This document shows, piece after piece, positions 1 to 64,000 of a DNA stretch of 64,000 nucleotides. The notes below the pieces were generated by a model. The model had not been told where the DNA came from. It searched no databases and saw only the letters and a list, made by a program, of their open reading frames with translations. This stretch comes from Promethearchaeota archaeon (GTDB lineage: Archaea; Asgardarchaeota; Lokiarchaeia; Sigyniarchaeales; SOKP01): contig JAHLWP010000004.1 of assembly GCA_019057865.1 (NCBI GenBank), positions 1 through 64,000 of the forward strand, written 5' to 3'. Made by a program: the position numbers and the translations under genes. How positions within the stretch are numbered: position 1 is the first letter of the stretch; the number at the start of each line of letters is the position of its first letter.

Positions 1-204
1 TTACGTCTTTTATTATAATATTTCTTATCTTGGGCGTGTTATTTCTTTATTTGTTGCTCGGTCTTTCGATTCTTTCGTTATTTAAACAAAAAAAACCAAG
101 AACAAATTTTTTTAGAGTTTAAGAACACTAGGAATTTTGATTTATTCTGAAAATTATTTCAAAATCTTTTTTTGAATATTTTTTAAAAGGTTATTTAAAA
201 AAAC

Positions 205-3200
205 TCAAAATTGAGAAGTGTATATTGCAAGATCTCCATACTCATATAATTTTTTCTTGTAGAAGGTTGATATTAAATCTCTATATAATTCTGAATTATT
301 TAGGTCAAGGATAAAATACTGAATATTATTTGTTTTTAAATGGTTAATTACTAATGGCAAGTTTAAAATACAATCTTCAATGTTATAAAATGGTTCCCAA
401 GAAAAATTAAAAGCATCAAGAGAAGTGTTCCAACCATAATCATTTAGTCCTGAGGCTAATTTCATATTTTCTACCTGACTTAAATTATTTAAGAACTTAA
501 ATTCTCCATAATCGGCCCCATTAATAGTTATTTTCCAATTATTTTGACTTAATCCCGTATAATTTCCATCTGTACATTCAAAATCAAATTTTAATTGATA
601 CCATGCATCATTTTCTATATCTAGAATTTTATTATAACTAGTTCCATTGTAATAACAAAAAGCATCAGAATTTATTGAAAATAAGATCCCTGTAGTATTT
701 TCAAAAGAAGAAAAATCTATCTCAAAAAGATTTGATTTGTTTGTAGTTCTTATAAAAAACTCAATAGATCCATATTCTTGAGCAGAATTGAATTTAATAT
801 CAACAGATACAGAACCATTATTATTTTGATCATTAAAATTTAAAATACTTTCATGACTATCTAATTCTTCTATAAAATCAACGCTGCAGTCCGAATCAAA
901 TTCATAAGTAATTTCCCAGCCATATTGACATCCATAATAAAAGTTATCACATGCTTCTTTGATTTCCAACTCAATAAAATATATAGGGAATGGTCCCATA
1001 TCAAGCAAATGATACATTTGATATCTATCAATCAATATTTTAGAATTACGGGGAATATTTTCTGTAACCCAACCGAACATTTGAGCTTCTTCATCTTCAA
1101 TGTTAAAATCTCGGTCATATAGACCACGATTATAAATACTCATTCCGGCAATCATTGTATTTGAAAATGATAAGAAGATTAACGCAGAAGTAAAAGTTAA
1201 ATAAGGAATTAATTTCTTAGTTTTATTTAAATTTTTTATAAGTCTTTTCGAATTAAAATTTTTTATTAATTTTATTATTCCTATTGAAGAAAAAATGGAT
1301 AGAGGAATTATTAAATAGTACCAATTTCGAGTATACCAATACATCATATTGAATGATTCATTAGAAGGTATCTCTGAAAGAGTATTAAATGGATATTGTA
1401 ACCATCTTCTAAATATTAAAATTGATGCTAAACCAATTGTAAAAAGACACCAAGATAACAAAACATAAAATAACTGTCTATTTTTTTTAAAACAAAAATA
1501 AGATAAATAGATTCCTAAAATACCAATTAATCCTATATTAGCAAATATGAGATCTAAGTAAAATGTAAAGAAATTTTTATTAATTATCAAAAAAGGGGTC
1601 ATTATTTTTACTACGATAATATGTAATATTTCAATTATCAAAAACTCAGAAAAAATGAATAAAATAATTTTAAAGATGAATTTTGAATTAATTTTAAATT
1701 TTAAATCTATTTTTTTATCTTTAGAAAAATTTTTAATATAAAATCTATAAATAAGAAAATTAAGGACGAAAAATCCAAGAAAAAATGTGTAAATAATTAT
1801 CGCATTGAAGAATAAAAACTTATGTTGAGTAAGCAGAGTTACTCCAAGAAATCTTGATAAAAACACAGAAGGAATCCAACTAAAAAAGAATCCTGATAAC
1901 ACATCAATAGATATAAATAATAAGATAAAAAATAATAAAAAATTCAAAAATAATTTTAAATCTTGGCTTTTTTTATTTGAAAATATACAATATATAAAAG
2001 TTAGAGATATTCCAGCAATAGCTGGAAGAAAATAGGTCATATAACTTTGTAATAAAAACAAAGCAGCAAAAAAAGTAATTATAAATCTCTCAGTTTTAAA
2101 AATTGGTTTAGTTTCTGATACATTTGAAGTTTTAGCTATGATAATAAATAAAGCTATTGATAAAAATAACGTAAAAAAGGCATAACTTCTAAAATTAAAA
2201 TAAAAAATTCCTGCTCCTAAAAATGTTGCTTCTATTTGCCCTATGGATAAATTAATTATATAAAATAAATTAGAAAATATTACAATGAAAATAGTAGATA
2301 ATACAACATAAATCTCTTTAAATTTATGTAATAGAGCCTTCATTAACAAATATATTGAAGTTATAAATAAATACAAAAAAGGAAATAATATTGCATTAAC
2401 ATTAAAATAGGGTATTCCGCATAATGTACTTAAACTAAATGAGATATACCCCCAATATGTTGTATACATACGAAATATATCCCAATGGGTAGTATCTGGA
2501 CGTCCAATATAATAGGCATACTCAATTCCTCTCCAATTGTCAATTGGCATAACATATTCAAAGGAAAAAAAGATCCCAATAGCAACAATAATAATCCCTA
2601 TTGCTATAAATATAATTAGAGATGTATATTTTGATATTTTTATCTCTATTGTATTTAATTTTATTTCCTTATTATCTCGGAGTTTCTGAATCAAGAAATC
2701 AAAAACAAATAAAAGTACAATTGTTATAAATAAAACAATTGCAAAAAATGCTCTAAGCAATCCAAATCGATCGAGAATAAAAGTATAACATCCTAAAAAT
2801 GTAAAGGACAAAAGAGGATAAATAGTTATCTTAAGTAAAAAAGGTTCCACATGGAATTTCTCATGGAGTGTACTATTTGGAAGTAATATTTTAAAAATGC
2901 ATGCCCCTGGTAGGAATGCGCCTCCAATAAGGAAAATGATAGCTCTAAAGTGATTGAAAAATCCAATATGTTCCCAATTTATCATTGCATCAGAAAAAGA
3001 GATTGGAGGGATAAAAAAAGTAATTACCATAAGGCTCATTAAAATAATTTTGATAGAATTTTCGTTTAAAATTTTGAAATTAAATAACGTTTCATTACTC
3101 TCATTACCATGACTTAAATTAATGAAAAAGTAAAAAATCCCGATGATAATTATAGCAAAACCTATTAATGATACAATTGGGAGTTCATAATTATTAGGAA

Positions 3201-3300
3201 TAATATATAAATTTACTAAAAAAAGAAAATAGGCAATTATAAAACTAGCAACAAAAGCAACTACAATAAAATTCCTAAAAATATTTATTTTGTTTCTCAA
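205..3300 (-). CDS. Large polytopic membrane protein, probable GT-C-fold glycosyltransferase with a LamG/ConA-like beta domain in the C-terminal soluble region
   Basis: About 720 aa of consecutive hydrophobic helices, then a soluble part (WVTENIPRNSKILID...IQYFIL...KKLYEYGDLAIY) interrupted by a beta-rich segment (GSIEFFIRT...WYQLKFDF...WKITING); TTG start. Confidence 0.55.
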   Translation of the reverse strand: MRNKINIFRNFIVVAFVASFIIAYFLFLVNLYIIPNNYELPIVSLIGFAIIIIGIFYFFINLSHGNESNETLFNFKILNENSIKIILMSLMVITFFIPPISFSDAMINWEHIGFFNHFRAIIFLIGGAFLPGACIFKILLPNSTLHEKFHVEPFLLKITIYPLLSFTFLGCYTFILDRFGLLRAFFAIVLFITIVLLFVFDFLIQKLRDNKEIKLNTIEIKISKYTSLIIFIAIGIIIVAIGIFFSFEYVMPIDNWRGIEYAYYIGRPDTTHWDIFRMYTTYWGYISFSLSTLCGIPYFNVNAILFPFLYLFITSIYLLMKALLHKFKEIYVVLSTIFIVIFSNLFYIINLSIGQIEATFLGAGIFYFNFRSYAFFTLFLSIALFIIIAKTSNVSETKPIFKTERFIITFFAALFLLQSYMTYFLPAIAGISLTFIYCIFSNKKSQDLKLFLNFLLFFILLFISIDVLSGFFFSWIPSVFLSRFLGVTLLTQHKFLFFNAIIIYTFFLGFFVLNFLIYRFYIKNFSKDKKIDLKFKINSKFIFKIILFIFSEFLIIEILHIIVVKIMTPFLIINKNFFTFYLDLIFANIGLIGILGIYLSYFCFKKNRQLFYVLLSWCLFTIGLASILIFRRWLQYPFNTLSEIPSNESFNMMYWYTRNWYYLIIPLSIFSSIGIIKLIKNFNSKRLIKNLNKTKKLIPYLTFTSALIFLSFSNTMIAGMSIYNRGLYDRDFNIEDEEAQMFGWVTENIPRNSKILIDRYQMYHLLDMGPFPIYFIELEIKEACDNFYYGCQYGWEITYEFDSDCSVDFIEELDSHESILNFNDQNNNGSVSVDIKFNSAQEYGSIEFFIRTTNKSNLFEIDFSSFENTTGILFSINSDAFCYYNGTSYNKILDIENDAWYQLKFDFECTDGNYTGLSQNNWKITINGADYGEFKFLNNLSQVENMKLASGLNDYGWNTSLDAFNFSWEPFYNIEDCILNLPLVINHLKTNNIQYFILDLNNSELYRDLISTFYKKKLYEYGDLAIYTSQF

Positions 3301-3463
3301 ACCTATTTACTATTAAAATTTGATTAAAAATTGTTAAGATTTAATTAATTTTTCTTCATAAATGTTTCTTTTACAAGAAGAAGAACCATTAAAAGTCAAT
3401 CGATTATGTTGAAAAAAGGTCATATAAAATTTAATAAAAAAAAAGAGTTATTTCATTTGATAA

Positions 3464-3569
3464 ATTAAACATTGTTCAGATTTTAAAAATAACATAATCA
3501 TCGAAATAGAGGTTTGTTCAAACCCAGCTTGTTTCAATTTAATGCCCAAATTAAGGATGGGTTTTTGAA
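3464..3569 (+). promoter_or_regulatory. Candidate Ile-rich leader frame and switchable hairpin upstream of ileS
   Basis: Frame 3464-3568 reads IKHCSDFKNNIIIEIEVCSNPACFNLMPKLRMGF*, with ATT as first codon and no upstream ATG; inverted repeat TTCAAACCCA (3517-3526) / TGGGTTTTTGAA (3558-3569). Confidence 0.35.
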
Positions 3570-3684
3570 ATAAATGATTTAGTAGGTTTTTTAAAATTTA
3601 TATTCACATATATAAGTATTTAGGTGAATTCATTAAGTTTTTTAATTTGAATTTCTTATAATATACAATTACATATTCATTTAG

Positions 3685-6600
3685 ATGATTTTCGTGGAAA
3701 TATTAGATAAGAAATTAGATTTACTGAAGTTAGAAGAAAATATACTTGACTTTTGGGAGAAAGAAAATATATACTCCGAAATAAGGAAGAAAGAAGAAGG
3801 AAAGGAAGTCTGGAGATTTATTGATGGTCCTCCATACACTACAGGTTTGATTCATATAGGTAATGCATGGAATAAGATTTTAAAAGACTTTTTAATTAAA
3901 TACAAGAGGATGCGAGGGTATAAGGTTACAGATACACCTGGATATGATACTCATGGATTACCAATTGAAGTTCAGATGGAAAAAGAATTAGGAATTAAAA
4001 ATAAACAAGAAATTCTTGATTATGGTGTAGATAAATTTATAGAAAGTTGTAAGGAATATGCAAAAAAGAACCTTAAATTAATGAATGAGCAATTTAAACG
4101 TTTAGGATGTTATTTTTGGGATTGGGATAATCCATACATAACATTTAGAAATAGTTATATTGAGGGAATCTGGTGGACATTAAAGAAAGCTTGGGAAAAA
4201 GATTTATTATATCAGTTTTATAGACCTTTAAATTGCTGCCCGAGATGTGCAACGGCTCTTGCAAAACATGAACACGAGTACAAGAATATTGAAGATACTA
4301 GTTTGTTTCTGAAGATAAAATCTGTTGATATGGAGAATACATATTTTATTATTTGGACAACGACTCCTTGGACCTTGGTAGCTAATGAGGCTATTATGGC
4401 AAATCCATTTGCCGATTATGCTAAGGTGCATGTTGAAGATCTTGATGAATATTGGATTCTTTCAAAAGTATCAATAACTCATCTGATTTCGGGAGAATTA
4501 GGATATAAATATAAGATTGTAGAAGATTATAAAGGTGAGGACCTCGAAGGAATGAAATATACTCATCCATTATTAGAAGAAGTACCATATCAAAAAGAAT
4601 TAGCAAAACAAAGTGATACAGTTCATTCGATTATATTATCTGAAGAATATGTTTCAGCCTCCGAAGGTGTTGGTTTAGTTCACTCTGCACCTGGACATGG
4701 TCCTGAAGATTTTGAAGTTGGTGTTGCGAATAATATTCCTGTTTTTACTCCAGTAAACATAAGAGGCGTATACACAAAAGAAGCAGGAAAATTTGCTGGG
4801 AAGTTTGTTTTTGATACAAATGAAGAAATTTTAGAATTATTGAAAGAAAAAGGAACGTTAATACTAACTAATGAACTAGAACACGAATATGCTCACTGTT
4901 GGCGTTGTGATTCGAAATTGGTATATAGGGCAACCAATCAATGGTTTTTTAAGACAGAAAGCCTTGTACCTGAGCTGCTTGAAAAAAATAATGAAATTTA
5001 CTGGGTTCCAGATTGGGCAGGTAATAGATGGTTTAAAAGTTGGTTATCTAGCTTAAAAGATTGGTGTATATCAAGACAACGTTTTTGGGGGATTCCTTTA
5101 AGTGTATGGATATGTGATAATGAAGAATGCAACGATTTAACAGTAATAGGTTCAGCGAAAGAATTAAAAGAATTAGCGGGAGAATGTCCAGACGATCTGC
5201 ATCGTCCATGGATTGATAAAGTTACTTGGAAATGTAAAAAATGCAATAATGGAATAAAAAAGAGAATTCCTGACATTTTAGATGTTTGGTTAGATTCAGG
5301 TTCAGTAATGTGGGCTGCCCATGAAGTTTATGATGGACATAGTCATTTTGATACTTGGATTCCTGCAGATTTTATAATTGAAGGTAAAGATCAGATAAGA
5401 GGATGGTTTAATACTTTATTATGTAGCGCAATGGTTTCATCTAGACGCAAAAATTACAATTCTTGCTATATGCATGGCTGGACCTTAAGAGAAAAATTAA
5501 AAATGAGTAAATCAAAAGGAACTCAAATTTATCCCGAACATCTTATTGAGGGTACTTTAGAGGGACTTAAAAAAAATAAATCTTATTCAAATATAAAAGG
5601 AATTGAAACTTTTCGCTTTTATTCAATAGGAGTAACACAGCCAGGTAGAGATTTCAATTTTGTAGTGAAAGAGTATGCTGATACTTATAAAATTATAAAT
5701 ACAATCTGGAATGTTTTTGTATACGCTAATGAAAAATATAATTTAGCTGGATTTGATCCATCTAAGGTAAAACTGGATGAAAAATCTCTTAGTAAATTAG
5801 ATAAATGGATACTTTCAAGATTACATTCCACGATTAAAAAAATTACTGAATTAGCGGATAATTATAAGTTACCGTGGATTACGGGTGAGATAAGAGACTT
5901 AATTGTAAATGATATAAGTAGATGGTATATAATGCTAAATCGGGAAAAACTTGATATATATTCTGAAGATCCTAATAAACTTTTGATAATGGCTGTTCTT
6001 TATCGTGTTTTATATAATGTTTTACTGTTATTAGCACCGGTTAATCCGATGATAAGTGAAGATATATTTCTTAAAATGTATAAACCACACTTAAAATCAA
6101 TTGGCTTAGAAGATACAAAAAGTATTCATTTACAAGATTGGCCTGAATATAATGAGAAAAAAATAGATTTAAAATTAGAGGAACAAATGCATTTTACGCG
6201 GGAATTAATAGAAATTGTCAGGGCGATAAAGGATGAAAATAGAATAAGATTAAGATGGCCAAATAAAAGAATAATAATCGAACCTAACGACGACATGCCA
6301 AAAATAGAATTTCCAGAGATAATTAAAAAAGTTGGAAATGTTAAAGAATTAGAAATAGTGAAATCTGTTAAACAATCAGATAATTTAATTAAAGCTGAAT
6401 CAAAATTCTGTAATGTTTATTTAGATGTTTCAATTGATGATGAAATATTATCTGAACGAATAATCAATGATTTATTAAGAAATATTCAATTCTCTCGGAA
6501 AAAAAATAATTTTAAAGTAGGAGAAGAAATAACATTAACAATTGGTACTAAAACTGAATACTTAAAGAAATATCTTGAAAAGAATAAAGAATTAATATCA

Positions 6601-6834
6601 TATAAAGTAAGTGCAAAAGAGCTTGAAATACTTTTGGATGATTTAACACAAGAGAATGGCAAAGTATTCGCAAAACTAAATATATGTCCTAATAAAGAAT
6701 GCTCTGCTTCATTGAAAGATAATATAATCTCTAAACTAAAGAAAAAAGTTGCATTAAATTGTCCATATTGTAATTCTGCTATCAAAGAAGATACCATTAA
6801 TTCAATAACATTTAATTTAAAAAAAATATTGTAA
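3685..6834 (+). CDS. ileS: Isoleucine--tRNA ligase (archaeal/eukaryote type)
   Basis: DGPPY, HIGN (HIGH-like), WTTTPWTL, DWCISRQRFWG, EGKDQIRGWF, KMSKS. Confidence 0.97.
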   Translation: MIFVEILDKKLDLLKLEENILDFWEKENIYSEIRKKEEGKEVWRFIDGPPYTTGLIHIGNAWNKILKDFLIKYKRMRGYKVTDTPGYDTHGLPIEVQMEKELGIKNKQEILDYGVDKFIESCKEYAKKNLKLMNEQFKRLGCYFWDWDNPYITFRNSYIEGIWWTLKKAWEKDLLYQFYRPLNCCPRCATALAKHEHEYKNIEDTSLFLKIKSVDMENTYFIIWTTTPWTLVANEAIMANPFADYAKVHVEDLDEYWILSKVSITHLISGELGYKYKIVEDYKGEDLEGMKYTHPLLEEVPYQKELAKQSDTVHSIILSEEYVSASEGVGLVHSAPGHGPEDFEVGVANNIPVFTPVNIRGVYTKEAGKFAGKFVFDTNEEILELLKEKGTLILTNELEHEYAHCWRCDSKLVYRATNQWFFKTESLVPELLEKNNEIYWVPDWAGNRWFKSWLSSLKDWCISRQRFWGIPLSVWICDNEECNDLTVIGSAKELKELAGECPDDLHRPWIDKVTWKCKKCNNGIKKRIPDILDVWLDSGSVMWAAHEVYDGHSHFDTWIPADFIIEGKDQIRGWFNTLLCSAMVSSRRKNYNSCYMHGWTLREKLKMSKSKGTQIYPEHLIEGTLEGLKKNKSYSNIKGIETFRFYSIGVTQPGRDFNFVVKEYADTYKIINTIWNVFVYANEKYNLAGFDPSKVKLDEKSLSKLDKWILSRLHSTIKKITELADNYKLPWITGEIRDLIVNDISRWYIMLNREKLDIYSEDPNKLLIMAVLYRVLYNVLLLLAPVNPMISEDIFLKMYKPHLKSIGLEDTKSIHLQDWPEYNEKKIDLKLEEQMHFTRELIEIVRAIKDENRIRLRWPNKRIIIEPNDDMPKIEFPEIIKKVGNVKELEIVKSVKQSDNLIKAESKFCNVYLDVSIDDEILSERIINDLLRNIQFSRKKNNFKVGEEITLTIGTKTEYLKKYLEKNKELISYKVSAKELEILLDDLTQENGKVFAKLNICPNKECSASLKDNIISKLKKKVALNCPYCNSAIKEDTINSITFNLKKIL

Positions 6835-7033
6835 AATCTTTAATTTCTCTATACCAGTTTTAAAGAATGATTTTCTTTCTGATAGTGAATTAGAAAAAAA
6901 CACATCATAATATTTTTTTTGCAAGTCCTACTTTTTCTAAGCACTTTAATTTCTTAATAAATTTATAGGTAGAATGAATTTTATTCGAATTTTTATGATA
7001 AGTTTTAAATAAAAAGTTGATAAGTTTTATATT

Positions 7034-8593
7034 ATGTCTAGCAAATCTAAATTAATAGTTGGATTAGTTTTGTTAGCTGTTGGTGCTGGTTTAGTACCGA
7101 CCGGATTTTTTATAAACCAATATTTAGTCGATCAAGTATATGAAGGTGTACCTGAAGCACTTTTAAAAATTAAAGACGATGCGACTGAAAGTTTAGAAGA
7201 ACAAATACCAGGATTAGCTACTCCTGATGTTTTAAATAGTCTAAAGGACGAGGCAGTAGCTCAATTGCCTTTAATAATCAATGGGTCAGGAGCGGCTAGA
7301 GTAATTAACCAAACAATAGATGGGGTTGCTTTTTTCATTGGTTTAACCGCTGCTAAAGATCAATTTTTTAATAGTCCAACCTTTCAAGCAGATTATGGTA
7401 CCCCCCAAGGTGTATCAGATTATTATGATACTCTATTAGCTTTTGATTTAAATATTACTAATCTTGGTTATACAACAAATGCTCAAGATTATTTACTATA
7501 CGGGAATGGATCTTTACCAGGATTAATAACCGATCTCGAGTTAGGAACAGGCGTTTTAGGATATATGGAACTTTACCTTAATGCGTCATTAGGTGATATG
7601 CTATTAAATTCTACAATGCAATTTTATTATAATGCCACATGGAGTCAACTAGAAGCTCTCGCGGGATATATTAATAACTATTTATGGGAAGTTGTAGTTA
7701 AGGCTTCATATTCGGGATACGGATTTACAATTGAGGAGTTTGCTGAGATGATATTTTATGCTCAATGGGCAAATGGTTCACAATTTGTGGATCCAATTGA
7801 TTTGAGTCTTTTCAAGTCTGGGGTACCACCCGGTACCACTGGTTTGGAAGCGGGTATTCCAATACCAACTAACCTTACAGTGTCTACTTGTATGAATCTC
7901 TGGGATGGTTCAAATCCCTTATCATTTGTTAATGATTTAGGAATAATGGCATGGTTTAATGCCTCATATCAAACTATGATAGAGATGGCTTTCAGTATTA
8001 GTACTCCTCAATATCTTCTGGTTCTTGGTTGGTTAGGCAATTTTGTTACAACTCTTACACCAATATTAATTTTAGCTGAAACAGGATATACAATACCAAT
8101 GCTTGCACTATTTGCTTTCTATGAACAATGGGCAAATGGTACTGTCTTTGGTGAATCTATTTTACCAGAGGGATTTTTAAGCAGGAGGGATCCTCCTATT
8201 TATGGGCCACCCTATTGTGAAGTAGGATTAACAGAAGGAGCAACAGGTTTAACCCTTACACAAACTATGGCACTCTGGGATGAGGCAAGTGATTATTCAC
8301 TTGTTACTGTTAGGGGAATTAATAAATGGTATAGCGCAAAACCCTTTAATAGTACTGCTTATGTAGCTTTAAAATTATATAATGGTGTACTCACTGATGT
8401 TCAAATGGAACAAATTCTTGATTGGCTACCAAAGTTTAGAGATGATATTGTCAATAAACTGGCAAAAGATGATAAAGATTTACCGATGGAACCATATGAT
8501 CTTGGTATGGCTATACTTATTGGTTTAGGAGTCGGTGGTGTAGCATTAGCAGCGGTAGGTATAATATTTTTAATATTATCCAGAAGATTTTAA
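7034..8593 (+). CDS. Membrane-anchored surface protein with N- and C-terminal TM helices and internal QWANG repeats
   Basis: Hydrophobic ends with a basic C-tail (RRF); repeated blocks FYAQWANGS...MNLWD...GIMAW and FYEQWANGT...MALWD...GINKW. Confidence 0.6.
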   Translation: MSSKSKLIVGLVLLAVGAGLVPTGFFINQYLVDQVYEGVPEALLKIKDDATESLEEQIPGLATPDVLNSLKDEAVAQLPLIINGSGAARVINQTIDGVAFFIGLTAAKDQFFNSPTFQADYGTPQGVSDYYDTLLAFDLNITNLGYTTNAQDYLLYGNGSLPGLITDLELGTGVLGYMELYLNASLGDMLLNSTMQFYYNATWSQLEALAGYINNYLWEVVVKASYSGYGFTIEEFAEMIFYAQWANGSQFVDPIDLSLFKSGVPPGTTGLEAGIPIPTNLTVSTCMNLWDGSNPLSFVNDLGIMAWFNASYQTMIEMAFSISTPQYLLVLGWLGNFVTTLTPILILAETGYTIPMLALFAFYEQWANGTVFGESILPEGFLSRRDPPIYGPPYCEVGLTEGATGLTLTQTMALWDEASDYSLVTVRGINKWYSAKPFNSTAYVALKLYNGVLTDVQMEQILDWLPKFRDDIVNKLAKDDKDLPMEPYDLGMAILIGLGVGGVALAAVGIIFLILSRRF

Positions 8594-8749
8594 AGCAGGT
8601 AAAAAGTATAATCCTAATTAAAAACTTTTTTTATTCTATATTATTCGTTGAATCTAATTCTATTTTGTTATTAAGAGAGATATATTGAATAAGTATAGTT
8701 AAATAGGATTTAAAGCAAATATTAAGAATTTATTTTAGCTAAAGAACTA

Positions 8750-9805
8750 TCAATTAAAGTTACTTCCACTTTCTTTTTTATAATATTCGCACCAATAGTT
8801 AAACATATCTTTCAGAGTGTTTTCTAAAGATACTGTTATTTCCCAACCTAATTCCTCTTTTATTTTTGAATTATCTCCAAAAATGACATCTTCATCAAAT
8901 TTCCTCAATTTATTTGAGACATTTTCAATTACTTTAATTTTCTTACTTGAAAGATTTAATACCTTATCTAAAATCTCACGAATCTGAATTTTCCTATTTG
9001 AACAAACATTATATGTTTCTCCCGGCTTTCCTTTTGTAGCAGCTAACCATATTGCCTTCATTGAATCTTTTATATCTGTAAAGTCCCGATAGGAACTTAG
9101 ATTTCCTACTTCAATTACCGGTTCTATTAATCCTAATTCAATTTTAGCAACCTTACTTACAAAATCAGCACATGCATCACCTACTTTTCTAGGACCTGTT
9201 TGATTAAAGAATCTTAAGTTAATTATTTCTATTCCAAAATTTAAATAATATTGTCGAGCAAGGAGTTCGGTGGCTATTTTACTAATTCCGTAAGGATGAA
9301 TTGCTAATAATGGATCAGTTTCTTTTAAAGGGCGATTTAATTTAGTTGTTGTACCAAATTCGGCACTAGTACAAGCAACTATAATTCTAGTCTTAATTTT
9401 AAATTTTTTAATAGGTTCAAAAATATTTAAAGTTCCAATAACATTGATTTCTATGGTATTTACAGGATTTTCCCATGAGGGTATGACTAAAGGCTGTGCC
9501 GCAAAGTGAAAAATATATTTTGGTTTAACATCTTTAATTATTTTTTCTAATAAAATTGAGTTTTTTATATCACATTCTATAATTTTTAATTGTTCATTTT
9601 CAGTTGGAATTTCAATATTTTCTCCAAAAATTTTTAGTTTTTCTTTCCTTGAGAAAAATATCTTTCCATTAGTATAATGAGCTAAATTTCTATAAGTTTG
9701 ATCAGGTCTATCTAAAGCATAAATTTCAAAATTTTTCTGTATACAAAAATCTATTAGATGAGACCCTAAAAAACCATTTGCTCCTGTTACAATTATTTTG
9801 TCCAT
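8750..9805 (-). CDS. GDP-sugar SDR (GMD/Rmd/DmhB family), probably a 4-keto reductase
   Basis: TGANGFLGSHL, HFAAQ, TSAEFG, YGISK, RFFNQTGP, RDFTD; likely ATG start at 9805. Confidence 0.8.
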   Translation of the reverse strand: MDKIIVTGANGFLGSHLIDFCIQKNFEIYALDRPDQTYRNLAHYTNGKIFFSRKEKLKIFGENIEIPTENEQLKIIECDIKNSILLEKIIKDVKPKYIFHFAAQPLVIPSWENPVNTIEINVIGTLNIFEPIKKFKIKTRIIVACTSAEFGTTTKLNRPLKETDPLLAIHPYGISKIATELLARQYYLNFGIEIINLRFFNQTGPRKVGDACADFVSKVAKIELGLIEPVIEVGNLSSYRDFTDIKDSMKAIWLAATKGKPGETYNVCSNRKIQIREILDKVLNLSSKKIKVIENVSNKLRKFDEDVIFGDNSKIKEELGWEITVSLENTLKDMFNYWCEYYKKESGSNFN

Positions 9806-10033
9806 AGTAAATTTCAATATTATTTTGCTTTTATTTTTATTTTAATAAACATTTTTCTTTTAAAATAGATCATGAATATATAATCATATTTAAAGTCAAA
9901 TCAGAATTAAAGAATTGCTTTAACTTTTAAAAACACAGCCAAAAAATTTAAAGGATTTTTTAATACTCAATTAATTAGACCATAATTAATTGTTGTTTTT
10001 ATCTTAGAATTCAAATAAAAATGTATAACCATT

Positions 10034-11047
10034 ATGATCATTCGCTCTAAAGCACCATTTCGCGTTAGTTTTGGTGGTGGAGGTACTGATATGCCCCCAT
10101 ATTGTACAGAACATGGAGGATGCGTTATAAGTACTACTATTGACCGCCACGTGTATATTTCTGTAGAGCCTAGAGATGACGAGAAAGTTCGAGTTTTTTC
10201 AATTAATTATAATAAAGAAGTATTCTTTGATGTTGGTGATAAAGATTATACCGGGGATTTTGAGTTATTTAAAGGAGTTATTAATGTTTTAAACATTAAT
10301 GATGGATTTAATATTACAGTATATTCAGATTTACCAGCAGGATCTGGTATGGGAGGCTCATCTTCATTATGTGTAGCACTTATTGGTGCATTTAATGAAT
10401 TATATAATTTCAAATTAAATAAACACGAAATAGCGTCAAAAGCTTGTGATATAGAACGTGTGGAATTGAAACAAAAAGGAGGATACCAAGATCAATTTGC
10501 TGCAGCTTATGGTGGGTTCAATTTCATTGAATTTTCTAATGGTATAAAAGTATCACCAATAAAAACATCCGAAGAGATGATAAACGAGTTACAATATAGA
10601 TTGATCCTTTGTTATGTTGGAGGATCTCATTTCTCATCTAATATTCAAGATGAAGTTTTAAAAGGTTATGAAATTGAAAAAAAGTCTTTTATGGAAGCCA
10701 TGCAAGATCTAAAAGATGTTGCTTATTCAATGAGAAAGATTATTGAATCCAAAGATATAAGCCAATTAAATAAATTTGGTGAATTTTTACATAAAGGTTG
10801 GTTAGCAAAGAAAAGCTTAAGTTCAAAAATTTCAAATAAAAATATTGAAAATTTTTACTTGACTTCGAGAAAATATGGTGTTTTAGGAGGTAAATTGCTT
10901 GGTGCGGGAGGTGGAGGTCATTTATTGCTATTTTCTAATCCCGAAAAAAAATATAATGTAATTAAAGAATTAGAAAAAATTGGGGGAAAAATAGTTAATT
11001 TTCATTTTAATCCAAAAGGATTAGAGGTTTGGAAATTAAAAGAGTAA
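10034..11047 (+). CDS. hddA: D-glycero-alpha-D-manno-heptose-7-phosphate kinase (GHMP family)
   Basis: APFRVSFGGGGTD, LPAGSGMGGSS, GGYQDQFAAAYGGFN, GGKLLGAGGGG; adjacent to gmhA. Confidence 0.85.
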   Translation: MIIRSKAPFRVSFGGGGTDMPPYCTEHGGCVISTTIDRHVYISVEPRDDEKVRVFSINYNKEVFFDVGDKDYTGDFELFKGVINVLNINDGFNITVYSDLPAGSGMGGSSSLCVALIGAFNELYNFKLNKHEIASKACDIERVELKQKGGYQDQFAAAYGGFNFIEFSNGIKVSPIKTSEEMINELQYRLILCYVGGSHFSSNIQDEVLKGYEIEKKSFMEAMQDLKDVAYSMRKIIESKDISQLNKFGEFLHKGWLAKKSLSSKISNKNIENFYLTSRKYGVLGGKLLGAGGGGHLLLFSNPEKKYNVIKELEKIGGKIVNFHFNPKGLEVWKLKE

Positions 11048-11094
11048 TTAAAATTTATGTAATATAATAAAGGGATTAATAAAAATTGATTAAT

Positions 11095-11661
11095 ATGGAA
11101 AATGAGATTATTTCAATATTGAATGAAAATATTAAAGTTAAGGAAGGAATTAAAGAATTAACGCCTCTTATTAGAAAAATTTCTGAAGAAATTATAGAAG
11201 CGTATAGAAATAAGAAAAAAGTTGTCCTTTTTGGAAATGGTGGAAGTGCAGCAGATGCTCAACATATAGCAGCAGAATTTGTAGGAAAATTTTATAAAGA
11301 TCGTGCTTCACTTCCCTCTTTAGCATTTCATACTAATACATCTGTTATTACTGCAACAGCAAACGATTATGGTTATGATTTAATTTTTGAGAGACAAGTA
11401 TCTTCATTTGTGGAAGATGGTGATATTGCTATTGGATTAAGTACTTCAGGAAATTCTCCAAATGTAATAAAGGGTTTAATAAAAGCAAAAGAAAAAGGGG
11501 CGATTACTATTGGGTTTACTGGAAAAAAAGAAAATAAAATCGAACAAATTGTAGATTATTGTCTTAAAGTTCCTTCGACAGATACTCCTCGAATTCAAGA
11601 AGGACATATTACAGTTGGACATATAATTTGCTATTTAGTCGAAAAAGAACTATTTGGATAA
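11095..11661 (+). CDS. gmhA: Sedoheptulose-7-phosphate isomerase
   Basis: FGNGGSAADAQH, ANDYGY, STSGNSPNV, TPRIQEGH. Confidence 0.95.
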   Translation: MENEIISILNENIKVKEGIKELTPLIRKISEEIIEAYRNKKKVVLFGNGGSAADAQHIAAEFVGKFYKDRASLPSLAFHTNTSVITATANDYGYDLIFERQVSSFVEDGDIAIGLSTSGNSPNVIKGLIKAKEKGAITIGFTGKKENKIEQIVDYCLKVPSTDTPRIQEGHITVGHIICYLVEKELFG

Positions 11662-11663
11662 AA

Positions 11664-12299
11664 ATGAAAGAAGTTGCTGTTTCAATCTTTGCAAAAAATG
11701 ATTTTGATCCTTTAATTTTAAATGGATTGAAGGATATTGATTATATCCATGTGGATGTAATGGATGGTAAATTTGTCAACAATACTAATATCAATTTAGA
11801 TGCTTTTAAAGTATTAAGCGAAAATTACAAAACACCAATAATAGCTCACTTGATGGTTATCAATACAATTGATTTTATTGATAAGATCATCGATTATATT
11901 GATTACTTTCTTTTTCATTTTGAAAATGATGAAGATAAATTAGCAATCATCAAAGAAGTAAAAGCAAAGAATAAAAAAGTAGGAATCGCAATAAACCCTA
12001 ATACAAAAATATCAGAAATAGTACCATATCTTGATAAAATAGATATTGTTTTAGTAATGTCTGTATTTCCAGGATGGTCTGGTCAGAAATTTATAGAAAA
12101 GACTATTAAAAAAATAAATACTTTAGCGGAATATAAAAACAAATTTAACTTTAAAATTGATGTTGATGGTGGAATAAACCTTGAAAATGCAAAGAAGTTA
12201 AAGAATACAGATATTTTAAGTAGTGCTAGCACAATTTTAAAAGCAAAAGATCCAAATACTATAATTTATGCTTTAAAAAATTCAGATGAGTATGACTAA
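11664..12299 (+). CDS. rpe: Ribulose-phosphate 3-epimerase
   Basis: HVDVMDGKFVNN, AHLMV, MSVFPGWSGQKF, DVDGGIN; ATG at 11664 directly after the gmhA stop. Confidence 0.9.
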   Translation: MKEVAVSIFAKNDFDPLILNGLKDIDYIHVDVMDGKFVNNTNINLDAFKVLSENYKTPIIAHLMVINTIDFIDKIIDYIDYFLFHFENDEDKLAIIKEVKAKNKKVGIAINPNTKISEIVPYLDKIDIVLVMSVFPGWSGQKFIEKTIKKINTLAEYKNKFNFKIDVDGGINLENAKKLKNTDILSSASTILKAKDPNTIIYALKNSDEYD

Positions 12300-12834
12300 T
12301 AAAAAACGTGCGATTTTTTTAGATAGAGATGGTGTTATAAACAAGGAAGTAAATCATTTATCAAATCCAACTCAATTTGAATTTATTCCAGGTTCTATAG
12401 AAGCCCTTAAAATTTTAAAACAAAAGGGATTTCTTTTAATAGTTATAACAAATCAAGCAGGAATAGCTCGTGGTCTTTTTTCGGAAGAGATTCTTGGTCA
12501 AATACATAATAAAATGAAAGGAATTTTAAATCAAAATGGTATTATTTTAGATGACATTTTTTATTGCCCACATCATCCAGATTTCACAGGTGAATGTGAT
12601 TGTAGAAAACCTAAACCAGGTTTAATACTAAAAGCCCAAAGAGAATATAATATAGATTTGCAAACCTCATATATGGTCGGAGATACTCTTTCTGATATTG
12701 AAACAGGTCATGCCGCAAACTGCAAGACAGTTTTAGTTTTAACAGGTTATGGTTTGGAAGAACGTAATAAAATGATCTCCACTAAACCAGATTATGTTTT
12801 TGAAAATTTGTTAGAATTTGCTAAAAATTTTTAA
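12286..12834 (+). CDS. gmhB: D,D-heptose-1,7-bisphosphate phosphatase (HAD IIIA)
   Basis: FLDRDGVIN, ITNQAGIARG, YCPHHP...CDCRKPKPG, MVGD. Confidence 0.93.
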   Translation: MSMTNKKRAIFLDRDGVINKEVNHLSNPTQFEFIPGSIEALKILKQKGFLLIVITNQAGIARGLFSEEILGQIHNKMKGILNQNGIILDDIFYCPHHPDFTGECDCRKPKPGLILKAQREYNIDLQTSYMVGDTLSDIETGHAANCKTVLVLTGYGLEERNKMISTKPDYVFENLLEFAKNF

Positions 12835-12885
12835 TTAAATTCATTATTATAATCTATTAAAAAAATGTAAATTCTTGTAAAAATT

Positions 12886-13542
12886 ATGAAATTCTTTATA
12901 GATACAGCAAATTTAGAACAGATTAAAGAAATGCAAGATTTAGGCATAATTGATGGGGTAACAACAAACCCAACGTTACTTTCAAAAGAAGGCGCAGAAC
13001 CTATAGAACAATTGAAAAAAATTTGTGAAATTGTGGATGGACCGGTCAGTGCAGAAGTTATAGGTTTAAAAACAGAAGAAATGGTTAAGGAAGCACGTGA
13101 ATTAGCTAAAATTGCTCCAAATATCGTAATTAAAATTCCTATGACAAAAGAGGGAATAAAAGCGGTTAAAATTTTGGAATCTGAAGGAATCAAAACTAAT
13201 GTTACTCTAGTATTTTCTCAGAATCAAATTTTAATAGCTGCCAAGGTAGGAGCTTCCTATATTAGCCCTTTTATTGGAAGATTAATGGACAATGGACAGG
13301 ATGAGATCGATATGTTATGGGAATCAATGCAAATTATTAATGCTTATGATTTTAAATCTGAAATAATAGTAGCGTCTATAAGAAACGCAAGACATGTAAT
13401 TGAAGCAGCTAAAATGGGAGCTCATATAGCAACTATTCCATTTGCTGTCTTAGAAAAGATGTTTGTCCATCCAAATACTGAAAAAGGATTAAAAGCCTTC
13501 CTTGATGATTGGGAGAAATTAAAAAATCAATTAAAAAGTTAA
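12886..13542 (+). CDS. tal: Transaldolase (short TalC/FSA type)
   Basis: [38 protein letters not shown]. Confidence 0.93.
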
Positions 13543-13551
13543 AAATGTACT

Positions 13552-14550
13552 ATGACTCTTGTTGATAACATTAAAGAATGGAAACAGAAGAAGATTTTAA
13601 TAATTGGAGAAGCTTTAGTAGATAAATATATTATAGGTTTTGCTGATCGAATTTCTCCTGATGCTCCAGTTCCAAATATAAAGATAGAAAATAGTTCATC
13701 TTATATAGGAGGAATAGGATTGGTTTTACAATATATCAAATCTTTAGGTGGTATTCCTGAAGTTTGCACAGTAATCGGCAACGATTTTGAAGGAGATTTC
13801 TTTTTAAAAACAATAAAAAAGTTAAACATCGAATCATCTGGCATCCTAATGGATGATAGTATAAATACCCCTCAAATAACTCGTTTAAAAGCAATGAACC
13901 AACATCTTTTACGTTTGGAGACAGATTATAATAAAGATATCTCTGAATCAATAATAGAAAAATTCTTTAAGATAATAGAAACAAGATCTAAGGACATAGA
14001 CTCAACCTTGATTTTAGATTATGGCACGGGAGGTTTATTTAGTGATCTTTTTATTCAAAATTTATTAGCTAAATTGAGAAAAAGTTATAAAAGTATTCCT
14101 ATTATCGTGCGTCCCAATACCTCAAATTATTATCTTTATGAAAATGTGGATTTAATAAAAATAAACTTACAAAAGGCACTACATACTTTTTCAATTGATT
14201 GTTGTAATGAAACAAGTATTTCCATAGTTGGAAAGAGAATTTTAAATTTATCTAAATGTAAATCTGTTTTATTAAATTATTTAGAAACTGAATCATACCT
14301 TTTTTCTCAAGATTATGAAAAAGTAGAGAAAATTTTTCCTATTTTAAAACAACCTGCTAGAAGTTTTGTAGCAGTCGGAAGTGTAATAATGGCTGCCTTA
14401 GGATTATCTTTTGCATCAGATATTTCTATAGTTGATGCTGCAAAAATAGCTCTTTATGCAGCTGCCCTTACTGCCTCTTTACCTCCAGTGGAATTTTATA
14501 ATGCAGATAAACTAAAAAACTACATTTTAACTTTTTTAGATCATAAATAA
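13552..14550 (+). CDS. HldE/RfaE kinase-domain homologue (PfkB family) with degenerate active site
   Basis: KILIIGEALVDKYI-G-ADRISPDAPVP, QHLLRLE and LDYG match the HldE kinase domain; GAGD is replaced by AVGS. Confidence 0.75.
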   Translation: MTLVDNIKEWKQKKILIIGEALVDKYIIGFADRISPDAPVPNIKIENSSSYIGGIGLVLQYIKSLGGIPEVCTVIGNDFEGDFFLKTIKKLNIESSGILMDDSINTPQITRLKAMNQHLLRLETDYNKDISESIIEKFFKIIETRSKDIDSTLILDYGTGGLFSDLFIQNLLAKLRKSYKSIPIIVRPNTSNYYLYENVDLIKINLQKALHTFSIDCCNETSISIVGKRILNLSKCKSVLLNYLETESYLFSQDYEKVEKIFPILKQPARSFVAVGSVIMAALGLSFASDISIVDAAKIALYAAALTASLPPVEFYNADKLKNYILTFLDHK

Positions 14551-14571
14551 ATTTATTATTTGGGTATAAGG

Positions 14572-15417
14572 ATGGAGTTATCTAAAGCAGATGAAAAAAA
14601 GCTTTTAATTGATATTCTAGCAATTAAGAAAGATATTTTAAAGATGATATATAAGGCTCAATCAGGTCATCCAGGTGGTTCACTTTCTTGTGCTAATATA
14701 ATTTATCTTCTTTATAATAACATTATGAAAATTAATCGAGAAAATCCTCAATGGAGCGAAAGAGATATCTTTATTCTAAGTAAAGGGCATGCAGCACCTG
14801 CTTTATACGCTGTGTTATCTAAAATTGGTTTTATAAAAAGAGATGAATTGTTTACTTTAAGAGATTTTGGTTCAAACTTACAGGGGCATCCTGTAAAGAA
14901 TCCAAAATTTGGAATCGAGGTATCAACAGGCTCATTAGGTATGGGATTATCCATTGGCGTTGGTTGTGCTTTAGCTGCGAAACTAGATAATAAACCAAAA
15001 AATATTTATGTATTATTAGGAGACGGTGAATTAGATGAAGGAGCTATTTGGGAAGCAGCATTAGCTGGGAGTCATTATAAATTAGATAATTTAATTGCTA
15101 TTGTCGATCGAAATGGAATACAAATAGATGGTTCTACCGAAGAAATAATGGGTTTAGAACCATTAGCTGATAAATGGAAAGCCTTTGGATGGGAAGTTAT
15201 TGAAATTAATGGTTCAAAACTAAATGAAATGATGAAAGGTTTTAAAAGAGCTAAACAATTCATAGGCAAGCCCAAAATAATTATCTCTTATTTAATAAAA
15301 GGGGCAGATATTTCATTCATGCAACATACTAAAAAATATCATGGACGTGCACCAAATAAAACAGAATATGAAAAAGCTCTAAAAGAACTTGAAGAAATTG
15401 AAAGAAATATAGTTTGA
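14572..15417 (+). CDS. tkt: Transketolase, N-terminal (TPP-binding) subunit
   Basis: SGHPGGSLS, LSKGHAAP, LQGHP, STGSLG, GDGELDEG. Confidence 0.93.
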   Translation: MELSKADEKKLLIDILAIKKDILKMIYKAQSGHPGGSLSCANIIYLLYNNIMKINRENPQWSERDIFILSKGHAAPALYAVLSKIGFIKRDELFTLRDFGSNLQGHPVKNPKFGIEVSTGSLGMGLSIGVGCALAAKLDNKPKNIYVLLGDGELDEGAIWEAALAGSHYKLDNLIAIVDRNGIQIDGSTEEIMGLEPLADKWKAFGWEVIEINGSKLNEMMKGFKRAKQFIGKPKIIISYLIKGADISFMQHTKKYHGRAPNKTEYEKALKELEEIERNIV

Positions 15418-15430
15418 GGTTTATTAATAG

Positions 15431-16363
15431 ATGCCAGAAACAGATCTTAGAGATACTTTTGGAAATTTTTTAGTTGATATGGGAAAAGTAAACGATAATA
15501 TTGTAGTTTTAGATGCTGATCTCTCTTCCTCTACTAGGACTTTTAAATTTGCTAAAGAATTTCCAGATAGATTTTTTAATATGGGCGTCGCTGAACAGAA
15601 CATGGTTGGTACAGCTTTAGGGCTGGCAATCTCCGGAAAAATTCCAGTAGTTAGTGGTTTCAGTATATTTACGACTGGGAGAGCATGGGAATTTATAAGA
15701 TTTGCTTGTCATGATAATTTAAATATTAAGATAATAACTACACATGGAGGAATTGTAGGTAAAGATGGAAGTACTCATAATGCACTAGAAGATTTAAGTT
15801 TAATGTCAACTCTTCCAAATTTGACAGTTTTGATACCTTCAGATAATATTGAACTCATTAAAATATTAGAATATACATTTAATAAAGATGGTCCTTTTTA
15901 TATCAGATTACCAAGAGGTGCTTTTCCTACAATTCATGATGAGAATTACCAATTTTCAATAGGAAAGCCTGATATCTTAAAAGAAGGTGATGATATTTGT
16001 TTAATAGGGACTGGTTATGGTAGTATATTAGCTTTAGAATCTGCTTTAGAAATTGAAAAATCACTAAAAATTTCTATAAAAGTAATTAATCTTCCAAGTA
16101 TTAAGCCAATTAAAAAAAATAAATTGATTAATGAAATAAAAAGCACAAAGGGGGTTGTTGTTATAGAAGAACACAATATATATTGTGGTGTAGGCAGTAT
16201 ATTAGCAAGAATTATATCTGAAAATAATCCTCTTCCTATGAAATTTATTGGCATAGATAATTCATTTGGGGAATCAGGGAAAAGAGAACTTTTATTAAAT
16301 GCTTATTCTTTAAATGTGAAAAATATTAAAGAAAAAATAATAGAATTAATAAAAATAAATTAA
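15431..16363 (+). CDS. tkt: Transketolase, C-terminal subunit
   Basis: DADLSSST, RFFNMGVAEQNM, GKDGSTH, YIRLPR, EEH. Confidence 0.93.
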   Translation: MPETDLRDTFGNFLVDMGKVNDNIVVLDADLSSSTRTFKFAKEFPDRFFNMGVAEQNMVGTALGLAISGKIPVVSGFSIFTTGRAWEFIRFACHDNLNIKIITTHGGIVGKDGSTHNALEDLSLMSTLPNLTVLIPSDNIELIKILEYTFNKDGPFYIRLPRGAFPTIHDENYQFSIGKPDILKEGDDICLIGTGYGSILALESALEIEKSLKISIKVINLPSIKPIKKNKLINEIKSTKGVVVIEEHNIYCGVGSILARIISENNPLPMKFIGIDNSFGESGKRELLLNAYSLNVKNIKEKIIELIKIN

Positions 16364-16377
16364 AAAGGGATTCAATT

Positions 16378-16911
16378 TTAATTTGGCAAATATCCCATTT
16401 TATCTAAAGCTTTTAAAATAATTTGCTTACTTTCTTCGACTGTTTGTTTATCAGTTTCAACCACTATATCAGCTGTATCAGGCTCTTCGAAAGGATGGTC
16501 AATACCAGTGAAAGCTTTTATTTCTCCTGCTCTAGCTTTCGAATACATTCCTTTTACATCCCTTTTTTCACATTCCTCAAGAGAGCATTTTACATAGACG
16601 AGAAAATACTCTCCAATTTCTTTTCGAGAATATGCTCTAATCTTATTGTATGGTGATACGAATGAGGCGAGTACAGCAACCCCATTACGGGTCAATAACT
16701 TAGCAACAAATGTTACTCTCTCTATATTCATATTCCTATCTTCTTCTGTAAATCCTAAATCTCTTGTTAAACTCTTTCTAACTATATCGCCATCAAGGCG
16801 TTCTACTTTCATTCCTTTTTTTCTTAATTCATCTGCTACAGCATTAGCAAGAACTGTTTTTCCGGAACATGGGAGTCCGGTAAACCATAATGTAAAACCT
16901 TTATGTTCCAT
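16378..16911 (-). CDS. cysC: Adenylyl-sulfate kinase
   Basis: WFTGLPCSGKT, LDGD, RDVKGMY, FTGIDHPFE. Confidence 0.95.
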   Translation of the reverse strand: MEHKGFTLWFTGLPCSGKTVLANAVADELRKKGMKVERLDGDIVRKSLTRDLGFTEEDRNMNIERVTFVAKLLTRNGVAVLASFVSPYNKIRAYSRKEIGEYFLVYVKCSLEECEKRDVKGMYSKARAGEIKAFTGIDHPFEEPDTADIVVETDKQTVEESKQIILKALDKMGYLPN

Positions 16912-16925
16912 TCTTCTCTCATTCT

Positions 16926-18314
16926 TTAAAAATTTATTATATTTCCTTCCATATCAAAGGGGACATCTATTCCCAAAATATTAAGAGATGTGGGTGCTAT
17001 ATCAAGAATATTTTTTACTCCTAAATCCTTACCTATTTTCTTCTTTGGATCATAAATGATATATACACCATACCAATCATGAACGGCATCATCAGGACCT
17101 GTATCATTTTCATCTAAATAGATTGAATCATACCCTACTGTTCCAGCAGACCTCCAATTCAAATCGTCGAAATAGATCATTAAATCAGGAGCATCTCCCC
17201 GTATAATTTCAAATAATTCTTCGGGTTTGTAAACCTTAGTATTCATAGGATTTCCATTGACATCTTTAATCTTTTTTAACATGTTTACGATCTTATCACG
17301 TATTTTTTCATAATCTGCTTTTTTGATAATACCATTTGGTTCTCTTCCTTCTAAATTTAAAAATACTCGGGCGTTATATCCACCCCAACCCCAAGCATAT
17401 GTGTTATTCCAATCTATATCTGCATCTCTGATTCTTGTTCTAGGTTTTGGTTTTGTATTAAATTTTAATAAGCCCAACTCTTCAAGCACCATGTTTATAC
17501 AAATTAAACCTTTCATTGCTTTTGCACCATGATCAGATACAATCATAACAACAGTATCGTTATCTAATAAATCTAAAATTTCTCCAACTTTTTTATCTAA
17601 ATAACTATAATACTTTCTCATTTCCCCTTCGAATTTATTGTTAGGCTTATATTTTTGATGTCCTTTATCATAATATTTCCAAAATGCATGATGAAATCTG
17701 TCTAAACCAATTATTACAAATTTAAAGTAGTCCCAATCTTTATTTTGCATTAAAAATTTTACAGTTTTAAAATGAATCTCTGTCATAGCATAAATTTCTT
17801 TTATCAAATCCTCTTTCTTATTTACTCTAAAATTAACATCAAAAATGTAATCTCCTACTTTATCTATAATCTCTTCTTTAAGCTCAGCTGGATAAGTGAA
17901 TTCTGTGGTACTATCAGGAGTAATAAAACCAGAAACAAGGTATCCATTAATTTTTTGAACAGGATATGTTGGTGGCAATCCTAAAACACAAGATTTTAAT
18001 CCTTTATCTCCAATTATATCCCAAACTTTTGGTTCTTTTATATTATAGGAAGTTGCTATCCAAAAATCATCATATAAATTTTCTTTTCTATGTCTAAAAC
18101 CATATAATCCTAAAGTACCTGCTTTTTTTCCAGTTGACATTACCATCCAGGCTGGTATTGTAATTGGAGGATCGCAAGACCTAAGTTTTCCGTAGACTCC
18201 TGAATCCATTAACTTTTTTATATTGGGGCAATCATCTTTAAAATCTTGAAAGAAAGTCCTCGGAGTAGCACAATCCAAACCGATAATGACTAACTTTTTC
18301 TTATTTCTGCCCAT
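16926..18314 (-). CDS. Alkaline phosphatase superfamily protein (nucleotide pyrophosphatase/phosphodiesterase type)
   Basis: IIGLDCA, PPITIPAW (Thr nucleophile), DRFHHAFW, VSDHG, HDWYG, LDIAPT. Confidence 0.85.
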   Translation of the reverse strand: MGRNKKKLVIIGLDCATPRTFFQDFKDDCPNIKKLMDSGVYGKLRSCDPPITIPAWMVMSTGKKAGTLGLYGFRHRKENLYDDFWIATSYNIKEPKVWDIIGDKGLKSCVLGLPPTYPVQKINGYLVSGFITPDSTTEFTYPAELKEEIIDKVGDYIFDVNFRVNKKEDLIKEIYAMTEIHFKTVKFLMQNKDWDYFKFVIIGLDRFHHAFWKYYDKGHQKYKPNNKFEGEMRKYYSYLDKKVGEILDLLDNDTVVMIVSDHGAKAMKGLICINMVLEELGLLKFNTKPKPRTRIRDADIDWNNTYAWGWGGYNARVFLNLEGREPNGIIKKADYEKIRDKIVNMLKKIKDVNGNPMNTKVYKPEELFEIIRGDAPDLMIYFDDLNWRSAGTVGYDSIYLDENDTGPDDAVHDWYGVYIIYDPKKKIGKDLGVKNILDIAPTSLNILGIDVPFDMEGNIINF

Positions 18315-18364
18315 AATTTGAATCTTTATCTATTTCTTAATGAAATTCAATTTTTATAAATTTT

Positions 18365-19513
18365 TTATACTAAAAAGGGATTTTTATATCTAAGAATTAC
18401 TTCAGCAACTTCTGGACGCATAACCTCAGCGCTAGGTGGCTTTCCAGCCTGCAATGCAGTTCTAATCTCTGTTCCTGCGAAATATCTTTGCATTTCAGGA
18501 GGATGTGGGCAAATCTTATCATTAATAACAGCATCACATTTAGCACATTTCGAAAAAGATCTAAATTTAATTGGTTCAATACCCAAATCTGGAAACTCAT
18601 CAAAGATGTTATGAGCATCATAAGGACCATAATAATTACCAACTCCAGCATGATCTCGACCAATAATAATATGGTCACATCCAAAATTTTTTCTTGCTAT
18701 GGCATGGAAAATGGCTTCTTTAGGTCCAGCATATCTCATTTCTGTTTCAAATGTGCTTAACACAACTCTGTCTTTAGGATAATATTCTTTTATAAGTGCT
18801 TTATATGCCTCAATTATTACTTCATCTAAGAAATCGCCTACTTTCTTCTTTCCAATTACAGGATTTATAAATAGACCATCTACATGAGTTAATCCTGCTT
18901 TTTGAACGTATTCATGACCTAAATGAGGAGGATTTCTAGTTTGAAATGCTACAACTCTATCCCAACCCTTTTCCTTAAATAAAACTCTTGTTTCAAGGGG
19001 TTTTAAATCTAAATATGAAAAAATTGGTTTAGGTTCGTTAATTAAGAAAATCTCTCCCCCAATGAGTTTTTCTTTATAATTGAAAACAGTATTTACTCCA
19101 GGATGATTCTGATCCAATGTACCATATGTTTTTTCAGCATATTGCTTCCTATCGTAATCAAAGATAGTCTCTACATTCATTAGCGCTATTGGAGTTCCAC
19201 TATCATTTGTAAGGATTAATTTATCATCAGCTTTTATATTTTTGATTTCCTTTTCTGAGACATCTAGTGTAATTGGAAATGGCCAGGCAATATTATTCTC
19301 CAAGTACATAGTATCTAATACATAATAATAATCATTTTCATTCATGAATCCCTCTAAGGGACTAAAAGCTCCAAAACAGATGTTCTTAATCACTTTAATT
19401 GTCTCTGATCTGACTATGATTTTCTCAAATTCGTTAATTTCTCCCTTTATCCTTTCTTTTTCGATTTTTGGCAAGACTTTATTTATTAAAGTTCCACCAT
19501 GTGGCTCTATCAT
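18365..19513 (-). CDS. sat: Sulfate adenylyltransferase
   Basis: PHGG, FSPLEGFM, FQTRNPPHLGH, MRYAGPKEA, GRDHAGVG. Confidence 0.96.
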   Translation of the reverse strand: MIEPHGGTLINKVLPKIEKERIKGEINEFEKIIVRSETIKVIKNICFGAFSPLEGFMNENDYYYVLDTMYLENNIAWPFPITLDVSEKEIKNIKADDKLILTNDSGTPIALMNVETIFDYDRKQYAEKTYGTLDQNHPGVNTVFNYKEKLIGGEIFLINEPKPIFSYLDLKPLETRVLFKEKGWDRVVAFQTRNPPHLGHEYVQKAGLTHVDGLFINPVIGKKKVGDFLDEVIIEAYKALIKEYYPKDRVVLSTFETEMRYAGPKEAIFHAIARKNFGCDHIIIGRDHAGVGNYYGPYDAHNIFDEFPDLGIEPIKFRSFSKCAKCDAVINDKICPHPPEMQRYFAGTEIRTALQAGKPPSAEVMRPEVAEVILRYKNPFLV

Positions 19514-19563
19514 TTAATATCAAAACCTCTTTTAAATTTTGATAATTTTAAAATCTTTTATGA

Positions 19564-19803
19564 TTAATCTATGTATCCCAAATCTCTTAATCGCTGTTTC
19601 ACTTTTTCTTCCTCTTCCTTTGTGAATGCCTGTTTTGATCGTTCTTCTTCCTTTATAGATGATATAACCTGTCTCAATACATAAGTAACATAACTAGAGA
19701 CTGATGAAAAACCGGTTCCCTTCATTCGGTCCTTAATTTTCTCCACAAGAGGTTTAGGTATGGAAACAGTTGTATATTCTACCTTATGTTTTTCTTCAGA
19801 CAT
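19564..19803 (-). CDS. Ribbon-helix-helix (CopG-like) regulator
   Basis: YTTVSIPKPL...GFSSVSSYVTYVLR; C-terminal EEEEKVKQRLRDLGYID. Confidence 0.8.
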   Translation of the reverse strand: MSEEKHKVEYTTVSIPKPLVEKIKDRMKGTGFSSVSSYVTYVLRQVISSIKEEERSKQAFTKEEEEKVKQRLRDLGYID

Positions 19804-19826
19804 TTTATTTTCCACTCATAATAAAA

Positions 19827-19850
19827 TAATGATATTTAATGATATTTAAT
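19827..19850. repeat. 10-bp tandem repeat upstream of the RHH gene, possible operator
   Basis: TAAT-GATATTTAAT-GATATTTAAT. Confidence 0.35.
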
Positions 19851-19924
19851 TAATAATTATTAATAAATATTTAAGAATTATTATTAAAAAAAGTATTATA
19901 ATTTGATTTTTTGTAAAATATTTT

Positions 19925-20600
19925 TTATTTTTTCCATTTTCGATACCATAATTCGAACATAATTAGAGAACAACTTTCTCTGATCTTTATTAGAGAAATC
20001 AATTAATTGATCAACATATTTTTTATTAATAAGTTTATCTTTTATTGCCAATGAGTCTTGTAAAACATGAATTTTGCTTTTTATAAATCCAAGTTCACTA
20101 ATTGGGGCACTAAAACCTTTTTTTTTTTTTAAATAATTTCTGGAGGTAATAGAGATTTTGCTAATTCTTTTAACAAATACTTTTTCTTATTTTTTCTAAA
20201 AATTAATTTATGGTCAAGAGACATAATATATTCTACTAATTTATGATCAATTAATGGAATTCTTGCTTCAATCGAATACCATACTTGCTCTATCAACTTT
20301 TACTAAAATGTGATCTACTAAGAATGTGTGTAAATCTAAAATCATTGCATCCTTGATATTTCTTAAATTATTTCTAAAATATTTATACATAAAATCTTCA
20401 TTACTTATAGTTTTTTGAATGTCTTGATCAAAAAGTAAATTAAGTTCATCTAAAGAAAAGTAAACGTCACTAATACTAATATATCTTTCAAAATCATTTA
20501 ATTTTAATAATTTTAAATGCTTATTTATAAAATTTAAAGCTCGATTTTCAAAAAATTTTGAAAGTTTTGAAGTAAAAATATATAAAGAATTTAATGTATT
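19925..20600 (-). pseudogene. 3' remnant of an AsnB-like glutamine amidotransferase
   Basis: Across frameshifts: LVDHILVKVDRASM / IEARIPLIDHKLVEY...KYLLKELAKSLLPPEII / KGFSAP / MFELWYRKWKK*; N-terminal domain absent; 5' boundary approximate. Confidence 0.8.
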
Positions 20601-21528
20601 CTCTATGTGAAAAAAATAAAATGCATAAGAAGCAATTTTGTGAACCATTTGATTTAGTATTAGTTCCAGGGCCATATTCATATGATGAAATTGCAAAATA
20701 TACAAAATCTGTTATTGTAGGATATCCAAAATTCGATGATTTTTTTAAAAGTTTAATTAAGAAGGATGTCATTTTAAAAGAGCTTAATTTAAATATAGAT
20801 ACTGCTAAAAAAACTATATTTTATGCCCCAACTTTTAACCTATTTGGACGTAGTTCAATTCCTATTTTTTATCAAGAAATTATAAAACTAAGTATTGATT
20901 TTAACGTTATTTTCAAGCCGCATATTTATACAGACATTAATGAAAAAAATTTAATTAAAATATTTGAAAATGATAATATATTTATAGAGAGTGCATTAAC
21001 TCGATTTGACAAACTACTAGCAATATCAGACGTTCTCATTGGTGATGTCCAAAGTGGAGTTCCTTGGGAAGGTGTTACTACTAATAAACCAACGATAGCG
21101 TGTTTTAGGAAATCAAGAAATACTTTTGAAAACTTGGAGAAAGAAATTATTAAAGGAGAAGTCGTTCCTATTGTAAAAAACCACAAAATTTAAGAATGAC
21201 AATTGAAAATCTCTTAAACAATCCACAAAAATTTGAAAAAATGCGTTTATTTTGGGCGGATAAAGTATGTTCATTTAGAGATGGAACTAATGGAAAAAGA
21301 TCTGCAGAAATAATTAAATCTTTTGTAGAAAAAGGAATCATATTATCAAGAAATGAAAGAATTCGGAGATATAAACTTTTGCATCCATATGAACTTCCTA
21401 TCTTTAATCCATATTTGCGAAGAGCAAAACAATTCCTGCTGGCATGTTTATCGTACTTAAAAGAACCATTGTTGATAACACATAAATTAAAACAAAATTT
21501 CAAAAGGATAATAAACTTAAGAAACTAA
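20594..21528 (+). pseudogene. 5'-truncated, frameshifted TagF-like CDP-glycerol glycerophosphotransferase
   Basis: VGYPKFD, TIFYAPTF, FKPH, SDVLIGD, NKP, then a frame change near the A-run at ~21175-21180 to ...FRDGTNGKRSAEII. Confidence 0.7.
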
Positions 21529-21573
21529 CTTATTTTCAATAGAGATTAAAACGCATTTTGATAGAAAAATATT

Positions 21574-22497
21574 TTATTTGCTCATTTTTATAAAAATTTC
21601 ATCTAAACTTGGTTCTATTTGATTAAATTGTATAATTGTAAAATCTTTAATATTTTTAAGTAATTCAGGATAAAACTCTTCACTTTCTATAATGAAGAAA
21701 ATATCTTCATTAATATCTTCTATTTTGCTTATAAAATCCAATGATTTTAAACATTTTAACAAGGCATCTTTCCCATTCTTTATTTTTAATTTAATCTTTA
21801 TTTTATCAGATAAAATTTTTTTAAAATTATCTTGAGTATCAACTTTTAAAATATTTCCCTTATTTAAAAACGCGATTCGATCACAAATCTTTTCAACAAT
21901 ATTCATTTGATGTGATGTTAAGAAAATTGTTTTTTTAAAATCTAATAAAATATCTATCATTGTTTGAACTGAAGAGGGATCTAACCCTAACATTGGTTCA
22001 TCAAGGAAAAGAATTTTTGGATTTATTATTAAAACTCTTGCTAAAGCTAATTTTAATTTCATACCTTTAGAATATTTCTCAACATATTGGTTTATCCATT
22101 TTTTCAAATCAAGCTTTTCTACAATTTCATCTATTTTTGTTTTAAAATCTTTAATACCATAAAGTTTACAAAAATATTTTAAATTTCTATAACCGGTAAT
22201 TCTGTAATAAATCATATCACCTCCAAGCATTAATCCTATATTTTCTTTTATTGCTCCTGAATTTTTTAAAATATTATAGCCTAACACTTTGGCATATCCA
22301 TTTGTAGGTTGTATAATAGTGGTTAAGATCGAAACCATAGTTGTTTTACCAGCACCATTGGGTCCTAACAATCCAAAAATTTCACCTTTTTTAACTTTTA
22401 AATTGATTTTGTTTAAAGCAGTTATCTCTTTCAATTCTGCTCTAAGTTTATAAACTTTAGTTAAATTAACAATTTCAATATCATATTTTTGAGACAT
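21574..22497 (-). CDS. ABC exporter ATP-binding subunit
   Basis: GPNGAGKT, YSKGM, FLDEP, TSH. Confidence 0.92.
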   Translation of the reverse strand: MSQKYDIEIVNLTKVYKLRAELKEITALNKINLKVKKGEIFGLLGPNGAGKTTMVSILTTIIQPTNGYAKVLGYNILKNSGAIKENIGLMLGGDMIYYRITGYRNLKYFCKLYGIKDFKTKIDEIVEKLDLKKWINQYVEKYSKGMKLKLALARVLIINPKILFLDEPMLGLDPSSVQTMIDILLDFKKTIFLTSHQMNIVEKICDRIAFLNKGNILKVDTQDNFKKILSDKIKIKLKIKNGKDALLKCLKSLDFISKIEDINEDIFFIIESEEFYPELLKNIKDFTIIQFNQIEPSLDEIFIKMSK

Positions 22498-22535
22498 TTT
22501 TATTTACCATCCATTATAACCCAGTTTCATTCAAA

Positions 22536-23369
22536 TTAATAACCTGAGATACCATATTTTTTATAAAGTTTATTAAATAAGTATATTGCGATAATGGGAG
22601 TCATTAATGTAAGTAATATTATTATAGTTATATGGGCAGGGGTGATATAAATTAAAGCGATTTCAGGATCAATAGCCATATACCAAGATAAACGTACTAA
22701 ATCAAAAATATAATAAAGAGGATTTAGAAGTATAAAATATTGAATTAAAATTGGAAAAATTTGTAATGGATAACTATAGCAACTCAACCAAAAAAGAAAT
22801 TTCAAAAGTAATTGTGATATTCTTCCAATACTTTCATTAGTTATCGCAAAAACACTAATTAATAGTCCTATACTTCCAAATATTAATGATATAGAGAAAA
22901 ACAACAATAAAACTAATAAAACATTTATTAACGGTATAGGAAATAAAATCCATGCTAAAATTAAAAATATTATGAATGGAATGCTTATTAAAATTAATTC
23001 TGATAAAAGTAATCCTACTAAATAGGTAAACATATTTAAGGGAGCAACCAAGAATGATTGCAATGTATTCCAAAATTTTTCTTGAAGCAGCATTTGAAAA
23101 AACCTATCAATAACTTGCCTTAAAAATTGTATACAAAATGCTAACATCATGAAAAGAATGTAATTATCACTTCTCCAATATCCAAAATTATAATCTTCAC
23201 TAATAGAAAAAATTGTTCCAAATATAATCAATGGCATTAAAACTTGAATAATTGGATTGAGAAACCGTAATAAAAATGAAGTCTTAAACCGCGTTTCTAA
23301 ATATAAATTTTTTTCCACTAAAGCTGAGACTTGCCTTAATCCTTTTTTAATAGATTTTTTTTTTAGCAT
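22536..23369 (-). CDS. ABC-2 type permease
   Basis: About 6 TM helices, YPLQIFP...LNPLYYIFDLVR; adjacent to the ATPase. Confidence 0.85.
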   Translation of the reverse strand: MLKKKSIKKGLRQVSALVEKNLYLETRFKTSFLLRFLNPIIQVLMPLIIFGTIFSISEDYNFGYWRSDNYILFMMLAFCIQFLRQVIDRFFQMLLQEKFWNTLQSFLVAPLNMFTYLVGLLLSELILISIPFIIFLILAWILFPIPLINVLLVLLLFFSISLIFGSIGLLISVFAITNESIGRISQLLLKFLFWLSCYSYPLQIFPILIQYFILLNPLYYIFDLVRLSWYMAIDPEIALIYITPAHITIIILLTLMTPIIAIYLFNKLYKKYGISGY

Positions 23370-23590
23370 TTTATTTTGTATAATTGTAAAATATAAAAAG
23401 TTAGCTTAAAAAACTATTTAAGAAAAATATTGCACTCTTAAAATAATTTTTTTGGTAATTATTTAACTTGTTTAGGAATATATCTTTTTCCAAAGCGAAA
23501 TTTTAAAGTCAATTAATTTTTTGAGCTATAGTTGATTATTCATTAAAAAATAAGATTTATAGTAAATATGAGGATTTCAATGAAATATGA

Positions 23591-24280
23591 CTAATTCAAC
23601 TTCTCTAATAATACCCATAAATTACTATAAAATAGATTATTATATCCATATTGGTTTTTGTAATAAATTTTAAAAAATAAATTAAAGATTTGAAGTCTTA
23701 GATTATTAGAAATAATAGGAATTGAAAACTTATTTCTTATAAGAAAATTATTTCTTAATCCTCTCTCTTTAATAAAATTCAATGCTTAATCATAATTGAA
23801 AAACCATTTATGACGATCAGAGGGTTTTTCTATAGGTAATCCATAAAATTTTAGTTCATCTTTCCCACTTATCAGTGAAAATTTAAAAGTTACCCAATTA
23901 TTTGGAAGTGAAATAATTATATATCTTTTTGATACTCTGCAGAGTTCATCAAATATTTCATGAATGTTTTCTAAATGCTCTAAAACTTCAGTACATACAA
24001 TTGTATAAAAACTATTATCTTCAAAAATTTTTAATTTATCTTTTTATAAATCTATAATAATATCTAGCTTACCTGATATATCAATTCCAACGTATTTCAC
24101 ACCTTTAGGTATATAATTTTTCAGAGAACCTTCATTACACCCTACATCTAAGACTGAATTTTTCAAAAAATTCTCATATATTTTTGAAATAAATTCGGCT
24201 CTTTCTTCTCTATTACCAAATGGAAAGTAAATATTCTTGTTCTTTAAATATTTCTTAAAACTTTTCTTAACGTACTCCAT
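23591..24280 (-). pseudogene. Class I SAM methyltransferase interrupted by two in-frame TAA stops
   Basis: One frame: VLDVGCNEG...IIDL*KDKL...CTEVLEHLEN...ISLPN...DRHKWFFNYD*ALNF; stops at 24044-24046 and 23786-23788. Confidence 0.85.
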
Positions 24281-24561
24281 AATAATATCAATGAATTAAT
24301 ATAATTAAGGATACATAGGTTTTCAAAAAAAAATTTAAATCCTGAATTAACACATTATTTTTAACTTGATAAAAAATTTAACGATAAAATAAATATGCAA
24401 ATAATAGTTATATTGAATCTTGAAAATTTATTCATATTCTATATTATTAAATTAATGAATTTTTTAAATTATTAATTAATTTGTACTATAAAAAAAGTTA
24501 AATTGCACAACTATTTAATTATAGATAGAAGTATGAAACTAAATCAAAAAGTACTATTCTA

Positions 24562-25476
24562 ATGAATGTTGACGATAAAAAAGAAAATCTTTCTTTTTCT
24601 ATACTTATGGCTAATTACAATAATGCCAAATACATTGAGGAAGCAATAAATAGTGTTATATTACAAACTTATCCTTTTTGGGAATTGATCATTGTTGATG
24701 ATTGTTCTACAGATGATTCTATTCAAATAATTAATTCTTTTTTAGATGATGAAAAAATTAAACTCATTAAACTTAACAACCATTATGAAGTAGGAACTGC
24801 AAAAAATATCGCAGCAGCCAATGCTAGTAAAAATGTTTTAGGTGTTCTTGATTCTGATGATAAATTAGATGAGAAAGCTCTAGAAATAATAGCAGATGCT
24901 TATAAAAAATATCCTGATTGTGGTGTTATTTATAGTACTATGTGGAATTGTAATTCTGATTTAAAAGATTGCAAAGTCGATAAGAAAATAGGACCAATTA
25001 TTCCTGAAAAAAGTTTTATATTCAATCCTAAAATTTCACATTTTAAAACATTTCTTCGGGAAGTATATTTAAAAACTTCTGGTTATGACAATAAATTAAA
25101 AGCAGGTGTTGATAAAGATATCCTCCTTAAGTTAGAGGAAATTACTAAGTTTAAATTTATCGATCTTCCATTATATTATTATCGACACCACAAGAGCGGA
25201 ATTTCTCAAGATGAAAACAAATTTCAAGCGAGAGTTTATTATTATATCGCTAAATGTAAAGCATACCAAAGAAGACTTAATACAAATCTTCCTAATTATA
25301 CTCTAAAAGAGTTATATAAAGAATATTTTACAATAACCTTATTTAAATTAAGAAGAACAATAAAATATTTATTAAAATCATATTATGGTCTTACTTTCTT
25401 TAGAGTAATTCTTAAACTACTTCCTCATTCACAAATTCATAAAACAATTGAAAATCTTTTGAATAGATTAAAATAA
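24562..25476 (+). CDS. Glycosyltransferase family 2
   Basis: SILMANYN, IVDDCSTD, LDSDD, LYYYRHH. Confidence 0.9.
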   Translation: MNVDDKKENLSFSILMANYNNAKYIEEAINSVILQTYPFWELIIVDDCSTDDSIQIINSFLDDEKIKLIKLNNHYEVGTAKNIAAANASKNVLGVLDSDDKLDEKALEIIADAYKKYPDCGVIYSTMWNCNSDLKDCKVDKKIGPIIPEKSFIFNPKISHFKTFLREVYLKTSGYDNKLKAGVDKDILLKLEEITKFKFIDLPLYYYRHHKSGISQDENKFQARVYYYIAKCKAYQRRLNTNLPNYTLKELYKEYFTITLFKLRRTIKYLLKSYYGLTFFRVILKLLPHSQIHKTIENLLNRLK

Positions 25477-25557
25477 ATCTTAAAAATTAATGTATAAAAT
25501 AAAAAATGAATAATAAATCATAAATATCAAATTAAATAAAAATATTTAAAATTCGTA

Positions 25558-26787
25558 ATGCTTTTAGTTAACTATTTCACTTTAATAGCAAGAAATATTT
25601 TAGGTTTCCTTAGCTCAATAAATGCTTTCTTTATAATACTCTCTTTAGTCTTTATTTTTCATGTATTAAATTTAATTATAAGAGATAAAAAATATATTAA
25701 TGCTTTAAAAAAATTTGAAGATCCTAAGGAAATATCAATAAAGGATTTACAATATTTACCATTAGTAAATATAATTATACCAGCTTGGAAAGAAGGAAAA
25801 GAGTTTCAAGATTGCTTAAATTCTATTGTAAAATTGAAATATCCTAAATTAAAAATTATAGTTAATGCTGGGGGAAGCGAAGAGACAATAAATATCGCTA
25901 AATCATGTAAAAAATATTCTAATTTTACTATTCTTCATCAAAAGGGTGGAAAAACTAGAGCTGCTATTGGTAAAATAAAGGCTTTAAATGATTGTTTGAA
26001 TTACGTAACAGAAGGAATTTTATATTTAATCGACGCTGATTGCTTCATTACAGATGATCTCCTGTTAAGAATGATTTATCCAATAATAAATCAAGATGAA
26101 AATGTTGTCATTGGAGCAGGATTAAGACCACTTAAGTCCATAGAAAACATTGATTTGGTGAAATATTTACAGATATCTACTAATCGATTTTTTAAAGAAA
26201 AATTCACTAGACATTACAAAATTAGGATCTCTGGAGCTAATACTACCGTTAATTTTGAAGCTATGGAACAGATTGGAAGATTTACTGAAAATCGAGATAT
26301 AGCTGAAGATGTATCTAGAGGTCTTGATATCCTTTCTAAAGGCTTCAATATCTACAGCTTAATTGACTATAGAAGTTGTATATATACTGATTTTCCAAAA
26401 ACTTTTAAAGAATTATTAGAACAAAGAAAGAGACAAATTGAAAATTCATTGATAAATTCATTTCGAAATAAAAGAGTAAAGTTTATTTTAAAATTTTTAG
26501 CCTTATTATTAGGATCTTTATATATATTAGTATTTCCATTATTCTTATTATTGCATTACGGTTTATTTTTCATTGGGGTATACATTTTACTTTTTATGTA
26601 TTTAAAGAAAATCAGATATTATATATTCTTTAGAAGAATTGTAGATAAAAAATATTATACTAAATTTCGTGTGAGATTTTTCATTAAAATTATATTTTAT
26701 ATTTATATTGAAATGATTTCTACTATTTTAATTCCATTTGACTTAATATTATATAAGAAAAAGTTAAAAAAGAAAAATAAAGTCTAA
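25558..26787 (+). CDS. Membrane-bound GT2 (processive synthase-like)
   Basis: N-terminal TM, IIIPAWKE, KIKALN, DAD, AED, QRKRQ (QxxRW-like), C-terminal TMs. Confidence 0.8.
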   Translation: MLLVNYFTLIARNILGFLSSINAFFIILSLVFIFHVLNLIIRDKKYINALKKFEDPKEISIKDLQYLPLVNIIIPAWKEGKEFQDCLNSIVKLKYPKLKIIVNAGGSEETINIAKSCKKYSNFTILHQKGGKTRAAIGKIKALNDCLNYVTEGILYLIDADCFITDDLLLRMIYPIINQDENVVIGAGLRPLKSIENIDLVKYLQISTNRFFKEKFTRHYKIRISGANTTVNFEAMEQIGRFTENRDIAEDVSRGLDILSKGFNIYSLIDYRSCIYTDFPKTFKELLEQRKRQIENSLINSFRNKRVKFILKFLALLLGSLYILVFPLFLLLHYGLFFIGVYILLFMYLKKIRYYIFFRRIVDKKYYTKFRVRFFIKIIFYIYIEMISTILIPFDLILYKKKLKKKNKV

Positions 26788-26842
26788 TTTAGAATAACAT
26801 ATTTTTTCTAAATTCAAGAAAAGATTTGAGACTGATTAAAGT

Positions 26843-27787
26843 ATGAATCCAATCAATTACATTATAAAAATTATTAAAAAATTCTCTAATTTGAATCCTA
26901 ATTCAAATAAAAAAATCTTAAACTTATATTTTAAATCAATTTTTTATCGAAAAAAGCATCTTAAGAAAGGAAAATATGAGTGGTTGAAAGAAATTAAACT
27001 AAAAATCTTAAACAAAAGAGATGGTCTTCTTAAATACAAGAATTTTCAATTTATTTTACCTAAAAATGATTTAAAATATATTCCTTTACACCAGAAATAC
27101 TTATATGCTGCTTTAATAGGTTATTATAATATTCCAAAATATTATCTATTATTCTGGGATGATCTCATAATTTTTTATGAATTCTTTATCAAAAAAATCT
27201 ATGATAAAGTATTTAACATCAATAAAGGAGATGTTGTTTTTGATGTTGGTGCTAGTATAGGATGGTATGCTTTTAGAATATCACAAAAAGTTGGAGAAAA
27301 TGGAACCATAATTGCTTTAGAACCAGATCCAGAAAATTTCTCTTATTTGAAAAGAAATATAGAATTTAATAAGTACAGAAATATTATACCTTTAAATCTT
27401 GGAATATGGTCCTCAAAAGGAAAAATGACACTTATAAGAAAAAAATATGCTTCTACTTTAAAAAGCATATTATTAAGATATGAAAAGATAGAAAAAAAAA
27501 AAAAAGTTCAGATTGATGTTGATACAATAGATAATATTGTGTTAGATTTGGGATTAGAAAAAGTAACTCTTATTAAAATGGATATCGAGGGAGCTGAAAT
27601 CGAAGCTATTAAGGGAGCAAAAAAAACCCTGACTAAATTGAAAGATATAAGATTAATAATTGCTGCTTATCATGAAACAGTATCAGGTATAAAAACTTAT
27701 AGATTCTTAGTCCCATATTTAGAAAGATTAAAATTTAGAGTTATTAAGGAAAATTTACCATACATTTATGCTGAGAAACATGAATAA
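26843..27787 (+). CDS. FkbM-family methyltransferase
   Basis: VFDVGASIG, LEPDP, IKMDIEGAE, AAYH. Confidence 0.9.
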   Translation: MNPINYIIKIIKKFSNLNPNSNKKILNLYFKSIFYRKKHLKKGKYEWLKEIKLKILNKRDGLLKYKNFQFILPKNDLKYIPLHQKYLYAALIGYYNIPKYYLLFWDDLIIFYEFFIKKIYDKVFNINKGDVVFDVGASIGWYAFRISQKVGENGTIIALEPDPENFSYLKRNIEFNKYRNIIPLNLGIWSSKGKMTLIRKKYASTLKSILLRYEKIEKKKKVQIDVDTIDNIVLDLGLEKVTLIKMDIEGAEIEAIKGAKKTLTKLKDIRLIIAAYHETVSGIKTYRFLVPYLERLKFRVIKENLPYIYAEKHE

Positions 27788-27813
27788 TAATTAATAAAAA
27801 AGCCCTTTTTCTC

Positions 27814-28875
27814 TTAATTATTCTCAGCAATACATTTTGCAAGTTTATAATATTTTTTAGAAGATTTCTTCCATGAATATTTTTTTATTAATTCCAATCC
27901 GTTTTTAATTATTTGGTTTTTCAAATAATCATCATTAATATATTCTAAGATCAAGTTAGCTAGAGTCTTATGATCTTTTGGGGGGAAATAAAGAGGGAAA
28001 TTTTGATATATTTCTCTAAATACAGGAATATCCGAGCAAATAACAGGTATACCACATGCCGCTGCTTCTAATCCTGGTAATCCAAAACCCTCATAAAGAG
28101 ATGGAAAAACAAAAAAATTGCATAAATTATATATTTCTATTAATCTCTCATCGCTTATACTTGTAAGATATATGATATCCTTTTCTAATCCTAAATTCTT
28201 TATTATTTTTGGATAACTAGGAGTTCCTACTCTAATCAACTTAATCTTTTTCTCCTTTTTTTTAAGAATGTAGAATGCTTTTAATAAAGTTAAAAAATCT
28301 TTTCTCCCTGTTTCAGTTCCAACATGTAAAATTTTCCTAAATTCAGGATAAAAAGGTGTTAATTCAGTAATTTTATTTTGAGGAATTGGCTTAAAGATTT
28401 CACGATTTATACCACATTTTATAACTATTATTTTCTCTTCAGGCACACCTAGAAATTTAATTATTTCATTTTTAGTAAAATCTGAAATTGCCATGATATA
28501 TTTACATCTTTTCAAACCTGATATTAAATACTTCTGGATAATCCATGGTTTTCTTTTTCCAATAAATACGTAAATATCAGCACAGGTTATAATCGTTTTA
28601 TTTCTATTTAAAAAGTATCCCAGATCGCCAAGATGTTGAAAACTTATATTAAAAACTACATCATCCTTTATTCTTTTTGAATTAAAATGACTAGAGAGTG
28701 GATAAAGAATATATCTTTTTGATAAATAATCTAAAGGATTTTTAGGAGGATTATAATATTCATAGGTAAATTTTAAATCTTTTTTGTCTTTCAGAGGTTT
28801 ACTTAATTCAATATGTACTCTTAAAATACCATTGATATAATTTAATTTTTGACCAATGAAAGTTTTAATTTCCAT
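27814..28875 (-). CDS. Glycosyltransferase family 4
   Basis: ISDFTK, RK, FPSLYEGFGLPGLEAAACG. Confidence 0.92.
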   Translation of the reverse strand: MEIKTFIGQKLNYINGILRVHIELSKPLKDKKDLKFTYEYYNPPKNPLDYLSKRYILYPLSSHFNSKRIKDDVVFNISFQHLGDLGYFLNRNKTIITCADIYVFIGKRKPWIIQKYLISGLKRCKYIMAISDFTKNEIIKFLGVPEEKIIVIKCGINREIFKPIPQNKITELTPFYPEFRKILHVGTETGRKDFLTLLKAFYILKKKEKKIKLIRVGTPSYPKIIKNLGLEKDIIYLTSISDERLIEIYNLCNFFVFPSLYEGFGLPGLEAAACGIPVICSDIPVFREIYQNFPLYFPPKDHKTLANLILEYINDDYLKNQIIKNGLELIKKYSWKKSSKKYYKLAKCIAENN

Positions 28876-28997
28876 ATTTTTAAATCAATGAATTTTACAT
28901 ATTGAATTTTTCCATCAATATTAGAATTTATTAAAAACCATGGAAGAAATTAATAATTAAATTAAAAATTGATAAATAATTCATTGTTAAATATATC

Positions 28998-30149
28998 ATG
29001 GAAGATCTTATACCTATTAAAAATGTTATAAAAGAAAATCCTCGAGTTAAAGCACTTGAAAAGCAAGGTTTTATAATTAAGCCTGAGAACATCGAGGACT
29101 ATTTAGATGATTTCAAAAATAGGGTATCTGCTTTACCCAATAAAAATTATTGGAGAGAAAAACGCATATTAATAACAGGAATTAGTGGGTTTGCCGGCAG
29201 TCATTTAGCAGAACAATTATTAGATTTAGACTGTGAAGTTCATGGTACAATTCGGCGACATGCTGTACCGATGCATGAAAATATAGAGCACTTAAGAGGT
29301 AAAATTTTCCTCCATGAAGCTGATATAACTAGTGCCGAAAGAATGGGGGGAATCTTTGAAAAAGTAGAACCAAATGCCGTATTCCATCTTGCAGCTGAAT
29401 CATTTATACCAACATCCTTTAGAGAGCCTGCAAGGGTAGCTCACAATAATATAGTTGGTACTATTAAAATTTTTGAGGCAGCAAGAAGATTTGATAATGA
29501 ATTAGAAAGTATTCAAGTGGCTTGTAGTAGTGAACAATATGGATTAGTAGATCCTAATGAAGTTCCTGTTACAGAAGATTTAAAAAGAAATCCTTTTCGT
29601 CCCAGAAGTATATACGGAATAACTAAATGTGCTACTGAACAAATAGCATGGCTATACCATAGTGCATATGGAGCACCTAGCATTATCACGCGTGGTTTTA
29701 ATCATGAGGGTCCACGAAGAGGGATTCAATTTGTTACTAGTGTAATCCATCGACAAATAGTTGAAATTTTAAATAAGTCGAGGACTCGACTTATAATTGG
29801 AAATCCCAATTCAATTAGGGACTATACTCATGTTAAAGATACTGTAAATGCATATATTTTACTTTGTGAAAAAAAAAGATATGGTGAACCTTATAATGTA
29901 TGTTCAGGTAAAGGTATTACAATAGGTAATTATGCTAAAATAGCAAAAAAAGTTTTTAATGTTACTGCAGAAATCCTTATTGATCCAAAAAGAATGCGCC
30001 CAAGTGAAGTGCCTTTATTAATAGGTAAAAATGATAAAATAATAAAAGAAACCGGATGGCAACCTATAAGATCTATTATTGATATAATAAAAGAAGGTGT
30101 TCAATACTTTAAAGAACATCCAGAACAATTAGGAATTGAAGCACATTAA
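28998..30149 (+). CDS. GDP-mannose/GDP-heptose 4,6-dehydratase
   Basis: ITGISGFAGSHL, HLAAES, SSEQYG, YGITK, FNHEGPRRG, RPSEV. Confidence 0.85.
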   Translation: MEDLIPIKNVIKENPRVKALEKQGFIIKPENIEDYLDDFKNRVSALPNKNYWREKRILITGISGFAGSHLAEQLLDLDCEVHGTIRRHAVPMHENIEHLRGKIFLHEADITSAERMGGIFEKVEPNAVFHLAAESFIPTSFREPARVAHNNIVGTIKIFEAARRFDNELESIQVACSSEQYGLVDPNEVPVTEDLKRNPFRPRSIYGITKCATEQIAWLYHSAYGAPSIITRGFNHEGPRRGIQFVTSVIHRQIVEILNKSRTRLIIGNPNSIRDYTHVKDTVNAYILLCEKKRYGEPYNVCSGKGITIGNYAKIAKKVFNVTAEILIDPKRMRPSEVPLLIGKNDKIIKETGWQPIRSIIDIIKEGVQYFKEHPEQLGIEAH

Positions 30150-30171
30150 AAAAATTAAGTCTTTTTGTAAA

Positions 30172-31407
30172 TCACCTATATTTAATTCCAAGAAAATTTA
30201 AAATCCTTTCTGTTGATTTACCATCAATGTATTTGTTAAATCTATTTCTTACTTTTATTCTTTTATCCTCATATTCCTTATCGATTTTATCTACATTTTT
30301 AATTCCATTTATTAAATCCTCAGCATTGTAAAAAATAGGGCCAGGAGCAATATCTTCCAAATTATATAATAAACCCCAATTTTTTGAGTAGTTTTCAAGA
30401 TCATAAGGGTATAAAAGAATTGGTCTATTTAATAATGAAAAATCGAGCATTGTTGATGAGTAATCAGTGATAAGAACATCTGTAATTAAATATAATTCTT
30501 CAATATTTGCACTTTTAGGAACATTTCTAATATTATGATAATCTTCGAAACTAATTTCTTTCACTAACATATGAGCTTTGATAAGAAATAAAGTAGCAGT
30601 TTGTTCAAGTAAATCATTTAATTTCTTTAAATCTAAAGAAGTAAAAGGGTTATTTAATTTGAAATCATCTCTCCAAGTAGGGCAATACAGAATAATTTTT
30701 TTTATATTTTTGGGAATCTCGTATTTATCCATTAAATTTACAATAAATTTTTCATCCTGATTATATAAAAGATCTAATTTTGGATATCCTAAACTAAGGA
30801 TCTTTTTAGGTGATACTTTAAAAGTTTTACTCAATATTTCGCGTTCTTTTTTATTTCCAGAGGGAGTTAATATATAATCAATATATTGATCATGTTTCAA
30901 TTTTAAACGAAAAATATCACTCCATTTGCTATAAATATACGATTTTTCGAAATCTTTATCTATTATCTTAATAGGAGTTCCATGCCAAGTGAATAGAATA
31001 GTTGTTTTTGGAGAAAATTTTATTGGTAATACATCTTCTAATCCATGAGAAATAAAAATATATTTAGCTTTACGTAATAATTTAATTGTCGCAAAACTAA
31101 AAAATGGAGTAACAGAATATCCCTTTTTTCTAATCTCTATTGTAACGTCTCTTAATTTTGCTATCCAAACTAAATTATAATCCGAATTTTTATTCAAATA
31201 TTCAAATAAGTATTTAGGATTGTCTAAATAAGCCCCTCCATAATGAGCTCCCATAATAATTAATTTTTCGTCTATTTTATCCTTCCATAATTTGGAAATG
31301 TTTTTTATAAAAAAAGGATAGATAATCTGTTTAAAAAAGTCGTATAGCTTATACTTCTTAATAAAAGATACCCTTTGAATTAAATTAAAAATAAAATTAC
31401 TTATCAT
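30172..31407 (-). CDS. TagF-like CDP-glycerol:poly(glycerophosphate) glycerophosphotransferase
   Basis: DNPKYLFEY, WHGTPIK, GYPKLD, YCPTWRD, LITDYSS, DG-STERI. Confidence 0.88.
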   Translation of the reverse strand: MISNFIFNLIQRVSFIKKYKLYDFFKQIIYPFFIKNISKLWKDKIDEKLIIMGAHYGGAYLDNPKYLFEYLNKNSDYNLVWIAKLRDVTIEIRKKGYSVTPFFSFATIKLLRKAKYIFISHGLEDVLPIKFSPKTTILFTWHGTPIKIIDKDFEKSYIYSKWSDIFRLKLKHDQYIDYILTPSGNKKEREILSKTFKVSPKKILSLGYPKLDLLYNQDEKFIVNLMDKYEIPKNIKKIILYCPTWRDDFKLNNPFTSLDLKKLNDLLEQTATLFLIKAHMLVKEISFEDYHNIRNVPKSANIEELYLITDVLITDYSSTMLDFSLLNRPILLYPYDLENYSKNWGLLYNLEDIAPGPIFYNAEDLINGIKNVDKIDKEYEDKRIKVRNRFNKYIDGKSTERILNFLGIKYR

Positions 31408-31528
31408 AGATCAATTATTTTTATCTTGAAATTAATTAGAAAAAATTATAGCTAAAATAAAATTATTACTCTATTTTTCTTATTTCTCTTTAATTTATTT
31501 AGAAATAAATAAAATGAAAAAAATATAA

Positions 31529-32257
31529 TTATAAATTTAATTCCTTTCTCTGAATATTAATTAGTTGCATAATGCCTTTTTGTCCTAACTCTAATACGTC
31601 ATTCAATTTATCTTTGTTAAAAGTAGCCCCTTCTGCTGTGCCTTGAATTTCTATAAATTCTAGATCTTCATTTAAAACTAAGTTAAAATCAACATCTACC
31701 TTAGAATCTTCGCTATAATTAAGATCTAATATTACTTGATCATTTTTGATGCCTAATGAAATTGCCGCCGTAACTTTATAATCTGGAAATTCATGAATTA
31801 TTTGCTCATTATATAGATAATTTATTGCATCAAAAACAGCTACAAAAGCCCCAGTTATCGATGCACATCTCGTACCTCCATCTGCTTGTATTACATCACA
31901 GTCTACCTTGATTGTGCGTTCTCCTAATTTTTCATAATTAAAAGCAGCACGCATACTTCGACCGATTAATCTTTGGATTTCGTGTGTTCTTCCTTTTATC
32001 CTTTGTCTCTCTCTCTCTCTTGAATTTCGTACTTGTGTTGCTCGTGGTAACATATTATATTCTGCCGTTATCCATCCTGTTCCAGTATCTGCTAAAAACC
32101 GTGGAACATAATCCACAACTGAAGCTGTAATAATTATTTTCGTCGCACCTTGAGTAATTAAAACTGATCCTTCTGGGTATTTAAGATAATTCCTTTCTAT
32201 CGTTATTTTTCTCATTTCGTCAAATTTCCTTCCATCAAACCTTACTTTTCCAAGCAT
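31529..32257 (-). CDS. rph: Ribonuclease PH, bacterial type
   Basis: GWITAEYNMLPRAT, GRTHEIQRLIGRSMR, DCDVIQADGGTRCASITG, EIQGTAEG. Confidence 0.92.
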   Translation of the reverse strand: MLGKVRFDGRKFDEMRKITIERNYLKYPEGSVLITQGATKIIITASVVDYVPRFLADTGTGWITAEYNMLPRATQVRNSRERERQRIKGRTHEIQRLIGRSMRAAFNYEKLGERTIKVDCDVIQADGGTRCASITGAFVAVFDAINYLYNEQIIHEFPDYKVTAAISLGIKNDQVILDLNYSEDSKVDVDFNLVLNEDLEFIEIQGTAEGATFNKDKLNDVLELGQKGIMQLINIQRKELNL

Positions 32258-32405
32258 ATGAACCGAACCAGATTTTTCTCAATTGTATTTTCTGTTAAAT
32301 CTAACTAATATTAACTATTTTTTATACCTTATTTAAAATAAGTATTATTAATATATTTTTAGGAATGTGAAAATAACATAGTATAAAAAAGCTGAAAATA
32401 AACAT

Positions 32406-33497
32406 TTAAGTCATAGGATATGATCCTAAAATTTTATGCCATATCACAATTGTATTCATGTTTTCTAAAACTTTCTTTACCTTAGGATTATCCTTATCCC
32501 CTTCAAAATCCATAATAAAAATATACTCCCAACGGCCTCTTCTACGAGGACGGGACTCAATTTTAAGCAAATTAATTTCTGCATCAGCATAAAGTTTTAA
32601 TACTCTGTATAAAGCTCCTGGAATATGTCGGGTAACAAATAATATTGATGTCTTAATTTTGCCTTCTTTTTCAATATTCTCTTTCTTCGAAATTATAAGG
32701 AATCTTGTAGAATTTAATAAATTATCCTCGATTTTTGAGTGTAAGATTTTTAAACCGTAAACATCACTGGCAAATTCCGTACCAATCGCGGCATAAGACT
32801 CACTATTTAATTCCTTAACTCTACGAACTGCTTCTGCTGTAGAATTAACATCTATTATATCCGCTGTTGGTATATTTGCTTTAATCCAATTTCTTGTTTG
32901 AACAAAAGCTTGAGGGTGGGATAAAATAGTTCTAATCCTTGATAAATTGGATCTTTCCAATGAGATTAAATTTTGAATAATCCGAAGCTCAATTTCTCCA
33001 TATATAAAAATATCTTTATCGATTAACAAATCAAGAGTTTCTCTAACTGTACCTTGAAGGCTATTTTCAATAGGAATTACCCCAAATTCTATATTTTCTT
33101 TTTCAATATTTATAAAAATCTCTGATATAGAATTATAGGGAAGAAATTCTGTACCTGCTTTGGGAAAAAATTCAAGAGCAGCTTGATGCGTAAATGTTCC
33201 TTTAGGGCCTAGATATCCGACTTTTGGAATAACCCCTTGAATTGATCTACTGGCACTCAAAATTTCCTTCCATATTGCCTTAACACTTTCTGGTTTTAAT
33301 ATTTTTGATTGAGATTTTATCCTTTCAAGTATCTCTCTTTCTCTTTCGGGCTGAAAAACTTCAAGATTTAACAGTTTTTTGATCTCTCCTATCTTAGAAA
33401 CCGTTATACCTCTTTTATTCAACAGTTCAATTATCTCACTATCAATCTGATCAATTAATTTCCTATATTCTTTTAATTGTTTAGTATTTTCTTCCAT
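32406..33497 (-). CDS. pheA: Chorismate mutase / prephenate dehydratase
   Basis: N-terminal CM domain, YLGPKGTFT, PIENS, SHPQA, TRF, ESRP. Confidence 0.95.
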   Translation of the reverse strand: MEENTKQLKEYRKLIDQIDSEIIELLNKRGITVSKIGEIKKLLNLEVFQPEREREILERIKSQSKILKPESVKAIWKEILSASRSIQGVIPKVGYLGPKGTFTHQAALEFFPKAGTEFLPYNSISEIFINIEKENIEFGVIPIENSLQGTVRETLDLLIDKDIFIYGEIELRIIQNLISLERSNLSRIRTILSHPQAFVQTRNWIKANIPTADIIDVNSTAEAVRRVKELNSESYAAIGTEFASDVYGLKILHSKIEDNLLNSTRFLIISKKENIEKEGKIKTSILFVTRHIPGALYRVLKLYADAEINLLKIESRPRRRGRWEYIFIMDFEGDKDNPKVKKVLENMNTIVIWHKILGSYPMT

Positions 33498-33527
33498 AAT
33501 AATAAATAATAGTTGTTTAAAAATAAA

Positions 33528-35204
33528 TTATAAAAAATCCTGTAGATTTAATTCGAAAGCAGCAACAGGAAACTCTAATTTAAAGTTGAGTAAAACTTCA
33601 GGATGAATTTCGCCTATCTCACCTACTTTACTACCCTTTAAATAAATCTCTCCATAACGACCATCTATATAGCTAAGATTCTTATTAGGTTTTATTTCAA
33701 AATCGTTTTCATATCCAAGTGAGATCATTATAAAGTCTAAAGTAGATCTAATCTCTGTGAAATCAGCTTCATCATGATAGGAAGTAGCAGAAAGATGGAC
33801 TTCTCTTTTAGTACCCGTTTCCTCATCAGGGTCCAATAATATTACATCTCCTACTTCAAAAATCCTTATTGGCTTTTCTTCAGATCTGTTTAATAGTAAA
33901 GTATCCATTAGTTGAGGTAATAATTTCTTCCTCGTTGTATTGTATTCTTTTGAAATTGGATTAGCAATTTCAACTATATTTGTTTTATCATAATTTTGCT
34001 TCATAAGATCATATTGTTTTTCAGAACTTGTTAGGATAAAATTAAGTATTTCTAAATATCCTGCCCCTATCATAATTTTTCTTATTTTACTTGAAAAATC
34101 TTGGATAGGATGATATGCTCCTACACCACCTTCCCTAATTGTAAGTGGTAAATTAAAATATCCATAACCAATAGCACATTCTTCAGTAAAATCTACTGGA
34201 TGCATTATGTCTCCTCGGTATGCCGGAACCCAGATATCTAAGTAGCCATTCTTTTTAGATTTCTTAGCCTCCATTCTAATCTTTTGAAAACATTTTATCA
34301 TTTCTGTCAATGATAATTTTAAGCCAATAACATCATTTATATAACCAGCTTTTACTTCCCATTTTTTGGGATTTAGATTAGGAGTGATAATTTCTTTTCC
34401 TCCTTGATAACTTACTTTTACGCTTTCTATTTTTGCTCCCATATCTAATAACGTTGTTGATAAAATATTCAATGCTAAATTCACTGCTTTAAAATCAGTA
34501 CCAGTTAAATCCAAAAACAAATTTTCTGTATCATCTGTAACAGTAGTAAGTACACCATTTATAATTGGGGGAAATGAAAGAACTTCATCGTTATTATCAA
34601 AAATTATAGGATAAACGTCTTTCCCTTCTAAAATATGGGCATATTCAATACCTTTATCATGCAATAACAAAATCTCTTCCAAATTCATAGGATATCCATC
34701 TCCATGTAGAGGTATGAAACTAACTGAATCTGGCTTTACTGCTGTATACCTATAAGGAGGTATAATTTTATCTAAATCATGAACTCCAATAGCAACCTTT
34801 CTTCTGTCTCTTCCTACTGCCCAATGTAAGTGTTCTTGTATATTCATTAAAGTAGCAACCTCATCCTCATCTAAATCAATATCTCGAATAACTCCGCAAA
34901 CTATATATGGTCTAACTTTTTTTACACTAGGATCTACATTGAGGGTAATTTCTCCTGGTCTAACTTCGTATGAGGGAATTCCTAGTTCGATCTCATAATA
35001 TCCTTTAAGTGCCCTAGCAATTCCCTCCGGACTTGAAAAATCAGGTCTATTGGGATTATATTCTACCTTAACTTTTTGTTCTTCTACGTTAGTATCTTCT
35101 AAATCTAATCCTATCCATTGTAAATCGTATTCTAATTCTTTTAAGTCTAATTTCTTTCCAACTAACCTTTCTAATCTTTCAATTTTTAATTCAATAGTAG
35201 GCAT
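33528..35204 (-). CDS. pheT: Phenylalanine--tRNA ligase beta subunit (archaeal type)
   Basis: NRPD, RRKVAIGVHDL, SFPPIING, RGDIMHPVDFTEE, GEIHPEVL. Confidence 0.95.
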   Translation of the reverse strand: MPTIELKIERLERLVGKKLDLKELEYDLQWIGLDLEDTNVEEQKVKVEYNPNRPDFSSPEGIARALKGYYEIELGIPSYEVRPGEITLNVDPSVKKVRPYIVCGVIRDIDLDEDEVATLMNIQEHLHWAVGRDRRKVAIGVHDLDKIIPPYRYTAVKPDSVSFIPLHGDGYPMNLEEILLLHDKGIEYAHILEGKDVYPIIFDNNDEVLSFPPIINGVLTTVTDDTENLFLDLTGTDFKAVNLALNILSTTLLDMGAKIESVKVSYQGGKEIITPNLNPKKWEVKAGYINDVIGLKLSLTEMIKCFQKIRMEAKKSKKNGYLDIWVPAYRGDIMHPVDFTEECAIGYGYFNLPLTIREGGVGAYHPIQDFSSKIRKIMIGAGYLEILNFILTSSEKQYDLMKQNYDKTNIVEIANPISKEYNTTRKKLLPQLMDTLLLNRSEEKPIRIFEVGDVILLDPDEETGTKREVHLSATSYHDEADFTEIRSTLDFIMISLGYENDFEIKPNKNLSYIDGRYGEIYLKGSKVGEIGEIHPEVLLNFKLEFPVAAFELNLQDFL

Positions 35205-35213
35205 TTTATCACC

Positions 35214-36755
35214 TCATTTAAGATATGATTGCTTTCTCAACCATTTAATTGGATTAATATAAAAATCTCTAATATCTGTTCGATCATAATATAGCATTGC
35301 AATTCTTTCAAGACCTTGACCCCAAGCTAATACACGTGTAGGCTCTTTAATTCCCCATGGATAGGTAACTTCTGGTCGAAAAATTCCTGAGCCTCCCATT
35401 TCTAACCATTCATCTAATTTATCATAATATACCGAAACTTCCATACTAGGTTCTGTATAAGGAAAGAATCCTGGTCGAGTAACTATCTTCTTAAAACCCA
35501 TTTTTCTATAGAATTCCGATAATAATCCAATTAAATCACATAGAGTAACATTATCATCGATTACAATCCCTTCTACTTGAGTGAATTCTGCTAAATGAGA
35601 TTTATCAAGTTTTTCATTTCGAAATACTCTATCCACACAAAATACTTTTACTGGTACTTTCTCGTTGTTTCTATAAAATTGGGCCAATCTCCTCATAGTT
35701 GTGGCAGTAGTATGGGGTCTTAATACCGTTTTCTTTGCAATGTTTTCATCCCATTCATACCCCCATCCAATAGATCCACTATCACCGCCATTTTCATGAG
35801 TTTTTTTCACAGCCAAAACTCTATCCTTTTCTGGCAACTTTGCGACTTTTGGGTTATTTAAATAAAATGTATCTTGTAATTCTCTTGCAGGGTGATCTTG
35901 TGGTTGAAATAAAGCATCGAAATTGTAAAAAGCACTTTCTATAATTGGACCCCTTATTTCTATAAAACCCATTGATAAAAATATTTCTCTTATTTCATTA
36001 ATTAAATTTACTAATGGATGAATTTTCCCTGCCTTTAATAACGGACCTGGTTTAGTGACATCAAAGGGTTTCAAATTATAATTTTTCCAAGTGCCAGAGC
36101 TTAGCATCTCTGAAGTAATTTTGCTAATTTGCTTCAATTCTTTTATTTCAGAAATTGGGATAGATTTACCTTTTTTTGTTAAATAAATAATTCTTTGAGT
36201 TTTACGAACCTTGTTCATCAATTTCCTTTTGTTTAAAATATCAAATTGCATTAATTCCTCTTTTGATAAAATAGAATAATCGACTATCTCATTACTCTCG
36301 AATTTCTTAAGAAATTTTTCTAATTGTGTTTCAGGAAATTCTTCAGCAATAAGAAAGATTTTATTTTCCCCCGTAGCTTTACTTTGGGCAACCCATTTAT
36401 TTTTTTTTAAATTAGAAATGCCAACATAAAAAAGATTTTCATCTAATTTAGCTTGTCCTCTCAAATCATCTAAGTTAATTTCTTTAATCTCATTTTTTAA
36501 TAATATTTGAAGAATTTGACGTTCTGGTAATCCTTTTTCCAAATAAGTTAACCCTTCTTGACTTAAAGAAACTTGATACATTTCTTCTTCTCTAAATCCT
36601 CCTAAGTTATTATCAATTAAATCATTTATAGCAGACATGAGTACAATATAATCAACATTAAGTTCTTTTGCTAATTTTGATGCCTCTATTTCAATATCTT
36701 TTTCTTGAAGAATTTTCAAAATATTAATAACTTGTTTTTTTAGCTCAATACTCAT
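35214..36755 (-). CDS. pheS: Phenylalanine--tRNA ligase alpha subunit (archaeal/eukaryote type)
   Basis: GLPE, GKIHP, NFDALFQPQDHPARE, FRNE, FPYTEPS, AWGQGLER. Confidence 0.96.
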   Translation of the reverse strand: MSIELKKQVINILKILQEKDIEIEASKLAKELNVDYIVLMSAINDLIDNNLGGFREEEMYQVSLSQEGLTYLEKGLPERQILQILLKNEIKEINLDDLRGQAKLDENLFYVGISNLKKNKWVAQSKATGENKIFLIAEEFPETQLEKFLKKFESNEIVDYSILSKEELMQFDILNKRKLMNKVRKTQRIIYLTKKGKSIPISEIKELKQISKITSEMLSSGTWKNYNLKPFDVTKPGPLLKAGKIHPLVNLINEIREIFLSMGFIEIRGPIIESAFYNFDALFQPQDHPARELQDTFYLNNPKVAKLPEKDRVLAVKKTHENGGDSGSIGWGYEWDENIAKKTVLRPHTTATTMRRLAQFYRNNEKVPVKVFCVDRVFRNEKLDKSHLAEFTQVEGIVIDDNVTLCDLIGLLSEFYRKMGFKKIVTRPGFFPYTEPSMEVSVYYDKLDEWLEMGGSGIFRPEVTYPWGIKEPTRVLAWGQGLERIAMLYYDRTDIRDFYINPIKWLRKQSYLK

Positions 36756-36932
36756 GGTTCTAAATTAAATTAATTATATTTTTCAGTATATATATTTTAA
36801 ATATTTAATCTATTTAAATCTTTCGTGGAAAAACTCGCTGTAAATCGCTCTATCATGAATTAGAGTAATAATATATAATAAAAAAGATTATATAACACTA
36901 TTTTTTAGTAAAAGTCTGAAAATAATGCCGCA

Positions 36933-36974
36933 GCCAAGGGAATAACATCAAATCTATTTAATTATTACCTTGGC
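36933..36974 (-). promoter_or_regulatory. GC-rich hairpin in the pheS 5' region overlapping the leader stop codon
   Basis: Minus strand GCCAAGG-T-AATAA...TTATT-C-CCTTGGC, followed by T-runs. Confidence 0.6.
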
Positions 36975-37051
36975 AGAATAAAAACATCAAAGAAAAATGA
37001 ATCTTGATTGAGTTTATATTTTATACACATATTATCTATATAAGAACTCAT
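36965..37051 (-). CDS. Candidate Phe-rich leader peptide (28 aa) upstream of pheS-pheT-pheA
   Basis: MSSYIDNMCIKYKLNQDSFFFDVFILPR*; second in-frame ATG at 37030; TTATAAAT 27-34 nt upstream of the first ATG. Confidence 0.5.
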   Translation of the reverse strand: MSSYIDNMCIKYKLNQDSFFFDVFILPR

Positions 37052-37117
37052 ACTTTACTCTACTCAAGTATTCATTTATTTATAATTGAATATATTAATT
37101 CTAACTAAAAAATTTTG

Positions 37118-37558
37118 CTATAAAAGTTTCTCTCTAATAGATGTAGAACTAATTTTTTGGTTATTTTCATCCTTTATTATCGATATAACAATAATTATTA
37201 AAGGTTTAAATCCCTTACTTTCTCTAATCTCGTTAATTTTTACAGCTACTTTATAAGTTTCCTGACTAACGAATATTCCATCATATTCAGGTTCATTGAT
37301 GGGGGGTCCATATATATCATTTAATTCAATGATTTGGACCCTAGTAATGTCTGCTATTGTTTTAATGAAATCTTCTAAATTACGTTTTCTTGTTTCATAA
37401 TTTTCAAGTTTTGAAACTGCCTTTTTGTTCTTTAATAATTTTTCAGTAGTTAAACCTATTACAATATTATTAGAAATAGATAAAGCTGTTTTTATTAAAG
37501 ATTTATGACCCTCATGAAGATGATCAAATGTCCCGCCCATACCGACTTTGTTTAAAAT
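37118..37558 (-). CDS. coaD: Phosphopantetheine adenylyltransferase (archaeal/eukaryote type)
   Basis: GGTFDHLHEGH, YGP, VSQET, INEIR, KISSTSIR; probable ATT start at 37558 (first ATG at 37540). Confidence 0.88.
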   Translation of the reverse strand: MLNKVGMGGTFDHLHEGHKSLIKTALSISNNIVIGLTTEKLLKNKKAVSKLENYETRKRNLEDFIKTIADITRVQIIELNDIYGPPINEPEYDGIFVSQETYKVAVKINEIRESKGFKPLIIIVISIIKDENNQKISSTSIREKLL

Positions 37559-37586
37559 CTGAAAAACACCTTACTAAATTTTAAGG

Positions 37587-38000
37587 TTATTTTTTAATAC
37601 TTGCTTTTTTACTCGGTTCAGAAGTTTTTTTTAATCTTACGGAATAAATTTGTTTTATTTCCATTAAATCAACGCATTTATCGCATTTATCTTTCATTTT
37701 AAATACAAAATCTCCTTTAGCATAATTTCTCACTTTAGTAAGTCCACATAAGTTACATGTTAAAATAGTTAGAGTTTGTCTTAATGGTTCTGAGGGACCT
37801 TTTTGCATTTGCATTAACGTAGATCCTAAACATATTAACATAAAACCAATTGACCATCTTGAAAATTGATCCAGCCCAAAGTCAAGATAGATGAATAATG
37901 CGCCTGCTATAATTAATAAAATTAAAAGAAGATTTTTAAAAAAGCTTTTTAGGGTAACTCCTTTTTTTAATATTTCCTCATCGTCTTCTTCTTCAATCAT
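37587..38000 (-). CDS. Small two-TM protein with C-terminal zinc ribbon
   Basis: Two hydrophobic helices, CNLC...GDFV...CDKC. Confidence 0.65.
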   Translation of the reverse strand: MIEEEDDEEILKKGVTLKSFFKNLLLILLIIAGALFIYLDFGLDQFSRWSIGFMLICLGSTLMQMQKGPSEPLRQTLTILTCNLCGLTKVRNYAKGDFVFKMKDKCDKCVDLMEIKQIYSVRLKKTSEPSKKASIKK

Positions 38001-38126
38001 AGAAAAAATAGTAACATCTAATTTTCTATTGTTTATAATAGAAAAGAATAAATAAATTTTATTATTATAAAAACATAATAGATTAAAGTTTTCTTTATTA
38101 AGTTAAAGTTTAGGGAAAAGATATTA

Positions 38127-39266
38127 ATGATTTATCAATGGGGTGCCGATCGAGGTACAGATCCGGTTTCTATTATCATAAATTTGCTATTCTTTTTACT
38201 GATCTTTGTTAGTATTTTCTATGGGCAAAAGATACAAAGTTGGAAGGCAGCGAAAGAAATTCAAGTAGGTCTAGATAAACTTAAGAAATGGAACGATGAG
38301 TGTAAAGAGATAATGCTTACTAATTTTAAGGAATTTGCCGATAAAAAACAAACACAAAAAGATCTCATGTTTAAACTTGAAGATTTCATAACATTTGTAA
38401 CAATACCTCCAGTTTCCCTTGATCCTTATGGGATTATACCAAAATTTGATCATGTTGTAGATGTGAGAGATAATCGATTTAAAGAAGAAGTAGGTATATT
38501 AGCTCCTAATGCTGATAGTGTTCAAAGAGCAAATCTAGAAAACTTGTTAGAAGCTGTAATGGCGGTTGATTTTATTTATCGCTTAGTACGACATTATCTT
38601 ATTTTAGGAAAAAAATCAAAATCAATGATTTTATTAATGCAAATTTCAATGCAAATGGGTTTAATTTTAGCAATGGCAAAATCATTCTATTCAGCTGCTA
38701 AAGCATTTTCGGAGGGGAGCCCTATTGGAGATGGTCTTGGTCCTCTTGTTGTAGCTAGTTTTTTAAGAGAAATCTCGAAAGATAACATTGAGGCTCAAGA
38801 AATTGTTAAAGATACTATTGTTCAAGAGCTAAATTTTGAAGATAGAATGATTTATATTGTTCGGGCAAAAGGCCCAGGGGGTACTGTTGGGAAACCAGGA
38901 AAAGTCATTAGAGATCTAGTTAAAAATCACGGAGATTCTATATCTAGAATAATTATGATTGATGCAGGATTAAAACTTAGTGGAGATAAGACAGGATCTA
39001 TAGCAGTTGGAGTAGGGGCTGCTATTGGTGGTTATGGAATTGAAAAACATTACATTGAAGAATCTACTACGGGAAAAGATATTCCAATAGATGCTCTAAT
39101 TTGTAAACAATCTTTAGAAGACGCTATTACTACGATGAAACGCCCGATTACTCAATCAGTACCAAATATCGTAGAAAAAATAAAAATGGCTATACGTAAA
39201 AGAACTGAAAAAGGTACAAAGGTAATAGTGGCAGGGATTGGAAATACTATAGGAATTGGAGTTTAA
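38127..39266 (+). CDS. DUF1512-family archaeal protein
   Basis: PVSLDPYGI, PIGDGLGP, GPGGTVG, IDAGLKL, GIGNTIG. Confidence 0.8.
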   Translation: MIYQWGADRGTDPVSIIINLLFFLLIFVSIFYGQKIQSWKAAKEIQVGLDKLKKWNDECKEIMLTNFKEFADKKQTQKDLMFKLEDFITFVTIPPVSLDPYGIIPKFDHVVDVRDNRFKEEVGILAPNADSVQRANLENLLEAVMAVDFIYRLVRHYLILGKKSKSMILLMQISMQMGLILAMAKSFYSAAKAFSEGSPIGDGLGPLVVASFLREISKDNIEAQEIVKDTIVQELNFEDRMIYIVRAKGPGGTVGKPGKVIRDLVKNHGDSISRIIMIDAGLKLSGDKTGSIAVGVGAAIGGYGIEKHYIEESTTGKDIPIDALICKQSLEDAITTMKRPITQSVPNIVEKIKMAIRKRTEKGTKVIVAGIGNTIGIGV

Positions 39267-39597
39267 ATGAACTTCCAATTATCTCGTAAATAATTCTATT
39301 TTTTTCATAGAAATTTTTTAAAAAATACTTCTTCTCTTTTAGGATCTTGATTAAAGTATTTTTATTTTTTTATAGGTGAAAATAGAATGTGTTGAGATTT
39401 CTCTAAAAACAAATTTAAAAAGAGCTCTTAATCCTATTAAAAACTTCAAATTATTTGTTCTAATAAAATTCATACTTATTTTGAAAAAAAGAAATAGTTT
39501 TATAATTAAAGGAATAAAATTAATTAATTACTTTAATTCATAAAATAAAAATTAAAAAAGTTGAAATAAATTAAAATTTACTTGAGGTGTAAATAAT

Positions 39598-41469
39598 ATT
39601 TACGGTTATATGGGAAAGATCTTAAGAGTTGATTTAACTAACGGAAAGATAAGCGAAGAGTTTCCTGATGAGGAAACATTAAAAATGTACTTAGGAGGTG
39701 CTGCACTTTCAACATGGTATCTTTTAAAAGAAACAGAGAAGGGGGTAGATCCATTAGGACCAGAAAATAAGTTAATATTCATGACTGGACCTTTAACAGG
39801 GACTCCATCTCCAAGTACCGGAAGATATAGTGTAGTTGCTAGATCTCCTCTTACTGGTATCTGGGGACAAGCGAATTCAGCTGGTTTTTGGGGCAGAGAT
39901 CTTAAAAGATCTGGTTTTGACGGAGTTATTTTCGAAGGTATCTCTTCAAAACCTGTTTATCTTGTTACTGAGGATGGGAAGGCAGAACTCAGAGATGCTT
40001 CACATTTATGGGGTAAAAATACATCAGAAACTACAAAATTAATTAGAGAAGAACTAGGTGAGAAATTCAATGTAGCCTGTATAGGCATCGGAGGCGAAAA
40101 CCTAGTTAAATATGCTGCAATAATGAATGATTGTGATGAACCTAATTATGGTAGAGCAGCTGGAAGATGTGGGTTAGGCACTGTAATGGGATCTAAAAAA
40201 GTAAAAGCCATTGCATCTAAGGGAAATGCTAAAATTGAAGTAGCAAATCCAGAAGAATATAAAACCGAGGCTAAACAGAGATATGATTGGGTAAATCAAA
40301 GTATGTTAAAAATGACGCTTGAAGTTTTTGGTACGCCTACTATGATTGATTTAGTAAATGTGAAGGGAGGGTTACCAACACGAAATTGGCAAACTGGTGT
40401 CTTTCCAGCTGCAGATAATATAAATGGAACCGCAATTAATGAAAAGATTCTTATTGGCAGAAAACCCTGTTTTGCATGCCCAATCGCTTGTGGAAGAATT
40501 ACTGAAATTAAGGAAGGAAAATATAAGAGTAAAGGTGAAGGTCCTGAATATGAATCATTAGGCGCTTTGGGGACAATGTGTGATGTTGATAATTTAGAAG
40601 CAATTACTTTAGCACATTTTCTTTGTAATGAGTATGGTCTTGATGTAATTTCTGCAGGAAACACTATTGGTTTTGCAATGGAATGCTTTGAGAAAGGAAT
40701 ATTAACTAAGGAAGATACAGATGGGCTTGAATTCAATTTTGGTGATGCTGATCTCATTGTAGATCTTATTCCAAAAATAGGTAAAAGAGAAGGTATTGGA
40801 GATTTATTAGCTGAAGGAACGAGAAACATGGCTAATAAACTTGGAAAAGATTCTATAAGATTTGCTATGCAAGTTAAAGGTTTGGAACTTCCTGCATATG
40901 ATAGTAGAGCAGCTAAAATAACAGGTTTAGCATACGCAACTGCTAATCGTGGAGGTTGCCATATCACAGGATATATAGAAGGTCCCGCTTTTTTAGCCAT
41001 GCCTTTTATGATTGTTGAAGACGCAATGGTTGGAGATTCACTTAAGGAAAATCCTGAAGATACAAGAGTTGTCAAGGATTTTGAAGATGCCTTTGGTATA
41101 TTTGATGCTATAGGAGGTTGTAAATTTATGGGGATGGTCCTAACTTCACAAGATTGGGCATCTTTAATAGAAAAATTATTGGGATATACATTTACAGCTG
41201 AAGACTTCGCTAAAACAGGTGAAAGGCTTTACAATCTTGCACGAGTCTATTGTGTAAGAGAAGGAATTACCAGGGCTGATGACACACTTCCAGCACGTTT
41301 ATTGGAGGAACCCTTACCAGAAGGCCCTGCCAAAGGACATGTGGTAAACTTAGATCCGTTACTAGATGCATATTATGAATACCGCGGTTGGGACAAAGAG
41401 ACTGGTAGACCAACAAAAAAGAAATTAAAAGAACTTGGATTAGAGTGGACAATTAAAGAAATATATTGA
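39598..41469 (+). CDS. aor: Tungsten aldehyde:ferredoxin oxidoreductase family protein
   Basis: GKILRVDL, SPLTG, AAGRCGLG, CFACPIACG, GPEYES, NRGGCH, YYEYRGWD; probable ATT start at 39598 (first ATG at 39610). Confidence 0.92.
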   Translation: MYGYMGKILRVDLTNGKISEEFPDEETLKMYLGGAALSTWYLLKETEKGVDPLGPENKLIFMTGPLTGTPSPSTGRYSVVARSPLTGIWGQANSAGFWGRDLKRSGFDGVIFEGISSKPVYLVTEDGKAELRDASHLWGKNTSETTKLIREELGEKFNVACIGIGGENLVKYAAIMNDCDEPNYGRAAGRCGLGTVMGSKKVKAIASKGNAKIEVANPEEYKTEAKQRYDWVNQSMLKMTLEVFGTPTMIDLVNVKGGLPTRNWQTGVFPAADNINGTAINEKILIGRKPCFACPIACGRITEIKEGKYKSKGEGPEYESLGALGTMCDVDNLEAITLAHFLCNEYGLDVISAGNTIGFAMECFEKGILTKEDTDGLEFNFGDADLIVDLIPKIGKREGIGDLLAEGTRNMANKLGKDSIRFAMQVKGLELPAYDSRAAKITGLAYATANRGGCHITGYIEGPAFLAMPFMIVEDAMVGDSLKENPEDTRVVKDFEDAFGIFDAIGGCKFMGMVLTSQDWASLIEKLLGYTFTAEDFAKTGERLYNLARVYCVREGITRADDTLPARLLEEPLPEGPAKGHVVNLDPLLDAYYEYRGWDKETGRPTKKKLKELGLEWTIKEIY

Positions 41470-41507
41470 GATTAAAACTATCTCATTATTAAAAAGAGGT
41501 TAGAGCT

Positions 41508-43220
41508 ATGGGTGAGGATAAGAAAATTAGCTATTCAGATAAGCCTTGGTTGAAATCTTATTTTGTCGGACCGTTTAAACTCAAACAAACAATGGAACCC
41601 TATCCCAAAATAAATATTTATCAGTTCCTTGAAGATAGTGCGGCAAATTATCCAGATAATATTGCATGCGTTTATGTAGATGAAGAAATTACATATAAAG
41701 ATTTAAAGCTTAAGGTTGATAAGCTAGCAAGCGCATTTGTAGATCTTGGTTTGAAGAAAGGAGATACGATTGCATCAGTGCTTCCTTCTTGTTTAGAGTT
41801 CATTTTAATAGATTATGCTGCATTAAAAATAGGAGTAATCCATGTACCTTTAAGTATTTTACATAAAACTCCTGATTTATTATATGAACTTAAAGAAAGT
41901 GGAGCTAAAACAGTTATCTGTTCCTACAGGCGGATAGAACGTGTTAGTGAGGTTAAAAATGAAGTTGGCATTAATACAATCATTTATACTCCAACAAAGC
42001 TATTTCCTGATTATAAATTGCCTGATATGGAAGAAATATTCGCAGAAGGGTTTTACCTCTTAGATGACTTAATAGATAAATATGATCCTCTCGAAGAAAC
42101 AGTAGAAGTAAACCCCATGGAAGATATAGCATTATTACCTTTTACAGGAGGTACAACTGGGCTTCCTAAAGGAACTATGTTAACTCATTATAATATCACC
42201 ACTAACGTAATACAATTATTTCATTGGATGATGGATCCTCTAAAACCTGGAATTATTGGGAAAGCTGCCGTAGCAGTGTGTGTTCCTTTATTCCATCAAT
42301 ATGGGCATTATAGTGTACATACAGCTATTTCTTGGGGTCTAAAAATATTATTACTGGATCCAAGAGATCTAGTTAAAATTGCCGAAACGATAAAAAATGT
42401 TCGTCCTTTTATGGTCAATGCAGTTCCCACACATTATTCACTATTACTTCAGATGGACATTCCAAAAGCCCCTATATTCTATGTTTCTGGAGCAGCCGCT
42501 TTACCTCCAGATCTGGCTGAACAATTTGAGGAGAAGTGTGGTGTTCCTATGGCTGAAGGCTGGGGGGCGACAGAAACAACTGCTGTTTCCACCTTTAATC
42601 TTTCACCACTTTCAAAAGTCACCGGATTTATGGCAAAAATAAAAAGAGGTGTTGGGACGCCACTTCCTGATACAGAAGTTAAAGTAGTTGATATTGAAAC
42701 AGGTGAGGAGGTTGCATTTGGTGAGCCTGGTGAACTATGGGTTCGTGGTCCACAGATTATGAAAGGTTATTGGCCGACCCCTGGGAAGGGGTTACAGGAA
42801 GGTGGTTGGCTCCCAATGGGAGATATTGGAAAAATGGATGAGGAAGGATATTTCTACATTGTAGATCGTATTAAAGATATGATCAATGTATCTGGAAATA
42901 AAGTCTACTCAAGAGTGATTGATGATATTTTACATCAACATCCCGCAGTAAGAATTGCAGGAGTAGTAGGAATCCCAGACCCAGAACGTCTTGGTAGTGA
43001 AAGAGTAAAAGCATTTATTTCATTAAAACCCGAATATGAGGGCAAAGTTACCGAACAAGAGATAATTGATTATTTAAAAGATAAAGTTAAGCCATATGCA
43101 ATTCCTAAGTATGTTGAATTTAGACCAAATTTACCATTGACTATGGTCATGAAACTGTTTAAGAAAAAACTTAGAGAAGAAGAAATAGCAAAGATGAAAG
43201 AGAGAGGAGAAATTAAGTAA
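41508..43220 (+). CDS. Long-chain acyl-CoA ligase (AMP-binding)
   Basis: FTGGTTGLPKG, EGWGATE, GELWVRGPQIMKGY, DRIKDMI. Confidence 0.9.
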   Translation: MGEDKKISYSDKPWLKSYFVGPFKLKQTMEPYPKINIYQFLEDSAANYPDNIACVYVDEEITYKDLKLKVDKLASAFVDLGLKKGDTIASVLPSCLEFILIDYAALKIGVIHVPLSILHKTPDLLYELKESGAKTVICSYRRIERVSEVKNEVGINTIIYTPTKLFPDYKLPDMEEIFAEGFYLLDDLIDKYDPLEETVEVNPMEDIALLPFTGGTTGLPKGTMLTHYNITTNVIQLFHWMMDPLKPGIIGKAAVAVCVPLFHQYGHYSVHTAISWGLKILLLDPRDLVKIAETIKNVRPFMVNAVPTHYSLLLQMDIPKAPIFYVSGAAALPPDLAEQFEEKCGVPMAEGWGATETTAVSTFNLSPLSKVTGFMAKIKRGVGTPLPDTEVKVVDIETGEEVAFGEPGELWVRGPQIMKGYWPTPGKGLQEGGWLPMGDIGKMDEEGYFYIVDRIKDMINVSGNKVYSRVIDDILHQHPAVRIAGVVGIPDPERLGSERVKAFISLKPEYEGKVTEQEIIDYLKDKVKPYAIPKYVEFRPNLPLTMVMKLFKKKLREEEIAKMKERGEIK

Positions 43221-43374
43221 TTTAACTCCAAAAGATCAATCTAAAATTTAATTTTTAATAAAAACATTTTTTTACTTTTCTGACAAAAGCTAGATTATTT
43301 ATAAAATTCCATCTAGATTTAAAATATATAAAAAATACAAAATTTTAAAGAAAAAAAAATTTAAGGGATATATT

Positions 43375-43797
43375 ATGAAATTTGGAACTCCAGAATGGGC
43401 AGAAGCTTTTATGAAAGCTGTAAATGATAATACTAATTATAGAGAGGCAGCTGGACCAGAGGGATTTCCTCCTGACGGATGGGAAGGAGATTTCCTCTTT
43501 GTTGTTGAACCTTCGGGTAATTTAGATCATGAAATAAAGATGTTTGTAGGCTTGTATCATGGAGAATGTACAGGATCTAGAGTCCTAAAAGAGGGAGAAG
43601 AAGTAGAGACAGCATATGTTTATGCTGGACCCTATGATGCATGGGTACAAGTTTTAAAAAAAGAACTCGACCCCATCCGTGGGCTGTTAGCTGGCAAATT
43701 TAAGCTGAAAGGTGATATGTCAAAAATTTTGAAAGCTACAAGAGCAGCCTCAGAATTAGTAGTAAGTACTACTATGATTGATACAGAATTTTATTAA
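43375..43797 (+). CDS. SCP2 sterol/lipid-binding domain protein
   Basis: FGTPEW, LYHGEC, LDPIRGLLAGKFKLKGDM. Confidence 0.85.
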   Translation: MKFGTPEWAEAFMKAVNDNTNYREAAGPEGFPPDGWEGDFLFVVEPSGNLDHEIKMFVGLYHGECTGSRVLKEGEEVETAYVYAGPYDAWVQVLKKELDPIRGLLAGKFKLKGDMSKILKATRAASELVVSTTMIDTEFY

Positions 43798-43863
43798 ATT
43801 AAAGAAATCTTTTTTACTTTTTTTTCCTTTTTTATTGTATATCATATAATTGTAATATTTAAG

Positions 43864-44667
43864 ATGCCTAATCACGATCGTAATTTATCTGAATTAACAG
43901 AAAAACTTGTTTACTTTTTTGATTTAGATGGAACAATTTATTTAGGGAATAAATTATTTGAAGGTGTTCTTGAATTAGTTGATATATTAAAAAATAAACA
44001 TAAGAAATTGTATTTTCTTTCAAATAATTCAAGTAGATCTACAATTGATTATCTAAAAAAATTAAATAATTTTGAACTCAATGTGTCTCGTGAAAACTTA
44101 ATTCTATCCCAACACCCAACAATAGATTATTTAAAAAAAAATAATTATAAGAAGATTTTCTTAATGGGAACTCAATCTCTCAAGAAAGAATTTAGACAAG
44201 AGGGATTTGATTTAACTGAAGAAGATCCAGAAATTTTGGTACTTGCTTTTGATCAAGAATTAACTTATGATCGTTTAGTTAAAGCATCATACTTACTTCA
44301 GAAAGAAGATTTTCCTTATATTGCCACCCACTTGGATAATAGATGTCCCACCGAAGTTGGGTATACTCCGGATGCAGGTGGGATAGCCGCTCTTTTATAT
44401 AAAGCAACAGAAAGATCACCTAGAGTTTTCGGAAAACCAAATAAAGAAATGCTATTGTTTAAGTTAGAGCAATTAGGAATATCTCCTAAGAATGCTGTTA
44501 TGTTTGGAGATAGGTTATATACAGATATAATAATGGGAATAAAAGCTGGTGTTACTACTTGTTGTGTTTTATCTGGTGAAATGACAATGGATATGATAAA
44601 TAAAAGTGAACTTAAACCAGATTACATAATTAATGGAATCTGGGAGCTTTTAAATGAATTCAAATAA
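43864..44667 (+). CDS. HAD-IIA (NagD-like) phosphatase
   Basis: FDLDGT, SNNSS, GKP, GDRLYTDI. Confidence 0.9.
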   Translation: MPNHDRNLSELTEKLVYFFDLDGTIYLGNKLFEGVLELVDILKNKHKKLYFLSNNSSRSTIDYLKKLNNFELNVSRENLILSQHPTIDYLKKNNYKKIFLMGTQSLKKEFRQEGFDLTEEDPEILVLAFDQELTYDRLVKASYLLQKEDFPYIATHLDNRCPTEVGYTPDAGGIAALLYKATERSPRVFGKPNKEMLLFKLEQLGISPKNAVMFGDRLYTDIIMGIKAGVTTCCVLSGEMTMDMINKSELKPDYIINGIWELLNEFK

Positions 44668-44830
44668 GTTTTAATCTTATTTTTATCCAATACTTACCGA
44701 AAATTTTAATTCTTAATTGAAACTAAAATAATTAACTAAATAATGATGTTATTTGCGTAAAATATAAAAGTTAATTGCTTTGTTTTAATGATAACTAAAA
44801 CTGATGATTAAAGTATTTTGGTAATCAATC

Positions 44831-47524
44831 ATGATAATCAGCGAAAATAAAAAATATATCTATGATTTTAGTGAAGGAAATAAGGATTTAAAAAATCTAC
44901 TTGGCGGTAAAGGGGCTAACCTCGCAGAAATGACAAAATTAGGCCTAAGTATTCCACCTGGTTTTACAATTACAACAGAAGCTTGCTTACTTTATTTTAA
45001 TAATCCTGAAAAAGTAATGGACGAATTAAGACCCAATGTAATAAAACATTTAAAAACTTTAGAAAAAAATACTGGAAAAAAATTTGGAGATGTCGAAAAT
45101 CCCTTGCTGGTTTCAGTCCGCTCCGGGGCTTTTATTTCCATGCCAGGAATGATGGATACGGTGTTGAATCTTGGACTTAACGATCAAAGTGTACAAGGTT
45201 TGGGTGAACAAACAGATAACGACCGTTTTGCTTATGATTCTTATAGAAGATTTAATCAAATGTTTGGTGATGTTGTCATGGGTATAGGTGATGAGAAGTT
45301 TGAAAGGATTTTGAATAAATATAAAAGATCTATTTCTCGTGATGCTCAAGATACTGATCTAGGCGTAAGTGATCTACAAAAAATAATAGCTGATTATAAA
45401 GCATTATATGAAAAAGAAATTGGTTCACCATTTCCTCACGATCCTCTTACCCAACTTTTCCTTGCCATAGAAGCAGTATTTAAATCATGGAATAATAGAA
45501 GAGCGATAACATACCGAAGAATAAATAATATTCCAGATTTTGGAACAGCAGTTAATATTCAAGCTATGGTATTTGGTAATAAAGGATGGAAATCAGCGAC
45601 AGGCGTTGTCTTTACAAGAGATCCATCAACTGGAGAGAATAAAAAATTTGGTGAGTATTTGACAAATGCGCAGGGTGAGGATGTTGTTGCTGGAATTCGC
45701 ACACCAAAGATGTTAGATGAAATGAAAGAAGAGTTTCCTAAAATATATAAAGAATTAATTGATACAATGGAAAAGCTGGAAAATCATTATAGAGATATGC
45801 AAGATATTGAATTTACAATTGAAGATGGAAAGTTAAACATATTACAAACTCGAAATGGAAAACGAACTCCTTCTGCTGCTGTAAAAATTGCGGTTGATAT
45901 GGTTAAAGAAGGTTTTCTTTCAAAGGAAGAAGCTATTATGAGTGTAGATCCAAAGAAAGTATCAAAATTATTATTTAAAAGCATCGATGAAAATTCAATA
46001 GTACACGTTCTAGCACATGGTATTAACGCATCTCCTGGAGCTGTTTCTGGAATAGCTATTTTTGACCCTGATACAGCTGAAGAATTAGCAAATGAAGGAG
46101 AAAATGAAATAATTCTTGTTCGACCACAAACAAAACCAGATGATGTACATGGTTTATATGCTTCTAGTGGAGTGCTAACCCAATTTGGTGGAAAGACATC
46201 CCATGCCGCCGTGGTTGCTAGAGGGATGGGTAAACCTGCAGTCGTTGGTGCACAAGATGTTGAAATCGATGAAGAAAATAAAGAATTTAGAGTTGGTGAT
46301 ATGGTAGTAAGTGAAGGTGATTGGCTTACCATTGACGGGACATTAGGAAGGGTGATCGAAGGAAAAGTACCTTTAGTAGAACCAGAAATAAAAGGGGAAT
46401 TTTTAGAATTATTAGAGATGTGTAATACCATAAAACGATTGGGTGTCCGTGCAAATGCAGATACTCCTACTGATGCACGAAAAGCTATAGAATTTGGTGC
46501 TGAGGGAATAGGGCTCACAAGAACAGAGCATATGTTTATGGCACAAGATAGATTACCTGTAGTTCAAAGAATGATAATGGCAAGAACAATAGAAGAACGT
46601 CAAGATGCCTTGGATAAAATTTTGCCTATGCAAAAAGGCGACTTCTTAGAGATTTTTAAAATTATGGAAGGAAAGCCGGTAACCATAAGACTTTTGGATC
46701 CGCCTTTACATGAGTTTTTACCTGAATTGTCTACTGTTCTTTTAGAAAGTCAAGAGCTTAGAATGACAAATGCTTTGTCAAAATCTTTATTAAATATCAG
46801 ACCGCTGGATGAAGAAATTACTAAAAAAAATAAGGTTATCAGTCTAATTAGATCTTTATCTGAAGAAAATCCAATGATGGGTTTAAGAGGATGTCGTTTG
46901 GGTATCGTATGGCCAGAAATAAATGAAATGCAAGTAAAAGCGATATTTCAAGCCGCTTGCGAGCTTAAACTACAGGGAACTAATGTAATACCCGAAGTTA
47001 TGATTCCATTAATAGGAATGCTTTCAGAATTACAATATGTTAAATCTCAATTACTCCAAATCGCCGAAGAAACAATTAAAGATTATGGTGTAAATTTAGA
47101 TTATAAATTTGGTACAATGATTGAAATACCACGAGCAGCTTTAACTGCTGATGAAATTGCTATTGAAGCGGAGTTCTTTAGCTTTGGCACCAATGATCTA
47201 ACACAGATGACTTATGGCTTCTCTCGCGATGACGCCGAAGGTAAATTTCTCCCTATATATTTAAATAAAGAAATCTTGGAGAACAATCCCTTTGAAATTC
47301 TCGATCAAGACGGTGTTGGGAAGCTGATGAAAATGGCTCTAGAATTAGGCAAGAAAACGAGACCAGATTTAAAATGTGGTATATGTGGAGAACATGGTGG
47401 TGAGCCAAGCGCGATTAAATTTGCTCATTCTATTGGACTTGATTATGTTTCATGTTCGCCATTTAGAATTCCAGTTGCTATAATTGCCGCTGCTCAAGCA
47501 ACTATAGAGCAAAAGAAGAAGTAG
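44831..47524 (+). CDS. ppdK: Pyruvate, phosphate dikinase
   Basis: LGGKGANL, SVRSGA, SMPGMMDT, GGKTSHAAVVAR, RTEHMF, FSFGTNDL, CGEHGG. Confidence 0.97.
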   Translation: MIISENKKYIYDFSEGNKDLKNLLGGKGANLAEMTKLGLSIPPGFTITTEACLLYFNNPEKVMDELRPNVIKHLKTLEKNTGKKFGDVENPLLVSVRSGAFISMPGMMDTVLNLGLNDQSVQGLGEQTDNDRFAYDSYRRFNQMFGDVVMGIGDEKFERILNKYKRSISRDAQDTDLGVSDLQKIIADYKALYEKEIGSPFPHDPLTQLFLAIEAVFKSWNNRRAITYRRINNIPDFGTAVNIQAMVFGNKGWKSATGVVFTRDPSTGENKKFGEYLTNAQGEDVVAGIRTPKMLDEMKEEFPKIYKELIDTMEKLENHYRDMQDIEFTIEDGKLNILQTRNGKRTPSAAVKIAVDMVKEGFLSKEEAIMSVDPKKVSKLLFKSIDENSIVHVLAHGINASPGAVSGIAIFDPDTAEELANEGENEIILVRPQTKPDDVHGLYASSGVLTQFGGKTSHAAVVARGMGKPAVVGAQDVEIDEENKEFRVGDMVVSEGDWLTIDGTLGRVIEGKVPLVEPEIKGEFLELLEMCNTIKRLGVRANADTPTDARKAIEFGAEGIGLTRTEHMFMAQDRLPVVQRMIMARTIEERQDALDKILPMQKGDFLEIFKIMEGKPVTIRLLDPPLHEFLPELSTVLLESQELRMTNALSKSLLNIRPLDEEITKKNKVISLIRSLSEENPMMGLRGCRLGIVWPEINEMQVKAIFQAACELKLQGTNVIPEVMIPLIGMLSELQYVKSQLLQIAEETIKDYGVNLDYKFGTMIEIPRAALTADEIAIEAEFFSFGTNDLTQMTYGFSRDDAEGKFLPIYLNKEILENNPFEILDQDGVGKLMKMALELGKKTRPDLKCGICGEHGGEPSAIKFAHSIGLDYVSCSPFRIPVAIIAAAQATIEQKKK

Positions 47525-47658
47525 TTTATTTTATAACTTTAAATAAAATTTTTTAAGTTTAATTTTTAATTTGTAAGAATCTCTAACTATATTAATATTA
47601 CTCTAAATAAATCAATTCATCAATAAAATAATTAAACCTTGAAAATTTATGTTTAACA

Positions 47659-48795
47659 ATGGATGTTAAAGAAAAATTTGATTTAATAATAAAAGGTACA
47701 GAAGAAGTCCTTACTGAGGATGATTTAAAACTTTACCTTGAAACTGAAGTTCCTTTAAATCATTACATCGGCTTTGAGATTTCAGGTAAAATTCATTTAG
47801 GAACAGGGCTTATTTGTATGTCAAAAATTAAGGATTTCTTGGATGCTGGAGTAAAATGTTCAATATTTTTGGCTGATTGGCATAGTTGGATAAATGATAA
47901 ATTAGGGGGAGATATGGACAAAATCCAAAAAATTGGTGTTGGGTATTTTAAAGAAGGGCTTAAAGCGTGTCTTAGTTGTGTAGGGGCAGATCCTGAGAAA
48001 GTTAAATTTTCACTTGGTACAGACCTTTACCATAACAATGATAATTATTGGGAAACGCTTATAGACGTTTGCAAAAGTACTACTTTAAACAGAATGCAAA
48101 GAAGTATAACAATTATGGGACGTAAAATGGGAGAAAATGTGGATTTTGCTAAATTATTATATCCGGCAATGCAGGTTTCCGATATTTTTACCCAAAATGT
48201 TAATTTTGCCCATGCGGGGTATGATCAAAGAAAAGCTCATGTAATTGCTAGAGATGTTGCATTAAAAATGAAGAAAAATAACCTAAAAAATACATCTGGA
48301 GAAACAATTAAACCAATTTGCATTCACCATCATCTAATCTTAGGATTAGCAAAACCGTCTATTTGGCCTATTAGTGATGAATCACAACTTCAAGAAATGT
48401 GGTCTGAAATGAAGATGAGCAAATCAATACCTAATTCAGCAGTGTTTATTAATGATACACCTGATGAGATAAAAAATAAAGTCAAGTCAGCATTTTGCCC
48501 TGAAGGAAATGTCTCTTTCAATCCAATTCTAGACTGGGTTAAATTTCTTATCTTTAAAGACAAAAAATCAACTCTTTTAATAGAAAGAACTCCAAAGTTC
48601 GGTGGTGACATTGAATATAATTCTTATAAAGATGTGGAACAAGCTTTCTTAAAAAAAGAATTACATCCACTTGACCTAAAGATGGGTGTAGCAAACGAGA
48701 TTATTAATGTTTTAGAACCTGTTCGAAATCATTTTGAACAACCTAGAATGAAAAAAATGAAGAAAGAATTAGAAGAATTAATAATAACTCGTTAG
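47659..48795 (+). CDS. tyrS: Tyrosine--tRNA ligase (archaeal type)
   Basis: YIGFEISGKIHLG, ADWH, YPAMQ, GYDQRK, KMSKS, LHPLDLK. Confidence 0.95.
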   Translation: MDVKEKFDLIIKGTEEVLTEDDLKLYLETEVPLNHYIGFEISGKIHLGTGLICMSKIKDFLDAGVKCSIFLADWHSWINDKLGGDMDKIQKIGVGYFKEGLKACLSCVGADPEKVKFSLGTDLYHNNDNYWETLIDVCKSTTLNRMQRSITIMGRKMGENVDFAKLLYPAMQVSDIFTQNVNFAHAGYDQRKAHVIARDVALKMKKNNLKNTSGETIKPICIHHHLILGLAKPSIWPISDESQLQEMWSEMKMSKSIPNSAVFINDTPDEIKNKVKSAFCPEGNVSFNPILDWVKFLIFKDKKSTLLIERTPKFGGDIEYNSYKDVEQAFLKKELHPLDLKMGVANEIINVLEPVRNHFEQPRMKKMKKELEELIITR

Positions 48796-48877
48796 TTTTA
48801 TTATAGATATATCTTTACCTCTAATGAAATTTAATAATTCATTTAACATGATAAAATTACAAAAAATTAATACTATT

Positions 48878-49504
48878 ATGGTAAAATTATTATTTATTGG
48901 AGATTCTCACATCCCACGTAGAGCTAAAAGGATCCCAGATAAAATAATTGAAAACCTAAATCAATTAACTGAAACGGAATTATTTGAACACACTTTTTTT
49001 ACAGGAGATTTAATAAAGGCTCCAAAATTTTTAAATTTTCTAAATTTGAAAACAAAAAGGAACTTATTCGTAGTTATTGGTAATATGGATTATTTTGGAG
49101 GAAATCGAGATGATCCAATGTATCAAAAACTAGATTTTACATTTTCAGATAAAGAAGTGATTACTATTGGATTAACTCATGGTCATCAAATATCTCCGAG
49201 AGGTGATCATATGCAATTAGAATTACTAGCTATTGAAAAAAATTACAATATTTTGATATCTGGTCATACTCATAAAGAAGAAGTATTCCTTACAAATAAA
49301 GGAATTCTGTTATTAAATCCTGGAAGTGTTACTGGTGCTTGGTCATTTAAAGCCAGCAATAATCCCTCTTTTATAACTCTAAATTTAAATGAAAAAGCAC
49401 GAGAAATTGATGTCAATTTATTTCAATTAGATAATAAATCTTCCAAACTAAACAATTTACATTCTCATTTTATTTTTGAAGATAATCGGATTAAGTATAA
49501 ATAA
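48878..49504 (+). CDS. Vps29/YfcE-family metallophosphoesterase
   Basis: IGDSHIP, TGD, GNMD, HGHQISPRGD, ILISGHTH, NPGSVTGAW; likely ATG at 48878. Confidence 0.85.
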   Translation: MVKLLFIGDSHIPRRAKRIPDKIIENLNQLTETELFEHTFFTGDLIKAPKFLNFLNLKTKRNLFVVIGNMDYFGGNRDDPMYQKLDFTFSDKEVITIGLTHGHQISPRGDHMQLELLAIEKNYNILISGHTHKEEVFLTNKGILLLNPGSVTGAWSFKASNNPSFITLNLNEKAREIDVNLFQLDNKSSKLNNLHSHFIFEDNRIKYK

Positions 49505-49612
49505 TTAGATTAATTAAATTTAATAAAATTCTATGTATTAATACTAAAATTCTATAATTTTGAAATAGAAATAATATTAAAACAATAAAAAAATTAAAGG
49601 TGAAAATTGTAA

Positions 49613-50812
49613 ATGTGGCATTTTTATTGTCCTAATATAATATATGGTGAAGATGCATTAGATTTCATAGAAAAAGTGAAGGGAGAAAAATGTTTCATTG
49701 TTACAGATAAGGTTATTGAAGAATTAGGTTATCTAAAGTTATTAACAGATAAACTTGACAAAATTGGGAAGAAATATAAAGTGTTCAATGACATAATGCC
49801 AGATCCTCATGAAGAAACTGTTGTAAAGGGTAAAGAACATTGTATCTCTTATGCTCCTGATTTAATTATTGCTTTAGGTGGAGGTTCTGTTATGGATACA
49901 GCAAAAGGAATCTGGGGTTTGTATGAATATCCTGAATATACAATCGATAATATTGATCCATTTAGCGATCAATTATATGATTTTGCGAACAAAGCAAAAA
50001 TGATTGCAATTCCAACTACTTCAGGAACAGGTTCAGAAGTAACATGGGCAGCAATTATTTCTCAATTCCAAAATAATGTTTGGAGGAAGGGTTCATTTGC
50101 TCATATGTCATTAGTCCCTACCTATGCTATAGTGGATCCAGTCTTTCCAAAGGGAATGCCTCCAAAATTAACTGTTAATACAGCATTTGATGCATTAGCC
50201 CACGCTATAGAAGGATATATTTCTAGCTGGAGAAATGAGTTTTCCAATGCTTTAGGTTTAAAGGCAATTGAACTTATATTTAAATACTTACCAATTGCTT
50301 ATAAAGATGGAAATAATATTGAAGCTAGGGACTTATTGCATCAAGCAGCAACAATGGCAGGTTTATCTTTTAGTAATTCTCAAGTTAACTTAGGGCATGC
50401 TATGGGGCATAGCTGCGGAGCTATTTTTTCAATCCATCATGGACAATCAGTTGGTCTTTTTCTTAAATATATTAGTCAATACTGTTTAAATAATCCTTCA
50501 GAACCAAATGAATCTATTGAAATATATTCAACTATTGCAAAAAAGTTAGGTTGGGCTAAATGGGATGATGAACCCAAGAAAGCGGCCTATATTGTTGTAG
50601 AAAAAATTAAGGAACTTCAAGAAAAGGTTGATTTTCCTTCTAACTTAAGAGGACTAGGAATAAGTAGGGAAGATTTTGATAAAAATTTAGATAAATTAAT
50701 AACTCTTTGCTATCAAGATCCCAGTAGTGTAATGGCTCCAAGAACCCCAAATAAAGCAGAATTCGAAAAGCTTTTCAAATACGCTTATGAAGGAAAAGAT
50801 ATTGACTTCTAA
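49613..50812 (+). CDS. Iron-containing alcohol dehydrogenase
   Basis: GGGSVMD, PTTSGTGSE, DALAHAIE, GHAMGH, HHG. Confidence 0.92.
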   Translation: MWHFYCPNIIYGEDALDFIEKVKGEKCFIVTDKVIEELGYLKLLTDKLDKIGKKYKVFNDIMPDPHEETVVKGKEHCISYAPDLIIALGGGSVMDTAKGIWGLYEYPEYTIDNIDPFSDQLYDFANKAKMIAIPTTSGTGSEVTWAAIISQFQNNVWRKGSFAHMSLVPTYAIVDPVFPKGMPPKLTVNTAFDALAHAIEGYISSWRNEFSNALGLKAIELIFKYLPIAYKDGNNIEARDLLHQAATMAGLSFSNSQVNLGHAMGHSCGAIFSIHHGQSVGLFLKYISQYCLNNPSEPNESIEIYSTIAKKLGWAKWDDEPKKAAYIVVEKIKELQEKVDFPSNLRGLGISREDFDKNLDKLITLCYQDPSSVMAPRTPNKAEFEKLFKYAYEGKDIDF

Positions 50813-50991
50813 AATCAACTTTTTTTAACATTTTTTTTAAATACTTTAAATTTATTAACTAGTTTTTGGATAATTTCATTATTTATCTAAAATGTTAAAC
50901 ATAAATATAACGAGTTTATATTATTTTTTTAAAGTGTTTTTAATATAAGAATTGAATCTCAATTCAAATATTAATTTGCAAAGACTAAATT

Positions 50992-52728
50992 ATGATAACC
51001 TTAGAAAACGAAAAAGAAGTATTAGAATCGTTAGGAAAACAAATCAGTAAACCAATTCCAGAAATATCAGAATTAGAACGTTATTCTTTTGGATATTATG
51101 TAGAAAATGAACATATAAAGGGTTTAAGTCTTTTTTCTTGTGGATTATCAATAATTCCGAAAGAAATTGAGCTGTTAACTTCACTTAAAGAAATTTACTT
51201 AAGGGGAAACAAATTAACTACTCTACCTGAAGAATTATATTTACTTAAATCCCTCGAGATATTAGATTTAAGTGAAAATCGATTAACAGAACTGCCATCA
51301 TCTATCATTTCACTTTCTTCACTTAAAGAATTACATTTAGAATCTAACCACTTAGTCAATCTACCTGACAATATTGGCGAACTACACGATCTTGAGCTCT
51401 TGGATCTTAGCGAGAATAAGTTAAATTATATACCAGAATCTTTAGGTTCATTAACAAATTTAAAAACCTTAGATTTAAGTGGTAATGAAATAAATAAGCT
51501 TCCAGATTCAATAGGATTTCTTGCTTCTTTAGAAATCCTTTATCTAGGCAATAATGAACTAACTATACTCCCAGAATCATTTAGTTCGCTTAAATCACTA
51601 AAGCGATTAAATTTAAGAAATAATAAATTGAATAAACTTCCCGAGACAATAGGCAATTTATCTTCCTTATCATCTCTTTTTTTAAGAGGAAATTGTTTAG
51701 ATAATTTACCAAAGTCCATTGGGTTATTGAATAATTTAATATATTTAGGAATAGCATCAAATAAATTAACTTCACTTCCTGATCCTGAAATTGGTTTGCT
51801 TTCTTCATTAGAAAATTTGAATTTATCATCTAATAATTTAAATTTACTTCCAAATTCAATAGGGAATCTTAAAAATTTACTTAGACTTGAAATTTCGGAC
51901 AATAAACTAAAAAACCTTCCAGAATCAATTGGAGGGTTGTCTTCACTCAAAATATTAAGATGTAATAGAAACAATTTAACAGAACTCCCAGAATCAATCG
52001 GAAATTTGACTTTATTAGAATCATTAAAAATTGATGTCAATAATTTAAATGAACTTCCTTCATCAATTGGTCAATTGAAGTATTTAAAAGAACTGGATTT
52101 GTATGATAATAAATTGGAGAGATTGTCAGAATACATAGGTTCATTAACATCACTTGAAATACTGGATCTGAGTAAAAATGAATTAAAAAGCATTCCATCA
52201 TCAATTAGCTCATTAAATAATCTATTAGAATTAGATTTGTCAACCAATAAGTTAGAAAATCTTGTTTCTTCAATAGGATCTTTATCACAACTAAAAAATC
52301 TAATTCTAGGATTTAATCGGTTAAAAGAAATTCCTAAATCTATTGGATTCCTCACCTCCTTAGAGGTTCTAGATTTAGGGAAGAATCATTTAATATCAAT
52401 TCCAGAATCAATTGGATCATTAACTTCACTTAAACATTTATATTTATATTATAATGAGTTAGAGACTATACCAGATTCCATTGGGTCATTACAATCTTTA
52501 AAATACCTCTATCTAGGTAATAACAATTTAACTGTCATTCCAGAATCCATAGGGTTCTTGAAGAATTTGAAATATTTATTTGTGAGAGCGAATAATTTGA
52601 CTACATTACCAATTTCATTGGATTCCTTAACATCACTTAAACATTTAAACATAGAAAAAAATAGCTTAAAAGGATATTTAGATTTGTTAGATAAATTAGA
52701 ATTACGTGGTATTAAGATTTTTAAATGA
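50992..52728 (+). CDS. Leucine-rich repeat protein (about 22-23 repeats of 23 aa)
   Basis: Consensus LxxLxxLxLxxNxLxxLPxSIGx throughout. Confidence 0.95.
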   Translation: MITLENEKEVLESLGKQISKPIPEISELERYSFGYYVENEHIKGLSLFSCGLSIIPKEIELLTSLKEIYLRGNKLTTLPEELYLLKSLEILDLSENRLTELPSSIISLSSLKELHLESNHLVNLPDNIGELHDLELLDLSENKLNYIPESLGSLTNLKTLDLSGNEINKLPDSIGFLASLEILYLGNNELTILPESFSSLKSLKRLNLRNNKLNKLPETIGNLSSLSSLFLRGNCLDNLPKSIGLLNNLIYLGIASNKLTSLPDPEIGLLSSLENLNLSSNNLNLLPNSIGNLKNLLRLEISDNKLKNLPESIGGLSSLKILRCNRNNLTELPESIGNLTLLESLKIDVNNLNELPSSIGQLKYLKELDLYDNKLERLSEYIGSLTSLEILDLSKNELKSIPSSISSLNNLLELDLSTNKLENLVSSIGSLSQLKNLILGFNRLKEIPKSIGFLTSLEVLDLGKNHLISIPESIGSLTSLKHLYLYYNELETIPDSIGSLQSLKYLYLGNNNLTVIPESIGFLKNLKYLFVRANNLTTLPISLDSLTSLKHLNIEKNSLKGYLDLLDKLELRGIKIFK

Positions 52729-52868
52729 TATAAATCGTTAAAACAAGAACTAATTTTCTAAAAAATTGTTTATAATCTTAAAAGGTAAAATAGCTATCTT
52801 ATTGATTTCTACTCTTTTAACCACTTTATTTATTTAGAACTCTAAAAATCATATAATTTAAATATTAA

Positions 52869-54908
52869 ATGAAGTTAGTTAAAAGTATGGATATTTCAAA
52901 AGCCATGAAAATTAAATTGCCTAAGGAGCTCCCATCATATCCCAAATTCGTCGAAGGAATAAGACGTGCACCTTCAAGAGGTTATGCACTTAATCAAACC
53001 CAAACAAAACTAGCTTTAAAGAATGCTCTTAGATATGTCCATCCATCCTTACATGAAAAGATTGCCCCAGAATTTCTGGAAGAATTAATTACACGAGGAA
53101 GAATATATGGTTACAGATTCAGACTTGAAGGAAATATAAAAGCAAAACCTATAGATAAATATAAGGGTAATATTCTTGAAGGTAAAGCTTTGCAAGTTAT
53201 GATAGATAATAATCTCGATTTTGATGTGGCTCTTTACCCTTATGAGTTAGTTACTTATGGAGAAAGTGGGCAAGTTTTCCAAAATTGGATGCAATATTGT
53301 CTTGTTAAAATGTATCTTGAGCAAATTACTGATAAACAGACTTTAGTCATTTCATCTGGACATCCAGTTGGACTCTTTCCAACTTCACCATTAGCTCCCA
53401 GGGTAATTTCTACTAATGGATTAATGGTTGGTTTATTTGACAATCCAAATGATTTTACGGTTGCTGCTGCTCTAGGTGTAGCAAATTATGGCCAAATGAC
53501 GGCAGGAGGATGGATGTATATTGGTCCACAAGGAATAGTCCATGGTACATATATTACATTATTGAACGCCGGAAGATTATATCTTAATATTCCTCAAGAT
53601 AAAGATTTAAGAGGTATTTTATATGTAACATCTGGTCTAGGAGGTATGAGTGGTGCCCAAGCTAAAGCAATAGAAATTGCGGGGGGTATAGGTGTCATTG
53701 CTGAAGTTGATGAGTCCAGGATTAAAACAAGGTATGAGCAAGGATGGGTTTCAAAGATTTCTGAAAATTTAGATGAAATTTTTGCTTGGGTTGAGGATGC
53801 TAGAAAATCTGGTAGAGTACTGTCTATTGCATATAATGGGAATGTTGTAAATTTATGGAAATATATAGTAGACAATAATATTCAAGTAGAGCTTGCTTCA
53901 GATCAAACATCTTGCCATGCTGTCTATGAGGGAGGTTATACACCATATCAAATCAGTTTTAATGAAGGAAGAGAACTGATTAAATCAAATATTGATAGAT
54001 TTAAGCAATTAGTAGATGAGTCCTTACGAGAACAGTTTAAACTCATCAAAACTATGACAGAAAGAGGTACTCGCTTCTGGGATTATGGTAATTCTTTTAT
54101 GAAAGCTGTATTTGATGCTGGTGTAAAAGAAATTGCAAAAAATGTGGATAATACTTCTGAAGGATTTATTTTTCCATCATATGTTGAAGATATTATGGGT
54201 CCTATATGCTTCGATTTTGGATATGGTCCTTTTCGATGGGTATGTCTTTCAGGAAAAGAGGAAGATTTAGATAAGACTGATCAAACTGCAATGAGCTGTA
54301 TAAATCCTGAATTGCGAGCTCAAGATAGAGATAATTACTCTTGGATTCGAGATGCTAAAAAAAATCAACTTGTTGTTGGAACAAAAGCAAGAATATTATA
54401 TGCTGATGGTAAAGAACGAATTAGTATTGCTCTAAAATTTAATAATTTAGTAAAGAAAGGAGAAATTGGACCAATAATGCTTGGTAGAGATCATCATGAT
54501 GTTTCAGGAACTGACTCACCTTTTAGAGAAACTTCCAATATTAAAGATGGCAGTAATATAATGGCAGAAATGGCAGTCCATTGTTTTGCAGGTAATGCAA
54601 TTAGAGGTATGACATATGTTGTACTCTCTAATGGTGGAGGTGTTGGAATTGGGAAATGTTTCAATGGTGGTTTTGGTCTAGTATTAGATGGTTCTGAAAG
54701 GGTAGATAATATAATTAAAAATGCTATGGAATGGGACGTAATGGGAGGAATAGCTCGCCGAAGTTGGGCTAGGAATCCAAATGCTTTTGAAACAGCTTAT
54801 AATTGGAATATTGAAAATGAAGAAAAAGGACATATAACATTACCATTTATAGCAGAAGATAAGTTATTGGATAATATTGTAGATAATTATTTGAAAAAGA
54901 TTAAATAA
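52869..54908 (+). CDS. hutU: Urocanate hydratase (long form)
   Basis: YGQMTAGGWMYIGPQG, GLGGMSGAQ, SDQTSCH, GPFRW, GRDHHD, SPFRETS. Confidence 0.95.
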   Translation: MKLVKSMDISKAMKIKLPKELPSYPKFVEGIRRAPSRGYALNQTQTKLALKNALRYVHPSLHEKIAPEFLEELITRGRIYGYRFRLEGNIKAKPIDKYKGNILEGKALQVMIDNNLDFDVALYPYELVTYGESGQVFQNWMQYCLVKMYLEQITDKQTLVISSGHPVGLFPTSPLAPRVISTNGLMVGLFDNPNDFTVAAALGVANYGQMTAGGWMYIGPQGIVHGTYITLLNAGRLYLNIPQDKDLRGILYVTSGLGGMSGAQAKAIEIAGGIGVIAEVDESRIKTRYEQGWVSKISENLDEIFAWVEDARKSGRVLSIAYNGNVVNLWKYIVDNNIQVELASDQTSCHAVYEGGYTPYQISFNEGRELIKSNIDRFKQLVDESLREQFKLIKTMTERGTRFWDYGNSFMKAVFDAGVKEIAKNVDNTSEGFIFPSYVEDIMGPICFDFGYGPFRWVCLSGKEEDLDKTDQTAMSCINPELRAQDRDNYSWIRDAKKNQLVVGTKARILYADGKERISIALKFNNLVKKGEIGPIMLGRDHHDVSGTDSPFRETSNIKDGSNIMAEMAVHCFAGNAIRGMTYVVLSNGGGVGIGKCFNGGFGLVLDGSERVDNIIKNAMEWDVMGGIARRSWARNPNAFETAYNWNIENEEKGHITLPFIAEDKLLDNIVDNYLKKIK

Positions 54909-54934
54909 TATAAAATTTTGAGGAATGATTCAAT

Positions 54935-56461
54935 ATGGGTAATAATTTTAGATATGGTTTAGATAAATTAACAGTTGATATAGCCTTAGCTTTAGCTAAA
55001 GATAACATAAAAGGGATAGTTGTAGATGATATAAAAACTAAAATTATAAGAAGCTTTAATGCTGTATTATCTATTTCAAGAGGAGATAAGTTAGTTTATA
55101 GCATAAATACTGGAATTGGGTCATTGTGCACTACTAAAATTTCAACCGAAGAAACTAGAAAATTGCAAGAGAATCTTCTTAAAAGTCATAGTGTAGGCGT
55201 AGGTTCGCCAATTGATCAAGAAATAGCCAAATTAATGCTTATCCTCAAAGTTCATACTTTATGTAAAGGATATTCTGGAGTATCATTAGATTTAATAGAA
55301 AGAATATGTTGGCATATTGAAAATAATTACATACCGCTTGTACCTGAACAAGGCTCAGTAGGAGCCTCTGGAGATCTTGCACCCTTAGCACATTTATTTC
55401 TACCATTAATTGGTTTAGGACATGTTTCCAAAGATGGTAAGAAGTATACTCCTATGAAGGAAATTTTAATACAAAATAATATGAAACCTCTTAAACTAAA
55501 TGCAAAAGAAGGCATAGCTTTAATCAATGGTACTCAATTCATAACGGCTCATGCAATCAAGGCTTCTGAAAAATTTCTTAATTGTTTAGAACATGCCGAT
55601 ATTATTGGTGCTTTAACTTTAGAAGCTTATTTAGGTTCACCACAACCTTTTGATAAGAGATTAATTATGTTAAGACCTCATAAAGGAGCTATAATTGTGG
55701 CTGATAAATTTAGAGAATTTTTAAAAAACTCTCAATATGTTGAATCTCATAAAGATTGTGGACGTGTTCAAGATCCATATTCAATTCGATGCATACCCCA
55801 AGTCCATGGTGCTTCTAGAGACGCCTTATCTCATCTCAATGAAAAATTGTTATGTGAATTAAATTCCGTTACTGATAATCCTATAATTTTTAGTGAAAAT
55901 GATACTGTAAGTGGAGGAAATTTTCATGGTCAACCACTTGCTCTACCTTTAGATTATATAAGTTTAGCTGCTTCTGAGCTAGGAAATATTTCTGATCGTA
56001 GGACATATCTCCTATTAGAAGGAAAGTGGGGTTTACCAGCATATCTTATTGAAAGTTCTGGATTAAATTCAGGTTTCATGCTTGCTCAGTATTGTTCAGC
56101 GGCTCTTGTAAGTGAAAATAAATCATCCTGTTTTCCAGCTAGTGCTGATAGTATACCTACATCTATAGGACAAGAAGATCACGTAAGTATGGGACCAATT
56201 AGTGCTAGAAAGGCTCTTCAAATAATTGAAAATCTTGAAAAAATTCTATCTATAGAATTGTTATGTGCTGCTCAAGCTTTTGATTTTAGAAGACCCTTAA
56301 AATCGAGTCGAGTATTAGAGGCTTGTCATAAATTTATACGTTCAAAAATACACCATTTAACTGAAGATATGGTTTTATCTGAATTTATTGAATCTGCCCA
56401 TGAAATAATTAAAAGTAAGGAATTAATAAAAATCATCCAAAGCCAGATAGAGGGGAATTGA
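54935..56461 (+). CDS. hutH: Histidine ammonia-lyase
   Basis: GSVGASGDLAPL (MIO), INGTQ, VQDPYSIRC, GGNFHG, QEDHVSMG. Confidence 0.95.
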   Translation: MGNNFRYGLDKLTVDIALALAKDNIKGIVVDDIKTKIIRSFNAVLSISRGDKLVYSINTGIGSLCTTKISTEETRKLQENLLKSHSVGVGSPIDQEIAKLMLILKVHTLCKGYSGVSLDLIERICWHIENNYIPLVPEQGSVGASGDLAPLAHLFLPLIGLGHVSKDGKKYTPMKEILIQNNMKPLKLNAKEGIALINGTQFITAHAIKASEKFLNCLEHADIIGALTLEAYLGSPQPFDKRLIMLRPHKGAIIVADKFREFLKNSQYVESHKDCGRVQDPYSIRCIPQVHGASRDALSHLNEKLLCELNSVTDNPIIFSENDTVSGGNFHGQPLALPLDYISLAASELGNISDRRTYLLLEGKWGLPAYLIESSGLNSGFMLAQYCSAALVSENKSSCFPASADSIPTSIGQEDHVSMGPISARKALQIIENLEKILSIELLCAAQAFDFRRPLKSSRVLEACHKFIRSKIHHLTEDMVLSEFIESAHEIIKSKELIKIIQSQIEGN

Positions 56462-56462
56462 T

Positions 56463-57770
56463 TTGTTTGTATCGTCAACTTATAAAAAAAAATTAATTAA
56501 ACAAGAAGATAATCCCGATCTGGTGATATTTAATGCTAACGAACTCATTACTATGAATACTAAATTTGGTGCTCCAAGAATAGGCAAAAATATGTCTGAG
56601 TTGTCAATCATTGATAATGGGGCAATAGGAATAAAAAATGATAGAATTATATACGTGGGAACTACTGATGAATTAATATCGAAATTTTCTCTCAATGAAA
56701 TAAAGACAAAGATTGATGCTAAAAATAAGTTAGTTACACCTGGATTTGTAGATCCTCATACCCATATAATTTTTGATGGTTCAAGAGAAAATGAATTACA
56801 AATGAAGCTTGATGGAAAGTCTTATCTTGAAATACTCCAAGCGGGAGGCGGCATATTAAAAACAGTTCGCGAAACCAGAAAAGCTTCTTTAGAAAAACTA
56901 GTAGAAAATGGTAAAAAAATTTTAGATAGGATGATGAATTATGGCACAACTACAGTCGAAGCTAAGTCTGGTTATGGTCTAAGTACTGAAAGTGAATTAA
57001 AGATATTAAAAGCACTACACATATTAAATGAGGAACATCCCTTAGATATTGTGTCAACTTTTTTAGGTGCTCATGCAATCCCTTTAGAATATAAAGATAA
57101 ACCTGACGATTATGTAGAGTTAATCATTTCAGATATGATACCTAAAATAGTTAAAGAGGGTCTTGCTGAATTTTGTGATGTATTTTGTGAAAAGGGAATC
57201 TTTTCAATTGAACACTCAAGAAAAATTTTAAAAACGGCATTGAGATATGGCTTAAAACCTCAAATTCATATTGATGAAATTGCTGATACTAATGGTGCTT
57301 TACTTGCAGCAGAATTAAAAGCGATTCAAACAGGCCATTTGTTAAAATCAAATGATAATGGATTAAAAGCAATGGCAGAAGCGGGAGTTATTGCTACACT
57401 TTTACCAGGAACTCCTTTTTGTTTAATGCTAAAAGAATATGCCCCTGCAAGAAAAATGATAGAATTAGAGATACCTATCGCGCTTGCTACTGATCTTAAT
57501 CCAAATTGCTGGACAGAATCAATGCAAATGATCATGACATTAGCGTGTTATAATATGAAACTATCACCAGCAGAGGCACTGACAGCTGCTACAATTAATA
57601 GTGCATGTGCAATTGATAGGCAAGATGAAATAGGAAGTATTGAAGTTGGAAAAAAAGCAGATATAGTAATTTTTGATGTTCCAAATTATAATTTTTTACC
57701 CTATCAATTCGGTGTAAATTTAGTATCTAAGGTAATTAAAAGTGGTAAAATTTTAATTAATAATGATTAA
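56463..57770 (+). CDS. hutI: Imidazolonepropionase
   Basis: PGFVDPHTH, GGGIL, EAKSGYGL, DVFCE, ATDLNP. Confidence 0.95.
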   Translation: MFVSSTYKKKLIKQEDNPDLVIFNANELITMNTKFGAPRIGKNMSELSIIDNGAIGIKNDRIIYVGTTDELISKFSLNEIKTKIDAKNKLVTPGFVDPHTHIIFDGSRENELQMKLDGKSYLEILQAGGGILKTVRETRKASLEKLVENGKKILDRMMNYGTTTVEAKSGYGLSTESELKILKALHILNEEHPLDIVSTFLGAHAIPLEYKDKPDDYVELIISDMIPKIVKEGLAEFCDVFCEKGIFSIEHSRKILKTALRYGLKPQIHIDEIADTNGALLAAELKAIQTGHLLKSNDNGLKAMAEAGVIATLLPGTPFCLMLKEYAPARKMIELEIPIALATDLNPNCWTESMQMIMTLACYNMKLSPAEALTAATINSACAIDRQDEIGSIEVGKKADIVIFDVPNYNFLPYQFGVNLVSKVIKSGKILINND

Positions 57771-57777
57771 CCAAGTT

Positions 57778-58695
57778 TTAAAAATCAAAATAATACTCTA
57801 ATAGATGCTTCTCTTCTAATTTTTCTGGTTTTTCCAATTGTAAGTAATATTCTAAAGAGTTTAGCACAGCATCTAACGGTAATACGCCAATTAATTCAGA
57901 TCCAATAACAGGAACACCATACCGGGCAGCCTCGATTTTTACAAGTTCCATTTGTCTATAAAGAGGTGTTTTTCTATAATTGATATTACTAATCCCTATC
58001 TGTACATAATCTCGTTCTGCTAATTCAGTACCCATTGCTTTAATATTGGCTAGTCCACCTGAACGTAAATGAACTGCTTTTGCTACTTTTTTAGCAACTT
58101 TAATATCATTTGTTCCAAGATTAATATTGAAGCTAATCAATGGATATCTAGCACCTGTTATTATTGCTCCCGCTGTTGGATGTAATTCAGATGGACCAAA
58201 ATCAGGTTTACGATTTGAATCGGTTTTGATTGCTTCTTTTAATCCTTCATATTCACCAACTCGAATATTATCGATGTTCTTTCTTTCCATTTTACGTGCC
58301 GATTCTTCATAAAGATATACTGGTATCCCTTCTTTTGCCATAGCTTTACCAAATTTTATTGAGATCTCAATACACTCTTCTATAGACACATTTTGAGCAG
58401 GTACAAACGACACTACATCTATGGCTCCAATTCGAGGGTGCTGTCCTTTATGCGTATTCATATCAATTAGAGTAATAGCTTTTTTAGCAGCAGCAATATT
58501 CGCTTCTAAAACAGTTTCAGGCGTGCCAACAAAGGTAATAACAGCTCTATTGTAATCAGAATCATATTGAATATCCACAATACGAGTGTTCTGTGTATTT
58601 TTAATTTCGGAAACAATTTGTTCAATTTTATCTCCATCTGTTCCTTCACTAAAATTAGGAACGGATTCTACAATTTTCTTTTTTCTACTTTCCAT
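57778..58695 (-). CDS. ftcd: Glutamate formiminotransferase (no cyclodeaminase domain)
   Basis: ESVPNFSEG, HKGQHPRIGAIDV, PVYLY, PDFGP, GAR, GSELIG. Confidence 0.92.
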   Translation of the reverse strand: MESRKKKIVESVPNFSEGTDGDKIEQIVSEIKNTQNTRIVDIQYDSDYNRAVITFVGTPETVLEANIAAAKKAITLIDMNTHKGQHPRIGAIDVVSFVPAQNVSIEECIEISIKFGKAMAKEGIPVYLYEESARKMERKNIDNIRVGEYEGLKEAIKTDSNRKPDFGPSELHPTAGAIITGARYPLISFNINLGTNDIKVAKKVAKAVHLRSGGLANIKAMGTELAERDYVQIGISNINYRKTPLYRQMELVKIEAARYGVPVIGSELIGVLPLDAVLNSLEYYLQLEKPEKLEEKHLLEYYFDF

Positions 58696-58773
58696 ATAAA
58701 TTACCTTAATAAGTATGTTCTAATTTGAATGATTAATAATATATTTATGAAAATATGAAATTAAACTTTATAT

Positions 58774-60036
58774 TTATAATGAATATTTTTTTTTCTTATA
58801 GGTTTCATCAGTAAAAACAAAGATTTTATCCTGCCCCCCGCCAGTCGGAGTGTCTTTTACTTTTAATTTAATTGTAACTTTTTTAATTTTTGTCCCTCTT
58901 GGGGACTTCTTGACCATTTTTCCTTGATATTTCATTTCATTAGCATGCTGGTGAATGTAAGTATCTGTGTTTTTACTCATAATAATTAAATCATGACTAT
59001 TAGAGAGGTAACCATTATATAATGTAACAATGGCATATCCAGTATTTTGATTAAATTCTTCAATTTGTCCTACTTCAATATATCTAAAATGAGATAAGTT
59101 CGCTGGAGATTTATGTTGATGATCTTCTTCAGTTACCCTTTTAAAATAGAATCCTGGAGTAAATCCTCTATTATAGACTTTCTTTAATTCAGTAACCCAT
59201 CTACCAACTTTTTTTTTTTTAAATGTGCCGTTGTAGTATGCTTCAATTGCTTCTCGATATGTTTTAGCAACAATTTCTACATAATGTGGGTGTCTCATTC
59301 TCCCCTCAATTTTAAAAGCGTCAATTTTCGCTTCTATTAAATTAGGTATATAAGCGATAGTACATAAATCTCTTGAATTCATAAATCTAACGCCATTATA
59401 AATATACTCATTTCCTGATTCTTCCCGCACCCACCATCTTCTACGACATGGTTGTTCACAATTACCTCGATTAGCAGATTTTTCTTCAGTTCCGCAAATG
59501 TCTTGAGAAAAATAGCATCTACCACTTACTGAAGCACACATTGCTCCATGAATAAACGTTTCGACTTTAGTGTATTCTAGATTTCTTTTTATTTCCTTGA
59601 TTTTTTCTAAGGATAATTCTCTAGCTAAAATTATACGTTCAGCACCTAACTTTTCATAGAATCTAGCCGATAAAGAGTTAGATACATTACATTGTGTTGA
59701 AATATGAAATGGTATATTGAATTCTTTTGCAACTTGTATTGCTGCTAAATCGTGAACTATTATAGCATCAATACCAGCTTCCTTACTTTTTTCAATAATG
59801 TTCCGAAGATGACTTATTTCATTGTCGTAAACTAATATATTTGTAGCTAGATATGTTTTAATATCATTCTTTTGGCTAAAATCAACGACTTTATATAGAT
59901 CTTCTAAAGCAATATTCTCAGATCTCATTCGCATGTTAAACTTTTCAATTCCAAAATAAACTGAATCTGCGAATTGTGATGCTGCCTTTATTGCTTTAAA
60001 ATTTTTAGCAGGTGCGAGTAATTCTACTTTTTTCAT
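58774..60036 (-). CDS. Peptidase U32-family Fe-S protein (RNA hydroxylation type)
   Basis: ELLAPA, HISTQ, LAREL, HGAMCASVSGRC, NRGNCEQPCR, KIEGR; likely ATG at 60036. Confidence 0.9.
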   Translation of the reverse strand: MKKVELLAPAKNFKAIKAASQFADSVYFGIEKFNMRMRSENIALEDLYKVVDFSQKNDIKTYLATNILVYDNEISHLRNIIEKSKEAGIDAIIVHDLAAIQVAKEFNIPFHISTQCNVSNSLSARFYEKLGAERIILARELSLEKIKEIKRNLEYTKVETFIHGAMCASVSGRCYFSQDICGTEEKSANRGNCEQPCRRRWWVREESGNEYIYNGVRFMNSRDLCTIAYIPNLIEAKIDAFKIEGRMRHPHYVEIVAKTYREAIEAYYNGTFKKKKVGRWVTELKKVYNRGFTPGFYFKRVTEEDHQHKSPANLSHFRYIEVGQIEEFNQNTGYAIVTLYNGYLSNSHDLIIMSKNTDTYIHQHANEMKYQGKMVKKSPRGTKIKKVTIKLKVKDTPTGGGQDKIFVFTDETYKKKKYSL

Positions 60037-60168
60037 CTTTCTGTAAATATAAGGTATTTTCATTTTTATTTTATGACTAAATTCGTAAAAATAATATCAC
60101 ATTTTTTAAAAAAGTAAATTGATTTATAAAAAACTTTAAGAAAAAGCGTTTATTTTGAATTTCAATTT

Positions 60169-61215
60169 ATGTCTGAAGTAGAACCTAATAAAGTAATTTT
60201 ATTTCTAAAAAAGAGAAAACGTATCCTTATTGGCATAATCACAATATTATCAGTAATTTTAATGCTTTTTATCGTAGATTTTTCCAAAATTATATTAAAA
60301 ATTAGGTTAATTGGCTTTTGGGGTACTTTTTTATTTGTTTTAGCTTATTCATTAGCTTTCTTATTTAGATCTTTAAAATTGAAGCTAACTTTTAAAGGAA
60401 TTGATAAGAACATAAACTTTAGCACATCATATTTTTCTACGGGTGCTAGTTTTGTTATAAATGATTTTACACCTGGTAAATTGGGTGATATAGTAAAAAT
60501 TTTTATCATTAAAGATCAAGAAGAACTACTATTGAGTGAATCTGTTGCTGGAATTGCTATTGAGAGAATATTAGACTTAATATTTTTATTTATTATTAGT
60601 TGTGGGTCTTTAATTTATCTTTATATAAGTAGTTTTGGAGAAACAGAAAATGTGGAAATTTTAGGCCAAGATATTCAATTTTACTTGATATTAGGAGCAA
60701 TATTAATAATTGGATTCATTATTATCTTAATTCTTGTACTTTATAAAACAGAAAAAATATTAAAAATAATTAATAAAATATCCGCTCGAGTATCAAATTA
60801 TATTGAAAGGTTCTTAGGTAATTTTAAAAGAGGAATGAAGAATTTCAAAAATCATAAAAAAGAATTTTTATATGTGGTCCTGTTAGGAATCCCAACTTGG
60901 ATTAGTGATGCTCTCATAATTTCAATATTTTTCTATATATTAGGATACCACCTGAATATATTCTTATTAGTTCTAGCTATGATATTATTGTTTTTTAGTA
61001 AGACTTTTCCTATAACCCCTGGGGGATGGGGAATTTCTGAAAACATTGGTGCTTTATTTATCTTCATTTTTTATCCGTCTATACCTTATACTGAAATCTT
61101 ATCAATATTTATTATTGAACATTTATTTAGAAGCGCATATCTCTTTTTTTATGGTGGTTTTTCTATACTTCATTATAATGTTAAAATAAAAAGCCCTGAT
61201 TTGATTACAACCTAA
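60169..61215 (+). CDS. UPF0104 / lysylphosphatidylglycerol-synthase TM domain (flippase-like) protein
   Basis: INDFTPGKLGD, ERILD, PITPGGWG; multi-TM. Confidence 0.85.
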   Translation: MSEVEPNKVILFLKKRKRILIGIITILSVILMLFIVDFSKIILKIRLIGFWGTFLFVLAYSLAFLFRSLKLKLTFKGIDKNINFSTSYFSTGASFVINDFTPGKLGDIVKIFIIKDQEELLLSESVAGIAIERILDLIFLFIISCGSLIYLYISSFGETENVEILGQDIQFYLILGAILIIGFIIILILVLYKTEKILKIINKISARVSNYIERFLGNFKRGMKNFKNHKKEFLYVVLLGIPTWISDALIISIFFYILGYHLNIFLLVLAMILLFFSKTFPITPGGWGISENIGALFIFIFYPSIPYTEILSIFIIEHLFRSAYLFFYGGFSILHYNVKIKSPDLITT

Positions 61216-61273
61216 ATTTACTCAATAATTATATTTGGAAAAATTTAAAAAACTATCATTATGAGTTATAGAT

Positions 61274-62332
61274 ATGGAAGAAATAGAGAAAAAAGTAGAA
61301 ACTAGGACAGAAAAAAACATCTTAGAAAAAATATTAGATAATAAAGCATTGATCTTTATTATTGCTGGTATCCTAGCTCGATTTTTAATGTTATTTTATT
61401 ATTATTATTCTCATATAATATTTTCTGGACGTTCTTGGGGAGATGTAGAACTAAATTTTAACCAAAGTATTTATTACCCTCCTCTGGGTACTGCTATGTT
61501 AGATCTGTTTAGACTGATATCATTTGATTTTATTGAAGTCTTTGCTTTTTGGGCTTTTCTCTGGGATTTAGGAACTACATTGATGTTTTATTTTGTATTA
61601 AAAAATTTTAATATAAAAAATATTAATTATGCATTTGGATTGTTTTTGGTTAATCCGTTTTACTTCTTACATAATTCATTTAGTTTAGAAAATTGTGGAT
61701 ATCACATAACTGATGCTTTCTTTTTCTTTTTCCTATTTTTGGCATTAATCTTTTATCCAAGAAAAGAAAATTATGCAAGATATCTATTCTACATATTTTT
61801 AGGTATTTCAATGTGTGTAAAATATTACACATTACCTGCTCTAGGAATTTTCTTTTTAAAGTACCTCTGTGAAAAGGATTGGAATGAGTTGAAGCGTTTT
61901 ATGTTATCTATTGTTCCAATTATAATTGTTTTTTTAATTGTACCAATAGTGTTTATAGAACCATACTTAAGTGATTTATTAGCTTGGTATTCAATAGGAA
62001 AAAAAGTACCATTATACCTGAGAATAATCCCTATTGGATTAATAGCACTTTTTTTTATAACTTTTAGGTTAAAAAATTCAAATGGTTTTGAAATTATCAT
62101 TATTTCAATCATTGCAATGGCTTCATTTATGGTTTTTAGTTATCCTTATTTAAGATGGTTTCAATCAATTATTTTTTATGGGATTTTAGTTGAAAGAGAT
62201 TTCTTCAAATTTGACTTAAATCTTGGAATTGTTAAAAGAACTATAAATGTAAATAATCACACTTTAACATTCTATTTGTCTTTTGTTGGAGTATTTCTGT
62301 CTTACTTATTTATCTTATATATCATCATCTAA
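61274..62332 (+). CDS. Polytopic membrane protein, probable GT-C (GT87/PIG-M-like) glycosyltransferase
   Basis: First loop GD...YYPP, LFLVNPF, HITD, MCVKYY; lies between a flippase-like gene and a DPM1-like GT2. Confidence 0.55.
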   Translation: MEEIEKKVETRTEKNILEKILDNKALIFIIAGILARFLMLFYYYYSHIIFSGRSWGDVELNFNQSIYYPPLGTAMLDLFRLISFDFIEVFAFWAFLWDLGTTLMFYFVLKNFNIKNINYAFGLFLVNPFYFLHNSFSLENCGYHITDAFFFFFLFLALIFYPRKENYARYLFYIFLGISMCVKYYTLPALGIFFLKYLCEKDWNELKRFMLSIVPIIIVFLIVPIVFIEPYLSDLLAWYSIGKKVPLYLRIIPIGLIALFFITFRLKNSNGFEIIIISIIAMASFMVFSYPYLRWFQSIIFYGILVERDFFKFDLNLGIVKRTINVNNHTLTFYLSFVGVFLSYLFILYIII

Positions 62333-63099
62333 ATTGGAATTTTTTTTTGCAACTTCTTCATAATTTTTTTGAAATGAAACTTATAGATGTTATATATAAA
62401 TTGGTATAATTTTGAATTACCAAATAATCTATATTTTAATAATACTAAAGCACCTTCAATTCCATCAAAATAATTTATTTTAGCAAAACCGTATCTACGA
62501 ATATTATATCTTATTGGACATTCTTTTATTTGGTAACCTTTTAAAATAATTTGTGATGTAATTTCTGGTTCAAATTCAAATTCTCTTGCATTAAGTTTTA
62601 TATCATCTAAAACTTTTTTAGTAAATAATTTATAACCTGTTTCCATATCCGTTAAATTCACACAAAAAAGAAAGTTTGTTAATTTAGTGAGTAAAATATT
62701 ACCTAATAAATGAGATTTAGACATTATTTTAGGTTTTGTGAAAAATCTAGAACCATAAACTACCTCAACCTCTTTAGTTAAAATAGGTTCTAAAAGTTTA
62801 GGAATATCTGAAGGATCATACTCGAGATCTGCGTCTTGGATAATAAAAATATTTCCATTCGCATATTTTAATCCTATCCTAATAGCTACACCTTTTCCTT
62901 GATTTTCTGGTAATCTAATAAAAGTAACTTTTTTAGTAACTATCTCTTCTGAGATTATTTCTTTATGATTTATTCTTGAACCATCATCTACCACTATAAT
63001 TTCATGATCGATGGGAAAATCTACTTTTAAAAGAGATTTAATTAATGGTTTAAGAGTTTTTTCTTCATTATAACATGGTATAATAATGCTTAATTTCAA
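62329..63099 (-). CDS. DPM1-like GT2 (polyprenol-phosphate glycosyltransferase)
   Basis: SIIIPCYNE, VDDGS, NQGKG, QDADLEY, GSRF, TDMETGYK, FEFEPE. Confidence 0.88.
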   Translation of the reverse strand: MKLSIIIPCYNEEKTLKPLIKSLLKVDFPIDHEIIVVDDGSRINHKEIISEEIVTKKVTFIRLPENQGKGVAIRIGLKYANGNIFIIQDADLEYDPSDIPKLLEPILTKEVEVVYGSRFFTKPKIMSKSHLLGNILLTKLTNFLFCVNLTDMETGYKLFTKKVLDDIKLNAREFEFEPEITSQIILKGYQIKECPIRYNIRRYGFAKINYFDGIEGALVLLKYRLFGNSKLYQFIYNIYKFHFKKIMKKLQKKIPI

Positions 63100-63188
63100 T
63101 TTATGTCAATTATTTTTATTTTTCTCTCTTTATTTAGAAATTAAAAAAGATTTTAAATTTTTATTGATTATGGACCAATTCAATTTCT

Positions 63189-64000
63189 TTAAATATAATT
63201 TTGTTCTGATATTTGAATACTACAAGGAAGTAATGCAGCTTTTGGTGAATTTCCATAATTTTTTTCTAACTCTCTTAACAATTTCTCCCAATCATGGTAT
63301 AATTTTATAGATTTAGGAAGGAAATGGTATAAATCTGCTTTGCTTATATTTGGCGAAAAGAAAAATACTTTTCTCTTTTTTATGAAAACTTTCCAGATTA
63401 ATCCTTTTTCAAAATTGTTTCCAAAATTATGAAATAGTATAGAACCAGTTTCAGCTAATAAACTATGATATCCCCTTCCCTCATATGATGATGACATCAA
63501 AATTATTGCACCATTTTTATCCAAAATTTCTCTAGGAGCTGTCATTAAAAAATTAAATCCTTTAATTGCTTGATTTAATTCTGAATCTTCAGGATACAAG
63601 TTGAAAAAGCATATATGGTTTCCAATAGAAACTTTTGTTTTATAAAATTCTTTACCTAATTCTATTGCTTTTCTATGAGCTTCCTTAAAATGACCAGAAA
63701 ATATCCCACAAATTTCACCAATCTCGTTGAGTATAACATTAATAGAAAAGTCTAAACCTATAGTTTCAACAATATCTTCTATGTCTTCTCTTATCTTTGT
63801 AACTTTTCCAATGCCTCCACCGAAGGATCCAGATTTAAATCCAGCAGAATGATTAGCTTCAAGAGTTCGTATTCCACATACACCTGGCAGCACAATTTTC
63901 GCCCCTCCCCCAAATCCCGCTAGGATGTGAGGGATAACTCCTCCAATAGCAATTCTTAAATCAGAGTTATAATAAGTTCTATTTACTTCTATTGGTGTTC
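63189..64000 (-). CDS. LarA (lactate racemase) family protein, 5' end outside the window
   Basis: Frame open to the window edge: TPIEVNR...GGVIPHILAGFGGGAKIVLPG...EANH. Confidence 0.8.
   Translation of the reverse strand, partial: TPIEVNRTYYNSDLRIAIGGVIPHILAGFGGGAKIVLPGVCGIRTLEANHSAGFKSGSFGGGIGKVTKIREDIEDIVETIGLDFSINVILNEIGEICGIFSGHFKEAHRKAIELGKEFYKTKVSIGNHICFFNLYPEDSELNQAIKGFNFLMTAPREILDKNGAIILMSSSYEGRGYHSLLAETGSILFHNFGNNFEKGLIWKVFIKKRKVFFFSPNISKADLYHFLPKSIKLYHDWEKLLRELEKNYGNSPKAALLPCSIQISEQNYI

Follow-up and report, generated by a model that had tools for sequence, protein, structure and literature searches.

A conserved Phe-codon leader ORF upstream of pheS-pheT-pheA, a candidate sensor of Phe-tRNA charging in a family of Lokiarchaeia

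The window analysed here is a stretch of 64,000 nucleotides from a Promethearchaeota archaeon of the Lokiarchaeia. Its minus strand carries, in order, coaD, pheS, pheT, pheA and a gene for a bacterial-type RNase PH, and coaD and pheS are separated by a gap of 362 nt. NCBIfam profiles matched pheS, the archaeal pheT, the prephenate dehydratase (pheA), RNase PH and PPAT above their cut-offs (Table 1). The first-pass annotation, made from the sequence alone, had proposed a Phe-sensing leader in this gap, upstream of genes for Phe charging and Phe synthesis, and the profile matches confirm what these genes encode. Against the model for the bifunctional chorismate mutase/prephenate dehydratase, pheA aligned over its full length with a score below the cut-off. 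RNase PH (31529-32257), directly after pheA, was matched above the cut-off by TIGR01966, of bacterial type, and below the cut-off by the Rrp41 model.

Table 1. Genes and predicted elements of the coaD-pheS region, in window coordinates.
Feature	Coordinates	Strand	Basis
coaD (PPAT), upstream neighbour, outside the element	37118..37540	-	PRK00777
P1, promoter-like motif AAAATTTTTTAG	37105..37116	-	conserved distance to the hairpin; function predicted
S1 5' arm, in the 5' UTR	37063..37077	-	species-matched duplex energy
Leader ORF, 28 codons, ending FFFDVFILPR-stop	36965..37051	-	coding constraint across 55 dereplicated relatives
S1 3' arm, codons Q-D-S and first Phe codon	36995..37007	-	complementarity to the 5' arm
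Phe control codons, also the U-richest stretch of the leader	36980..36997	-	Phe counts and third-base bias
S2 hairpin, 5' arm with the last codons and stop	36933..36974	-	covariation
Conserved tail after S2	36926..36932	-	conserved in alignments
Palindromic box TCTA-N8-TAGA, candidate transcription-factor site of P2	36849..36864	-	phased spacing
P2, BRE-TATA-like motif CGAAAGATTTAAATA, candidate internal pheS promoter	36811..36825	-	conservation
pheS, Phe-tRNA ligase alpha	35214..36755	-	PRK04172, 533 bits (cut-off 350)
pheT, Phe-tRNA ligase beta	33528..35204	-	TIGR00471, 580 bits (cut-off 283)
pheA, chorismate mutase/prephenate dehydratase	32406..33497	-	PRK11898, 279 bits (cut-off 219)

Upstream regions of pheS were collected from the family and dereplicated to 55 sequences. 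The relatives, mostly labelled Promethearchaeota, form one Lokiarchaeia family, and because the sequences are kin the counts overstate independence. The short ORF with Phe codons that the first-pass annotation had noted before pheS was found where it had been placed and is conserved in the family; wherever the upstream DNA is intact, nearly all family loci have the hairpin, and with it a frame whose end follows the consensus FFFxFFILPRE-stop. Identity over codons -22 to -10 is 39%, and this stretch contains a single in-frame stop in 715 codons, compared to 59-79 stops in each of the other five frames (n = 55). The start lies mostly at codon -26, with ATG, TTG and ACG exchanging in place, and the stop is at +3 in 48/55 sequences (TAA in 38, TGA in 6, TAG in 4). 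One locus has an in-frame stop inside the leader. At four loci of the divergent genus g9 the frame is shifted: it apparently opens with ATT, stops one base short of the hairpin and holds one or two Phe codons. No frame was open from the leader into pheS, by frameshifting or read-through, at any of the 55 loci.

The Phe codons of the leader (36997-36989 and 36982-36980) lie immediately before the hairpin, where the eight preceding codons contain a mean of 4.0 Phe, compared to 0.3 further upstream (n = 55). The base following an in-frame TT was C in 75 cases and A in 9; in non-coding spacer the corresponding counts were 53 and 205. TTC makes up 35% of the leader Phe codons, compared to 20% genome-wide. 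When changes were placed on the tree, the Phe columns changed mostly at the third base, and purine changes at these third positions (11 of 30) were modestly rarer than in control columns (306 of 545). In the N-terminal half, changes fall equally on the three codon positions, which argues that the peptide itself is not selected there. Near the end of the leader a Pro codon is invariant at all three positions, and Leu-to-Pro, Ile-to-Asn and Arg-to-Gly/Ser changes occur with pairing mostly kept. The last Phe codon is an invariant TTT, which suggests a constraint at the RNA level too. The Phe tract is 66% U, with a run of at least four U in 40/55 sequences. An alignment of relatives, which the first-pass annotation had suggested as a check on its proposal, gives a conserved Phe-codon uORF with C-biased third bases. 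Collectively, these comparisons support the view that the leader ORF is translated and that its Phe codons are selected as codons.

The leader stop lies in a hairpin, S2. Two short arms over the stop (36974-36968 and 36939-36933), described in the first-pass annotation, are part of a longer helix of 13 bp, in which 36974-36962 pairs with 36945-36933 and which is conserved and covaries in the family, with 89% of cells pairing. One pair is G-C in 24 sequences, G-U in 19 and A-U in 10, and across a 17-pair structure 40 cells change on both sides, compared to 18 in shuffles (0/500). The spacer between the 6-nt cores is 20-35 nt. Since RNAalifold on the family alignment gave no structure, pairs were counted on named structures instead. 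This covariation identifies S2 as a hairpin of the leader-strand RNA. The conserved tail behind it is possibly a 4-bp extension of S2 past a 3-nt bulge, and the putative extension pairs in 70% of cells. An intrinsic terminator, with a hairpin followed immediately by a U-run, was not found, as a purine-rich conserved tail follows S2; five or more U occur within 27 nt after S2 in 22/55 sequences, and a run of at least four in 32/55, with 23/55 lacking such a run. A conserved helix competing for the 3' arm of S2 was likewise not found downstream in the 55 relatives, and there is therefore no classical antiterminator/terminator pair. A weak 7-bp stem that joins the region of the last Phe codon to that of the stop, an alternative pairing for the 5' arm of S2, is paired in 82% of cells and was set aside, being without clear covariation.

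A second stem, S1, encloses the start codon of the leader ORF. Duplex energies of arms from the same species averaged -9.6 kcal/mol, compared to -6.9 +/- 0.3 kcal/mol for swapped arms (0/5000 permutations), and this signal was seen both in the two main genera and in the remaining sequences. Two control pairings were not significant in the same test. For S1, 80.5% of cells pair, compared to 31-49% when the arms are slid. Column-wise compensatory changes in S1 were not above those in shuffles; the support for S1 is conserved complementarity plus the comparison of matched with swapped arms, in which kin are not independent. The 3' arm of S1 accounts for the letter-for-letter conservation of its codons, Q-D-S and the first Phe codon. 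In many relatives the 5' arm (37075-37064) reads as a three-codon ORF of a start, two codons and a stop, which is probably a by-product of S1; in four relatives this mini-ORF runs in frame into the leader ORF.

Most Phe codons are single-stranded between S1 and S2. When RNA under an assumed ribosome footprint was masked and the rest folded, a ribosome on the first Phe codons melted S1 and left S2, and a ribosome at the stop melted S2 and let S1 close; that S2 is lost at the stop is already set by the footprint assumed and does not count as separate evidence. The first-pass annotation had proposed that stalling on the Phe codons switches the RNA fold or the exposure of a U-tract. An exchange of this kind between S1 and S2 is consistent with the masked folding, but the specific switch it had drawn, in which 7-mers near the hairpin change partners, has all its sites here and each of its three 7-mers conserved in only 1/55 sequences.

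Two promoter-like elements flank the leader. P1 lies 131-157 nt, mostly 141-144 nt, before the hairpin in most relatives and is present also where coaD is not adjacent. Motifs like P1 are also kept upstream of ileS and of the leuS and trpB2 leaders described below, and AATTTTTA is enriched in divergent compared to convergent intergenic DNA. Transcription from P1 would start near 37083-37080 and give a 5' UTR of ~30 nt, rather than the near-leaderless transcript that had been envisaged. The TATA-like TTATAAAT (37085-37078), which had been taken for the leader promoter, is present here but conserved in only 2/55 sequences. P2 is among the most conserved blocks of the coaD-pheS gap, and its distance to the pheS start is 61-64 nt in most relatives; motifs of its class are ~3-fold enriched in divergent intergenic DNA and peak 60-75 nt before start codons. 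The palindromic box precedes the P2 TATA by exactly 46 nt in most relatives, and in other genera the spacing is 34, 55-56 or 65 nt, in roughly helical steps. Compared to P1, P2 is more strongly conserved and nearer to consensus. Upstream regions of tRNA genes gave no usable promoter consensus. These patterns make it very probable that a promoter for pheS itself lies downstream of the hairpin. The first-pass annotation had regarded a pheS start downstream of 36900 as evidence against its proposal; such a start is predicted, from P2 with its box (36864-36811). The leader could then not be the only on/off gate, and the case for a simple on/off attenuator is weaker, but the leader is not explained away. 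A second strong match to the box, at G000:C66:117281-117296, is likewise 46 nt before a TATA-like 8-mer, and the gene that follows encodes a protein of 319 aa that weakly matches a DnaJ zinc finger; the two copies may form a small regulon. At three loci of genus g6 the spacer between the hairpin and P2 is shortened by ~50-75 nt and the leader and TATA stay, with the box lost in one of them (L063).

Within one genome, Phe-rich small ORFs are common, numbering 113 among 2284 small ORFs and occurring in 107 of 1514 upstream regions. At least four Phe codons together with a hairpin of -12 kcal/mol or below at the stop were found in 2/2284, one of which is the pheS leader. The caution in the first-pass annotation that Phe codons arise by chance in such DNA therefore holds for the ORF by itself but not for the ORF with its stop hairpin. 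The single leader folds modestly better than shuffles (z -2.0). This single-leader pattern is weak, and the case therefore rests on conservation.

A covariance model of the element gave matches in 21/25 genomes of the family and none in ~125 other Asgard genomes searched, with a sensitivity limited in that the model misses genus g9. Each genome has one match, next to pheS wherever both can be placed; one assembly has a second match on a duplicate contig end, and no further copies were found in the source genome. The element stands just after coaD at 30/55 loci. At the other 25, some of them short, coaD is absent or displaced and the leader stays. In other families in which coaD is adjacent to pheS, the gap of ~30-126 nt is too short for the element. 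pheA closely follows pheT in most family members checked, and in most other families it is unlinked to pheT or was not found beside it. Behind pheT at three loci (G012:C25, G079:C50 and G089:C1) pheA is cut to a chorismate mutase part of ~90 residues; the leader is kept in G012 and G079 and masked in G089. Persistence of the leader where only the chorismate mutase part of pheA remains suggests that the leader tracks pheST.

An unbiased scan found a Leu-rich leader ORF before leuS (G000:C1:28118-28260), whose identity was confirmed by profile. This leader has 26-32 codons and is conserved in 25/25 loci, with no stops in 345 codons of its frame, compared to 31 and 48 in the other frames. Its last 12 codons contain 6.7 Leu, and its stop lies at the foot of a hairpin. 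With the stop occupied, the predicted folds show a competing helix followed by U-runs, and the U-rich loop of the hairpin is complementary to a conserved purine stretch downstream, a pairing that could form a pseudoknot or a competing helix. A clear internal promoter was not found in the leuS leader region, so read-through there should be a positive output. A Trp-rich leader ORF lies 226-157 nt before trpB2 (G000:C80) and is followed by a hairpin and a U-rich tract; it was found in 14/25 loci, and closer to trpB2, ~30-70 nt before its start, there is another conserved block. Per 12 codons, Phe, Leu and Trp number 4.0, 1.2 and 0.0 in the pheS leader, 0, 6.7 and 0 in the leuS leader, and 0.2, 0.8 and 4.4 in the trpB2 leader, the last set having been picked for its Trp content. 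Trp codons are not explained by U-richness, and sensing of cognate codons is therefore the simplest common reading of the three leaders. An Ile-rich frame with a hairpin before ileS (3400-3684) was rejected because it occurs only in the closest relative; the whole family shares a promoter-like motif ~50 nt before the ileS start. No obvious leader was seen before the other synthetase genes inspected, and the Glu and Lys enzymes were not located. Several further features were observed in the same genome (G000). LeuRS-like pieces occur at G000:C73:12022-13041 and G000:C49:5035-7941 besides the full archaeal leuS, and serS (C23) and ilvD (C41) look interrupted in the assembly. TrpE (PF00425) and HisG (PF01634) gave no family match in this 99.7% complete assembly, in which trpB2 is present.

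We consider it very likely that the leader senses Phe-tRNA charging, by one route or another. Our main reading, to which we give a probability of about 0.5, is that a stalled ribosome masks U-rich RNA from the termination factor aCPSF1, so that read-through into pheS-pheT-pheA rises when Phe is scarce. aCPSF1 is encoded in the genome (TIGR03675, 883 bits). It binds U4 tracts, archaeal termination proceeds via U-tracts without a required hairpin, and a Lokiarchaeota orthologue terminates transcription in Methanococcus (PMC7515710, PMC8716108). The transcript from P1 would have a short 5' UTR, and a ribosome would load on the leader before S1 closes. With ample Phe-tRNA the ribosome would reach the stop, melt S2 and leave, upon which S1 would shut the start codon and keep a second ribosome from loading. 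The U-rich Phe codons and the pyrimidine-rich 3' arm would then be bare, aCPSF1 would cleave, and transcription would end before pheS. With scarce Phe-tRNA the ribosome would wait on the Phe codons, covering the main U-tract while S2 stays folded, and the polymerase would read on, adding pheST-pheA mRNA to a basal supply from P2. Read-through from P1 may add little to pheS, given that P2 is better conserved and closer to consensus. More tentative, and rather less probable than this reading itself, is the full proposal that the Phe control codons themselves are the aCPSF1 U-tract, that the 5' stem limits the leader to one ribosome, that the output tops up a separate, factor-controlled promoter, and that the set of Phe, Leu and Trp leaders arose within Lokiarchaeia.

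The same sensor could be wired the opposite way, with S2 and the U-rich spacer acting as a terminator on stalling; with ample Phe, transcription from P1 would then repress P2, and starvation would free it. This would fit the strongly conserved P2 with its phased box, placed 111-129 nt behind S2, the run of four or more U after S2 in 32/55 sequences and the presence of S2 in the stalled state. We nevertheless think such interference unlikely, because the U-run is split from S2 by the purine-rich tail and is absent in 23/55 sequences, the leuS leader is laid out alike yet lacks a clear P2, P1 seems to be the weaker of the two promoters, and the hairpin-P2 spacer is deleted in some members of one genus. 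A little less probable again is that the ribosome senses Phe-tRNA with an output in the processing or stability of a long mRNA, or in ribosome loading on pheS, rather than in termination; in its processing version, cleavage would occur at the bare U-tract and S2 would be a roadblock to a 5'-3' nuclease. S2 is indeed stable and conserved, no terminator-type helix is conserved, and aCPSF1 is both an endo- and an exonuclease (PMC13681488). Yet S2 lies ~217 nt from the pheS start, no helix joins the leader to the pheS start region, and no frame leads from the leader into pheS (0/55).

The leader could instead be an independent small gene whose product, either the peptide or the ~160-nt RNA, works in trans, with PheRS or the factor of the P2 box as possible targets, much as the bacterial leader peptide peTrpL has a trans role (PMC7298713). 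Its own promoter-like motif, while pheS has P2, and its conserved C-terminal residues are in keeping with this. We regard it as improbable since the N-terminal two thirds change freely, the replacements near the C-terminus are tolerated with pairing mostly kept, one genus loses the last residues by a frame change, and each genome has its one match beside pheS wherever both can be placed. The idea that no codons are sensed at all, and that what separates coaD from pheS is a structured terminator or insulator whose Phe codons are a by-product of its U-richness, gains something from the abundance of Phe-rich small ORFs in an AT-rich genome and from the position just after coaD at 30/55 loci. It would, however, leave the open frame, the conserved start and stop and the C-rich third positions unexplained, as well as the persistence of the leader without coaD and the Leu and Trp counterparts, of which the Trp one is G-rich, and we judge it slightly more improbable still. 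Masking of U-rich RNA from aCPSF1 by a stalled ribosome remains our preferred reading.

Ribosome-mediated attenuation is a textbook bacterial mechanism, and E. coli pheM-pheST and pheL-pheA are leader-peptide attenuators (Rfam Phe_leader). The archaeal leader resembles pheM and pheL in having a short ORF with clustered Phe codons, an otherwise free peptide and the same downstream genes; in both, the stop codon lies inside a hairpin arm and the ribosome position would decide the folding. It differs in lacking a conserved terminator hairpin with an adjacent U-run and a conserved antiterminator partner, in an ORF about twice as long whose start codon is enclosed by S1, in its archaeal promoters with a second one downstream, and in that one leader serves both pheST and pheA. 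An Rfam search of the element gave no leader family among the matches up to an E-value of 10, and in seven loci nothing reached gathering score. T-box riboswitches, which are untranslated and bind tRNA directly, also sense cognate tRNA charging before synthetase genes; the archaeal leader, in contrast, has a frame under coding constraint and matched no T-box Rfam model. Nascent-peptide arrest of the TnaC, SecM or ErmCL type, in which the motif is kept as amino acids and synonymous sites are free, was rejected, as the Pro codon is invariant at all three positions and its neighbours vary with pairing mostly kept. TnaC arrests via its nascent peptide and free tryptophan, whereas the archaeal leader conserves codons, not peptide.

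Factor-dependent leader control is known from E. coli tnaC with Rho and from terminator-less mycobacterial Cys leaders (PMC1262725; 10.1101/834739). As in these, the archaeal leader has no classical terminator, and a stalled ribosome is proposed to shield pyrimidine-rich RNA, but the proposed factor is aCPSF1/FttA, a nuclease, and not Rho. Both parts of such control are found here, in that aCPSF1 is encoded and a U-rich Phe tract is available for a stalled ribosome to cover. By analogy, the pheS leader would work like pheM/pheL attenuation, though it has no terminator/antiterminator pair and no Rfam match; it stands nearer to factor-dependent leaders, tnaC among them. The sister leaders for Leu and Trp recall Streptomyces leuS and trpS, which are predicted classical attenuators (PMC1262725) and likewise have cognate-codon leader peptides before aminoacyl-tRNA synthetase genes; the Streptomyces attenuators carry terminator and antiterminator hairpins of bacterial type, and the likeness is one of layout. 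An archaeal leader-peptide attenuator was not found in the literature searched, leaving aside a Trp minigene of Methanothermobacter. This minigene, reportedly placed before trpY in the 2005 work of Xie and Reeve on trp regulation, is a possible precedent.

Direct evidence that archaeal transcription and translation are coupled was called scarce in a 2025 review (PMC13681488). A short, defined leader makes this coupling testable, the more so as a Lokiarchaeota aCPSF1 already works in Methanococcus (PMC7515710). If the proposed mechanism is true, it would connect the leader peptides of bacteria and uORF control in eukaryotes with a CPSF73-like nuclease, and would reveal by what means the closest archaeal relatives of eukaryotes read the charging of tRNA.
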